64,000 bases of DNA. Source: Kondoa subrosea (Eukaryota). Under the pieces are notes generated by a model. That model did no database searches and was not told where the DNA came from. It saw only the letters and a program-made list of their open reading frames with translations. The DNA is taken from assembly GCA_039545335.1 (NCBI GenBank), contig BCIN01000001.1, forward strand, positions 1,348,604 to 1,412,603. The letters run 5' to 3'. The translations under genes were made by a program, and so were the position numbers. Shown piece after piece: positions 1 through 64,000 of the stretch (position 1 is its first letter; each line of letters starts with the position of its first letter).

Positions 1-91
1 GGTTGACGAAGTTTGCTTGCGTCCATGGACCGCCTGCCGAGGTGACGAAGGGCGTTCCTCGATTGGGAGTAAGGTTGAGTTGCTGAGACAT
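1..91 (-). CDS. 5' start of a gene running off the window (MSQQLNLTPNRGTPFVTSAGGPWTQANFVN...)
   Basis: ATG at 91 opens a stop-free frame to the window edge; the upstream sense-strand sequence is pyrimidine-rich, like other 5' regions here. No function assignable. Confidence 0.4.
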   Translation of the reverse strand, partial: MSQQLNLTPNRGTPFVTSAGGPWTQANFVN

Positions 92-136
92 ATAGAAAGA
101 TGTATATATAGGTCTTGGATATAATATGATTGCTTC

Positions 137-170
137 GCTAGATATAGAGCGTCGGCTAGATATAGAGCGT
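137..170. repeat. Short direct repeat GCTAGATATAGAGCGT x2
   Basis: Exact 16-mers at 137-152 and 155-170. Confidence 0.9.
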
Positions 171-792
171 TGAGAAATGAGGAAGAAAGAGAGCAAGAAG
201 AGAAAAGAAATCCAAGGTCATGCTCTGCCAAAGTTAAAGCCGTAAGGTCCGGACTGACGGTACATCACGCGAGCGGATCTTCGGCTCTAACTGAATGGAT
301 CTTTGAAACAGGCAGAGAAGATCGGACGAATGTACAGACAGAAATTGACAAAAGACTGACTTGATGGTTGACAGGGGCCAATCTTGATTCTTCATGAATA
401 TTAAGGCTCTGACTGCCTATTTCCGGACTCACCTTGTTGTCAGATGATATAGATACACGCATGACCTGCCGCGTTTCGTGATCTCGGACTTAGCAGATCA
501 GCGATTACAGAGCACGCCCGTGACTAGACTGTTCGCGCTGGGAGTATCATGGCGCCGAATCACAGATACACTATCAGGCGCAGCGATAAGATGTAAGAGC
601 AAAGAACCGAATGCTATAACAAGGCAGCCAAGTTCATGAGACTTTGAGACAAGGAGCATCAGACCAGACGCAGTATAAGATTACAGAGCAAGACACATCC
701 GTGCCGCTCTCCATTGGGTATCTAGCAATCCAGAATTGACATGGCTTGTCGAGAACAACCGAACACGAATTTCGTGAATCAAGGCAGAAGCT

Positions 793-2029
793 ATGTCTGG
801 CCCAATCTCAGCTCCCAAGCGCTCTCCAACACTGTTTAATCTCCTTAACAACCCATCAGATCCGCCAGCATTTGAGGAAACGCTTACCAATGATCAATCT
901 GTTTTTGAACACGAGCAGCAACAGCAGCAGGATACCAGGCCAGCCAAACGCCAACGCTCATCTGAGCCAGATGCTCATTCTCAACCTCCTATACCTCAGC
1001 AACAGCAACAGCAACAGCAGCCTGTATTGATTCCATTAGAACCGTCTTACTTTGGTGTGGAACCTCATGATGATTTCACGAGAGAAGTTGGGAATTGGTT
1101 ATGGGGATGGTGTAAAGGTAGAGAACATGTCGAGATTGAAGCCAAGATTGGGATTCTGTTGGATGCCAATTCACCTAGACACGAACCACCTCGAAGGTTA
1201 TATTTCCCAGTAGCTACTGAATGCAGTCAGTCTCCTTTCTCTCCTCTTCTATTATTCGCAGAGTACTTATGCTGCTATATGATTAGTCATTACGGATCCT
1301 GGGATATGTAGATTCGAAAGCAACATGACAGCTCGACAACATGCATCTTTCAATGCTCTTCTCAATTCACGCGTAGAAGATCAAGCTTCACCTTCTTATC
1401 GAGGTGCAAGAATAAAACATCAACATACAAGGGAAATTGACTATTTTCACGAAACACCAGATAAGAAGAAAGTTAGGGTTACGATGGTTATATCACCTGA
1501 CAGCAAGGCGCCAACACCTAAACCTAATGGGATTGTGGAAAAGGAAAGAATAGCGAATATGAATATCTATAGCCCGAAACAAGGTTTCGATTTCAGGATA
1601 AGTGTGAGCGCTGAAAAGCCATGTATGTCTCGCCTTTTTCTTCTTTATCTTTTCATTCCCTGATATAATGTGTCATACAGTACCAGCACCACCAGCAGTC
1701 AAGCCAAATGCAGAAAGATATAAAGATCGAATATCCTACAATCATCAGATTCTTCAAATCGATCTTACAAGCGTCCAAGCAAGAGATGCGCAATCCCACC
1801 AAGCGACGACGATGCAAACATTTGAGCTGGAGATTGAGTTCAAAGACGTTGCGGAATTAATGAAAGAAGGAGCGAAGCAAGCTGCTGAAGATGGTCAGCC
1901 GAATTTATACTATGAGATGGTTCAGGTGTTTCTGAATACAATACGGATGTGAGTAGTGTGTACGTTCTACTATCACTGCATGCTGAGAAAGCGGCGAACA
2001 GGTTGATAAAGAATGCAGATGAACCATAA
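793..2029 (+). CDS. CET1: mRNA-capping RNA 5'-triphosphatase (CYTH/triphosphate-tunnel family), spliced
   Basis: Motif A EIEAKIG, RVT, DFRISVS, RYKDRISY and motif C FELEIEF across ORFs 793/1325/1668; last intron gtgagt..cag gives ...IRMLIKNADEP*. Confidence 0.92.
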
Positions 2030-2143
2030 TGTCCTGGTATAACAGTAGCAATACTATGAACTTGTACAGCTGGTCTTGTGACAAGTACATATGTTCTGCT
2101 ATGCAATCTTTTGCCTATTTCATCTACAGACTTTCCCCTCTAG

Positions 2144-3929
<1,786 letters not shown>

Positions 3930-4015
3930 AAAAGTAGCTGCTAGTGGAAGTTCGTGATCAACAAAAATTTATGCATGAGAAGTATGTATGTGTTCCTTCT
4001 GTAGAAATCTCTATC

Positions 4016-5886
4016 TCAAGACCATCGACCAATCGTTTCTCCTGCTTTGACGATACTTTCCAAAGATTTCTTCGAACTGTCTAGCAAGTCTTGGTCGACC
4101 TTCATTGATCCAGTAGGCCAGCAACACTGCAGGCACACTTCAAAGAGACTCGAAGAGCATCATCGGATGACGTACAATAGTCGTTGATCCTCCATAGGCA
4201 AAATAGCCTACCGCAGCCATCAGATTGCTCTATCTTACCCTGAGACAACTGATATAGCTCACCTAATTCTTCACCCTTTTCTACATGATCGCCCTCTTTC
4301 TTCGTCCATACAATACTGCCGACGAGCATAGCACCAACAGCGACCTGTTCACCGAATCTCAGTTAGCTAATAGCTAGCACACAGAGATTCAGAGACAAAC
4401 AAAGATGACTGGAATAGTTTGACCTGATGGCGATTGAGTGGTGATAGTAGTGATGTCTCTTCGATTAGCAGTGTAGACAGGGAAATCTTCATTCACCGCT
4501 GGGAATTTTGATATAGTCAGTTACTTGTTAGTCAACCAGGGCAACATATTGCTCACCTTGAGGATTGACTGTAAGAAGGACATCGTATCCACATTAGTCA
4601 AACGCTAATGTACCAGATGCCACCGCTCACCTGTATAGTATTTCCCTTCAATGTGGGTAATCTTGCCTACTGTTCCAGCAACAGGCGATACAAATCGACT
4701 GTACGTTCGTACTCTCGAATTAGCTTTCTAAGCTAATTTGCGAGGTATCACAACGCACTGGAAATCAGCAGGAGCGAGTCTAAAAACAGCAATGGCAGCA
4801 TTATCCTTAAATTCAGGATACTCTGTTCCTTCTTTATCGTGCAACAAATGAGGTAAAGTGAAAGAACGATCTTTGATCCAAAAGTTTGTTGCTGAAGTAA
4901 GGGATTCGAAGACTGTCAAGCGGCAATCGGCTGCTGATGAAATGATAGATGGATCTTTGTCAACCTAAACTAAGCTTAGCATTGGAACATAATAGGACAG
5001 AAGAAGAAGAACGAACTGGTCTCATCCCTGGTTTAAGCTTTCGAGTGAAGAAATCATTGAAGGTCTACGAGTTACTTGTCAATAGGCCTCTTTGCTATTT
5101 TGTCTTAGGGCGCACTCTGTATTTAGTAGGATCAGGTTCAGCCTGTATTATGACGCCCTATTCAGTGATATGTCACAAAACAGAGCATCGAACATACCAA
5201 TTCTGCTAACGAATCTTGCAAGCTGTAGGTGGTAATGAAAGACTGGATATGATCTTGAGCGCCTTCTTCTGAATCGTAGAGTTTGCCTTGCTGAATACTT
5301 TGCTTCTTGAGTGCAGAGTCAATGTATTCACTACTAGAAGTCTACGCAACTTAGAACGATCAGCGTCAAACGTAAGTGCAAGAACTCACTTCTTTGTTGG
5401 CAGTGACGAAGAGCAGATGCATGCCAAAGCGTACATAGATAGGCATAGACTAAGAGAAGAGAACTCAGCAGGCTTACAGAATGCAGATGAGATAGCTTAC
5501 TTCCCATGTCTGAGTAGCATTTGGCGGACGAGTAGTGACAAAATTGCCTTTGCCGCGGATCAGTCTGATGAATTGCAGAAGATCATGGAGCTCACCTAGA
5601 TGCTCATAAGAAGCCAGCTGCTCCAAAGACTTGGTAGCCAATGGAGCGATCTTGTTGCTGCATCACGTCTATCAGCTCGCTCTTCATTTACAATACTAGG
5701 GACTTACAACCAAGAATGCTTGTGAGCTTTCACAGCAGGTTCGTGAATAGTAGAAGCAGGAGCTGAACCGCTATTATTAGGCGAGCTGGCTTCAACCAGA
5801 TTCGTCAAGGCCTCTGTCGTTGCCTGTCCTTCTTTGTCCGCGTCCGCTCCAGATGCATGTTTGATATCTTTAACTGGATCCGCCAT
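4016..5886 (-). CDS. Phosphatidylserine decarboxylase (PSD2-like core, no C2 domain seen), multi-exon
   Basis: TFNDFFTRKLKPGMRP, SSAADCRLTVF, FRLAPADFHRF, YYTVNPQ, AVGAMLVGSI, KGEELGYFAYGGST (self-cleavage motif). Confidence 0.92.
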
Positions 5887-7001
5887 CTCGTTAGATACTC
5901 GTCTTGCTCGTGCAGGACCAAAATAGATAATTTCAACTTGACGAAAGACCGCGACCGAAGTGAGGGATAACCGAGCCAGCCATACTACGAGAAAGCCTAG
6001 GATACCCATACAAGCTGACCTTGATCAATTTGACTGTAAAGCAAAGCCTCGGAAGAGCAAAATCTCAAGAAATCGCTAGTCATGCTATTCCTTTGTTCTT
6101 TGCTCAAGAAGACCACGGGACTCCATTCGTGTTTCAAGAGAGCTATATTTGCTGTCCTGTACTCTTTATTCGATGATATGCTGCTGTTCTCTTGTAATCC
6201 TGCTATTCAGCTCTGCTTGAATCGATAGCTGTATTCTTATGGAAGGAATGGAAAGAAGTCAGCTTAGCAGCTAGCAGCCGCCCAGCCACATGTCATCTAT
6301 TAGTGGGAAAAGACAAGAGTTTGATCGCTTTCGAACGAAAGCTGACTGATCAATGACACATCCTTATTGTGTGGCTCCGACAGAGATACTCTATAGCAAA
6401 CGAGACTATATGGGGGTCGTTTATCAGTGATAATGCACAGCAGGCACAACTTCGGCGTCTAATCATGCAATCTTTCCAGCAGACATCTATGTCGATATTT
6501 AGTTATCGTGTGATACGGCCGTAACTTTAACGCTTCGAGTCTCTTCAAAGATGCTATAGAATGTGCTACGCGCTCATTGCAAGGTATTACGAATGTTCAA
6601 GCAAAATAACTGCTATCAACCAACGTCTTTTTACGAAAGAAGCGGATACATGGTTGCCGGCTTAGGCTGGAGTACTGGAAGCAAAGATCAATCAATAGAT
6701 CTCTATTTCGTCAATATCTATGTGTGCCTACTTAGCGAAGCGGAACGCTCAATGTCAACTTCTGGAAAACAGAAGCATATACTACTGCACGCAAATTACC
6801 TGAAGCATTTAAAGCTAGAGAGAATGTTAGGGACCGGTTGAATGTAGGTGCTGAATGAGAAGGTGAACTGAAGAGGTGCAAATTACATTGCGATTGAGCA
6901 AGTCGAGTTTCACCGCTTATCGCATTAACCATTGTGAGTCTGTCTTTGTTGAGTCCATAGATGATACATGTATGCTAACGTGCTATTACTGCGCAGTTGC
7001 A

Positions 7002-7415
7002 ATGCTCCCTTTCATGGAATCGAATGAATCAATGCGATCTGCTGTACCTTGCATCAAATTTAACTCGTTCTCGCGCATCTATCTTCTCGTAGCACGTCAG
7101 AATCACTACGAAAGCATTATGGCCTTCTTTCAAGTCAGCGTACTGGTATCATTCTGCATATATATCGTTCGACCAATCCGATGGCTCTTGGCTTTTTCTC
7201 GCTGCACGATATCAGGTCAGGAAGTACTCAAGAAGTATTTTCGGGTGCTCCGGTCTGCTCTGGTCTATGATGATGTACAGCAATACCGTCATTCTGCCTT
7301 ATGTCCGGGCTGGCGAACCTTTGCGCGAACAACTTCTGAAGTAGACTTTGAGATTTCAAATGATGGAAATAAGAGACAGGAGGCAGCAAGACTTGATAGG
7401 AGAAGCTTGCTGTAA
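7002..7415 (+). CDS. Possible small spliced orphan ORF (~100 aa)
   Basis: Canonical upstream intron 6934-6996 (gtgagt..gctaac..cag); two further plausible introns join MLPFMESNESMRSA/HVRITTKALWPSFKSAYWYHSAYISFDQSDGSWLFLAARYQ/QYRHSALCPGW...; no recognisable homology. Confidence 0.2.
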   Translation: MLPFMESNESMRSAVPCIKFNSFSRIYLLVARQNHYESIMAFFQVSVLVSFCIYIVRPIRWLLAFSRCTISGQEVLKKYFRVLRSALVYDDVQQYRHSALCPGWRTFARTTSEVDFEISNDGNKRQEAARLDRRSLL

Positions 7416-8263
7416 AGTCCGAGAGGTCGTTTGTTGTGGAATGTCGAATATTGTTGCAACGCTTCTTTTTCGCTTGGTTCCTCCTCTTGACACGAACCAT
7501 GAACCAAAAAAATACCACAGGCTGATCCTATACCTCTTCTAGCTGGTATATACCATTAGCATGATACCCTCTTCGCGCGAGCTTTCATCAGAATGAGAGA
7601 GATTGCATTGTTTGCGCGAATGTTAGTCCGAGCATTCCTTTGCTACTGATAGCGGATCTGATTGGACATGCTTAGTCAGTAGCCCCATACGCACTGATGG
7701 CGTACAGGCGACCGAGAGATAGAGAATGAAGAAAGTGAGTCCGGCAAGGCTTGTTATGCAAAATTCATGCATGAGCTGACTGAATCTCTTCAGCTTTCGG
7801 CTGGAGTGGCAGTCATCGAAGCTCTATCAGATCGTCTAGAAACATCCACATCTTAGCGTGCAATCATGTTGGACATGCTATAGTCGAAGAAAGCTTGCTC
7901 GGCCATTCATCAGCTTACAAGCAGGATTCGAAGTCAATTGTCATCTTATATCAATCAAGTAGCTATCATACCACTATCAGGACTACTCTCATGATACAAC
8001 CGAACGAGCAATAGTCAAACTTGGCAATAAGCTTGAAGTCCAGTTTCTGCTAGACTCACTCTATATCAGCGGCTCATGACAAGAGCAAGTGCATATTAAT
8101 GGAGTAGAGGGGATCAAGGGCAAGCGTATAGCAGCTATTTTGGCTTTGTGAAGATTGGGAGATAGAAGGATGAAGTTGTCGAGGGAGAATAGAGCGCTGA
8201 TAGAGGTTATCAAGCGTGTGAGAGCTTCACTGGATAGCTGTGCAACTATATAGTGCCAGTACC

Positions 8264-10224
8264 ATGGCGTATACGATCGAAGAAGAACATCAGAGGTCAG
8301 TGAGACTTCCTTAAAGCTTGAATACTGCTCAGATCACGAGTCTAATGCAGTCCAACGAGCAATGGGGCACTTGCAGATGGTCTAGAATCACTCAAGTCCT
8401 ACCGGGCAGCTTCCGCGAGGGTGACCCCTATTCGGCGAACTACTTTGGCGTCCAAAATACCTCTCTTTTCCGTGCACCATCTAGCTCACCCCAGCTTGAA
8501 ACAAGAATCTCTTTCGTGTAGCACATCATGTCAATCAAATTTCCCTTCCAGATCAATCAAATCTACAATTCAAAGAACGAGTTATTGGCGAGCTTCGCGG
8601 ATTGCAGTCGTCAGAATGGAACAGCACTGAAGAAGTACGCTGCACGGCCTGTTGGTATCTCAGGCTCAAGAAGAGGCTTGGGCTCTATCGGATATATGTG
8701 CGATGAACCAACAGGTAAGCACCCCTATCCATTTCACCTCAGCTTTTGGCTCAATCCCAGATCGTCTAAGATGGATCGATGAACACGTGGACCTGTAGGT
8801 TCCAGATTGTCGCTGTCGAGGAATCAACTGGCAAATGGTAAGTCTGTGTTTCCTTTGCCTCAAACCCTAATCAATTTCGCCATATGTTCACAGGAAGATC
8901 AACTCTTTCTCATCTATGCATACCTGTGGAGAAAACACAGTCACCTATAACTCTCCTTCTTTCAGCCCTTCTAGAGTCTCGATCAAGAACACCAGATCCG
9001 ATTCCCTTACTACCACTTCTTCTCCAGGACCTGCACAAAGTCTACATAAACCAGCTCCTTCTGTCTCTACCTTTACAGAAGGTCACGCAGGAACAATTGG
9101 AGCTGCGTCAAACAACAGCCCACTGAAGCGAGCTCTCAGCAAGACCCAAGAGTCAACACGCAAAAAGACAAAATCAGCTCCAAGTACACCTACAAAGTCC
9201 TCCAGCAATTCCATTACAAAGAGGACTAAAGCTGCTGAGAGAGAATTGCTTGCTCTGTATGCAGATCGAGTTGGTTTCGCTCGAGCAGAGAAGGAAGCCA
9301 AAGACGAGCGAAGACTGTCTTCAGACTTTCTATATCTGGACATAGAATCTTTTCTCGAGGCTGCGCATATCCACCTACACTATCCAACCGATCAAGGCTG
9401 GTTCATCGTTGAATTAGAAAAAGATCAAATCTACAATGAGGATGATGGAACCAGAGCAAGAGCTGTTTTTAGGTGTAATCACAAAAACTGTCCTTGGAAG
9501 GTCGTGTGCGTCTGTATTGAACTAGCATGCAGGATCTCAGCTGATTTGGAATGGACTTAGCCTACAGCAGGAAGAGTCCAATTATCGAATTGTCCAGACT
9601 ACGGTATTCAATCACTCTAATCATCCAATTTCGCAAGAACCAACTCCAGCTAAAGACAATGCTGAATCTTCTTCTCCTTCGTCACCTGATTCGATTGCAA
9701 CCGATGCTATCGACGAGTCGGATCTTACAAGCTCCAATCAAACTCTACCATTTGAAAAATTGAATGCCAGTCAAGCTTGTGCAACTAACGAAGGTCCTGC
9801 TGGTGCTGGTCCATCTTGTTCTTCCCAAGTACCATCCAGCCCACATGCTTCACCTTCCGCAGCTACTTCTCTATCTATACCTCCTTCAAGCCCTGCACTG
9901 CCTACTGTACCTCGTTTCTCTCCCTCCTCTTCAGCTAAGAAAAAGGCCGCTGCACATATGGAATCGAAAGCTAATGTAGGCGTTGCAGCTAAAGAAGACA
10001 CTTCGTCAGATGACGACTCATCCTCTTCTTCGTCTCCTTTGGCATCTCCTTCGCGAGTCTCAGCTCTGTCAGCACGTGTTTCTACTCGTCCGACAGATGG
10101 AACTCTGGTCAAGAAGCTACAATATGCCCGATCAGCCGGAAGATCTTCAACTTCACTTCACTCCTCTCCTGCAAATGCTCAAGATGGCGGAAGTGGAAGA
10201 GCTCCAGATGTCTTTGATAGTTGA
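8264..10224 (+). CDS. Putative transcription factor with two WRKY/GCM1-fold (MuDR/FAR1-like) zinc-binding domains and a Ser-rich tail
   Basis: Manual splicing gives FPFQINQIYNSKNELL...C-x12-C-RFQIVAVEESTGKWKINSFSSM-HTC and FRC-NHKN-C-PWKVVLQQEESNYRIVQTTVFN-HSNH, in frame through to the 9760 ORF. Confidence 0.65.
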
Positions 10225-10437
10225 TAGATAGAAGAGAGCTTATACGATGGGCAAGAGAGATTTGTTATTGCATTGGGAGAATGGCAGGTCGCTGAAAGGA
10301 CAGAATTGATTTGGGAACATTTTTCACTTAGGGAATATATTTTTGATTTATACATCTCACAGCTTCTATGCATTTTCATTCTCTTGGTATATATATACTC
10401 AAAGTATCGGAGGACAAGGAGGAAGGTTTCGTGTACA

Positions 10438-13250
10438 GCATTGCAAAGCATACTAAATACATTGGGTCCGAACGCTATCAATACCAGCCCAGCTCTTGCC
10501 ATAGTCCAATGAGTCAAAGCTGAAGCTGAGCCTGTGTGGCACGAGATCATTCAGCCAAATTTCAAGTCAATATGATAGTTTGAGGTGATGGCTCAGGTTT
10601 GCTACATCTGCAACAAATTCTTGCCTTCCCTGCCTGACAGCTATCCATCAGAGGATACGATCCTTCAGACCTTGCAAGCAAGAGACTGAGGAAAGCAGCT
10701 CTGATAGAGGATCGACCTGAGCGCTTTGCAAAAAAAAATCGCAAAGGCTATGAAGTCCAGTCAAGCAGAGTCGAAAGAGGTTCGCAAAGGCCATCGAGAA
10801 ACTTGCTCGAATCAATGACAGCCACGAGCTAGGTCGGACAATCCTTCGATTCACCAAATCCCTGCGTCGCGACCTCATTCCAGCCAAACAGGCATGGAAG
10901 GTCTCCAAGCACAAGGTAGGCTGGGCTGGCTTGTATCTGATGGCCTGGAACCAAGGCAAGAATCTGGAGCGCATGAAGTATGTGTAAAAGGGAAGGTTTG
11001 ACTTTGATATGTGAAGTACATGGTGAGAAAGAAGGGAGGAAGGCTCAAAGAGGGTGAAGGTCGTTCAATTCTGGCCACACAGGAGCTACTTTGATGGCTG
11101 ACAGGCACTAAATTGCATTTGAACTGATGCGAACTGAAATGGCAAACGCGAATCGAGGTTAACAGCAAGGAGCACAGCAATCGCGTGCGATAGGCTGAAA
11201 GAGAATAGGAGAGAGGAAGATAGCGAGAAATATGCGACATCACGCGATTTCTGCCTTCATGCTTTTACGGTTAATTGATGTATTGAGATCAATCATTGAG
11301 CAAATCCCAATCTCAAGACCGCGCTGATACCGTTGGTGATAATGAAGTCTTCGGTCTTGATGAGCTGTACAAGCAAGGCTTTAGAGCGAAGCGAAGAAAG
11401 AAACCTGGCGAGCTGAATAAAGCAATGATAAATCGACCAATCTGACTTTACGAGCATAACGAGCATAAGCGGATGAGTATGGCTTCTATGTCATTCCATA
11501 TCGAGCATAAGAATGGGGAAACTGCCAGCTCTGACACTTCTTTAGTCCCACGCTCAAGGTGGTGAGCCTGTGTCGGAAGAGAGATCACCTTAGGCCACTA
11601 GCACCTTCCTTTGATCGATTCTGACGCCCCTAGAGCCTTCTAGCATCACGAGACCATGAAGAGCGCGCGATATCAAGAATCCAATTTTTGCTGTTGAAAG
11701 TCTTGGCATGCTCTGGCCTTGCGGTTGATCATGGCTTGAAGCTAGTCCCAATGATAGGCAGTATGCATCTTGGGAGATCAAGCTAGAGCAGAGTGTCCAG
11801 GAGGCAAATTTGGCCGTACAGAGCAAGCACAACATCCGCAAAATGCTTGACCTGGAACAGCGAAGTGGATTGATTAATACCTCGACTGGAAGCGATATCA
11901 GGCCTATATATACCTTTTATGACTACTGCGAGGCTGCTACCGGTCACAACTAGCGAGAGACAACGGCTCGACGAACATGAAATTGAAATGGGTCGAAATG
12001 CTCCAGATGATGCAGTCGAAGGATGCAACTTGCTTGCATATACACAACCAGACGATCTCATGCGACTGCTATCTTTGATTGCTGTCCTACATGTGCTTTA
12101 TATCTCGTGTTTCGGCTGGGCGTGACCTTTTGAACTCGTCTGAATGGCTTGAAGGCTTGCTTGGAAGGGCTCTGATCTTATGGCTTACTACTACATGTAT
12201 CTCTATATCAAGTGCTGCAAGAAGTCATACCGTACTGCTTCCCATGATCATCGTTCTTCATTTTGAGTGCCTTAATTTGGATACAAGCTTGAAGGCTTTT
12301 CAATATGGCTGTTAAAATGTCAGCCGGAGTAAGCCTTTTTACCACCGACTGCTCGAACGACCTCAAAAACTGGCTCCTTCACTTCTTTTCCTCATCGAAT
12401 CCAATCGAATCGCCTTCAGCTCCGCCCCTTCAGTGCTCGTCTTCGCCTCGGTCCGTTTGCTCCCTGATTCTGGCCAACATGCGATTTCCGGACTACAGTC
12501 AGCGCTGGTCCTATATACCTTTTGTTCACTCGCTTAGTAGACTTCGGTCGAAAACCTGGTGCTTCCAAATGCAGCTCCTTAGGGAAGTCTGATATGGACG
12601 AGGAGGACCGGTGAGGGCCAGAACCTAGAGACTGTTCCAAGATTAGACAGGGCTGTCGGGGCAAGCTGAAGGTTCAACAATGCAATTTCGACATATTTGG
12701 GCATCTTTGGTTTCTCTGCGCGATATCAGCGCGATCTTCAGATGTCTATACGGATCTGTGGCTACTATTATGTCCGGTTTGTTGCATTACTTCTGCGCTG
12801 CGTTGCATCTGAGGGCTTGCTTCTATTTTACAGTGCGCATGGTCTCCCCTTGCTTTGATGTCAGCTCCAGCATGATTTTGAAGGTAGCTCACCCTGTTCT
12901 CACATACCCTAGTTCGCGGCGAATAGATTTCGGATCGAGCACCGTGATATTCCAGATACAGCTCTCACCGAGAGATGACTGCCTGGACGGGGGAGAATGG
13001 GCCCGAGACAGAACCTTGAGACTCTCTACAAGATAAAGACAGATCTGAGAGGGCAGGCTGAAGGCTGAAGATCGACTTCGACCATTTCGGCATCTGCAAT
13101 TTCCTCGAACTCGGCCCGATCTTTGAATGCTCGATATAGAGTAGTCAATCTATTCAGTCGTGCGTTCATTTCTCGGCATTTTCATTGCAGTCAAAGCCGC
13201 TTCGCTCTGTCATTGCCTATTTGATTATTTGAAGCTTCGCGCTTGGTCAG
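10438..13250 (-). pseudogene. Copy A of a decayed repeat/pseudogene family (~2.8 kb), inverted relative to copy B
   Basis: Long near-identical stretches with the reverse complement of 30950-33725 (e.g. gtttgctacatctgcaacaaattcttgccttccctgcctgacagctatc); matching ORF fragments 10648-10974(-) vs 33084-33611(+); frameshifts and stops. Confidence 0.85.
12480..13220. repeat. Two degenerate ~390-bp tandem units inside copy A
   Basis: tagacttcggtcgaa...tggacgaggagg...cagaacctagagact...gctgaagg (~12540-12670) matches tagatttcggatcgag...tggacgggggag...cagaaccttgagact...gctgaagg (~12925-13065). Confidence 0.75.
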
Positions 13251-13419
13251 ATGGTCGCATGTCAGCTCCGATGGTCAATGAAGGGTAGAAGGTGGAAATA
13301 AATGTATTGCATTGGACCTTTTTCGTGATTGTAGCCTAGTTTACATGCGCTAGCACATATCTGCAATTTGCACCATCATCGCTGCTCCTATACTGCCATT
13401 AATCAACTTTGACTATTTT

Positions 13420-14463
13420 TTAAAGCTCGAAGCTCTTCTCGAACAGTGCAATGATCGCTGGTGGGTCACCGTCCATGCCTTGTATCGGTTGAAAGGTGAG
13501 AAGCTTGAACCCAAGTTTATCGCGATAGAACGCGATCTAAATGGTATCATCAGAGCATAAATAGTGTAGGTGAACGTTCACTCACATTGCTCTCATTACC
13601 TGCCTCCAGAAATATACATGAATGGTCTTCTTTCGCCTATAGTAGGGGATCAGCCCGGATCAAACTTGAGCATATAGCAACAAAAGCTTACTCGCTTCTC
13701 GACATAATTCATGAGAGACCTTCCCAGACCTTTCCCTTGATGTTCACGCGCAACGATTACATGCGAAATGTGGTAACTATCTTGTTTCCTCTGCTCCGAG
13801 TAATATTTAGCCTGCAGTGCGTAGAAATCAGGAAACAGCTATAAAACCAAGATCCTCCGCGTCAGCACGGAGAAGATGATCAACAGACGAAGAAAGGACG
13901 CAACTATTTCTTCGACATATCGATTTCGTTCTGGATCTTGTTCTGCTATTGCTCTTTGTTCTCGATAATATTTGCCTTTGGAGTCTGGATGAGACATAGA
14001 AATTGAACCAGGTGGGAAGAGTAGAAGAATCGCTTGATCTTCATTGATTGTGAATACTTGACCATTCAGTGATGCGTTGTATATCGCTAGCCGCGAAGCA
14101 GCTTCCCAATTCTCTTCAAGGCATACTTTAGGCTCCTCTGTATATACGCTGAATGAGAACGAACCTTTCTTCGCTTCGTACTGCGCCAGACATCAATGCG
14201 AGTGCAAAGTACAGCAGAGTCCTGACGTACTGATCCACCATGCCGCAGAACAGTCGCACTCTCTGAGCGAAAACTGTAAGCAAGAAGTGCCCAGACAGGT
14301 AGTCTGCTCACCGTTGGCTAATGAATGGCTCATCATCTTCGCCAAACGATGTATATATTCATCTGCATCGCATTGAATGAGACGTCTGCGTTAAGATCAT
14401 GAAAACGAGGAATGAACCTGATAAGCTACGTGGGGCGTGCAGCTCGAGATGGTATTGATTCAT
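13420..14463 (-). CDS. GNAT-family N-acetyltransferase, multi-exon; not represented in the ORF track
   Basis: Spliced exons give ...YHISHVIVAREHQGKGLGRSLMNYVEKR|AKEDHSCIFLEAGNESN|IAFYRDKLGFKLL...FEL*; QGKGLG acetyl-CoA motif A and N..FY..LGF motif B. The 5' exons and start are tentative. Confidence 0.85.
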
Positions 14464-14781
14464 GATTCGTACTGATGAGCAAGAAAAGACTGAATGCAGC
14501 AGGCAGGCCTGAAAGAATGAGCATACGACAGCGAAACAGACCAGATACTGACGATATTGAAACTTGAAGAAGGAGTCAGAGCAGAAGAGGAATAGCTATA
14601 GAGACACTTGTACAAGTACTCAAGACAATCAACTCGAATCTGAAGAAGAGACGCGATTCAAAGTGAGAAGAGATGAGTAGCTTGAATGAACAACTCCTAG
14701 GCACTAACAGAGACCGGAGTGGCTATATGGAAGAAAAGCTTCGAGTAATTTCGACTCGCTCAAGCTTGCCCAGCATCAGTC

Positions 14782-17255
14782 ATGCGAAGCTCAATCCTTC
14801 TCTTAGCCCTTGCGGCAATCACTGCTCAAGCTCACGAAGCACACTCTGAGCCAGCTGCGGCGGCCTCTGCACCTCTTGAGCGACCAGTTTACAAGCCTTA
14901 TGAACATTCTTCGCGCAACTTCATTGAACAGTTTAACTCTGGCTTTGGCAAGTTTACACCTTCAGAAGCTACAAAACAAGCTACAGTAGGAGGTGGTGAG
15001 ACTATGAGCTATGGTCAGTTGAAGCTTTCCCTTTGACGAAGGTACACGTGTAAATGTTGACTATCTCGCTGCTTTGCGCTTGTAGTCGGTAAATGGCAAG
15101 TACAAGAATCTAAAGTCTTCCCTGGCTTGAAAGGCGACGAAGCTCTGGTAGCAACTTCGAAAGCTGCTCATCATGCAATCTCTGCTGAATTGGATAATGT
15201 CATTGATCCTGCAAAGGAAGATCTGGTCGTGCAGTATGAGGTGAAGCTGCAGAATGGTCTTGAATGCGGTGGTGTGCGTAGCGATAGACGAGTAAGCGTC
15301 TGGCATGCTTATTGCTTTGTGAACGCACAGGCCTATATCAAAGTTCTCACCGAATCCGATCAAGGCATTCAAGCTGAAGAGTTCTCGGATGCGTCACCAT
15401 ACAGTGTCATGTTCGGTCCAGACAAGGCAGGCTGTTAGCAAAATGATTTGGCATATAGCTAATACATTCTATGATGCGCTTGCAGTGCGGTTCTACCAAC
15501 AAAGTTCACCTCATCATTCGTCACAAGAACCCAAAGACCGGTGAAGTGGAAGAGAAGCACTTGAAAGCCGCTCCTTCTCCTCGCATTAGCAAAACCACCA
15601 ACCTGTACACTTTACACCTCAATCAAGCCGATCAATCATACGAAATCTTCATCAACAACGTTTCTTCCAAGAAAGGTTCTCTTTTAGCTGAAGATTTCAC
15701 ACCTGCTTTCACACCGGAAAAAGAAATTGATGATGCTGAAGATTTGAAACCTGAAGATTGGGTTGATCAAGCTAAAATTACTGACCCGGATGCTACTAGA
15801 CCAGTACGCTGAGATGTCTCCTGCTAGCTATTGAGCTTGTCTGAGTATTTCGGGGTTTAGGATGATTGGGATGAAGACGCGCCTTTGGAAATTCCAGATG
15901 AAGATGCTGAAATGCCAGCTGGTGCGTGTTCGGAGCTGCGAATCAGTACCATGCGCTGATTTTTGGTTCTGTACACATAGGCTGGTTAGAAGATGAACCC
16001 GCTACGATTCCTGATCCAGATGCTGAAAAGCCTGAAGAGTGGGATGACGAAGAAGATGGTGATTGGGTCGCTCCTAGCATTCCGTGCGTTCAATTCGGAT
16101 CTGGTCAGCTTGTGCTGATAATAAGCGATGTTCTTTTCACAGTAACCCCAAATGCGAGGATGCACCTGGATGTGGACCTTGGGTCAGGGTGAGTATCTCT
16201 CGATGTAAGATAAGACTCGTCTTATTATCTCTGGGGTGGTCTTACAGCCTATGAAGTCCAATCCTGCTTACAAAGGCAAATGGTACGCGCCTTTGATCGA
16301 TAATCCTCTTTACAAGGGTATCTGGAAGTAAGCGTAGCTCGTTGACATGTCGCTCTAGACATAGCTTAGTCGATATGTTTACAGGGCACGCAAGATCATG
16401 AACCCTGCTTACTTCGAAGACAAGACTCCTTTGGCTAACATTGGCAAAATTGTATGTGTAGTGCCTATACCTTGCTCTCGTCGAGCTAAGGAGAATCAAT
16501 ATCACTTAGGCCGCTGTTGGTTTCGAAATCTGGTCTATGCAAAGTGACATCACTTTCGGTGCGTAAGAAAGTACAGCCTTGCATGAGTAATGCTTAATCC
16601 TGTCCTGTTGATTCTGCACAGACAACGTATGTACTTGTGACCTCTTACTTTTTCACGAACACTCACCAATAAGCGTAGATCTACATTGGCAATTCCCTTT
16701 CAGAAGCTCAAGATTTCGCCAAAGCTACTTTCGAACTCAAGAAGCCGATTGAGGATGCTGCTGACGCAGCAGCCAAACCAGCAGATCCACACAACCACAA
16801 AGATCCTTCCAGACTTGGCTTCGATTTCGATGCTTTGAAGGCTGATCCCGTTGTCTACTTGCGAACGAAAGCTATCGATTTCTTTGATGATCTCAAGCAA
16901 GACCCTGTCGGAACACTCAAAGGACAGCCTGTAACTACTGCTGTTCTTGGCGGCATTACAACTGCTCTAATTGGTCTGATTGGTGCTTGTGGGTCACGTT
17001 TGCTTGCTTTCAGCTTTCGCTGATGCATCGAGCTTTCATTTCACAGTCGTCACTCTATTCTCGCCTAAACCCAAGGTGGTCAAGAAGAAAGCTTCTGAAG
17101 CTACTCAATCCGTGAAAGGCAAAGGCAAAGAAATTGCTGACAAGGCGAAATCGGCTACAACATCAACTGTTGAACCTGTTGATGCAAGCACAACTAAGAA
17201 GAGAGTCACTGTTGTTCAGACAGAAGAGACGATTAAACCTGCTCCTGCTATCTGA
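14782..17255 (+). CDS. CNE1: Calnexin (ER lectin chaperone), multi-exon
   Basis: Signal peptide, [46 protein letters not shown]-domain repeats, C-terminal TM and Lys-rich tail. Confidence 0.96.
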
Positions 17256-17387
17256 GCTAGACTACAAAAGAATGAATGAATGGGCAAAAGCGAGTAGAAG
17301 AAAGCATAGATCGTTGTGTACTTTTCACGCTTGAGATCCTATAAAACAATGCATACGATTCGAATTGCCCCTTTTGATCTATTTCCT

Positions 17388-20300
17388 TCATTGTTTCGTT
17401 ACATGCCGTGAGGCAGACTTTGGTGGAAACGAGCAGTGTTTATCCTGAATGAATTTGGTTGCCCAGCTGCCGCTTTCTGATGTGTGAATGGTATAAGTAT
17501 GCTCGTATATATCGCTGGGAAATTCTTGATCAGAGCTGTTCTTGGACGCGGTTGACAAATGCAACGTACGTGATTGTCTTCTCCTCTAGAACTTCTTGAT
17601 ATCGATCTGCTGAGGATTTGACATAGGTGAACGAGAAGGGAGGAGTGCCTGTTACTATATGAGTATAATGACTAAGGAAGTACGAATTAACATACCTTCG
17701 AAGTGGAATGTTATCGAGGCTGTATCTCCTTCTCGGATGTTATCCAGAGAATTGCCGCCTGAGCTGACTTTGACTCTTGGCTAGGCTAAGCCTTAGCAGA
17801 TGTAACATTGATGCAAAATATAAAACATACAAGAGGATGAATCACTTTGACGATATCGCTGACTTTAGTCTGGCATTGATCGTGTTGATGTGCAATCTTA
17901 GTGATGGCAAAGATACCTTCTTTCTCTGCCAGACGAGAGAAGGTGTTCTTGCGACTTGTGACTTCCTTCTCGTGACCTTGCCAGAGATATGAAATGGTAA
18001 AGGGCGATATACCCTGCAAGAGGAAGTCGAGCGAATCGCCAACACAGTGATCTGTCTGAGGTGAAAGGGCCTTGATAGTCGCAACATCGGCAACATCGAC
18101 CATGGCAGATGGCGCTCGCACAAGCTGCTTCTGATCTTCATCCCACTGCGCAGACCCAGTCTGGGCAGTCTTGTCTACTATTGTCTCGCATCCATTGGCA
18201 TCGCGAACGCTCCAAAGCGTAACTTCATGCTTCCCAGCTTTCTGGAAAGCGAACGGAATGACCACAGACCAATCATGGGTTTCTATGTTGTGTACAGGAA
18301 AGCGAGTTGGCTTCTGCGAAGAGCCGACCGGTTTGACTTCTAGTTCCATGCTGAAAGGTGCTTTTCCAGTAAGATGTAGCTGGAGACCAGTTGAGGTGGA
18401 CGACCTTCCCATTTCATCGTTTACACAATAGCGGGGCGATCTGCTGTCTGGTCGGAAAACTGCCGAAGGAAGAGCCATAACTTCTTGCTCAAAGCGAATC
18501 TTCTTTACGTGTTGTGCAGCCCCGTGGTCGAGCAGTTTGCCTTCAGCACCGTTCTCGTAAATTGAATCTGATACACTTTCGATCTCGTAAACATGAGTAC
18601 CGGCTTCGGCAGTCGCGAGGGCCAGATTGGCGTGAGCTTGTACAGCGAATAAGGATTTTGCCTTCTTCTCGGACGGTGAAGTATGCGTGTAGCCAACACG
18701 GAAAGGCGCGACACCTTTCCGGAATGATCAGAGATAGGAATACGCAAACACGAGTCACTGACCTGCGAGATTCAAGTCGACACTGTCCATCGCGTTCAAG
18801 CAAACAGGATGACGCTTGGCTCCTTGACCTTGACCAATATGTAGCCATTTACTCGCTTTCGATCGACTATCTTCGGGATGTACAGTCAAAGTTGGTCGAG
18901 GCAAGAACTTGACCGTATATTCAGCTTCCTTCTGCTTGACTTCGCCAGGACAGTATTTGTCTTTCACTTGTAAAAGTTGATAGACACCTTCCTCGTTGAC
19001 CAAAATTTCTCCATTAGCCGAGCTGACTTGTACTGTTTGCTTTCGGGGTACTTTGCCAGCTTCGGGATGTAATTGATAGGTCACAGACCATGGCTGCAAT
19101 AAAAGTCTCAGACAGAGACGATCGCAAAGTAAGTAGACTTACACCTTCTCCAGTTAGACGCAATGGTAAGCGAGTATCTTGACCATCTCGTATCTGAATC
19201 GACCTTTCTCCTTTAGGTCCAGACCCATAGAAGCGAGCAACCGGCTTTGTGCCATGAACGTGAGCTACCAAGTCATCAGTCTTCATTGGACGCTTGCAAC
19301 CTCGTCCGTCCTGTATGTTGACTATTTGCCTCTAAGATCATCATGATCAAGGTAATCTAATAGAATCTCACCTATAGATACCGAGAAAGAGCCTCCACTC
19401 TTGTTAACCTTCGGCGGAATAGCAATTTTGAGAGAGTGAGGGCTTTTCTGAACATCTTTCTGTACAAATTTGCTACGATTTGCACCTGATTGCGTTTCAT
19501 ACTCGATCGTCCACGGTGCAGTCCCCTACAACAAATATACATCAGACATGTTTGCTCACTACGGATGAGCTGTTGCTCACCTTGAGGTCAATCTGAGCAT
19601 CTATAGTCTCTCCTTCACAGGTTCTGATCTCATTAGCACCTTGTTTGACCCATCGAGCGCTGGCCAAAGGATGTACTTCAGTAGTATAGGTCAACTTCTG
19701 CTTCTCAAGAGAAACTGCTCTGCTGCCGGTATAGACCGCATCTTCCAGCCGAACGGCTTCCCAAACAAATTCACCAAGCTGATCAGGTTGGAAGACGATC
19801 TCATCGTGCGAGTTGCTGATGACTTTAACATGATCAGTCGTGTGTTTGCCATGACCTGATTTAGCTGTAACTCGGTAGTGAAGCTTGAACGGTGGTTCGC
19901 CAGAAAGTACAATCTGGCCTTTGAGTCCGATGGAACCAGCACATTCGTCAGTGATTGGTAAGAATGTCATATCGACCGAAGGTTCAGGTTGATAGACAAC
20001 CGAGACCTGATTGAACTTCAGCAACTCTTCCATCTCTCGCAGGAGAGATGCTCACTGTAGTAGGTGCGAGGACTTCTCCGGCGCAGTACTTTCCCTTGAG
20101 GTAAACCAGCTCATAATCTCCTTCTTTCTCCACGGGGTAGCTAACGCTCAACAAATCCTTGTTCCCATCTTTCGTAGTGCTTTTGACATCAATCTCTTTC
20201 ATTTCCTCTGAACCAGGTAGTTTCAATCCAACTTTCCAAGGTCCAGCTTCATTGCTTGATCCTTCTTCACCAGTTTGAATTCTCATTTCTATTTTGCCTT

Positions 20301-21621
20301 TAGCTTTAGTCATGAGTTTGATAGCTTTCTTGTTCTTGAATGATATTTTAGCAGAAGGATGAACAATTACAGACGTTTCTTCATTTTGGTCTGCAGTGAA
20401 AGAATGACCGTTCGCATCAGTAATGGAGATGAGTTTGATGGATTGGGTACCGGGTTGTGAAAGAGGTAAAGAACGAGGGAAGTTCATCTGCAAAGATTGA
20501 CCGCGTGAGAGTTTCTGAGATCCGCCCGTTAGTCCGTCCACTTTGATAGGTTCCGTAATCGGTTTAGTGTTCCTGGCTGATGGAGTGAAGGTGCGTTGAT
20601 ATTCGAGAGAAAGCGGTGGCACGCCTGTGACTTCAATAGAGATATCTTGACTTTCACCAATACATTTATGCGGGGTAGTAGAAGTTTTCGTAAGATGGAA
20701 AGTAGGACAAGCCGTGATCAGAACATCATCTTTGCGAGAGAAAGATATTTCGCCAGATACAGGTGGAGGTGAGAGAATTTTCTCCAGCTTAATTATCCCA
20801 ATCTGATCAACATGCAATATATGTGAAGGTGCTTTAGGTGTATCATCTTCTATCCTCTTTTGTAGAGGTGATTTGACTACAAAAGGCATAGACCAATCAT
20901 CTTCATAATCTTCTTGTGACGAATGCTTCGCTTTCTGAACTATCGAATTAGGTAGGCGAAGTTGTGATTCTGTTGCTTCGTAGTACGACTTTTCGCCTGT
21001 CTCGAGGGATGTGACAGAGTAGGTAAGGAGATGAGGTGTTGTGTTATTGAAATAGAGGGGAATAGAAATAGATTGCTTCGCTTTTCGGTCGATAGGTAAG
21101 CAGTAATTTTGACCTAGAGGGTTGATCTTTGCTGTTGCGTGAGGCAAGATGTGGACAGTATGCCTTCCCAACATATGCTCGTGGTAGTCCAGGATAGCTT
21201 TAGGCCTAACTCGATGTTCGTTGACTGCCATTTTGTAATCTGGCAAGAACGCTGTGCCCAACAGCGACGGGAAGCCAGTGATCAAAGTGATGAACGTTGA
21301 GGAGAACAGGATGTAGTTGAGTAGCAGCAGAGGCAGGCACATCACGATTCGACTTGTCGCTGGAAAGTCAAGCCTAGGTATACGAAGCTGTGGTATAAAC
21401 CAGCCAACGACAAATGCGTCCAGTAGACACCATTTCACGAGCAGCCACCAGCCAGGCGCTGTAGTATCCTCCTCAAGCACGCATGATTCCAAGAATTGAT
21501 AGATTTTGTATGCTTGCAACGCAGCCAGGCCAGAAGTGCACCAAAGTCGCTGAGTCGAGAAGTCTACCAGTTCCGGAGGCAGTAGAGGCTGAGGCGGAGG
21601 CTCGCTTTGCTGTTGAGCCAT
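17388..21621 (-). CDS. POM152: Nuclear pore membrane nucleoporin Pom152, multi-exon
   Basis: N-terminal QRL...LQAYK, LRIPRLDF, TM, LGRHTVHILP.ATAKINP, then repeated Ig-like modules (G.PP..L.Y, L..V.D..C); ends ...IQDKHCSFPPK...Q*. Confidence 0.93.
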
Positions 21622-22971
21622 TGCCTACTTCAATGGTTTTGGATAAAGCAAGGTTGCACCTGGTCGGCCTAGGCGATCCACTACATAGTTGTGGCTGCTC
21701 TGCTTGAACACGACTGTAACACTCAGAGCCCCTTGCGCGACTTACGCTTGCATACTTCCCTCTCATCTTGAGCTTTTGGATGGTCACTATCGCTCATTGC
21801 TGCCCATCGTGCTCTCTCGTTGACAGTTATACTGCAGTACTATGTACATGTGGATTTCGATCTACAGCTTTGCCCTCCCCTTGTTTCGATAGCTCAACCT
21901 TGCGGGCTGGTTCTACTCGTTTCGCTCTGGTTGTCCTATGACTAAGTTTCTATTGTGTCACTTCTTCAAAATCACGCAGGAGCTGCTGAGAGATCGTATG
22001 GTTGATCTTGGCCTCGCGGTATCCGATTTCTTGGTTGCCAAACGCTTGCTGCGTAAGTCGATTTTCGGGTAGCAATGTACCAGTCTAATTGGAACTTCAT
22101 TTACAGGTTTGTAACAATGTCTTTGAAATGATGTGCGCGACAGCCGACACTTCCGCAAGTTCGCTGGTCTAATTGTCTTATGCAGTCAATGCTGAGTATG
22201 AATATCGTTGCAGGCGCTTACGAACTTTCGGGATTGCTTGCAGCTTGTGCTTTCGATTTGCGCAAGGACGATGAAGCTGATGGCACAATCAATCGGCTGA
22301 GCTCAAGGAGGTAAGACGCTTCGACTGCGACAATATATATGCTGAAGTCTATGTAGATTGAGAAAACATATGCAGCAGACCGCTCCACTGTTCGTCCAGT
22401 CATGGCTGGGCAAGATCAACATCTGGCTCTTCTTTATGGCTACTAGCTTATACTGAGAAGAATTCACCTCATTACAAGGTTGTCATCAAACATTACAAGC
22501 AAGCTCTATGCGATCACGCGATGAAGATGTCAGCGAACACCTCCGAATCTGCTTTCCTCTCAGGAACAAGATGCAATGGTGAAATCTCTATCTCCTCTTT
22601 GGTGCAGATCTCGGCTGCTCATCTAGCTACGAGAGAACCGAAACAGGTCAAACGCTGGGTGGAAGCTGCAGCAAGTACGCGTGATGTTCTATACGGCGGA
22701 GGAAAGGCACTTTTCTCAGAGCTCATTGAGTGGTGCTGAATCAGCTGGGCTTATTGAGTTTCGTTTAGTAAGCGGCTAAAGTCATAACATCGATCGACCA
22801 AAATAGCATATCGTTCTGAACTTGTGCTCTCGCTCGAACTGCGACTTGACTGGCGTAAAGTCCCTCGAGCGACTTTACCATAGCTCTAGATACCATTGAA
22901 CCAGATACCAAAGCCTTGATACCGCTCTGCTGCCTGCAAGATAATTTTGAATTATTACTCAGCAAGCCAAA

Positions 22972-25223
22972 ATGGACAGCTCACTAGAAAAGCCAGCCAA
23001 GGAGCTTGACTCGAATGTCGAATTTGAAGGAGAAGATGATCCTTACAACCCTTTGCATTTCTCGAAAGCGAAAAAGTGGATCATTGTCGTTAGTCGCCTT
23101 TGACATTATCTCGCTAGCTATGCTGAGTAGCAGAGCAGCTAGTTATTGCGAACGGTTCCTTCTGTACGAGTATGTCAAGTGTCTCTTCAGCAGCAACTCC
23201 GTTCGCTCATGTCTATGCTTCTTTCCTGTCATAGCCTGTTGTTCATCGCTTGTCACTGTATGCGCGTTCTCATACAATCCAGAATACCATCTAAGATGTT
23301 GACAGGTCACATACGCAGCCATAGAAGAGCGTTTCAATGCCTCTAGGCTTGTCTGCACTCTTGGTCTTAGTCTCTTTGTCGCGGGTTTAGGACTTGGTCC
23401 ACTCTTCCTAGCGCCTTTGAGCGAATTTTATGGGAGGAGTGAGTGATCATTTACCTGCAAGGACTTGTACTGATGCTCGACAAGGATGGATCTACTTAAC
23501 CAGCTTTCTCTTCTTCGTAATTTGGAATGTACAAACAGCAGTAGCACAGAACATCGAAACACTTTTGGTAGCTCGTTTCCTTGCCGGGGTATCAGGAGCG
23601 GCCTTTCTTTCAGTCTCTGGAGGTGAGGTGAAACTACAACGCAGCTTAGATAACCACTGATGTTCCAGCAGGCACTGTCTCTGATATCTTCAAGCCAACA
23701 GATGTCGGAAATCCGATGGCTGTATTCTCTCTTTCTCCTTTCTTAGGTGAGTCGATACATCTTAGTATATTCGCGAGCTGAAATCGAGCAGGTCCTGTTG
23801 TAGGTCTTGATCGACGGTCTGGTTCAATAAGCTCAACTAGGTTTAGTTTGGTCCCATTGTTGGCGACCTGATGATAGGGCAAGGCGTCAATTGGCGCTGG
23901 ATCTGGTATCTTCAGTCAGTGCTTCATTTTTGACATCTGACTTTAATCTGACCATCATAATAGAATTATCTGGGCTACAGCAGTTTTAGCTGCCATTTAC
24001 TTCTTCGTTCCGTCAGTCAACAGAAGTCATCATTGCAAACAGACTAACGCATTCGTAGTGAAACATATGGTCCTCGACTGCTGCAGAAGAAAGCTCAGAT
24101 GCTTAGGCGCCAGACTGGTCAAAATTACTCATCGCCTCTAGATCGAGATACGCGTAGTATATCGAAAGTCGTTCTCGTGTCTTGTTATGTGCCGTTGTGA
24201 GTGAAATCAGACACTGCCGCAAACCTGAGCTAACAATCGTCAGTCAATTGCTGGCTATAGAGCCAATGTGTCTATTTCTATGTACCTGGACTGCTCTGCT
24301 GCTTGTAAGTCCTCACTTGGGACAGCTTACCAGAATCTGAACCCCGTCAAGGGCATTATCTACGCTTTCTTTGGTGCTTTCCCCATCATTTTCCGCGAAC
24401 ACAATTTCAGCACCTCTACCATCGGTCTCTCGTTTCTTGGTATAGGTTTAGGCGAAATCCTCGCTGTTGCCACTCAGCCTTGGTGGAACAAACGCTACCA
24501 ACGCTTAGCAAAAGAGCTCGGCAAGAGACCTCCTCCCGAAGCGCATTTGTTGAAAGGCATGGCAGGAGCCATCGTGAGTCAATGAAATACACTATGTGAC
24601 GACCGCTGACCTGAGAGTAGATTGGCCCGTTGAGTTTGATCTGGTTCGCTTTCACTACATCACCATCAGTGCATTGGATCGTGCCTATTCTTGCAACGAT
24701 ACCTTTTGGAGCAGCAACGATCTTCATATTCGTCTCAACCTTTACCTACCTAGCACGTCTTTTGATTCAGCATATGCAATACCTTCAGCTAATACTGTTT
24801 GTCAGGTGGACGCTTTTCGACCTGTTGCTGCTTCTTCTTTGGCAGCTAATTCATTCATGAGGAGTGCTTTCGCAGCTGGATTTCCGTGAGTTTTCTGCAG
24901 TGTGGATCTTCAAAACCCAAGTTTACTATTATTCTGTTTTTAGATTGTTTACTGTCCAGATGTACAGTGCAATGGGAACACGTTGGGCATCTTTCCTGAT
25001 AGCTATGCTCCTAGCTCTTATGGTCAGTCTCTCTACTTCTTCTTCTTCTGTCAAGATCAATCTGAATGTCTCTGGACAGTCACCACTACCTTTCGTTTTA
25101 TATTACAAAGGAGCTCAATTCAGAGGATCTGGATCAAGATTCGCTCAGAAACCTGATGAAGGTGTTTCGTCATCTGGATCTGAATCAGCTGGTGTCAAAT
25201 CGACCGGAACTCCAGATCAATGA
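22972..25223 (+). CDS. MFS drug:H+ antiporter (DHA1-like) transporter, many exons
   Basis: EDDPYNPLHFSKAKKW, LGLSLFVAGLGLGPLFLAPLSEFYGR, ARFLAG, ETYGPRLL, PPPEAHL, AASSLAANSFMRSAFAAGFP. Confidence 0.92.
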
Positions 25224-25392
25224 GACAGCAGTCAATGCAAAGAAGTGTCATTATCGTGATTTTGGTTGTAGTTATTGTACAGTGCATTTTATAGCATTCC
25301 TGCATCATCTTATCATCCCTTTGCGCGCATTCTGAAAAGTTTTTCTAAATTTTGTTCCAAGTTGCAAAACAGCGATATACCCTGAGCTAAGT

Positions 25393-27723
25393 ATGCCCAA
25401 AGCCTCGCGAAGAAGAAAGACTCGAGCAGCACGAGCTGAAGCTGCTTCTGGTCCATCAGCTCAAGCGAGTCCAAGCAATGCGAACAAACAGAATAATGGT
25501 GCAGCAAGAGAGAAAGAAGTTTTGCCTATCATTACTGCCTTGAGCTCTGAGAACCCTTCAGATCGATTGTTCGCTTGTGCTGGATTAGCCAATCTGTTGT
25601 GTGAATGCGATATGCCTACGAGAAGATTACTTGGTTCGCATAAGATTGTGGATCAAATGATTGCTCGATGTAATGTGACTCTGGAAAGTGATGCTAGCGT
25701 GAGAGCGGAGGCGGTTGGTGCATTGAGGAATTTAGCGGTTGAAGGAGGTGCAGAAGTTTGCTCAGAGGTGCGACCGCACTTTGATGATAGTAGCTTGCGT
25801 AAGGCTAAGACAAAGGCCGAGTGCTCAGATGTTCAACAAGGGCATACTACCTGTCTTGATGGCTCATCTACCTATGATTCTCGCTACTTTACCATCAGCA
25901 ACAGATGATACTGATTCTGCAATGAATGGATCAATATTGTCAGAAGAACAGGAAGATGATCAGCACAAGCGGAAGGCTGTACTCTGGGATTGGTCAGAGA
26001 ACCTTATCACGCTGCTATGGTGTATATCGTGAGTCATATATCAGGAAACGGTCGCAAAATTTGAGCGAAGGGTTCATCTACAGCGAAGGTTCGGCAAAAG
26101 CTCTACCTATCCTCTCTCTTTCACGCGAATTGGCTTCTTTCCTCATCACCATTCTTCAAAATTGCATTTCATTTCCATCAGACTCGAAAACTCAAAACGC
26201 ACCTTTAGCTGTACCTCTAGCTGCTCTTCATACCTTGAGTGTCCTCACTGATTCGAATCCATCATTCACAAAGACTATGCTTTCTTCCGACGAACTCCTG
26301 GATCCACTTCTCCATTATTTACGATCGCCAGCTACAAATGGGAAGAAACAGCAACAGCGTCATATGTTACGCGTTTTGGCAGTATCCGTCTTACTCAACT
26401 TATCAACTTCTTCAAAAGCTGAGAATGCAATTTTGAACAAGAAACAGAAACAAATGATTGCTGATGTGAAAGTGGAATTAGATGAGAAAGCTTTATGGGT
26501 CCTTATTCTAGGATTACACCAACCTTCTGAGGAAGGAGCAGAGAAAAGTGAAGTGGTTGAAGAACGGTTGCAAGATTTGCAAGTTACGCTGGAAGTACTT
26601 GGCGAAGTTTGCAATTCTTTAGATGGATTCGTCATGGATGAAGCGGAGGCGGAAGAATGGAATGGGATCAAAGAAGACGACGAAGATGAGGAAATGGATG
26701 AAGATCTTGTCGATCCAACGGAAGATGCAGGAGATGGTGTGTCTATGGACGGAGACGCTGAACCTGAAGAAGATAAAGCAGAGGCTGATGTACCACTGGA
26801 AATCAACTCGAAAACGAAAGAAGCGCTCGTCAAATCTAATCTCGTCCCTACCCTTATGCGTCTTGCAACCCCTTCAAGCTCTTCTTCTGCCGATGCATCG
26901 ATACCTACAAGTCACAACGCTTCCCTTACACCAGTCCAATCTGCCCAATTGCAAGTTTGTCAAAGAGCCCTCGAAGCACTGAACAACCTTCTCTTCACCT
27001 TAGCGCGAGCCAATTCACCTCAACCAGTTTTACAGTCCGAAAGCTTGCAGTCAACCTGGGTAGATCTCTTCAACCTTTTAGTCGCCTTCGCCGCCACACC
27101 AAAACCTACATTGATTGAACCGCTTTTGGGCTGTATTTGGGCTTTAGCGCAAATCTGCTTAAGTGAGAACAAAGAATGGATAGGAGTTGGACAAGGAGAG
27201 ACCCCAAGCTTGTTGAACTTGCTTCAAGGCGAATCGAGCGAGGAAGCGAAAGTCAGATGTGTTGGTGCTTTGGGCGTTATTGGAGCGCGAAAAGGAGTCA
27301 CGATAGCCGAGAACGAGGTGAGTACGTTGCTATACCTTAATAAGGAAGCTCACATTAGGTTGAGCTTATCGGAATGGCTTTACTTTCACCCTTCAAGAAC
27401 TTATCACTCACAGCACCTACGCCTGTCTCTCTTCTTGTACAAGCCCTGGATTCGCTCTTTGACCTCTATGCAGATGAGACAAGAGATTATGATGCGCCTG
27501 TCTTTAAGATTAAGCAATTCTTGCAGACTTTGCAAACCGCAGCAAGCACTTTCAAAGTTCTTGTGAGTGGTTGCAATCGAGATTTGGCTTTGTGCTGATT
27601 CGGTCTTGCGATTGTCCACAGACTAAGAAGATTGATAAGCGAAAGAACCCAGAGTTGAGAGGCAGAGCGGAAGGTGCATGTACGAATTTGGCTGCTTTCA
27701 TCAAGTATAGGCAATCCGTGTAA
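25393..27723 (+). CDS. SYO1: ARM/HEAT-repeat ribosomal protein import adaptor (Syo1/HEATR3-like)
   Basis: Basic N-terminus MPKASRRRK, EAVGALRNLAVEGG, acidic loop, ALEALNNL, ALDSLFDLYADE, C-terminal NLAAFIKYR. Confidence 0.82.
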
Positions 27724-27868
27724 AGAGCATTTTAGTACATTGCATCTAGTAATACCAATCATCTGCACGTACCACAAACCCTTTTTGACTTCCCTCCCAA
27801 TTTCCTAATTTTGTCTCGCAAGAACAAAAGTCGTTTGTTTTTCGCAAACCAATTCTGCCAGCTTACTA

Positions 27869-28658
27869 ATGAGGTGTGTCATGCGGAGCCCTTCCTCCAA
27901 ATGCCACACTAGAGCGATGCGTGCAGTCAGCCCTACGATTTTGCTTGGCTTCCGGTACCAGCTCAGCCTGTATCTGGTCCCTCTACTCTTCCGCCGGAGC
28001 ATCCTCAGTCACATCCTCCTACTCCCGCTGTACCTGCTCAAGATGCTTCATTGGATCAGTCTTCGACTGCCAAACCTAAGCGAAAGTCTGGAGGTGAGCT
28101 AAGAACTCCCTTTAAATCATTGTTCTGTTGCTCAAGTCATCGATTTAGCTGGACGTCCTAAAGATCCTGTTTGGGCATTGTGAGTATAGTATCGGTGCTT
28201 CCCCGTAGATGCCTTATGCTATGAGCTTCTTGGGCAGATTCGAGGGTTAGTCGTTGATGTCTAATACGTCTTCGGGGTAAGCTGAATATGTCACCCTATT
28301 AGGTGACAGCGAGAACGCCATCTGCAAAGCATGCTCTTGGTCAGTAGAGAAACCCAAGGTCAGTCAAGGTTGCGCTTTATGAGTAGTGACACTCTCATCG
28401 TATTTGGCACCGTAACAGGCCTTCCGCATGAGGCAGCACATCGTCGAATGCGAATCTATCGATGAAGCAGACCGCACCAAAATGAAAGCTTCCGAAGAAG
28501 CAAGAGAAGCTAAAGCTGCAATGAAGAAACAAGCCAAACGTTCTGCCTCAGCTGACGAAAGCGCCGATCTTTCCTTGGATGGCAATACGATCAATACACC
28601 TGTTCAACCTGCTCCAGTCAATAAAAAGCGCAAGAAATCACCAAAAGTCGAAAAGTAG
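27869..28658 (+). CDS. Small protein with a single BED-type zinc finger and a basic NLS-like tail
   Basis: Splicing gives MSQPYDFAWLP...GRPKDPVWALFEGDSENAICKACSWSVEKPKAFRMRQHIVEC...KKRKK; includes a 5-nt first coding exon and an 8-nt microexon. Confidence 0.75.
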
Positions 28659-28760
28659 GCTTATCAAAAAAAAATCGCGTATTATCGAAATTTGACTTAT
28701 CGTTTTAATTCGCCTTTTTCTTTTCCTAGCACGACCGTCTTTGCTGCTCCCGCGTCCAGC

Positions 28761-29294
28761 ATGGCTACAAAATCTCCTATCACTTGTCATGGTCAGCTTC
28801 CACATCTTAGACGCGTGAAATATCTGGCTAATGAAGTATTGCGGTAAATAGTTCTCGACGCGACTTTGGGCAAACCAGCTTCTGGAATCACTTGTCGACT
28901 GGAAAAGATGTCTCAAACAGGCTTTGTAGTCATGGCAAGCGGGTCAGTTGATCTGAGAGGTGCTTTCAAACAGTTGCTTACTCTCTATCATCATGACAGA
29001 ACGACGGATCAAGACGGTCGATGCAGTCAGATCCTCGCACCGGGTACTCCTATTGAAGCCGGAACCTACAAGATGACTTTCCTGACTCAAAGTTTCTTCG
29101 AAGCCAAATCTGTTGAGAGTTTCTATCCTTTCGTCGAGGTGGGTACAATAAACAGCAAATCACTTACTTTACTTACATCTGCATTCCTTCTTCTACTTCT
29201 ACAGATCCCTTTCATCGTCAAGAATACTGCTGAACATTATCATATTCCGCTGTTACTCAGTCCATTTGCTTATTCAACATATCGAGGTTCGTAA
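28761..29294 (+). CDS. 5-hydroxyisourate hydrolase (transthyretin-like)
   Basis: SPITCHVLD..GKPA, TDQDGR, FYPFVE, HYHIPLLLSPFAYSTYRGS C-terminal signature. Confidence 0.96.
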
Positions 29295-29504
29295 CCCATC
29301 AAGATGTTGAGACTCGGAGTTACGGCAATGAGTCAAAGAAGGGAAAGGCATTATTGTACATGTAAAATTCGTGTGGGCATACTAAAAGAGAACTAGCATC
29401 TATGACAAATGAGATTTTGACTATATCTAGCTGTCTTGTTTGGTCTACTGTCACTGTTCCTTCTACTGCGGTTGCGAGCTGCCATACTTGAAGACAGTGG
29501 TATC

Positions 29505-30520
29505 TCACTTGCGTGCTACTACATTGTCGTAACTCTCATTCTTGACATGCCCGCCTGAAAAGGTAATTGTCACATTCAGATTCATCTTTCGAGAATGCCG
29601 GTAGTACATACCTGATAGAGACCTCTTGACGTTCTGGGCAAATCCAGCCCGATCTCTTCGCAGATCCTCCGCAGCCTCTGTTCGTGGAAGCGAATTGCGC
29701 ATCAGAGGCAGCTGATTAGACACAAGACTTGACGAACCTTTGTTCAATGGATCATCTGCGTTTGGTTCAAGGAAAAGGTACTGCAAGCCAACCATAACGG
29801 AGTTCAAATTTAAAACAGGTTTCCAATCTTCTCGCAGAATGTTTAGGCAAACGTTTCCTTCTAGATCAACATTTGGGTGATAGATCTGTTCAGTAAGATT
29901 GAAGGTTGGCATCAATATAGATTGACACCATTGCCTGAATCTAAACGAACCTTTTGAGTGCATTTTACTTTAGGTGGTTCGTGTGGATAACTGGTGTTGA
30001 TAGTGAATTTGAAAATGAATGCTCCCCCTTTGTACATGCCTGTACGTCAAGGCGCAAGCAAATGAGCCAAAAGCTCAATTCGCATAAATGCTCGATTGAC
30101 GCACCTTCGTCTGGCGTTATCGTCAGCGTAAAGTTGAGTAGGTCAGCCGGATCAGGGAAATCAGTCTTCATAGTCGATGGTAGGTCCAGTTCAGTAAGAT
30201 CTGTCGACCAACAAAATGACATTAGCAGAGAGTATAGAGACAGCTTGCTTCCCTACTGACCTTTCTGCACGCGGATTTGGGCTGCTGAAGTCTTTGGCTT
30301 CTTCTTCGCTGCCTAGAGACTTCCTAATGAGCCTCAGAGCAATTTGTGAAGAGCTGCGACTTTACCTGGTCCTGTGATAGCGAAGCCAGGCATCAATATC
30401 TTTAGCGAAGCACCAGAAACTCTCGAGAGCACCTCATTCTTTTTCATAGACCATATCTTAATCACTACGAGAACACCTGGCTTCAGCTTCATTCATGCAA
30501 TTTGGATGTCCAAACGCACT
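29505..30520 (-). CDS. UBC12: NEDD8/Rub1-conjugating E2 enzyme
   Basis: [10 protein letters not shown]-terminus, [56 protein letters not shown] formed across an intron. Confidence 0.96.
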
Positions 30521-30949
30521 CGCGACGAGCTCGATACAAGGGAAATGCGAAGCAGAGGAAGACTGTTCAGTGTAGAACTAGCACAGACTATACTAGAAAG
30601 CAGCAGAATGCGGGCGATAGTGGCTGATCAAGTCTAACATTACTCAAGATTTTGGGCAAGGTTGTTGTTCTGCTACGGTCTACTTTTTGCGCGAAGCCTC
30701 TGCATGCAAGCGTCACATACTAATAGAGATCTCCTCCTGCATCAGAGCTAGCTGATTGTCCGCTGTATTTAACTTCTTCACTTGGCCAAAGTCATGACTC
30801 GCATGTCTGAATCACGGTCGTGTAATACCTGTACCGTCGTTTTATAGTGCTTGTCCCATCTCTAATGCTGTTTATGTGCTTCGACTCTTGCTCTTGCTCT
30901 TGCCGACATGGATACGTCTGTTCAAGCCTTGTTAGATTTGTATCAGACT

Positions 30950-33725
30950 TGAGATCAGCACTCGCTTCGCCCAACGTCCGGACGAATTCGACGAGAGCTG
31001 AATCCATAAAAAGCAGCAAACACGCTTGTGTATCTCTGATGCTTGTGTATCTCTGATCATTCAAAGTGGTTTTGCCAGCCTTTGTCGGAAACCTTTGGCT
31101 CGAGCTTCGCCCTTGCAGACCTGTCACTACAACAGTCTCAAGGGTTCCAGCCCTATCCGCTCTCCTCCGTCCATCGCACACATCTATCGCAGTGCGATAG
31201 AGTAGCAAAAGGAAAACAAGTGGGTTTCGATCCGAAATCTAGTAGGCACAAGCAAGAGTTCATGAGAGCGGAGGTGGCCTGCTTCTAGTCGATGTCGAAA
31301 TGCGAGTGATCAAAGACACAAGAAGCGATTGAGAATGCCGGAAGGACTGTCTGAAGGCAGGAAAGATCAAATCTTGATGTCGAAATAGCTCGAGCGCGAT
31401 AGAAGAACTTACAGATGTTTCAGCCTACAGGCAGCTCTTTGAGTAGTAGGAGGAACTGATCTGTATGGCCGATACCAGATTGCCATGCGTGATCGAGAAC
31501 TTGTCCAATCTTCAGAGCTCCAGTTTCGCCCACAAAACCCTGTTCTCGCCGAGCGAGCAGTTTCGGAGGGCCCGACCCCTTTCATCCTCTCTCGTCCATA
31601 ACAGACACCTCAAGCTCGAAAGCAAGAGAGCTGCCTCTGGCATATCTCTGGTGCTCGATCCGAAATCCATTCACCGCGGAACTAGGATTTATGAGGACAA
31701 GATGAGCTGTCGATTCGCATTTGAGTTGAAAGCTGACCAGATCCAGAGAGCCGAACTGAAAGGCGAGTCGAGAGGGCGCAGCTGAAGGTCGATTCGATGA
31801 GGAAGAAAAAGGAAAAGAGCAATTTCGAAGGTCATTCGAGCAAATTGTGGCAAAGAGGCTTGATTCAGCTGATACTGGAATAGCCGTATTGTGTAGTCTT
31901 CAAGCTAATGTTCAGGCTAAGACACACGAATGAATAGCGATAATCATGCGAAGTAGTATGGTGAGACTTTCTGCAGCACTTGATGTAGAGATACATGCAG
32001 TAGTAAGGGATAAGATCGGAGTCCTTCCAAGCAAGCCTTCTAAGCCATTCAGACGAGTTCAAAAGGTCAGTCCAGTCCAGTCGAAACACGAGATATAAAG
32101 CACAAGCAGGATAGCGATCAAAGACAGCTGTCGCATGAGATCTTCTTGGTGTATGTTAGGCAAGCAAGGCGCATCCTTAGACTGCATCCTTTCGACCCAA
32201 CTCAATTTTGTGCTCATCAAGCCGTTCTCGCTCTCGCTTGTTGTGACCAATGGCAGCCTCGCAGTAGTCATAGCGGGTATATTGAGGCTTGGTATCGCTT
32301 CCAGTCGAGGTATAAACATCCGACTTCGCTGCTCCAGGTAAAGCATTTTGCGGATGTTGTGCTTGCTCTTGAACGGCCAAATTTTGCCTCCTAGACACTC
32401 TGCTTCAGCGTCAACTAGCATGATGAGTTTTATTCAAACTCTGGACCAGCTCCGAAGCCATGATCAATCGCAAGGGCAGAGCATGTCAGGACTTTCAACA
32501 GCAGAAATCGATTCTTACTTTGCGCGTCCTTCATGACCTCGTGATACTAGAAACTCTGGGAAGGATCAATGGAGGATGATAGTAGCTTAAGGTGATCTGT
32601 CTTTCGACAAATGCTACCTTGAGCGTGGAATCGAAGAAGTGTCGAGCTGGTCGTTTTCCCATTCTTATGCTCGTTATGGAATTGTATCGACGTCATACTT
32701 ATCCGCTTATGCTCGTTATGCTCGTAAAATCAGATTGATCGATCTATCATTGCTTTATTCAACTCGCATCGGTTCTTTCTTTGCTTCGCTCTGAAGCCCT
32801 GCTTGCAAAGCTCAACAAGAACAGAGACTTCTATTTCACCAACAGCAATCAACGCGGCTCGGAGATTGGGAATTGCTCAATACACCAATCGACCGTAAAA
32901 GCATAAACGCAGAAATCGCGTGGTGTCGCGTGTCCCTCGCTAATTTCCTCTCCCCTGTTCCCTTCAAATCTATCGCACGCGATTGCTGTGCCATTACTGT
33001 TGAGTTCCCTTCGCGTTTGCCAGTTTCAGTCCACTCAGTCCAAATGCAATTTAGTGCCTGCTTGCTATTGAAGCAGCTCCTGTGTGGCCAGAATTGAACG
33101 AATTTCACTTGCTTTAAGCTTTCTTCCCTTCTTTCTCACCATGTACTTCACATACCAAAGTCAAACTTCCCTTTTACACGTACTTCATCGCTTCGAGTTC
33201 TTGCCTTGGTTCCAGGCCATCGGATACAAGCCAGCCCAGCCTGCCTTGTGCTTGGAGACTCTTCCGTGCTTTATTGCTGGAATGAGGTCGCGACGCAGGG
33301 ATTTGGTGAATCGAAGGATTGCCCGACCTAGCTCGTGGTTGTCATTGATTCGAGCAAGTATCTCGATGGCCTTTGCGAATCTCTTTCGACTCTGCTTGAC
33401 TGGAAACTTTATAGCCTTTGCGATTTATTTTGCAAAGCGCTCAGGTCGATCCTCTATCAGAGATGCTTTCCTTGGTCTCTTGCTTGCAAGGTCTGATGAA
33501 TCGCATCCTCTGATAGATAGCTGTCAGGCAGGGAAGGCAAGAATTTGTTGCAGATGTAGCAAACTTGAGCCATCACATCGAACTAATCGCATTGATTTGG
33601 AATTTGGCTGAACGATTTCTTGCTTCACAGACTTTGCTTCAGCTTTTACTCAGCGGATTGTTGCAAGAGCTTAGTTGGTGCCGATAGCGGGGGATCGCAA
33701 TGTATCTAGTATGCAATTCAATGCA
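30950..33725 (+). pseudogene. Copy B of the decayed repeat/pseudogene family (~2.8 kb), inverted partner of copy A
   Basis: Reverse-complement similarity to 10438-13250 over its length, including both tandem units (tcgatccgaaatc at ~31226 and ~31655) and the TTATGCTCG motifs. Confidence 0.85.
31024..31057. repeat. 17-bp tandem duplication GCTTGTGTATCTCTGAT x2
   Basis: Exact adjacent copies at 31024-31040 and 31041-31057. Confidence 0.9.
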
Positions 33726-33866
33726 TCTGGTTTCCTGCCTATGAAATCTTCTTCCTCGCTATCAGTATATACACATAACTCCTGGACAAATTGACGACTC
33801 CTTTCTCTCTCTTGCGTCCTCTTTATCTCCTATAACAGGTCCTTCACCGGCAGCGAGCGAGATGTT

Positions 33867-34109
33867 TCAAACATAAAGAGGTTGAGTTTGCACCATTCTA
33901 GGCGTTTGAACTTGCATTGGTGTCTGAATCATTCTAGGAGTAGGTGGAACAACTATTGGATCTGGTATTCTTCTAGAAGTTAAGATGGAAGGAGTCTTCT
34001 GAAGCAGTAATGGATGTCGAGCTTTGTATTTATGGTAGACGAAAGCTGCTGTTGCTGCTCCGACTACAAGGACGAAGATCAGACTACCAACGGCTGCCAT
34101 TCTGCTCAT
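33867..34109 (-). CDS. Small single-pass membrane protein with a Pro/Thr-rich repetitive tail
   Basis: Hydrophobic AAVGSLIFVLVVGAATAAFVY followed by basic HKYKARH; tail TPRMIQTPMQVQTPRMVQTQP. May have upstream exons. Confidence 0.5.
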   Translation of the reverse strand: MSRMAAVGSLIFVLVVGAATAAFVYHKYKARHPLLLQKTPSILTSRRIPDPIVVPPTPRMIQTPMQVQTPRMVQTQPLYV

Positions 34110-34985
34110 ACATACAGATCAGAAGAAGAAAAGAGAGAGACGAAGCTGGACGAACAAGCCTATGATTACTGGTTGAGCATCTGATTGCAATAATACGACC
34201 GTTCCGTTCGCCAGGGTACTCTCTTGAATACCTAAGAGAGTCATTTTCGAGTGCTCTGATAAGAGAGAAGAGCAAATGTCAGACGATTTAGATCAAATTG
34301 AGACCCATGACAAAGGGCTCGAGAATGTCAGAAGAGGAGCAATGTACTAGGCTGGCAGCCTGATGAAGATCGAATACAGCGCGTACGAATAGAGCAGAGG
34401 AATCAAGTATAGAGAGTAGGCCCGAAGGAGTGAAGTCGAGGCTATGAAGCCGAAAAGTAGTACAAGACAAAGAAGCTGAGTAAGGTATACATCAATCACA
34501 GCTCTAAGAAGTAAGAGATCCACATACCACATCACAAGAGCGCAGCGCAAGCTGCGAAGAATAACAACCAACGGCAAGACAGAAAGAATGGAAGGTCATG
34601 ACCGAAGAAGCATATAATACATCCAATTCCGTATAGTACATATCGTTACAGCTCTCCTTCTGGTTCTTCTGATTCTCATGCCGAGCTTGGGATTACAGTC
34701 AGGGTTGAGCTTGATTCAGCTGAGAATGCTTCTTGCTCCAACCTGATCTTGTCGACTTTCAGCTGCAGATTATGGCGTGTATTCTGCTGCCATGCCAGTC
34801 AGTCGTGTTATTGCTGTCAATGAACATCATCTGGGGCCAAATCGTATGGCTTGAAGGTGATTCTTGTCAATCGAGCTTTGGGAGGAAATGGAAATCCGTT
34901 ACTGTCAGGACTGTGAAAGACAAGCAACTGCATCAGCGCTAGACCGAAGCGTATCTCTTGCCCCTCACCTTTACATCCAGTAGGC

Positions 34986-35270
34986 TCACACTACAGCTCC
35001 ATCAACCTTAAGCCATCCTTTGGCTTTATCTCTCTGTTCCAGCTTCCTCAACCTTTCCATCTCCTTATCATAATTCTCAACCACTTCAACTTTCAAAATC
35101 TCTTTAGCTTTAAGTATCATTCCAGCCCAAACAGGTTCAACAGGTTTGTAAGAAACGGCTTGAGTGTGTTTCTTTAATCCTAAAGTTTTAATGATTCGAT
35201 GAGTTTTTTGTGGTAAACCAATTGTAGAACGAGCTAGTGTGATTTTGTACATCATCTTTGAAGTAGACAT
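34986..35270 (-). CDS. MRPL33: Mitochondrial ribosomal protein uL30m
   Basis: YKITLARSTIGLP....IIKTLGLKK...AGMILKAKEILKVE, L30 family pattern. Confidence 0.9.
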   Translation of the reverse strand: MSTSKMMYKITLARSTIGLPQKTHRIIKTLGLKKHTQAVSYKPVEPVWAGMILKAKEILKVEVVENYDKEMERLRKLEQRDKAKGWLKVDGAVV

Positions 35271-35342
35271 TCGCGGGGTTCGTAGTAACGGGACAAAAGA
35301 GTTAGAGTGCAAAATTGTGAGCAGGGTTGGATCAGAGCAAGC

Positions 35343-35977
35343 ATGTCGGTTAGGATTACAGAGATTACTGAAGAGGTAGAGAGACCTAGGACTATAGTAG
35401 TAGAAGAGGATGATGGCTGTGCGTTGTGGCCGCTGCTCTTTCATTTCCCATTACACCAAACTGATGCATGCATTGAACCCTCTAGTCGTCACTGATTCTG
35501 GATCTGAAGCTTCAGAAGACTCACCAGCCGGCAGTGGCGCTCAAGATGATCTAGCTTTAACACAAGAAGATGAAGGGGACTTAGAAGACAACTTTGATCC
35601 ATCAAGAGAAAGTTACTCTGATCGATTTTACGCTTTAAGGGATATGATCTCCCCTTCTACTAGACAAACTCTTTCCTCTTTTACAAGAACGGCTTCAGTT
35701 TGGGGTAGGAGATCTTGGGGTTTAGCTGGAAATACTGGTTGGGTAGTCATCACTTCTGCTATTCTTTTGGGTTTGCCTTTGGCTTTGGCTGTAGAGGGCG
35801 AAACTATGTTTGTACAGCAAGAGAAGTTCGAGAGGGAACAGTTGCAAGGTCAACAGGTCAGTAATTCCCATGGATGTACTCAATTCCGAGAAGTGCTCAT
35901 ACTTGTCGACTTTCCAGATGATGCTGCCTCAAGGCAACCAACCAGCAAGCACAGGAATCACACCGCCAGGGTTCTGA
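35343..35977 (+). CDS. TOM22: Mitochondrial import receptor Tom22 (3 exons)
   Basis: Acidic N-terminus, ESYSDRFYALRDMISP, GWVVITSAILLGLPLALAVEGE TM segment, Q-rich C-terminal tail. Confidence 0.93.
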
Positions 35978-36557
35978 GAGTTCAGATTGATTGATTAATA
36001 GAAGTGTATACTTATGCAATACCACCTTTCATACAAACCATTCATCTTAGCTTTCCTTGATCTCCCTAATCTTCAAAAAATGCCGATATGTAATGGACAA
36101 AATCACAGGTCCACCATAAGGTAAATCCAAGCGCAAGACGATCTCAAGAAGAATGCCAGACAATTTTGAAAAAAATCAGGCTTTCTTGCTTGCTCTCGCT
36201 TTGCAAGGGCTGTCTTTAGATTTTCCGTCAATCAATGACCTGTCAACGTGACTGCGAGAGAGGAAGAAAATGAGCCCAATCAAGAGTCCGCAAGGTGAGT
36301 GGTTGATATGCATCAGGAAGACAGCCGAAGCAAGAGCGAAGCATAGTGTCTATAAGATATAGGAGACATAGATAGATCTAGATAACAGCTGGCGAATTCA
36401 CAGAAAGAATTGAGAGACCCGAGGGTCGACATCAAGCGAAATGGATTTCCCAAAATAATGGTCACGGCCTGTGAGCATCATATCCTTATATGAGCACACG
36501 AAGTTGCACAAGATCCTGAAATTGCTCACCAGCTAAAATGCAGGATGTGATCAGTGT

Positions 36558-38215
36558 CTATGCACCATCTCTGCTCGAAATGATTGATCTTGCTTCCTCG
36601 ACCGTCTTCTTGATCAACTCATTCAACTCTTGAGCTTTCTGAGCAGGTAAAGCATGTCCCGCTTCTTCGTATACAGTCAATTCGCTCCCCTAGCAAATTC
36701 ATCAGCTGGAGAAGAACAGCAAACAAAACGGAAGACGAACAGGTATCAGCTCTTTCAACCTATAACTGTTCTTCGGATTGACCAAATTATCATCATCTCC
36801 AGTGACGATGACGACTTTTGCTATCTGACCTAATCTTGTACATTCGTCAGGTGTTATATAATGCGTCAACGCTGTCAGGATCACCACGACTTAAGCAAAC
36901 TACATTGCGTCAAGAAGTAAGCGAAACTGACCAGCAGCCATTTGACCGAATCTCCCTGCATTACTTTGCAGTCTGGTGATCTTATAGCGATACATCATGT
37001 TCTCTTGCATTTCTTCTCTTCGTGTAATGTATCGAGATCGATCGGAAGGATCTGCAATTTGCTGTTCGAGGTAAGAGATAGGGAAGAGAGTGGATACGAC
37101 TAGTGCTATCTGTTCTGCTGGAGTTGATGGACCACCTAATGATGTCGGCAACAGAGTGTTTTTCAGGATCATTGAAATGCCTTTGAGCTGTAATCATCTT
37201 CCCATCTAAGCACTGATATTGCACAGAGAAAGGGCGACTTACAGGTGCTAGCTGTCTGTTGTCGGATGTAGTGGAAATGAGGACTGTTAGAATTCCCACA
37301 CAATGAACAACCGAAGGGTGATCACATGTGCGAGGCTTACCTAATGAAGCTATCCTCTCGATCGCCATCAACGCAACATGTTGAGATATCATTCCACCCA
37401 TAGCTGTGACGCCACAAATCCTTTAAGGGTTTAACCACCCTGAAGATCAGACGACTCACATACTCCCACTACATGTATTGACTTGTCTCCTGTCCAAACA
37501 AGATGATCAAGCAGCTCTATAGTATCTCGTGCCATCTCTGAAGTCCTTCTCGCTCATCAGACGCAAGAGAGTGGCAGTGTCATGTACTCACTTATATCGT
37601 CTAGGCGAGATGGGCGAATCTGATAGACCAACACCTCGATTATCGAAAGCAAGAACTTGGTAATGAGGTAGCTGTACGCGAAGGGGCTCTGAAACAGCCC
37701 AGAGAGAGCTATTCGAAGACCTGACGTACTTCGGCAAAATAGCTGAGCTGCCCAAGTTCTGTCAGATCGGTCTGAGAAGATCAAGGAGCGATGCTGACGT
37801 TATTAGACCAAGAGAAAGAACTGGCATTCAAGCCTGTACACCAAGATTGCAACCCCATCAGCTTTCTGCTGAAGAGCGCGTAAATCTGACGTACCCATGA
37901 TCAATACTATCCGTTCTCGCACATCTTCTTTCGCTCCATGCAGCTCTGTAGAAGCCTACGGTCACCTAATGCATATGAGGAACGGCAGGCCTACCGTAAT
38001 AGATACTATGTAAGCACGGACATCAGCTGTACAGTACACAAGACAAGCGAATGTAGACGTACTTATGCGACTGAGGAGCTCTTTCTGTAGAGGTAGCGCA
38101 CGCGCAATAACCTTTCTGCACGAGAGTGCTAGGCGAGAAGATAGCTGAACCAGAATGAGTAGGGAACGAGATTGGACAATTAAGGACGCAGACAGGGATG
38201 ATCTATACTTTCCAT
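36558..38215 (-). CDS. Alpha/beta hydrolase, many exons
   Basis: ELHG..IVLIMG, DNRGVG, YTSEMA.D-like segment, HVVG.SMGGMISQ nucleophile elbow, VTGDDDNLV, EEAGHAL. Start approximate. Confidence 0.88.
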
Positions 38216-38390
38216 AGACGTGATTCAGAGAGGATATACAGGTATTTAGAGGTATCGACTATCGCGTCACGCAAAGAACATCTGAAATTCGCAAATGACA
38301 GAAAACAAGCAGGGACAAGGAAGATGACAAGAAGAAGCCCCATATATTATATCACATTTTGACTTCCATTACTTTAGATCTGTCCATTTT

Positions 38391-40231
38391 CTATGCCTGT
38401 TTCGCCTCGACTTCCTCCGCTTTCACTTCAGCAACAGGTTCAGCAGGTTGGACTACTTCTTTCTTCTCTCCTTCTACTGCCGCAGGTACAGAATCACTGC
38501 TTTCCTTCTTCACTCCAGCAGCATTAGCAAACGACAACCCTTCTCTTCTAATAGGGTTTGAAATAATTCTAGTGGATTCAGCTTTCCTTTCCTGTTCTTT
38601 CGGTACTTCTTTCTTATCAGTCATCTTTTCTCCTGATCCACGAGTAGAAGAAGAGAAAGCGCTCGTTCTAGTATTGTTGTTTGCCTTTTCTTGCGCTTCT
38701 AATCGAAGTTTCTCTAGTTTCGCTTCAATCGCTTTCTCCTTTTCCGCTGTATCTACTGGAGCTGCGTTCCCAAAAGGGTTAGGTTTAGTTGAAGTTGTAG
38801 CGGGAGGAGATGTTGCATTAGTAGTAGTAGTAGTAGAGGAAGATTGAGTTCTAGGTGCCAAAGCTAGACGTTTTCTAGTTGCTGGTTGTTCGCTAGGTGA
38901 AGATTGTCCACTTGCTGCTGGGTTGGGAGAAGTAGGTTGGGAAGGTAAAGGAGCAGCTCTACGCCAGACTGAGGCTGTATCTGCTTCAGAGGGTGGAAGA
39001 GGTGAAGCAGCTCCACCAGAAGAGGCCATGTAACTGCTTCGGCGAGATTGATCACCACCTGCTGGAGTATTTGTACCAGAAGTAGAAGGTGTGAATCTGC
39101 TTCCTCTTTCGAAGCCAGATCCGAAATCTCGTTCACATCGGTCTGAAGCATTGCTGAAATCACGTCGTCCGCCGAAAGATGATTGAGAAGGGGGAGCTGA
39201 AGGTACAAATTTGGATCCGCGAGCTGAGTTCCATCGGTCTGGGTCTTCTTCGACATAGGATGGTCGGTCTCCGTAATCTCTTGAGGATGAGCGACCTTGA
39301 CCCATCATGCCTCCGCCTCCAGATGGTAAAGGACCATCTCGACGCCATTCGCTCGCTGCTGCGGCTCTCGAATCGTCTCCAAATCCTCTTTTGGCTGTGG
39401 TTCCAATAGAAGCTTATGAGCGACGACGCGCTCAAGCGCTTCTTGAACTCACGAGGTTCTGCAACTGATACTCTGACTGTTCGACCTGCAACATTTGTTC
39501 CAGATAGACCCAGCGCTTTCTTCAGGTCATCCAAACTTCCAAATTCTACATAAGCGAAACCTTTTGGTTTTCCGTCATGACCAGTAACCACTCGAATGGA
39601 TGTGATCTAGCATTGTATTGAGCACAAGCCATACCTAAAAAACAGTAGAATGTACCTTGTCTACTGAAGGACCGAAAAAGTCTGCTATTTCACCTTCTGA
39701 AGTATCGAAACTGAGATTACCGACGAAAGCGGTATAAGGAGGAGAAGTCGGTAGAGGAACTTCAGGTCTGCTATCATATTGAGGTCTTTCGCTGAATTCT
39801 GTTCGCAACCGATTACTCAACATGAGATAAAGCCTCATCACGGAGCATGAATTGACGAACCTCTTTGAGATGAGAAACCTCCTCCTCTTGAATCGTCTCT
39901 CGGTGGTGGACCGCCTCTACGATCTAGATCTAAACCCGACTCTCTTGCAGTTGCTGTGAGTCGGCAATATCATTAGCATACGACAATGCAAATGATCATG
40001 AGACCCGCTCACGCCCAGTTGGCATATCTTCCATTTCATCAGCCCATGATCCACCAGTGCCTGTACAGTACACTTGAGCACATGCAGCATTGTCCAGTAG
40101 CAACCGTGCACACCTGTATCAGCGAGGAAAGCGTCCAATGAAACTTTCTGAGCTTTTTTCTTTTGCTTCTTCGCTTGAGGTGCAGCAGCAGCCATAGAGA
40201 GACTTGGGAATTGATCGTCTTGTTCTGCCAT
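38391..40231 (-). CDS. TIF3: Translation initiation factor eIF4B (RRM)
   Basis: KVSLDAFL, SWADEMEDMP, PLPTSPPYTAFVGNLSF, KPKGFAYVEF, GRTVRVSVAEP, WRR repeats, KPNPFGNAAPVDT. Confidence 0.92.
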
Positions 40232-40321
40232 GATGTGTATTCTTTGTGTGTATTCTCGCTTGTTTACAGTCAAGAAGTGCTTGAATTTAATTTTTGGTCA
40301 AGGCAAGGTCGAACTTCAACC

Positions 40322-41782
40322 ATGAAGCTTACTTTGATCGTCTTGGGTCTTGTTGGATTGGTCAGCGCTGGATTGGAGCATGCAAAGTATTCTACAGTCC
40401 TAGCGGCCAACAACTTTGATAGCAAGGTTCACTTCTGTGCAACACGTCACTTGTATTCGTGCTGATTCATCTGAGTATAGCTGCAAGAGCCTGGTAAGCG
40501 TGTCGCACATATAGAAGAGTCTATCATTGATGCATAGCGCTGTAGAGGTCGGCAGCTTGGTAGCTTTCTTCGGTCAGTCATGCTAGGTCTTTGCTTCCTG
40601 GGAAGCTTCTTGACTTTCATTTCGATTGACAGCTCCATGTACGTCATATCGTTGCAGCGATTATGCCGCTTCTGAATTATTGGGCTGCAGGGTGCGGCGT
40701 GAGTTTCCACCCTCAATCATGTCTAAGTACGCGCTCAACTTCTTCGCACAGCATTGCAAGTCTCTCGAAAAGACATGGACAGCCATTGGAAAGAGTACGC
40801 TCTTCGTATTCTTCTATGGTCATTGCACTGACCGAATTGTAGCATTCGAACACGAGTCGAAGGTTCGCACGAACATGGCTCTTATCAGTCTTGACTGATA
40901 ATGCTATTGCTATCGGTCGAACAGTGCAATATCGGTCATCTGGATGCTGATAACGCCGCCAACAAACCTATCGCCTCGAGATATGGCGTTACGTATGTTC
41001 GAATGGTTGGTTTCGCATAATACATGCTGATCCATATCCGGTTAACATACAGTGGATTTCCCACAATCAAGGTATACCTCTTCTCCATCAATCGGCACAC
41101 TAATAAAATGCGCTGTACTAGTTCCTTCCCTCAGGCGGTAAACCAGCGTAGGCCAATCTCGAGTGCATATCAGTCTCCGGCTGATCCACATGCGCAATTG
41201 AACTACAGCATCGATTATTCTGGTCCTCGAACCGAAGAAGCTTTCATCTCTTTCCTCAATACAAATTGCGGAACTCATCGAGTAGCTGGAGGTTCTCTAT
41301 CACCTACCGTTCGTCTTTGTCCTTGCCAATTCAGGTTATCCCTGATTTCAGAGGGATCAATTTGAACAGGCAGGAAGATTAGCTCAATTAGATGAAATCG
41401 CTTCCGCCTATTTACCAGCTTCTTTAACCGAACGTACCGATCTCCTACAAAAAGCCAAAGATTTAGCTCTTACTTTAGGAGGACCGGCTACTGCTGTTTA
41501 TGTCAAGATTTTTGAGAAACTAGCAGATAACGAAGGGTATTTGGTTAAAGAAAGTGAAAGGATTAAGAAATTGTTGGAGAAAAGAGCAACGTTGGCTAAT
41601 CAGAAAGTGGATGAACTCATGATCAAGCAGAATAGTAAGCCTTTTCACCATCCATTAGTATGTGAGTATTGACGATTCGATCAGTTCTTAATGCTTTCCA
41701 AGCGGTTAAAGATGGAGCGAAAGATGCTGGAGCAAAAGCTGAGCAATTAGTCAATCAAGCAAAAGCAAAGGTCGATCTCTAG
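40322..41782 (+). CDS. ER protein disulfide isomerase (one thioredoxin domain plus ERp29-like helical C-domain; ERp38/TigA-like)
   Basis: Signal peptide, FFAPWCGHCK (spliced), GFPTIK, YSGPRTEEAFISFLN, YLVKESERIKKLL, C-terminal KVDL. Confidence 0.88.
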
Positions 41783-41989
41783 GTGTGTGTGTTATACTTG
41801 TTACTGCCTCGATTGAGCTCAAGTCTGTCAAGTGAATTTCAGACGTCTAGGTGTTTCAACTCTGTCCTTGCAAAGCATTCCTATTGTCTTGCTTGTTGTC
41901 ACTCGTACTATCTCATTTGGTCCTCTTGCTGTTTCGATCAGAGCATTCTGCTATCTCTCAAGACTTAGTAATCTTCTCCACCCGCATCG

Positions 41990-42760
41990 ACGCATTCACC
42001 ATCAACGCTATCAGCGTGGCTTGGAGGGCAAAATTGGCTCGAAAGCAAATTGTGCCTCGATCAGCCGCGAACGCATGAATGCGTTTTTGTCGCATTTGTC
42101 TCAATATCTTCCGCTACCTCAATCTTCTCAAGCCCTCGGAACGCGATTAGCCTTGGCTCTTGTCGTATTCAATCGAATCACGTTTGCCCAATTTCAGTCC
42201 AATCAGTCCAAATGCAATTCGGTACCTGCTAGCCATCGAAGCAGCTCCTATGTGGCCAGAGTCGAACGAGCTGCATTCTGTGTTGCTTCTTCCTTCTTCT
42301 TCACTCACCAGGTTCCTCCTTTCTCAATTTCCTCATACTCTTTCGCCGTCTTGTGCTCAGATTCTAGTCTTGGTCGGAAACTTCCAGGCTACGCTCTTGA
42401 CAACCCATTCTCATCCATCGCCCTAGCTAGAGAAGATGATTGGGTTGAGCTGTAGTTTGAGTTGTCTTCCCACAACCCCTCGGACCCTGTCTCGACCGGA
42501 CTTCCATGGTCTTGAATTTGCTTTCAAGTGCTTGGTTGAATCCTCCATCAGCTGCTTTCTTACGAAATGCGTGTTACGATGGATAGCTGTCAGGCGGTGA
42601 AAGGCTAGAATTGGCACAGACCGAACAAATATCCACCACTTACTTTCTAATCGGCTGATCCTTGTCTTGTTTATAGATTCAATTTGGAGTGTCTCCTTCA
42701 TGAACTGGAACTCTTTGCAGCAAGAGCTAGCGGGCCAGCGGAAATGTACTATAGCTTCGT
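41990..42760 (+). pseudogene. Copy C (partial, more diverged) of the same decayed family
   Basis: 42181 cgtttgcccaatttcagtccaatcagtccaaatgcaattcggtacctgc matches 33014 cgtttgccagtttcagtccactcagtccaaatgcaatttagtgcctgc; gatagctgtcaggc shared at ~42582/~33517. Confidence 0.8.
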
Positions 42761-43140
42761 ACATTTGTATGATGTATAAGATTGGGAATGCATTGAATCT
42801 TGTACGAATCTGATTGACTCTTCGATTTCTCTGCTTCTCTTTGTCTCTAGTCAGTTCACGACTCTCTTTCTCTCATTCCACTTGCATTCTCAGATCAGCA
42901 GCATTTGAGGTACATCCTCCCGAATCGCGAACTCTCGAATTTCGGGAACGAATAATATCAGCGAACACAATGCAGGTCGAGGCGGATTCAGAAGCAATGA
43001 AAGCGTAAAGACTTATAATACTATTTCGATCAACGAAAGACAATTACAAAATCTATGTGTTAACTAAAGGTAAGAGACTACTATTCACACAAAGCGCATA
43101 CACCATCGTTACAACTTTCCTTCTTCCAGACTGAGCTGTT

Positions 43141-44876
43141 CTAGAAGTCCGCATCCAGTGAGAAAGCATGAGCATCTCCTCCAGATTTGTCTTCTAAGTT
43201 TTCGTGTTTCACTCCAGCCTTTGCATACTATCAAGAAGCATAGACATGAGCAGCGGAGCGACTAGGGGAGCTCGTAACATACGTCAGAAACTTTTTTCTC
43301 GAAGAAATTTGTCTTGCCCGAGAGTGAAATGAGTTCCCTAAACAATCGAACAAGTCAGCCAAAAAAATTTGATAGAAGACAGAAAACTCACATGAAGTCA
43401 AAGGGGTTCTTGACATTGTAAGCCTTTGGCGACCCGAGAGCAACAAGTAGGCGATCAGCGACGAATTCCTGTCATTAATTGCATTCAGCGCCGGTTCAAA
43501 TGGGCATCAAAAAATTACAAACAATGTAAGTCTTCATCAGACCAGCATTCATCCCGATGAGGGAAACAGGCAAGGCATCAGTCAAGAATTCTTGTTCAAT
43601 GGTAACAGCTTCAGTGATGATCTTCTTTACTGTATCCGGATGAGGTCGTCTTTGCAGATGGGTGAAAAGCAGGCAGGCGAAATCGGTATGTAGACCCTCG
43701 TCTCTTGAGATGAGTTCGTTGGAGAAGGTGAGACCAGGCATTAGACCTCGTTTCTTGAGCCAAAAGATAGAAGCGAAAGAACCAGAAAAGAAGATACCCT
43801 CAACTGCAGCGAAAGCAACTAAGCGTTCACCGAAAGTTGATTCATCGTCGCTGATCCAGTTGAGTGCCCAGTCTGCTTTCTTACGGATACATGGTATCGT
43901 ATCCATCGAATTAAACAGATGATCGCGCTTGATTGGGTCGCGAACATAAGTATCGATGAGGAGAGAGTAGACTTCAGAGTGAATGTTCTCCATCATGATC
44001 TGCAAAGGACATGTCGCATAAGCAACACAGTCTTTCGTAGATGTAACGATGTTGAACTAACTTGGAAACCGTAGAAGCATCTGGCTTCAGCAGCTTGTAC
44101 TTCATTTGAGAACCGCTCGAGCAGGTTCTCGTTGACGATACCATCTGAAGCAGCGAAGAAAGCAAGGACGTGGGAGATGAAGTGCTGTAAGTTCAGGGCC
44201 CACCCAGTTAGCCCATGTACAGAGCGATGTAGAAAGCTGAACTTACGCGTTCATTATCGTTGAGCTTGTTCTCCCAATCGTGCATATCCTTTGACAGATC
44301 CATTTCCTCAGCAGTCCAGAAGGAAGCTTCAGCTTTTCTGTCAATCGAGTTTGCCAACCGTCAATGTTTGGCCTAATTTCTGTCAAGCGTATAGACTCAC
44401 TTGTACGCTTGCCAAATAGCATGGTACTTGATTGGGAAGAGGACGAATCGGTTGCCAGACTCCTTGAGCAGCGGCTCTGGTTTTCGATAGCAATATCAGA
44501 CATTTGCAATCGTTGAGCAATAGAACGAATGGCTGACCATCTTTATCCGACTTGATAGTTTCTAGATCTGCATGCAAACATATCAATACACCTGTCATCA
44601 TATCAGGGTACGAAACTGGGACTGACCACCAACATATTTCCTCTGAAAAGTTCCCCAAGTTTTTGGGTTCTTCTTTGCTACTGCATTGGTAGGAGTCAAG
44701 TCCAGCTTGGTTGCTACAGGTGCTGCATCAAAAGAAGAGAGGTCCACTTTCTCAACTGAAGATCGTAAGAAATCGATCATTCAATTAGAAAACGCGTCGT
44801 TTAAGGGCAAGATGGCAGAAAACTTACTGGATCTGGCTACTGCTTTGGAAGGAGTTTCGTTCAATACTGGTGCCAT
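43141..44876 (-). CDS. RNR2: Ribonucleoside-diphosphate reductase small subunit
   Basis: [73 protein letters not shown], ends FSLDADF*. Confidence 0.98.
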
Positions 44877-45276
44877 TGTTGTGTAGTGTAGGGTTATTAG
44901 AGATGCAAAAGAAGCGCGTAGCTATGTGTGTGTCGATTGGGGAATGATTTAGGAAGAGTGCCGCGAAGAGTAAAGTCAACTGAGAGTAACTTGGTTGAGA
45001 AGCGAGAGAGACAGAGAAAGAATGTGAGCGCGACTTTGATGTAGATTGAGAAGAAAGGAGAAGAATTCAGAAAAGGCCAGAAGGACGTCGGTTTGGGCGC
45101 GTCACGTCAAAAAGCGAAAAACAACAGTAATTTAACGACAATCTCTTTAAACTCCGTTGCCCTGCTGACTCCATCTCAAGGCTCATTGGCTGAATATTGG
45201 ACAGTGCTCGTTCATTGGCTGATGAAATGAAAAATGCTTATGGTACAATCCGGAAATATGTACATGCGTGCAACAA

Positions 45277-48200
45277 CTATACTCTACTTGACACTTTACC
45301 TGTGACATCACGCGTCAGCTTACTTCTTAATCATAGGTAATGCTTGTACTCACCCAAAACTAAACGCGACTTTTGTTCTGCTTCGGTATCATTAACTTCA
45401 TCTCTTGAATTATTATGGTGATGTAGTACATTATTAGCTGCTTTTCTCAATGCTTTGAAAGGATTCTTCTTCAATGAGGTAGCAGAAGAAGGTGGGGAAG
45501 AGGGGGATTGAGGTGATTGAGGTGAATTGGAGTTTGAATAATCCGGTGACGATGGATTCCATGGACTTTGACTCGTTTGAGGTGTTGCGTTTTGTAATGT
45601 GATTCGAGGCATTCCTTCTGCTGCTAAGCCATCATCTTCATTCACTTCAGCAAATCTCCCATCGTCGGATGACTGTTTTAAGAATCATACTTGAGATAAA
45701 ATGAAGTGTCTGAGTCGCAAATGAAAGCCTCACATTGGAGATGTTCTCTGGACTATCTGCTGTATCTTGACTGGCATATCTAGAAGATTGTACATAGGGT
45801 GGATCCCTCTTATCGATTTTTGGTGGAGGCTGTTTATCTAACTCAGTAACTGATATTCCAGTATGAAGAGACAAAAGACGTACATGAGTCCGCACGGAGG
45901 AAGTATCACTAGTACGAGACACCTCGCGTGCCAGAGGACTCTTTTCTGTTTCTTCAATAACCGCGTCGGCAGTTTTGCTAGTATTGCTATTGCTGCCACC
46001 AAACTTTAGTAGACCTTTGGGATGCTGTAAGCGTTGCACATGACTGCGAGCAAAGTTCTTTGGGTTTCGAGCTGTGGTCAAGACTTGACTGATAAGACTA
46101 CCACCCTGTATCGACATCAAGAAATTGTCAGAACACCGAAGCCATTGCAGGCGCCGGCTCAACTGACCTGGCGGATAAGAGACATTTTAAGATCTATAGC
46201 ACAAGCATACATCAGCATTTGCAGCTGTTGAGGGTATAGTGAGGAAGCACCTTTCTTCGCAGCTTGCCAGAGATCCCAATATGACCATGTCTGATGAGCA
46301 TACGTGAAAGTAGGTGTTCGATAAACCAAGCCATATACGTCTTTGAAGCTACTGTCGCCTAGGGCCTGCAAGAAAACGATCAGATAGGCAACCAATTACC
46401 TGAGGCGCTGACCATACTTTGTGAGATAGACATATCACTGTAGGTGAGAAGTTGACATGGACAAAGGTGCGATTCGCTTTAGCACGTTCCTTCATTTCGT
46501 CGACATCGAGATCATCATCTTCAATCAGTGGATCGCGACTGAAGCGATGCATCGATCTACTGGATTGGCCATGATTGCCACTGAGGTAAGATAGAACAGA
46601 GTTAGAAGTGGTCATCGGAGGTCGGCGAAGGAAAACGCTGCTGCGCCTTGAAGGTGTATCACTGACTCCACTGCTGTAAGTGGATAGTGACTCTTGTGAT
46701 CGAGAAGCAGCCTTCAGATACATGCCAGGGTGTAGAGATGATCGACTCGAAGCATTCGATTTCTCTGTGATCTTTTTCGTCTTCTTCTTCTTGCTGCCGC
46801 GACCAAAGGGCAATGCAAGTTTCCCGCCACCCTCTCCATCCGCTCGGCCTGCCATGCTACCGAAGATGTAACTGATGATGGTTTCGCCAACTTGAGCTTC
46901 CAGTTGAAGAAAGACTGGATGCAGGTGCAATTCAAGATGTTCCACGATAGCAATTCCACCCACAGGAGGCAGGACGGACCAAGTTGAGCAGAGAAAGATG
47001 TCGCGCCGAGTTAGCTCATGATCAGGGGCACCTTGGTATTTGGTGATGATTTCGGTGAAGAGCGGATCAGGTGCACTATTGAGAGCTTGCAGGTCTTTGA
47101 CAACCACTGCGTTTGAGGTACTACCGTCGGCCTTGTTCTGCCAATCGAAGTTGACACCAACAACGGCCAATTTGACTATTGGTTTGTCATCATTTGATGT
47201 CATGTTCCATATCAATTCATGCGCAGTGGCGCCGAAACGAATACCCAAAGAGCCGCCCTTTTGACTGTCGGATTCGGTATTGCGTTGTTGCGTCTGCCTG
47301 ATGCCTTCGACTTCCAAGAGCAATTGCTGTGATTCATGCAACATTGAAGCTTGATGATAAAAGTAATCTTCCCTTTCGATCGGGTCCATAATGTCAAGAT
47401 CGCGCTCATGCTTGCGTACGGTTGCTAACAGTCCACGTATACGGTGCTGGTATTCATCTACGATTTCAGCTCGGCGTGCAAGATCTGAAAAATCATTGAG
47501 TAGCAATGCCGCTTCCAAACGGTCAGACTTGTGCTTTTGAGCCGAATCCGTATGCAGCAAGAGATCCGTCACCAAAGTAAAAAAGGCATTGTACTGCTTG
47601 GGATTGGCGGTCACAGACAGTTTGCCAACAGCCACAGAGGCATGGTCAACGGCCAGTCGGATATGTTCACTGATGCTTGTGTCGTCCCTTCGATTTTCAC
47701 TACTATCTCTTCCTCCAGTACTTCCAATACGCAGCTTGTTGAATCTATCATATCGGACCATAGCGACTGTAGAAGGGCTGATGCGATCGAAATCGTAAGG
47801 ATCCACGTTCTCGTTCAGTAAGACTTCGTATGGCACAACACTACCGCGACCGGCAATTGATGTTGCTCCAAAAGAATCGTTCGAGTGAGGGTAGAAGAGC
47901 TGGAGACCTTTGAGTTCCCCGTAATTTCTGTGCATTACCAAAGAATTGACTGGATCATCCTTTAGTGTTTCATCCACGACAGAAAAAGTCTTGAGAGTGG
48001 CCAATAAAGTACTTATAATCATTTCGGCCTCAGGATTACTTTCGCTGCGAAGCGCAAATTGCGGCACAAGCAGTATACACAGGAAGGTGTTGTTCAGAGT
48101 ATAGTTCTCTGGTAGATCTGCTGCTGCATCCTCAATGGGATCCACTTGGCTGGATTGTGTCTCTTCCTGGACGCCTTTGTGCGGAAGTGTACTTTTCGTC

Positions 48201-51200
48201 GCCCATGCAAGCACGGGTTCTTGAGCATCATCAGCCAGGTCGTTGAGCATCTTACACCATCCTGGCGCATCCGATGTCCTCTCCTCCGGATCCTTGAGAG
48301 TTGTTACAGTTGATTTGCGACCTTTAGCTTTAGGCCTCTTCACGAGCTTCTGAGTACGATGGTGATGTATATGATGCTGCATCGGTTCTGCTTGCTTCTC
48401 CATCTGGGCGGCAGCAAGGTCCCTGATGAATTTGATGGCTTGCGCTGACATTTGATCTGAGCAATCTGGTCAGCTCTACTCAAATCAGATCGAAAAGTAC
48501 TCACAAGCTTCAGCTTTTCTCGATCGATTGCTGTAATAGTACTTGAGTAGGATATCCCTTGACGAGTTGCTGACTTGAATTTCAGGATTATGCATCATCA
48601 ATCTATTGGTCCAATGTCCGACGTCTTCGTGCAAAGCGTTGTCGAGCATCGGCAGGTGATAGCCGTATTCTTGTGTTCGTCTTGCAAACTTCTCTTCAGC
48701 CTTCTTTCGTGTTCCCTTAGTGCCGCTGTGTCTCGCGTCGCGCAACTCTTGAGCCAAATTCAGTAATACTTCCAATGCAGTGATGCGTTGCTGAAGTTCC
48801 TGCTCTCTCGTCTGCGCATTTCGAGTACCAACCTATCTACAAGTCAGTTGAAGTTAATTGAGATCGAGGTACACCTACGACGTGCAGTTCATCTCTTTCT
48901 TCTCGACTCAGACCATTCAAGATTTCGCGTAAGCGCATCAAGCGTCGTTTGCATGCCTCTCTCTGCACTTTGAGGTAATCTAGTAGGCTCTCTCAGCCGA
49001 TTATACACAAAATCACTACAGATGTGCCATACCAGGAGCCTGACCCATCAGGCAGAAGTGACTTTTTTCATCGCCAAACTTTGATCTTGTGATACCTTTC
49101 CCTTCAGGTGCTTGAGCTTCTGCATCTTCACCATCCGGCCGGACCACAGCATCTTGTTTGTTAGGTTGGCGATAGTAGACAAGTTGAGGACATGTGAGAA
49201 CCGGTACTACTCGGATTTGAGGGTTCAGATCCGAGTAAGCAGGGCCAAGATCCCGGAAGTCATCGAGGTCAACCCAATTCTCCTGTTCTTCAGTCAGCGG
49301 AGGTACTCTTGGCTTCAGTTCAAGATCGTCTTCTGTCGGTTCAGTATCAGGGTCGACCTTGTCAGCCACATGCATCTTTTCCTTATCATCAAAGACCGCT
49401 GATAGAGCTCTGAGATCGACACCATCACACTGAATCTCGGCGGTGTAGAAGTTTTTGTGCATAGCGGTCTTTGTGTCTCCTATTTGAGGACGAAGAACCA
49501 GTTCTTCCTCCTCTCGTTGATGTAGATCGACTTTAATAGAATCGACTCTGCCTTTCATAGCAACAACATGTGTAAGACCTCGGTGCCAATCTTGGACCGC
49601 CTCCTGTCTGTAACTATGACATAAGGTGATTGGTGCCAAGTCACAGCGATACTTGATTGTTGCAGTGTGCCGCCCAAATTTAGGCGAACTACCCTGTCCT
49701 CCAGGAGCATCGGGAAACAGATCACCTTGACGAATCGGTAAAGACATTGCGCTGTTGAAAAGCGACCACCAGCGCCAGAAGTGAGCGGTGAGCATAGGAG
49801 CCAGGTGAAAGCTGTTTGTTGCGTCGGGCATGTACTTTGTTTGGTCTGGAAGAGGTGAAGTGACAGAAATGGAGAAATGAATGAAGTTTGAGCGAAATTC
49901 GTGAAAAGAATCGATGGGCTAAAGTGATACAATTAGAGCAGCACAGATGGAATCGATCATCTACATACCCTAGGTTCATCCTCGCTAGGCATACTGATGG
50001 TCTTGACTTTGTGGTGCGGAATGAAATCAAAGAAACGACATATACGATGGAAAGGCGATCCAGTACAGGTCTTCATCTGTTTGCAATTGTCGTCTGTGCA
50101 GGTTCGTTCTAATTTGAAGCCCATGCCCCACCGCACGCCATTCACTAATTTGAACATGATTTTGGAGAAAGTAGCATCCTTTGATGTTCCGAAACCGTTT
50201 TGTTGCACTGTCGAACGATCATCGTCTGGACCATCAACCTTTTTTGAGCCAATAGCTGCGAAATCAGCGTATTCGGCCAGATCAGGAACGCCCAATATAT
50301 ATCCATCGCTAATGATTTGAATCAATTCGCGATCTTTATTCTGTAGACCGATGTTGATTTGGACATTGTTCCGCCAACACTTCACGAAGCCAGCTCCGTG
50401 TCCATCCAGCAGATATGGGTCTCGGCTTCCTTTGAGATTGATGTGAAGGTCGCCGTGAGGCTGTAACAGGAACTGAATGTGGCCATGTGCTAGAAGGCGA
50501 AGTTTATCCCAGAAGCCGATACGATCAGATGGATCTTCAGAAGGCTTGCTAAGCCCTTCCAGTGTCCTGGCAAGATCCTGAATGGCTGGCTGGACCGACT
50601 GACCCCAGCCGAAGCGAACAGGCCAAGCAGAACCAATTCGTACCAGCGGTCGCCCATACACTTTAGTCGGCATGGCGGATCGCAAAATAGTCAGATTGAA
50701 TGGCGCGGTAGTGTGCAGTCGGCCTGATCGAGGAATGATCTCGCAGGGTATATGTCGAATAGACTTCGGTTCAGGCATTTCTTCAGCCACAACAAAGATA
50801 GAATCAGTGTGCCAAGCTGTAATATCTGTCCGACCTTGCTGTACAGGTGGTACATGTAAAAGTGGTAATGGATAATCGCGCAACCTGATCTTGAATTCAG
50901 ACATGGTCCATTTCAGCTGAACAGGTATCAAGAGAGAGAATTTGGTTTCGTGCGGAAGCTGACCAATGTCAGACAAAAAGTCGCGTAGCTGCATGTCAGA
51001 CATGTCGGGAGGTTTGATATGCATACTCAGGTCGGCCATAGTAGCTCGCATGAGAGGACGCTCTTGAACATGCGAGCGCAAGCGAATAGGAAGTTCGTCA
51101 GCTGTGCGTTGTACGGTAATGCGACCACTCAGTCGACGCAGCAACGCTTCTTCACGCCGACCTTGCTCATCCTTGGCTTTGTCAATGCGTCTTATCCATG

Positions 51201-54200
51201 CACTGGAATTGAATGCATGGAAGCGCTCGCGAGCTGTTTCAACAGATACACTTGACGCAGTAGATAGACCGTTGTTCGCCGATTTTGCATGATGCTGACT
51301 AGGACTGAAGTTATCCTGGTTGAGAAGAGATACTTTCGCTTGGAAGACATCATCTCTAGCCATTCTGGCTTGCTGCTCATCGATACCAACTCGCCGCAAA
51401 ATATTCAATCGAGTTTCGAATGGATCGTCCTGAGCGTCGATGATCAAGAGCTTTAGATTGAGCTGGATCTCAGGCAGAATCTTGGCTTTCTCCGGTGCCG
51501 GGGTTAGAATTGAGTCTTGTCCGCCATGGATGAATTGATGGTTCAATTGCTTTACACCTTTGACGAGTGATATCAAATTGTCGGTTATATTGGAGAGGGG
51601 AAACTTGTAAGGAAGACGTAGTCTAGCAGTATCGCCTGTGAGACGAAGAAAGATTTTCGAGCTACCATCGTCCTGAAGTTTCTTGCTCGGCCGCACCACC
51701 CAATGCTGTAGATTCAGCACTTCTTCCCATTGATCATGCAGAAGTGGGCTCGGAACCGCTCCGAGAAGAGTATCGATTACGAATTGAGGCGAACTTTTCC
51801 CATCCGCTTTCATTTCTATGCGTTTGAGATAGATGAAGACCCGAACTTGATGTGGAAGATGAATATTGAGATGTGAGTTAGAAACCTCCATGCAAATGTC
51901 GAATTTGGGGACTGCGGTGATTTGGTTCTTGACTTTGCTTGATTCTGAATTTGGTTTGGGTGATTGCATCTTCCTGAAAACTCCTTGAATTGTTGAAATG
52001 GCAACAAAGCAGCAGTATATATGGAAGAGATCGATAGAAGCCTTGACTTTGGTCACTACCGATTTCACAATGATGGATGTGCCCGTTCGAAGCAGAAGTG
52101 GACTCTGCAAGGATGCTTCGGTTGTTGGCCAAAAGGAGATACGACATATTGATCCCGTCAAAGCTAAAACGGCCTGACGCTTGAAAGGCTTTGTCGATGT
52201 ACCTTCTGAGCGCATCTTGCTTGGACTTGTAGTTGCATTTCCGATATGCTCGGTGCGCCCTCTGAATTCCCATTCAACCTTTGAAGCAAGAGATTCAAGC
52301 GAGTCCTTTGTCGCCGGCGTGCTATACATGTGAGTTTTGCGATCGAAAACAGCTGCATTGACGATTGGATCTAGTCGGAATTGACCAACAGACGCTTTGC
52401 CTGTTATTATTCGTTCCTTCTGTTGACCCACGAGTTGCGCGTGAGCTTGACTTCTTATATCTTCATTCAGCCGCAAAGCATCGCGGTTGAGATCAACGAT
52501 TGTGCCACTATGTGCCTCAATGGCAGAGAAGTATTCAAGGGTGAGATGACTAGCTGCAATATATAGTCCACGAGATATATGTGGATCGTATTTGGGATCT
52601 GGTCCGGCAACCAGGAGTCGGAGCTCTTGGAGTGTCGCGCGAATGAGCAAGTTGGTCGGAAAGCTGAACGGACGCTTCGACCCTGTCTTGACCTTGCTAC
52701 TTGATGCGGGCAGTATGCTTCTGAGATTGGCTGCTTGTACCTGTATGGCTTGTATGACATTGAAGCATTTGGTTTGCCACAGATGAACTTCTATATTTTC
52801 GCTAAAGGCTTCTATTTCGCCTCCTGCTTCAGTGAGCTGGAGTTGAAGCAGACGACCATGTTCTCGAATCGGAATGCTTAAATCAACCTTGCTATTGAGC
52901 ATACCAAATGTAATAAACTGGTGTCGGACATGCGAGGCTTCTGCATCTGTTTGGCCATCACGAGATAATATCGAGACACCAGCACTCGACTCGGTTGTCA
53001 AATTGATTCGACATTGATATGTACCGCTGTGATGTCTCGCATTGAGTGGAATTGGCGACCTGATGGCTTGATTTCCTTGTTTAAGAAAGGGGCATTCCTC
53101 TGCATCGTATGCTTGCGTGGTGATTCTGGAAGGGCTCGAAGGATTCTTGATAAGAGCAGTGAGCTTGGGAGTCATATCGAACGCGTCCCGAAGTACTTGC
53201 GGAACTTGAGATGAGTCAGATCTATAGTGCTTCTTGACTTCTCGTTTATGCTGATCAGAGCGCTGCAGAATGACAGGCTTATTCGAACCTGAGCAAGCGA
53301 AATGTATAGCAGGAACATTTAAGCATAAGAGATCTTCGGCACTCCACGAGTCATCGGTATCTGAGCTGCTTTCCTCGCCTGCAGGTAGTTTTACTTCCCG
53401 CTTGACTTTTGGGCCTCTCAGTCTTACAGCCAAGCTTTCGAAAGTTAGACCAGCAACCAGTGTAGGTAGAGTCCTGACCACTTTTAGCGGTGCTGAATGG
53501 GCGGCAGAAGATGGCGCAGTTTTGCGACGAGGTAAGAGAGCACATATGCGAACCAACTGTTCTACTCGGTCGCTTTCCAGCTCAAGACGTAGGCTCCCGA
53601 TCAGAGCATCAACAACGACCTGCGGTTCGCAAAGTAATGCTTTGTCCTGACGATTAAGCCACTCTGGTATATTTTCTGGAGTCCAAGTAGATGTCATGTG
53701 AAGGTGAGAGGCGCCCATAGAGAAAGCATGAGGCTTGATCTCTTCTGCAAAGCCGAAACATGAGTTTTATTTAGAAGCAACCACAAATACACACCAGAGT
53801 CGTTCTCAAACTGAAGTTCAGACTTCCAACCTTCCCATGCGACCATGACAGATCCAGCTAGAGGAACGTGACAGCCAATGAATTCCTTGTGACCACGGAA
53901 CGGTGCGCTTTCTACATGTTTCGAAGCCTTGTCGAAGTGACCACCTAGCAAGATTGTTGTTTTAAAGGCTTGTAAAGTAGAAGAAACGAGGTAGCTTCCT
54001 TGTGAATGCGCTGGTTGAGCATAATGGACAGTCAGGTCCGGTAATTCGACCCGAAGACATCGTAGAGATGCCAGTAACATGATGCTTTTAGAACGAGACG
54101 AATGATCAGATGGCGCGGCACCGTTCTGAGCAGATTGGAGCTCCCCAGCCCCGTGTTTCAAACCGATAGTCGTTCGAATTTCGCTGATGAGGTGTAGGAT

Positions 54201-55549
54201 CTCTGCTGCTTCGATGTTGATCTGATCGCCATTTTCCAAGAAGTCTGAAGAAGGCGTTACTTTATCATATTTGAGATTGATATCGACCCATTGAGGGCGG
54301 AAATTCTTGAGGCGTTCTTTCAGCGGGCAACCTTTGTACTTTATGGCGTTGGCAGAAAGAGATGGAAAGTTGACTTCCAATCCAATAGACTGTAGTGTGG
54401 AGACAGCAGTTGCTTGATGCGGTGACTTCAAATTCTTCACTCTGAATCCTTCGCAAATGAGGAAATTGGACAGAACACGCTTTGCTCCAGATCGAGCTAG
54501 ACCCAGGCCGCATCGAGCTGTGAATTCTGCTTGTAGAAGCTGTTCGACTTCAAGTGTCGCATCACGAAATTCCACGCCAACTTGTAGTCGAGCCGCCATT
54601 GAGCTGGTTTTCAGATTGACAAAGGTCTCAAATTGAGCAACCGATGTACCGATGTTGGCTAGTGCGAGTGTGATATATTGCATTGTCACATTTGGTCCAA
54701 TAGCAATGGTCAAGCTGCAGATGGCAGCGCTGAATCTGGTTTTAGAAAAGGATCTTCAGATTTTCCGAAGTCATACATACATGAAGAGTATAGCGAAGTA
54801 GTGATGTATCTGAGTGAATACTCGCTACATAAGCATATGAGCTCGTGTCATTCTGTTCCGTAGATAAGATATACCTGTCCAATGAAGTAACCCAATGCAG
54901 CCAAGATATACAAAGCTAATTTGTTACTCAAAGAAGTGCTTGTAACTTGTTCGCGGACTCTTGTTATGGGTTGACACCATTCTTTGGGGAGACATTGGTA
55001 AAGACTGTCAAAGGCGAGAGAATGGAGATATGACAAGAACCAGTGTCCTGTTCTCGCCCAAGAGCCTATCCAGAGTATACTTGACTTGATACGAAAGCCG
55101 AATCCAGCTGGATTATGTTCTGTGTCGGACTTTTGCTGTGTATCCGCTTTATCCTGTTTCTTTGTTGACACAGTTTGGATCCGTTTTGCGAAATGAGTTT
55201 TAGGCATCCGAGCAGTGACTCCGTCGACCCTGAGCCCAATCCATCTGCCTGATCCTAGCCCTTTCGCAGCGAAGACAATGCTTGCTTTTCGGACAGTGAC
55301 TTTGGTTCGTTCAGGTGTATCCGGCTGACTTGCATCCACAGTAACGCTCTTGCCTTCCCATTCAATATCTTGCAAGCTGAAGAGCCCATCCTTCCAGCTG
55401 AAAAAGCCAACATGACCTACCGTAATATGATGCACATAGCGGCGAAAGAAGAGAGCTATAGTAAAGCGAAAGAGTAGACCAGATGAGCAGATTACGCCAA
55501 TTAGAACGATCAGGGCTGGAATTAGAGGAACACCGAGCCAGTGCGGCAT
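45277..55549 (-). CDS. FMP27: Bridge-like lipid transfer protein Fmp27/BLTP2 (Hobbit), multi-exon, >3000 aa
   Basis: N-terminal TM anchor; DDPFETRL, LRDYPLPLL, DPSDRIGFWDKLRL (GFWDK), LKGSRDPY, HFWRWWSLF...LPIRQG, KFGRH..TIKY, Apt1-like C-terminus. Confidence 0.95.
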
Positions 55550-55855
55550 CGCTTGCTGAGAAATTTAGGTCGGATGTTGGACGCAGACCAGTTTGCTAAG
55601 TGAGCCCTCAGGGTATCCAGGTATCGATCAGACAGAGGTATCAACCAGTGCTAGCAGGGCATCTTCCAAGTGTAGTGAGCGGTTGCGACTAAACAACAAG
55701 CAGTGATTTTAATTTCTCGGACTAAGCATAACCTCGGCTTTGGTAAGGAGTGCGTGTAATAATGCAAGGTATAATTATGCCAAATCGATACAACCATCTA
55801 CCTGTTTGGATCTGTCGCGATCTCCCATGCCTTCAACCAGGAGTTGTTAATGCTT

Positions 55856-57893
55856 TCACCTCAGCGGATCATTAAGATAGATATCATGTAGAGTATGAGC
55901 CGCAAAAGAGCTGAACGTTGAACCAGGTGTGCCTATAAGCTTTTCAGCTCGCGCAGCGACTAGAGTCAATCGTGCGATGATGAGCTTTTTCGCTGCGATC
56001 TACAAGATTTGTCCACTCACTTTCTGCCTCCATGAATGGATAGAGGAATTTGCCCATACGGAGTCCATCTTGTTCACTACGGACGTGCTCCAGCTTCACC
56101 AATGATGGAATCGGCTCTAGTCCAGCTTCACTTTTGACAGCAAAGTCCGATAAAATGAAGACGCAAGGAAAGGTGTTAAAGAAGACAGCAAGGTTGGGAT
56201 CTGCTGTTGGGCTATGTGAATCGGTTGCCAGATAGACTGGTCTGTTGAGATGTTGAAGTTTAGAATCAGTATATAGCTCGCCTCTACATTTCAGCGTCGA
56301 TGCGAGACCGAGATCAGCTACTGTAGCGTAAGACTTTACTTCTTGACGTTTCGACATCATGCTATCTGATGAACTGAAGTCGTTGATCGATAATTCATCG
56401 GTTGAAGAGAAATCGCCTTTACTAAAGATCGAGATTGTAGAACGCTTGTCGTGCTGTCGTAGAGCTTTGTTATTATCGAACAGTTCATCTACTTGCTCTG
56501 AATTCAGCTCGAACACCTTCGCAACAGATGCTTAGCTCCGACGGTCAAAGAAGTCGAGACAAAAAGGCTCACATTACTCGCAAACTTCCTAAAGACGCCC
56601 TCCATATTCGCTTTAGCCATACGATAGAAATTCCCATCTCCTACTCTACAATGGAGTCCAACGTATGATCCTCTTCCACCTAAGCGTTTCACAATTTCTT
56701 GACTTATCGGATCAAGCAGAGGATTTCTGAAAACGAATGCTTGTGCTAATTCTTGAAACAAGTTTCGATTCTCTCTTTTTGAAACCCTGACTCGACCTGA
56801 ACCAAACAATGAACCAAAGTAGAGTAAATCTTTTTCTGCGTAAGGTGGTTGTAGTAGATCTTCCGCGTTGATTCGAATAGTATATTTCCCAAGTCCTTGT
56901 TGATCTTCTGCGCTATCGTAGATTCGCCAGTCATAGCGAAGTTCATTATCGAAGGAGTGAATGGAAGAAGGGTCGATGCCCAATCCATCTGGTTTCGGTT
57001 GCGTAAAGTAGTCGAGCGAATAATCAAAACGCGGCGCTAGAGTAATCGATTCCGGTAGCGCATCGAGATTTGCTAGCATGCTCCAAGTAACCTCTACTCG
57101 ATGCTTGAGTAAGGCGAACAAGCAAACTTCAGGCCTTGAGACATACCGGTATAAGACGTATAAGTAAAACAAGGATCGCGCTTCGAAACAGTATTATTTT
57201 CCAGCTCTTCTAATCGCGGTCGACATGTCTCCACATGTCTATTTTTCTGAGCAGCTTTCAATCTTTGTTCAAGAAGTGGCTTTGGCGACCAAGCAAGAGC
57301 CCAACCAAGTCTGACAGTAGGTAGAACAAGTGTACGATTGAGAAGATGCGCAGCCATCAAGGCGTTTGTCTGTGATGATCTAGAGTCAGCTCTTCGAGCA
57401 TTCAGAAGTGATGAAGTTAACTTGCAAGCTCGATTCTGCTATTGTGAAAGCCCGAATGTGGAAGATAAGCCATATATTTCTTATCTCCTCGATCTAATCT
57501 GTCTGCAGGAATAGGTAGAAAGGTATTGATGGTTTGTATCTCGTTCGAATTCGATTCGAGGGATAAATCCAGATCCGAATCTTGCTCGTTTCCAGCTACG
57601 CTTTCATCAGGCCTATTTGCGGGCCAGTAAATCGAGACATCAGGTAGATAGGATGACATTTGTACAGGCAACGCGTCCTTCTTTATTGACGCGACCGCGA
57701 GCGATATCGTAATGAATGAGAGAAAAGAGACAGTGCTCCAGATCAGCAGTCGTTTCCTCCTCTGCACCCCTACTTCTCGTCGGGCTTGTGCAACATGATT
57801 GCTTGAATTTAGGAAAGCCTCAAGCTCTTCCTCAACTGCTGTGCTTTCATCGCTCAAAAACGACTTGATCGAGGAGTTATGTTTGTGTTCCAT
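55856..57893 (-). CDS. Type II membrane O-fucosyltransferase-like (CigA-like) protein
   Basis: N-terminal TM, YLPHSGFHNSRIEL.NA..AAHLLNRTLVLP, YFGSLFGSGR, GLHCRVGDGNF, VYLATD, GTPGSTFS. Confidence 0.85.
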
Positions 57894-58146
57894 GATGGTG
57901 TATACAGGACGAGAAAGACGACTGCCATTTTAAGCTTCTGAGAGAGACATAAAGAAAAGATGGGAGAATCTCTCGTTGCAACGGCGCTCCGACAACTTGC
58001 AAACTCGCGAATCATAGCGGGTAAACGGGAATATGATGGATAGGTCGGCGTCCAGTAACATCAGAATAGTCTTGTGAGGCGGAAGATACAGCTTCGCGGT
58101 TTGAAGAAGAAGAGAGCAACTTTGTTCCGACACAATCAGTATCACA

Positions 58147-58982
58147 ATGTTCAGACTCGCCGCTCGTCAGATTGCTCGCTCTGCTGGTCAGCTGGGAAGC
58201 CGTGGCTTCAGCAGCATTGAATCAGGTGCATTTCATTGTACAAAGTGTTGCGGAGTTTCAGGAAGCTGACGCAATGGAGGTCAATAGTCTACACTGCTTC
58301 AGCTACTTCTACTGGATCTAGGGCTTTAGGTAAAGGCCATGTCGGTCCTCTTGAAGTTTCCTGGGGATTGCCCAAAGAAATGGTGTGCCCTACTACGACA
58401 GCTGGCTATGATCATGAACGGTGACGCTCATGATCGATGCGACAGGGCGGAAAGGGAAGCCCAAAGGACGTGAACCCTGAAGAAATCTTCTCCCTTGGTT
58501 ATTCAGCTTGCTTCCTTCAAGCGTTGAATGTCTGCCAAGGAAATATGTTCAAGGACCGAAAGTCCTTACCTGCAGACACTAAAGTTACTGGTCGGTCTGC
58601 CCGCTGTTCACATGTGCAATTCGCTCATCGTATTATGCAGTCAAAACTTCCAGTAAGTCTTCAGCTGATTAAGAGTCTACTTTCCGCTCATCTGGTCTCA
58701 GTCGGAAAACCAAAAGGTAATGGTGATGTTTTCGGATCTGTAACTCTCGCTAATTCTTCGCAAAGGTGGTGAAGGGTTCCAAATCGCCGTTGAGATTCAG
58801 CTCTTCTATGATACTATCAAGGGTTAGTCCTTTGATGCTGCTGGTTAGGCTTACTTGATATCTTGCGGTCAGAACGCCTCAACAAAGAGGAAGCTCAGAG
58901 TCTGCTAGAAGCTGCTCACAAGATGTGCCCTTACTCGAAAGCTACATCTGGTAACATTGAACAGAAAGTCACACTGGTTTGA
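58147..58982 (+). CDS. ohr: Organic hydroperoxide resistance protein (Ohr/OsmC family) with probable mitochondrial presequence
   Basis: VYTASATSTGSR, LPKEMGGKG, NPEEIFSLGYSACF, AAHKMCPYSKATSGNI; N-terminus MFRLAARQIARSAGQLGSRGFSS. Confidence 0.92.
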
Positions 58983-59245
58983 ATGAATCAGATTCCCAAT
59001 TGTAATGACAGCATGAAGTGTAGCCATGCAAAGCTATCATCGTGGGCTATCTTAGACGCTACTAGCGTCTGGCGAGAGTCTCCGTCGCATTTGCATGACG
59101 ACCTCTGGTTGTCCAGCAACTTCGGATTGCTTAATGTATACCTAAAGCTAAGGCTAGCTCGTATACCCTTCGAGTCACTGCAGCTACACTGCAGCTCGAG
59201 CCCTGCTAATCCTCCTTGTCTATTTCGACGGTCAAGCAGTCAATC

Positions 59246-62200
59246 ATGCAGCATCCAATCCCTGCTGTCCGGCCTGGTACACTCCCTCCTGGGACTTCTG
59301 TTCGTATAGGGGAATACAAAGTCTACATCGAGCGCTTTCTCTCAGAAGGCTAGTCCCCTCACTAGCTATCAGAGCCAAGCTGAAAGGCGTCAATAGGAGG
59401 ATTCGCTCATGTCTACTTGGTCAGGTCAACTGCTCCTATACCTGCTGGATCAGATCAGACTCTGCATGTCCTCAAGAGATTAGCTGTACCCGATAAAATA
59501 CAGTTGCAATTCGTTCGCAAGGAAGTCGATATCATGGTCAGTCTCTGTGTCTGCGAGAAAGACATGAGACATGAGCTGATGTAGAAGAGAAACGATAGAA
59601 AGCTGTCAAGGGTAATCGGTATATCATCAACTTCATTGAAGCTTCGGCATCTGAACTACCGAACAAGAGCGGTTATGAGGTCTTCATCCTGATGGAATAT
59701 GCCCCAGGTCCATTCTCATCATCCTCCCATATTGAATGAGAGCTTATGAGCTTGAACAGGCGGTGGTATTATCGATATGATGAACACTAGACTTCAAAAT
59801 CGACTGACTGAAAGTGAGATCCTCAAGATCTTCTCTGATACAGTCGAAGTAGGGTCCGATATTGCTGTCAAACTCTTACTTATAGTTGATCCAGGCCGTC
59901 GCGCATATGCATCACCTTGATCCACCTCTGATGCATCGGGATCTGAAAGTAGAAAACATTCTCTTATCCTCTCCTTCCTGCTATAAGCTATGCGACTTCG
60001 GATCAGCAACGACACCTTTTGCACAAGCAGCGCAAAGCATACCTGAAATTCAAGCACTCGAAGCGGATCTCAATCGGACGACTACTTTGCAATATAGAGC
60101 GCCAGAGATGTGCGATGTTTGGGCAAGGAAACCAATTGGTCTGCCTGCTGATGTATGGGCTCTTGGTGTCTTCCTCTACAAGTTGTGTTACTATACAACC
60201 CCATTTGAAGAACATGGCGTTTTGGCTATCCAAAATGTGCAATATAAGTTCCCTTCATATCCAGCTTACTCACCAGCGATACGAGAATTGATCGGTACGT
60301 TCTGATATCAGCTGGCGAATGTCTTGACTTATCGCCATTTTAGCGAGCATGTTGCAAGAATCTTCGAGTTCTAGACCGAACATCGATCAAATACATCAAC
60401 AAGTCTGCCGACTGCGCGGAATCACACCGAAGCCTCGTCAACAAGTCTCAAAAGCCAAAAGTCAAGAAGAACATCCACCTTTACCTAGAAGACCGCTTGG
60501 TAAAATCGCTTCGGCTCCTTCACCTGTGCCTTCATCTGGCAAACCTTCCCTCTTCACTTCAGCAGCAGCGTCTATACCTACACAAGATCCAGATACAGTG
60601 AAAGATGCTATACAGCCAATGCGCAGGGGTAGACCGGGAATTAAGACCAAAGCGCAGGGATCCGAAGATACAAGCGGTTTTGACGATGCTTTCAAGCCGA
60701 GTGAAAAGTCTGTAGAACGAGTGAAATCACCTTATGAAGATTTCGAGCAAGCATTCCCTGCTTTGGACGACTTCAACTCTTCTGCTTTCTCACCTTCGGA
60801 GTCTTTTCAGCCTACAATCAAATCTCCTAGTCCGCCTCATCCTCTTGTTCAATCGCCTACTCCTACCAATATACCTTCAGCGAAAAGCAATCTTGATTCC
60901 GGTCTTCTTCCTCCGCAAAGTGACGTTATCGAACGATCGGCCTCCGGATTCAAAGACCTACTTTCACCGTCTCCTACCGACTCGAATGCTCTTCAACAGA
61001 ACATAGATCGAAATAGTTCGCCTTCACTGCAGAATGCACTTAGAATCGGTCCGAAATTAGCGAGCACTTCTGACTTGAGCAGTTTGAACAAACCTTCCGC
61101 ACCACCGAAACCAGCCAGTCTTTCTCTTGATACCAATACACCTTCTTCTCTAGTAAACAAGCGTCAAAATCTCGTTAGTCAAAGTTCCCAAACTTCGCCA
61201 GTATTGCTCGAAAAATGGTGGCAGGAAAAGATGGCTTTAGAAAAGGATGACGGATCTGAAATAAAATCACCTCGACCTTCAGACTTCAAGAAAGCCGCTT
61301 CTAGACAGAAATCGGTCGATCTTTGGTCTGATTCGTCACCTTTAACGCTAACAAGCGAGAAATCTCCAGTGCTACTTCCGAAAAGAGATTTGCTGGATTC
61401 ATCCCCTCCGCCGACTCAACCAGAAGCCAGTAATACAGTCTCAGAAGATGCACAAGCGAAAACAGCTGCTGCTCTTTCTTCTCTTCGAGCCAACATCTCG
61501 ACAGAACCGATCCCTCCTTCGCCTACTGTCAATGATTTAGAGAGCATAAGGCAACGTTTTCCTGATCTCCAATCTGCACAGAGCACAGGCACTAGCAAAG
61601 CACCTAAACCTGCCAAGCCTTCGTATCTTCGCTCGCCGGTATCAGAAGTCTCAGAATCGAGCGATGAAGAGGACGAAAAACCGGAAGAATTGGATACCAA
61701 GGGGTCAAGTCAATTGCTTCATCCTGAGCCTACTTCAATCTCTATTTCAAGGACCTCGAGCGCAAGTAGTATCAAGGCAGCCAAGCAAAATGGGTCCTTC
61801 GACCTCGATAAAGCTCTATCAAACATTCAGAAGTTTGCGCCGCCCACTCAATCTGTGTCTGATACAACTTCCGCAACACCAATAACTAAGCCTCAACAAT
61901 CACCTGTAATCATTCAGGCGCCTGTGCCAACCAAACCAAAGTATGCGATATCGAGGTTAGTCTTTGATGCACTCTGTTTGTACCCAACCTGATATCTGAC
62001 ACAGTCTGGTATCTCGTTACGAACAAGGTGGATCAGAAGTGAGCAAGTCGCCGGAAATTTCACCAAAGCACGCTCGAAGCGCTTCCTCGGGCTCTACAAC
62101 CAGTTTACCTAAATCAGCTACCAGTCCTCGTTTCTCATATATCCATGAAGCGAGTTCCTCTGCTACCTCTTCTCCTCGACAATTGTTCAAACCTAGCAAA

Positions 62201-62377
62201 CCACCGAGTCCGCCGTCGCCCGAAAGTTCATTTGCTGGAGTCAAGAACATGGCCAGTCGTTGGCAACAAATAGCGCAGGAAGGCAATGCTCGCAGTCCTG
62301 GGGTAGAGAATGGTGTCAAGCGCTCAAATACGGTCGGGCGAGGTATGGCCAATAGACAAGAGTGGAAAGCTGTGTGA
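59246..62377 (+). CDS. Ark1/Prk1 (NAK) family Ser/Thr kinase with a long low-complexity tail
   Basis: FLSEGGFAHVYLV, ILMEYAPGGGIIDMMNTRL, MHRDLKVENIL, LCDFGSA, TTLQYRAPEM, DVWALGVFLYKLCYYTTPFE, PMRRGRP. Confidence 0.94.
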
Positions 62378-62385
62378 TGAATACT

Positions 62386-64000
62386 TCATACGTCAATTTG
62401 CATTACAGTAGATAGCCAAGGCTGTAAAAACACATCTAGTTGAACATCATCTGACCTAATGTAATCTAGTTTCAAGAGGTCTGGGCTTTTGATGCGTTGA
62501 CCAGCTGAGATTTTGACCATACTTGAAATGAGTGCGAATGCTGGATGAGGCGCCTCTAGGTACACTAGTCGACTGAGGAGCAACCCGCCTTCCATGTTTG
62601 TGAAAGGATTTCTGGAAAAGACGGGTATTCGAGCGCTTTCCTGTAGACCCATTGAGTAAAAGCTTCTGGGAGTCGAAATGACATACAGGCCATGTATCCG
62701 CAGTAGGAGTTCCCAGTACGTAGAAAATGTCGCCAATCAGCGCGATATCGCCTCGATTTTCCGCAAACAATGTGGATCGCACGCGCTTGCTTGCCTGCAG
62801 TCAGGTCAGTTTCCGTCTCGCAAAGTGTACATTCAATATGTTACCTTTGAGGTAGGTACGGCCCAAGGAGGTCTGGTCGTTAATCCTTCTTCCTCCTCTT
62901 CCTGATCATCCTCGTCTTGTCTGAAGCCAGTGAAGAATGCAGCAATGGTCGCTCCGAGAGCCCAGATATCCGTTGTGCATGCGTCGTAACTTGCATCACC
63001 ATGCAGAAGTTCAGGTGCTTTGTATGCTCTAAACAGAAAGGCTTAAGCTATCGATACAAGCTCAAAATAGATGAAGACGGACCCTGTTGCTATATCGCAG
63101 CACATGTTTCCTTCCGCTTCGTCCACATTCGGTCCATTGTACGCAATCCCAAAGTCGATCAGCACGATCTGGCCCTTTGATCCGATAACGAAATTCGAGG
63201 GATTGATATCTCGGTGAGCGATACCTAGTTCATGAATATAGGCAATAGACTTGCACATTTGACCAATGAGTGCTCTACTGATAACTTGGAAATGCTTTTG
63301 ATCCGGTACGAAAGTAGGACTATTGAGTAAAGTTGTGAGGGAAAGAGGATAAAATGGCATTGCGAGATTGTAGGAGCCATTGGTATAGCGATCATCAAGG
63401 AGGGGTGCGATCTTTGTACATCTTTAGATTATGATCCACCAGACAAGAAGAAGCATTACCTGTTTACAGTTCAGAGCTTGTAGGATTTCGATTTCCCGTT
63501 TCACATTATGAGGTTGAGGTAATGTCGCAGCAGTAACTTTCTTGATCGCGACCCACCCAGCTAGCCCTTCACTTAGGCGATCGGAAAGCTTTGCATTGTA
63601 GCAACGGAAAGGCGTCCTATAGACAGCTGACAAATTGTTTGCCAAAAGTACAGAATCAGTGAAATCCACTTTGTCCAGAATAGACTTGTTATCAACCCAT
63701 GAGCCAAAAGTGATGTCTTGCTCCAGATTGAGGGTCTGAAAATGCTCGAGCGGCAAAGAAGGCACATGATCCAGAGAGGGTGAGCGACCATCAGATCCAA
63801 TCAATTTGGGAGCAATGGTCACAACAATTGAGCTGAGAAGCTCTGCCGATTTAAGAACTTCAGGAAGGAAGCGAAGACCCGTTTCAACAAAGATGGAGGC
63901 GATATAGTACTGATCGTGAAGCTTCGTGAAAAGATGCCGTAAAGGTATTCGCCCAGCTTCTTCGGTGCAAGGAACAAAAGAAACTCCTAGAGTATGTAGG
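62386..64000 (-). CDS. CDK-like (Csk1/CAK-type) kinase with an in-frame N-terminal RibD_C/Rib7-like domain; 5' end outside the window
   Basis: Kinase: VAIKK, PHNVKREIEIL, HRDINPSN, IDFGIA, YKAPELLHG, DIWALG, LGTPTADTWP. Frame 63999-63424 is stop-free and begins with GRIPL..LF..L....IASIFVETG...SIVVTIAPKLIG.DG. Confidence 0.85.

Follow-up and report, generated by a model that had tools for sequence, protein, structure and literature searches.

At one end of the window, by which we mean the whole 64-kb stretch of DNA analyzed here, the minus strand carries an open frame that appears to join the C-terminal half of a Rib7-like reductase domain directly to a divergent, CDK-like kinase. We take a genuine translational fusion of the two to be the best explanation, with a probability of roughly 60% as judged from sequence and gene structure. 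One gene would thus give rise to one polypeptide, composed of a Rib7/RibD-type NADPH-dependent pyrimidine reductase, a linker of 13 residues, and a kinase that lacks the glycine-rich loop, and the whole frame would be translated as a single protein. Among the proteins and papers searched, the combination of domains is new; both component families are known. The window is eukaryotic and probably fungal, and the Atlas match of a single neighboring gene hints weakly at Basidiomycota.

RESULTS

Gene structure at the end of the window

In the gene model, which was built from the window sequence, exon A (63999-63460, minus strand, as are all the features below) is open at the window end and runs for 180 codons up to a GT donor placed after codon 180. 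Intron 1 (63459-63412; 48 nt, phase 0) leads to exon B (63411-63083), which contains the kinase core with HRDINPSN and DFG, and intron 2 (63082-63029; 54 nt) leads to exon C (63028-62845), which contains the end of the activation segment (ATG/AYKAPELL, with the slash marking the splice joint), subdomain IX, and then an acidic insert. Exon D (62794-62687), with the ..LGTPTADTWP motif, lies between intron 3 (62844-62795; 50 nt) and intron 4 (62686-62641; 46 nt), and exon E (62640-62386) encodes the end of the kinase C-terminal lobe and terminates with a TGA at 62388-62386. All four introns are of the GT..AG type, and splicing yields a coding sequence of 1416 nt, in frame, for 471 residues. The splice between exons B and C restores the frame (..DIATG/AYKAPELL..), and the kinase motifs are intact across the joints.

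Exon A itself can be divided into three parts. The reductase part (63691..63999; residues 1-103) is the C-terminal half of a pyrimidine reductase domain of the RibD_C/Rib7 type and is followed by the linker of 13 residues (63652..63690; NKSILDKVDFTDS), which contains neither a stop nor an ATG, and by a putative kinase N-lobe (63460..63651; residues 117-180) that was read from motifs. A preliminary description of this DNA had reported that the frame from 63999 has no stop and that no in-frame ATG lies between the reductase and kinase parts. Our frame is identical in sequence to the one quoted there, and Met is absent not only from the junction but from the whole of exon A, which has 0 stops and 0 Met in 180 residues. 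The frame stays open for 191 codons and reaches a stop within intron 1, 11 codons past the donor. From the local G+C content of 46.5%, the chance that 180 random codons remain open is estimated to be about 6 in 100,000. Furthermore, the codon-usage log-odds are highest for frame 0 through the linker. Because the next in-frame Met after exon A is found in exon B, past the catalytic Lys, an intact kinase N-lobe needs a start upstream of the reductase part. A loose scan of exon A for introns returned only four candidates, which share one acceptor and have poor donors; none of their lengths is divisible by 3.

Family and fold of the reductase half

The upstream part had been described as following the pattern of RibD_C/Rib7 reductases, and this assignment is supported by Pfam, by TIGR00227, by profile matches to PDB sequences, and by Foldseek. 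Residues 17 to 88 of the window piece match Pfam PF01872 (RibD_C) with 22.3 bits (E 1.3e-4) over profile positions 117-187 of 197, a score just under the Pfam cut-off of 24.1, as would be expected when half of a domain lies inside the window. The first ~115 positions of the RibD_C profile, with the GxG-T-D elements of the NADPH/substrate site, fall beyond base 64000. The best NCBIfam model for the window piece was TIGR00227 (ribD_Cterm; E 3.9e-7), followed by the RibD and archaeal reductase equivalogs, with all NCBIfam matches below the full-length cut-offs. Two relatives of the window protein, P0001 and P0002, reach 43.3 and 33.6 bits against RibD_C, both above the cut-off of 24.1, although P0001 covers only profile positions 70-196. 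A profile made from the window piece and P0001 and run against PDB sequences matched solved RibD/Rib7 chains with E values of 6e-6 to 1.5e-3, namely, the RibD proteins of E. coli, Brucella, and Acinetobacter, yeast Rib7, and an archaeal reductase.

Structure prediction points in the same direction. The AlphaFold (AF2) model of exon A has a pLDDT of ~90 at residues 1-60 and of 61-82 at residues 61-100. In Foldseek searches with the window model, RibD/Rib7 entries ranked first (E 1.7e-3 to 3e-2), none of them reaching 0.001. The model of P0001 gave 47 PDB matches at an E value of ≤0.001 (best, 2.4e-6), with RibD/Rib7-type reductases at the top. Because these models were built on the RibD_C alignment, the fold match cannot count as evidence separate from the sequence match. 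Taken on sequence and predicted structure, the upstream part is of the RibD_C/Rib7 type, with a DHFR-like fold. An HMM of the RibD_C matches, run against the six frames of the 64-kb window, found this locus only (the model includes its sequence).

Catalytic residues and the VETG motif

The preliminary description had drawn attention to a VETG in place of VEGG as a possible sign of a degenerate module. The motif occupies residues 38-41 (63888-63877, minus strand). To place it, we built an alignment of the clade and 63 canonical RibD_C sequences, defined as profile-search matches of 200-420 residues, to which the window sequence is 22 to 37% identical. The residues that are invariant in the canonical set, Glu39, Gly41, and Pro64, are all present in the window. 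Most of the remaining well-conserved columns are retained too; those conserved in at least 70% of the 63 sequences and kept by the window are G16, L20, L27, S35, V38, E39, G41, L54, A63, P64, G68, and D95. At the first Gly of VEGG, the canonical sequences have Gly in 49 cases, Ala in 12, and Ser in 2; Thr, as in the window (Thr40), occurs in 0 of the 63. Across four clade members the position is occupied by Thr (the window), Ala, Ser, and Pro. In the alignment with solved chains, E. coli RibD reads VEAG at this motif.

For yeast Rib7, activity is reported to depend on Thr79, Asp83, Glu180, and Gly182, with a G76-x-G78...G181-G182 motif at the NADPH pyrophosphate (PMC3631187). The window keeps the Glu and the essential second Gly, and the first Gly is absent from 14 of the 63 canonical sequences; the VETG motif is thus a weak sign of degeneration, and Thr at this place, judged by the alignment, is unusual yet not damning for a reductase. 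The clade does have a signature of its own, E-x-G-L-R-F-[LI]-P, which is complete in 0 of the 63 canonical sequences. The idea that the RibD_C part is a pseudogene or a leader remnant was rejected; it is the best-conserved segment among the relatives and keeps the invariant residues of the family.

The kinase half

Exon B matched Pkinase (PF00069) with 46.2 bits (E 5.1e-12; cut-off, 31.7) and exon C with 21.1 bits (E 2.2e-4). Against PDB sequences, exon B hit 1021 kinase sequences at an E value of ≤0.001, of which the best were generic: a MAP-kinase-kinase-like protein, GSK, a bacterial effector kinase, GCN2, and p38. In the spliced product we found VAIKK, a helix-C Glu 16 residues later (REIEIL), HRDINPSN, DFG, APE, DIWALG, and LGTP..TWP. 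The N-lobe stretch reads SVLLA as beta1, NNLSA at the place of GxGxxG, VAIKK, and then the helix HNVKREIEILQAL. Hence, the glycine-rich loop is missing, with NNLSA in the window and NRLCS in the relatives.

Taken alone, the N-lobe stretch (about residues 116-180) gave no Pkinase match and no match to a PDB sequence at an E value of ≤1. An hhalign comparison with a kinase returned a probability of 0.3 and nothing significant, and AF2 confidence over the stretch was below 50. The end of exon A is putatively a kinase N-lobe, as read from the motifs, its position upstream of exon B, and the correct splice phase. Of the earlier claim of a cell-cycle kinase that follows the reductase with subdomains I to III, the part concerning a eukaryotic protein kinase stands, with exon B recognized by Pkinase, whereas subdomains I to III were not recognized by any model when taken alone.

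A motif of the type ..LGTPTADTWP is typical of CMGC/CDK kinases, and Cak1 of budding yeast is a kinase without a GxGxxG loop. The missing glycine loop and the TG.YKAPE-type activation segment of the window kinase presumably fit this Cak1. The kinase is probably a CDK-like Ser/Thr kinase, which we take to be of the monomeric Cak1/Csk1 type by the likeness of its motifs to those of these enzymes. A word-indexed search with exon B had a 1139-residue bacterial-type kinase as its sole match.

Relatives and conservation of the join

In a word-indexed search, P0001 (249 residues) was 54% identical to the window over 178 of 179 query residues, with one 1-residue gap. A HMMER profile search with the window piece and P0001 was then run exhaustively against 1.84 billion representatives and gave 100 proteins at an E value of ≤0.001, 3 at ≤1e-10, and 1 at ≤1e-30. 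The best match, P0002 (246 residues; E 5.5e-103), is 50% identical to the window and shares 69% identity with P0001. Both are ORF calls on unspliced contigs and were compared as protein sequences. In both, the RibD_C domain is followed by a gapless linker of 13 residues and by the same N-lobe, in an uninterrupted frame. Moreover, the similarity of P0001 and P0002 to the window and to each other ends after ..Q/V, at the GT donor of the window, and beyond the donor point each of the two begins with a Val (GTN).

The conservation differs along exon A. The reductase part is the most conserved segment between the window and the two relatives, with identities of 61/103 to P0001 and 57/103 to P0002, followed by residues 104-180, that is, linker and N-lobe together (36/76 to P0001 and 32/76 to P0002, with one 1-residue gap). 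The linker is identical at 3/13 positions to either relative. Being short and poorly conserved (3/13), the linker by its openness alone is weak evidence for a join, as far as the sequence goes. At F113 (63663-63661), 7 residues before the first strand of the kinase, the window has Phe and both relatives have Met.

What speaks for the in-frame join is its recurrence in two independent relatives, with equal linker length and the same donor position. As three independent assemblies have the same open frame and exon boundary, an assembly accident is ruled out. In addition, 13 residues separate the last reductase strand (..ITFGSWV) from the first kinase strand (SVLLA), so that a stop, a terminator, a promoter, and a leader have no room between them.

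More distant relatives are organized differently. A cluster of P0003, P0103, and P0104 is 39% identical and has the clade signature E-x-G-L-R-F-[LI]-P; it bears the JGI label "riboflavin biosynthesis pyrimidine reductase," and the other relatives are singletons. In these stand-alone proteins, again ORF calls on unspliced contigs, the stop lies 4 residues past the last reductase strand, a position that fits an unfused ancestral state, as judged from these sequences. Scans of metagenome contigs for the DNA around the relatives, with an alignment and with P0103, gave no confirmed locus.

Search for the same architecture

Of the 100 profile matches, 35 were scanned against Pfam, including 29 of the 31 with at least 300 residues and all 5 with at least 450. 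None of the 35 RibD_C matches scanned (0/35) contained Pkinase; the partners present were a cytidine-deaminase-type domain in 11 and GTP_cyclohydro2 in 5. The profile search reaches sequences similar to this clade and is no census of all RibD_C proteins. A word-indexed search with exon A for longer relatives, which would be fused and spliced, found none, which is weak evidence, and the best score in an ESM Atlas search with exon A (0.80) was uninformative. A RibD_C-kinase architecture was not found in our literature searches either. That the preliminary description knew of no described protein with a reductase-kinase architecture is in line with the 35 scanned matches and the literature searches.

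DISCUSSION

Alternative explanations

The evidence for a single open frame has to be weighed against other ways of reading the locus. It is unlikely, in our estimate, that the locus makes two products, with the kinase arising from an internal transcription start or internal initiation and the reductase being ended by alternative splicing or polyadenylation, in which case the fused frame would be a minor product or go untranslated. The Met in the linker of P0001 and P0002 is the expected start of such a stand-alone kinase, but the window has a Phe there and no in-frame ATG anywhere in exon A. Removal of a weak GT..AG candidate of 43 nt (63669-63627) would put the reductase part into another frame, with a stop at 63573, but the candidate's donor is poor (GTGGAT), and the intron would excise SVLLANNLS, a stretch conserved with the relatives. 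In yeast, translation of CAK1 is reported to be controlled by an upstream ORF overlapping its start (PMC13649776), so that upstream frames at CAK genes are not without precedent. The reductase frame is without a stop in all three sequences. It is very unlikely that the gene model is wrong and that two adjacent genes overlap by accident, with an unrecognized intron, or an exon outside the window, giving the kinase a start of its own. Such an arrangement is suggested by the window ending at 64000, with the upstream sequence out of view, and by the nearest stand-alone homologues, P0003, P0103, and P0104, which show that a gene for the reductase alone can exist. However, an accident would not preserve the frame, the linker length, and the similarity on both sides at 50 to 54% identity, and 13 residues are too few for a terminator, a promoter, and a leader.

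A different matter is whether the reductase half still acts as an enzyme. The fusion may be real and the reductase half a noncatalytic pseudoenzyme that serves in NADPH sensing, dimerization, or localization, with RIB7 elsewhere, which was the second option of the preliminary description. Such a role is compatible with a fusion, is not favored by the visible evidence, and seems to us rather doubtful. The clade's own signature, complete in none of the 63 canonical sequences, the replacement of the first Gly by Thr, Ala, Ser, or Pro in four clade members, and the modest scores against canonical reductases (best outside the clade, E 7e-11) are points in its favor. On the other hand, the Glu and the second Gly, which mutation has shown to be required in yeast Rib7, are kept; Ala or Ser stands at the first Gly in 14/63 canonical sequences, and E. 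coli RibD has VEAG; and the RibD_C part is the one best conserved with the relatives (61/103 and 57/103).

Origin and possible function of the proposed fusion

In our preferred reading, a genuine translational fusion, the gene probably arose when a stand-alone reductase gene lost the stop that separated it from a kinase gene downstream. This origin is suggested because the relatives carry a Met 7 residues before beta1 and because the distant homologue stops after the reductase. From its position, the Met of the relatives looks like the start of a formerly separate kinase gene, and internal initiation at this codon is possible in these two proteins.

The catalytic residues within view are kept in both halves: Glu39, Gly41, and Pro64 in the reductase and, in the kinase, the Lys of VAIKK, the helix-C Glu, HRD..N, DFG, and APE. 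Both halves may be active, and a reductase and a CDK-activating kinase would then be produced 1:1; that both activities are in fact retained is a tentative proposal. Yeast Rib7 is described as a stable homodimer with beta1 and beta7-beta9 contributing to its interface (PMC3631187). Since the interface strands of the yeast dimer directly precede the linker, the reductase half may bring two kinase domains together. It is imaginable that the protein is bifunctional in a stricter sense, an active dimeric Rib7 tied to a CDK-activating kinase, in which the occupancy by NADPH or precursor, or dimerization, tunes phosphorylation of the CDK T-loop. We regard this as improbable; if true, entry into the cell cycle would be wired directly to flavin/redox metabolism in a fungal lineage that has been little sampled.

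A translated fusion would amount to an experiment of nature, in which a housekeeping enzyme of a vitamin pathway and a CDK-switching kinase are placed in 1:1 expression and possibly in one complex. Alternatively, a translated fusion may represent a reductase fold that was co-opted as a regulatory or dimerizing module for a CAK. In yeast, Cak1 abundance and translation are reported to be coupled to nutrient state and growth through an overlapping upstream ORF (PMC13649776), and fusing a metabolic domain to a CAK would achieve such nutrient coupling by another route. If, however, merely two neighbors have lost a stop between them, this is an ordinary fungal gene fusion, chiefly useful for annotating the lineage.

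Comparison with known systems

The kinase of the window resembles Cak1 and Csk1 in that it is a divergent CDK-like kinase of ~360 residues with Lys, HRD, DFG, APE, and LGTP..W and without GxGxxG, a likeness drawn from motifs, the best PDB matches of exon B belonging to several kinase groups. To our knowledge, the Cak1 and Csk1 proteins known so far stand alone, with no enzyme domain N-terminal to the kinase. Cak1 of budding yeast and Csk1 of fission yeast are described as true orthologues, with CDK monomers as their substrates (PMC12203924), and a Cak1/csk1 orthologue of Aspergillus is named in a table of another study (PMC3591445).

The reductase part shares the RibD_C domain and the DHFR-like fold with yeast Rib7 (PDB 4HA7/4HA9), archaeal Rib7, and the reductase domain of bacterial RibD/RibG. 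As in stand-alone DAROPP/AROPP reductases, it reads ..S-[IVL]-x-V-E-x-G.. and ..V-T-I-A-P-K-L-x-G.., and both the essential Glu and the second Gly are present. Unlike stand-alone Rib7/RibD reductases, the window domain has Thr40 and no stop and runs after 13 residues into a kinase. RibD_C as part of a two-domain protein is in itself familiar from the fusion with a deaminase in bacterial RibD and from that with GTP cyclohydrolase II. In those riboflavin-pathway fusions, the partner is an enzyme of the same pathway, whereas the partner in the window is a kinase, outside the pathway.

Linker and stand-alone homologues

In the linker that joins the reductase to the kinase, the position at 63663-63661 encodes Phe in the window, whereas P0001 and P0002, the two relatives with the same uninterrupted frame, carry Met there, 7 residues ahead of the first kinase strand. 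A once independent kinase gene may have left this Met behind as a relic of its start codon. The nearest stand-alone RibD_C homologues are P0003, P0103, and P0104, all encoded on metagenome contigs, in which a stop directly follows the RibD_C domain. They have the signature E-x-GLRF-[LI]-P in common with the window sequence, P0001, and P0002.

Neighboring genes

The putative fusion gene and its plus-strand neighbor (59384-61992) are convergent, with about 400 nt between the two 3′ ends. This neighbor also encodes a kinase, which differs from that of the fusion and is recognizable by the motifs GGFAHVYLVRS, HRDLKVENILL, CDFGSA, and YRAPEM read in its exons; it resembles kinases of the Ark1/Prk1 (NAK) type. 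The kinase is followed by a Ser/Pro-rich tail of 554 residues, in which a Pfam scan at a cutoff of 1e-4 gave no match. Elsewhere in the window, several long ORFs at 46349-54755 on the minus strand make up one very large gene, a member of the Hobbit/FMP27/BLTP2 family of bridge-like lipid-transfer proteins, with matches to Pfam PF10344 at E values of 6e-43 and 2.6e-30. Its best Atlas cluster (score of 0.97) has Basidiomycota as the commonest phylum among just 5 known.

Unusual matches to the reductase

P0086, a protein of 1,054 residues found in the profile search, contains 8 short repeats similar to the ..VVTIAPK.. strand region, and a Pfam scan of this protein at a cutoff of 1e-5 found no family. 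The chains of PDB entries 8dq9, 8dqb, and 8dqc carry the title "3-dehydroquinate dehydratase I" from Klebsiella oxytoca. This title may be wrong for the chain: all three align as full-length RibD does (375 residues, VEAG..IAPKLLG) and were placed alongside the E. coli RibD entries in the ranking of matches.
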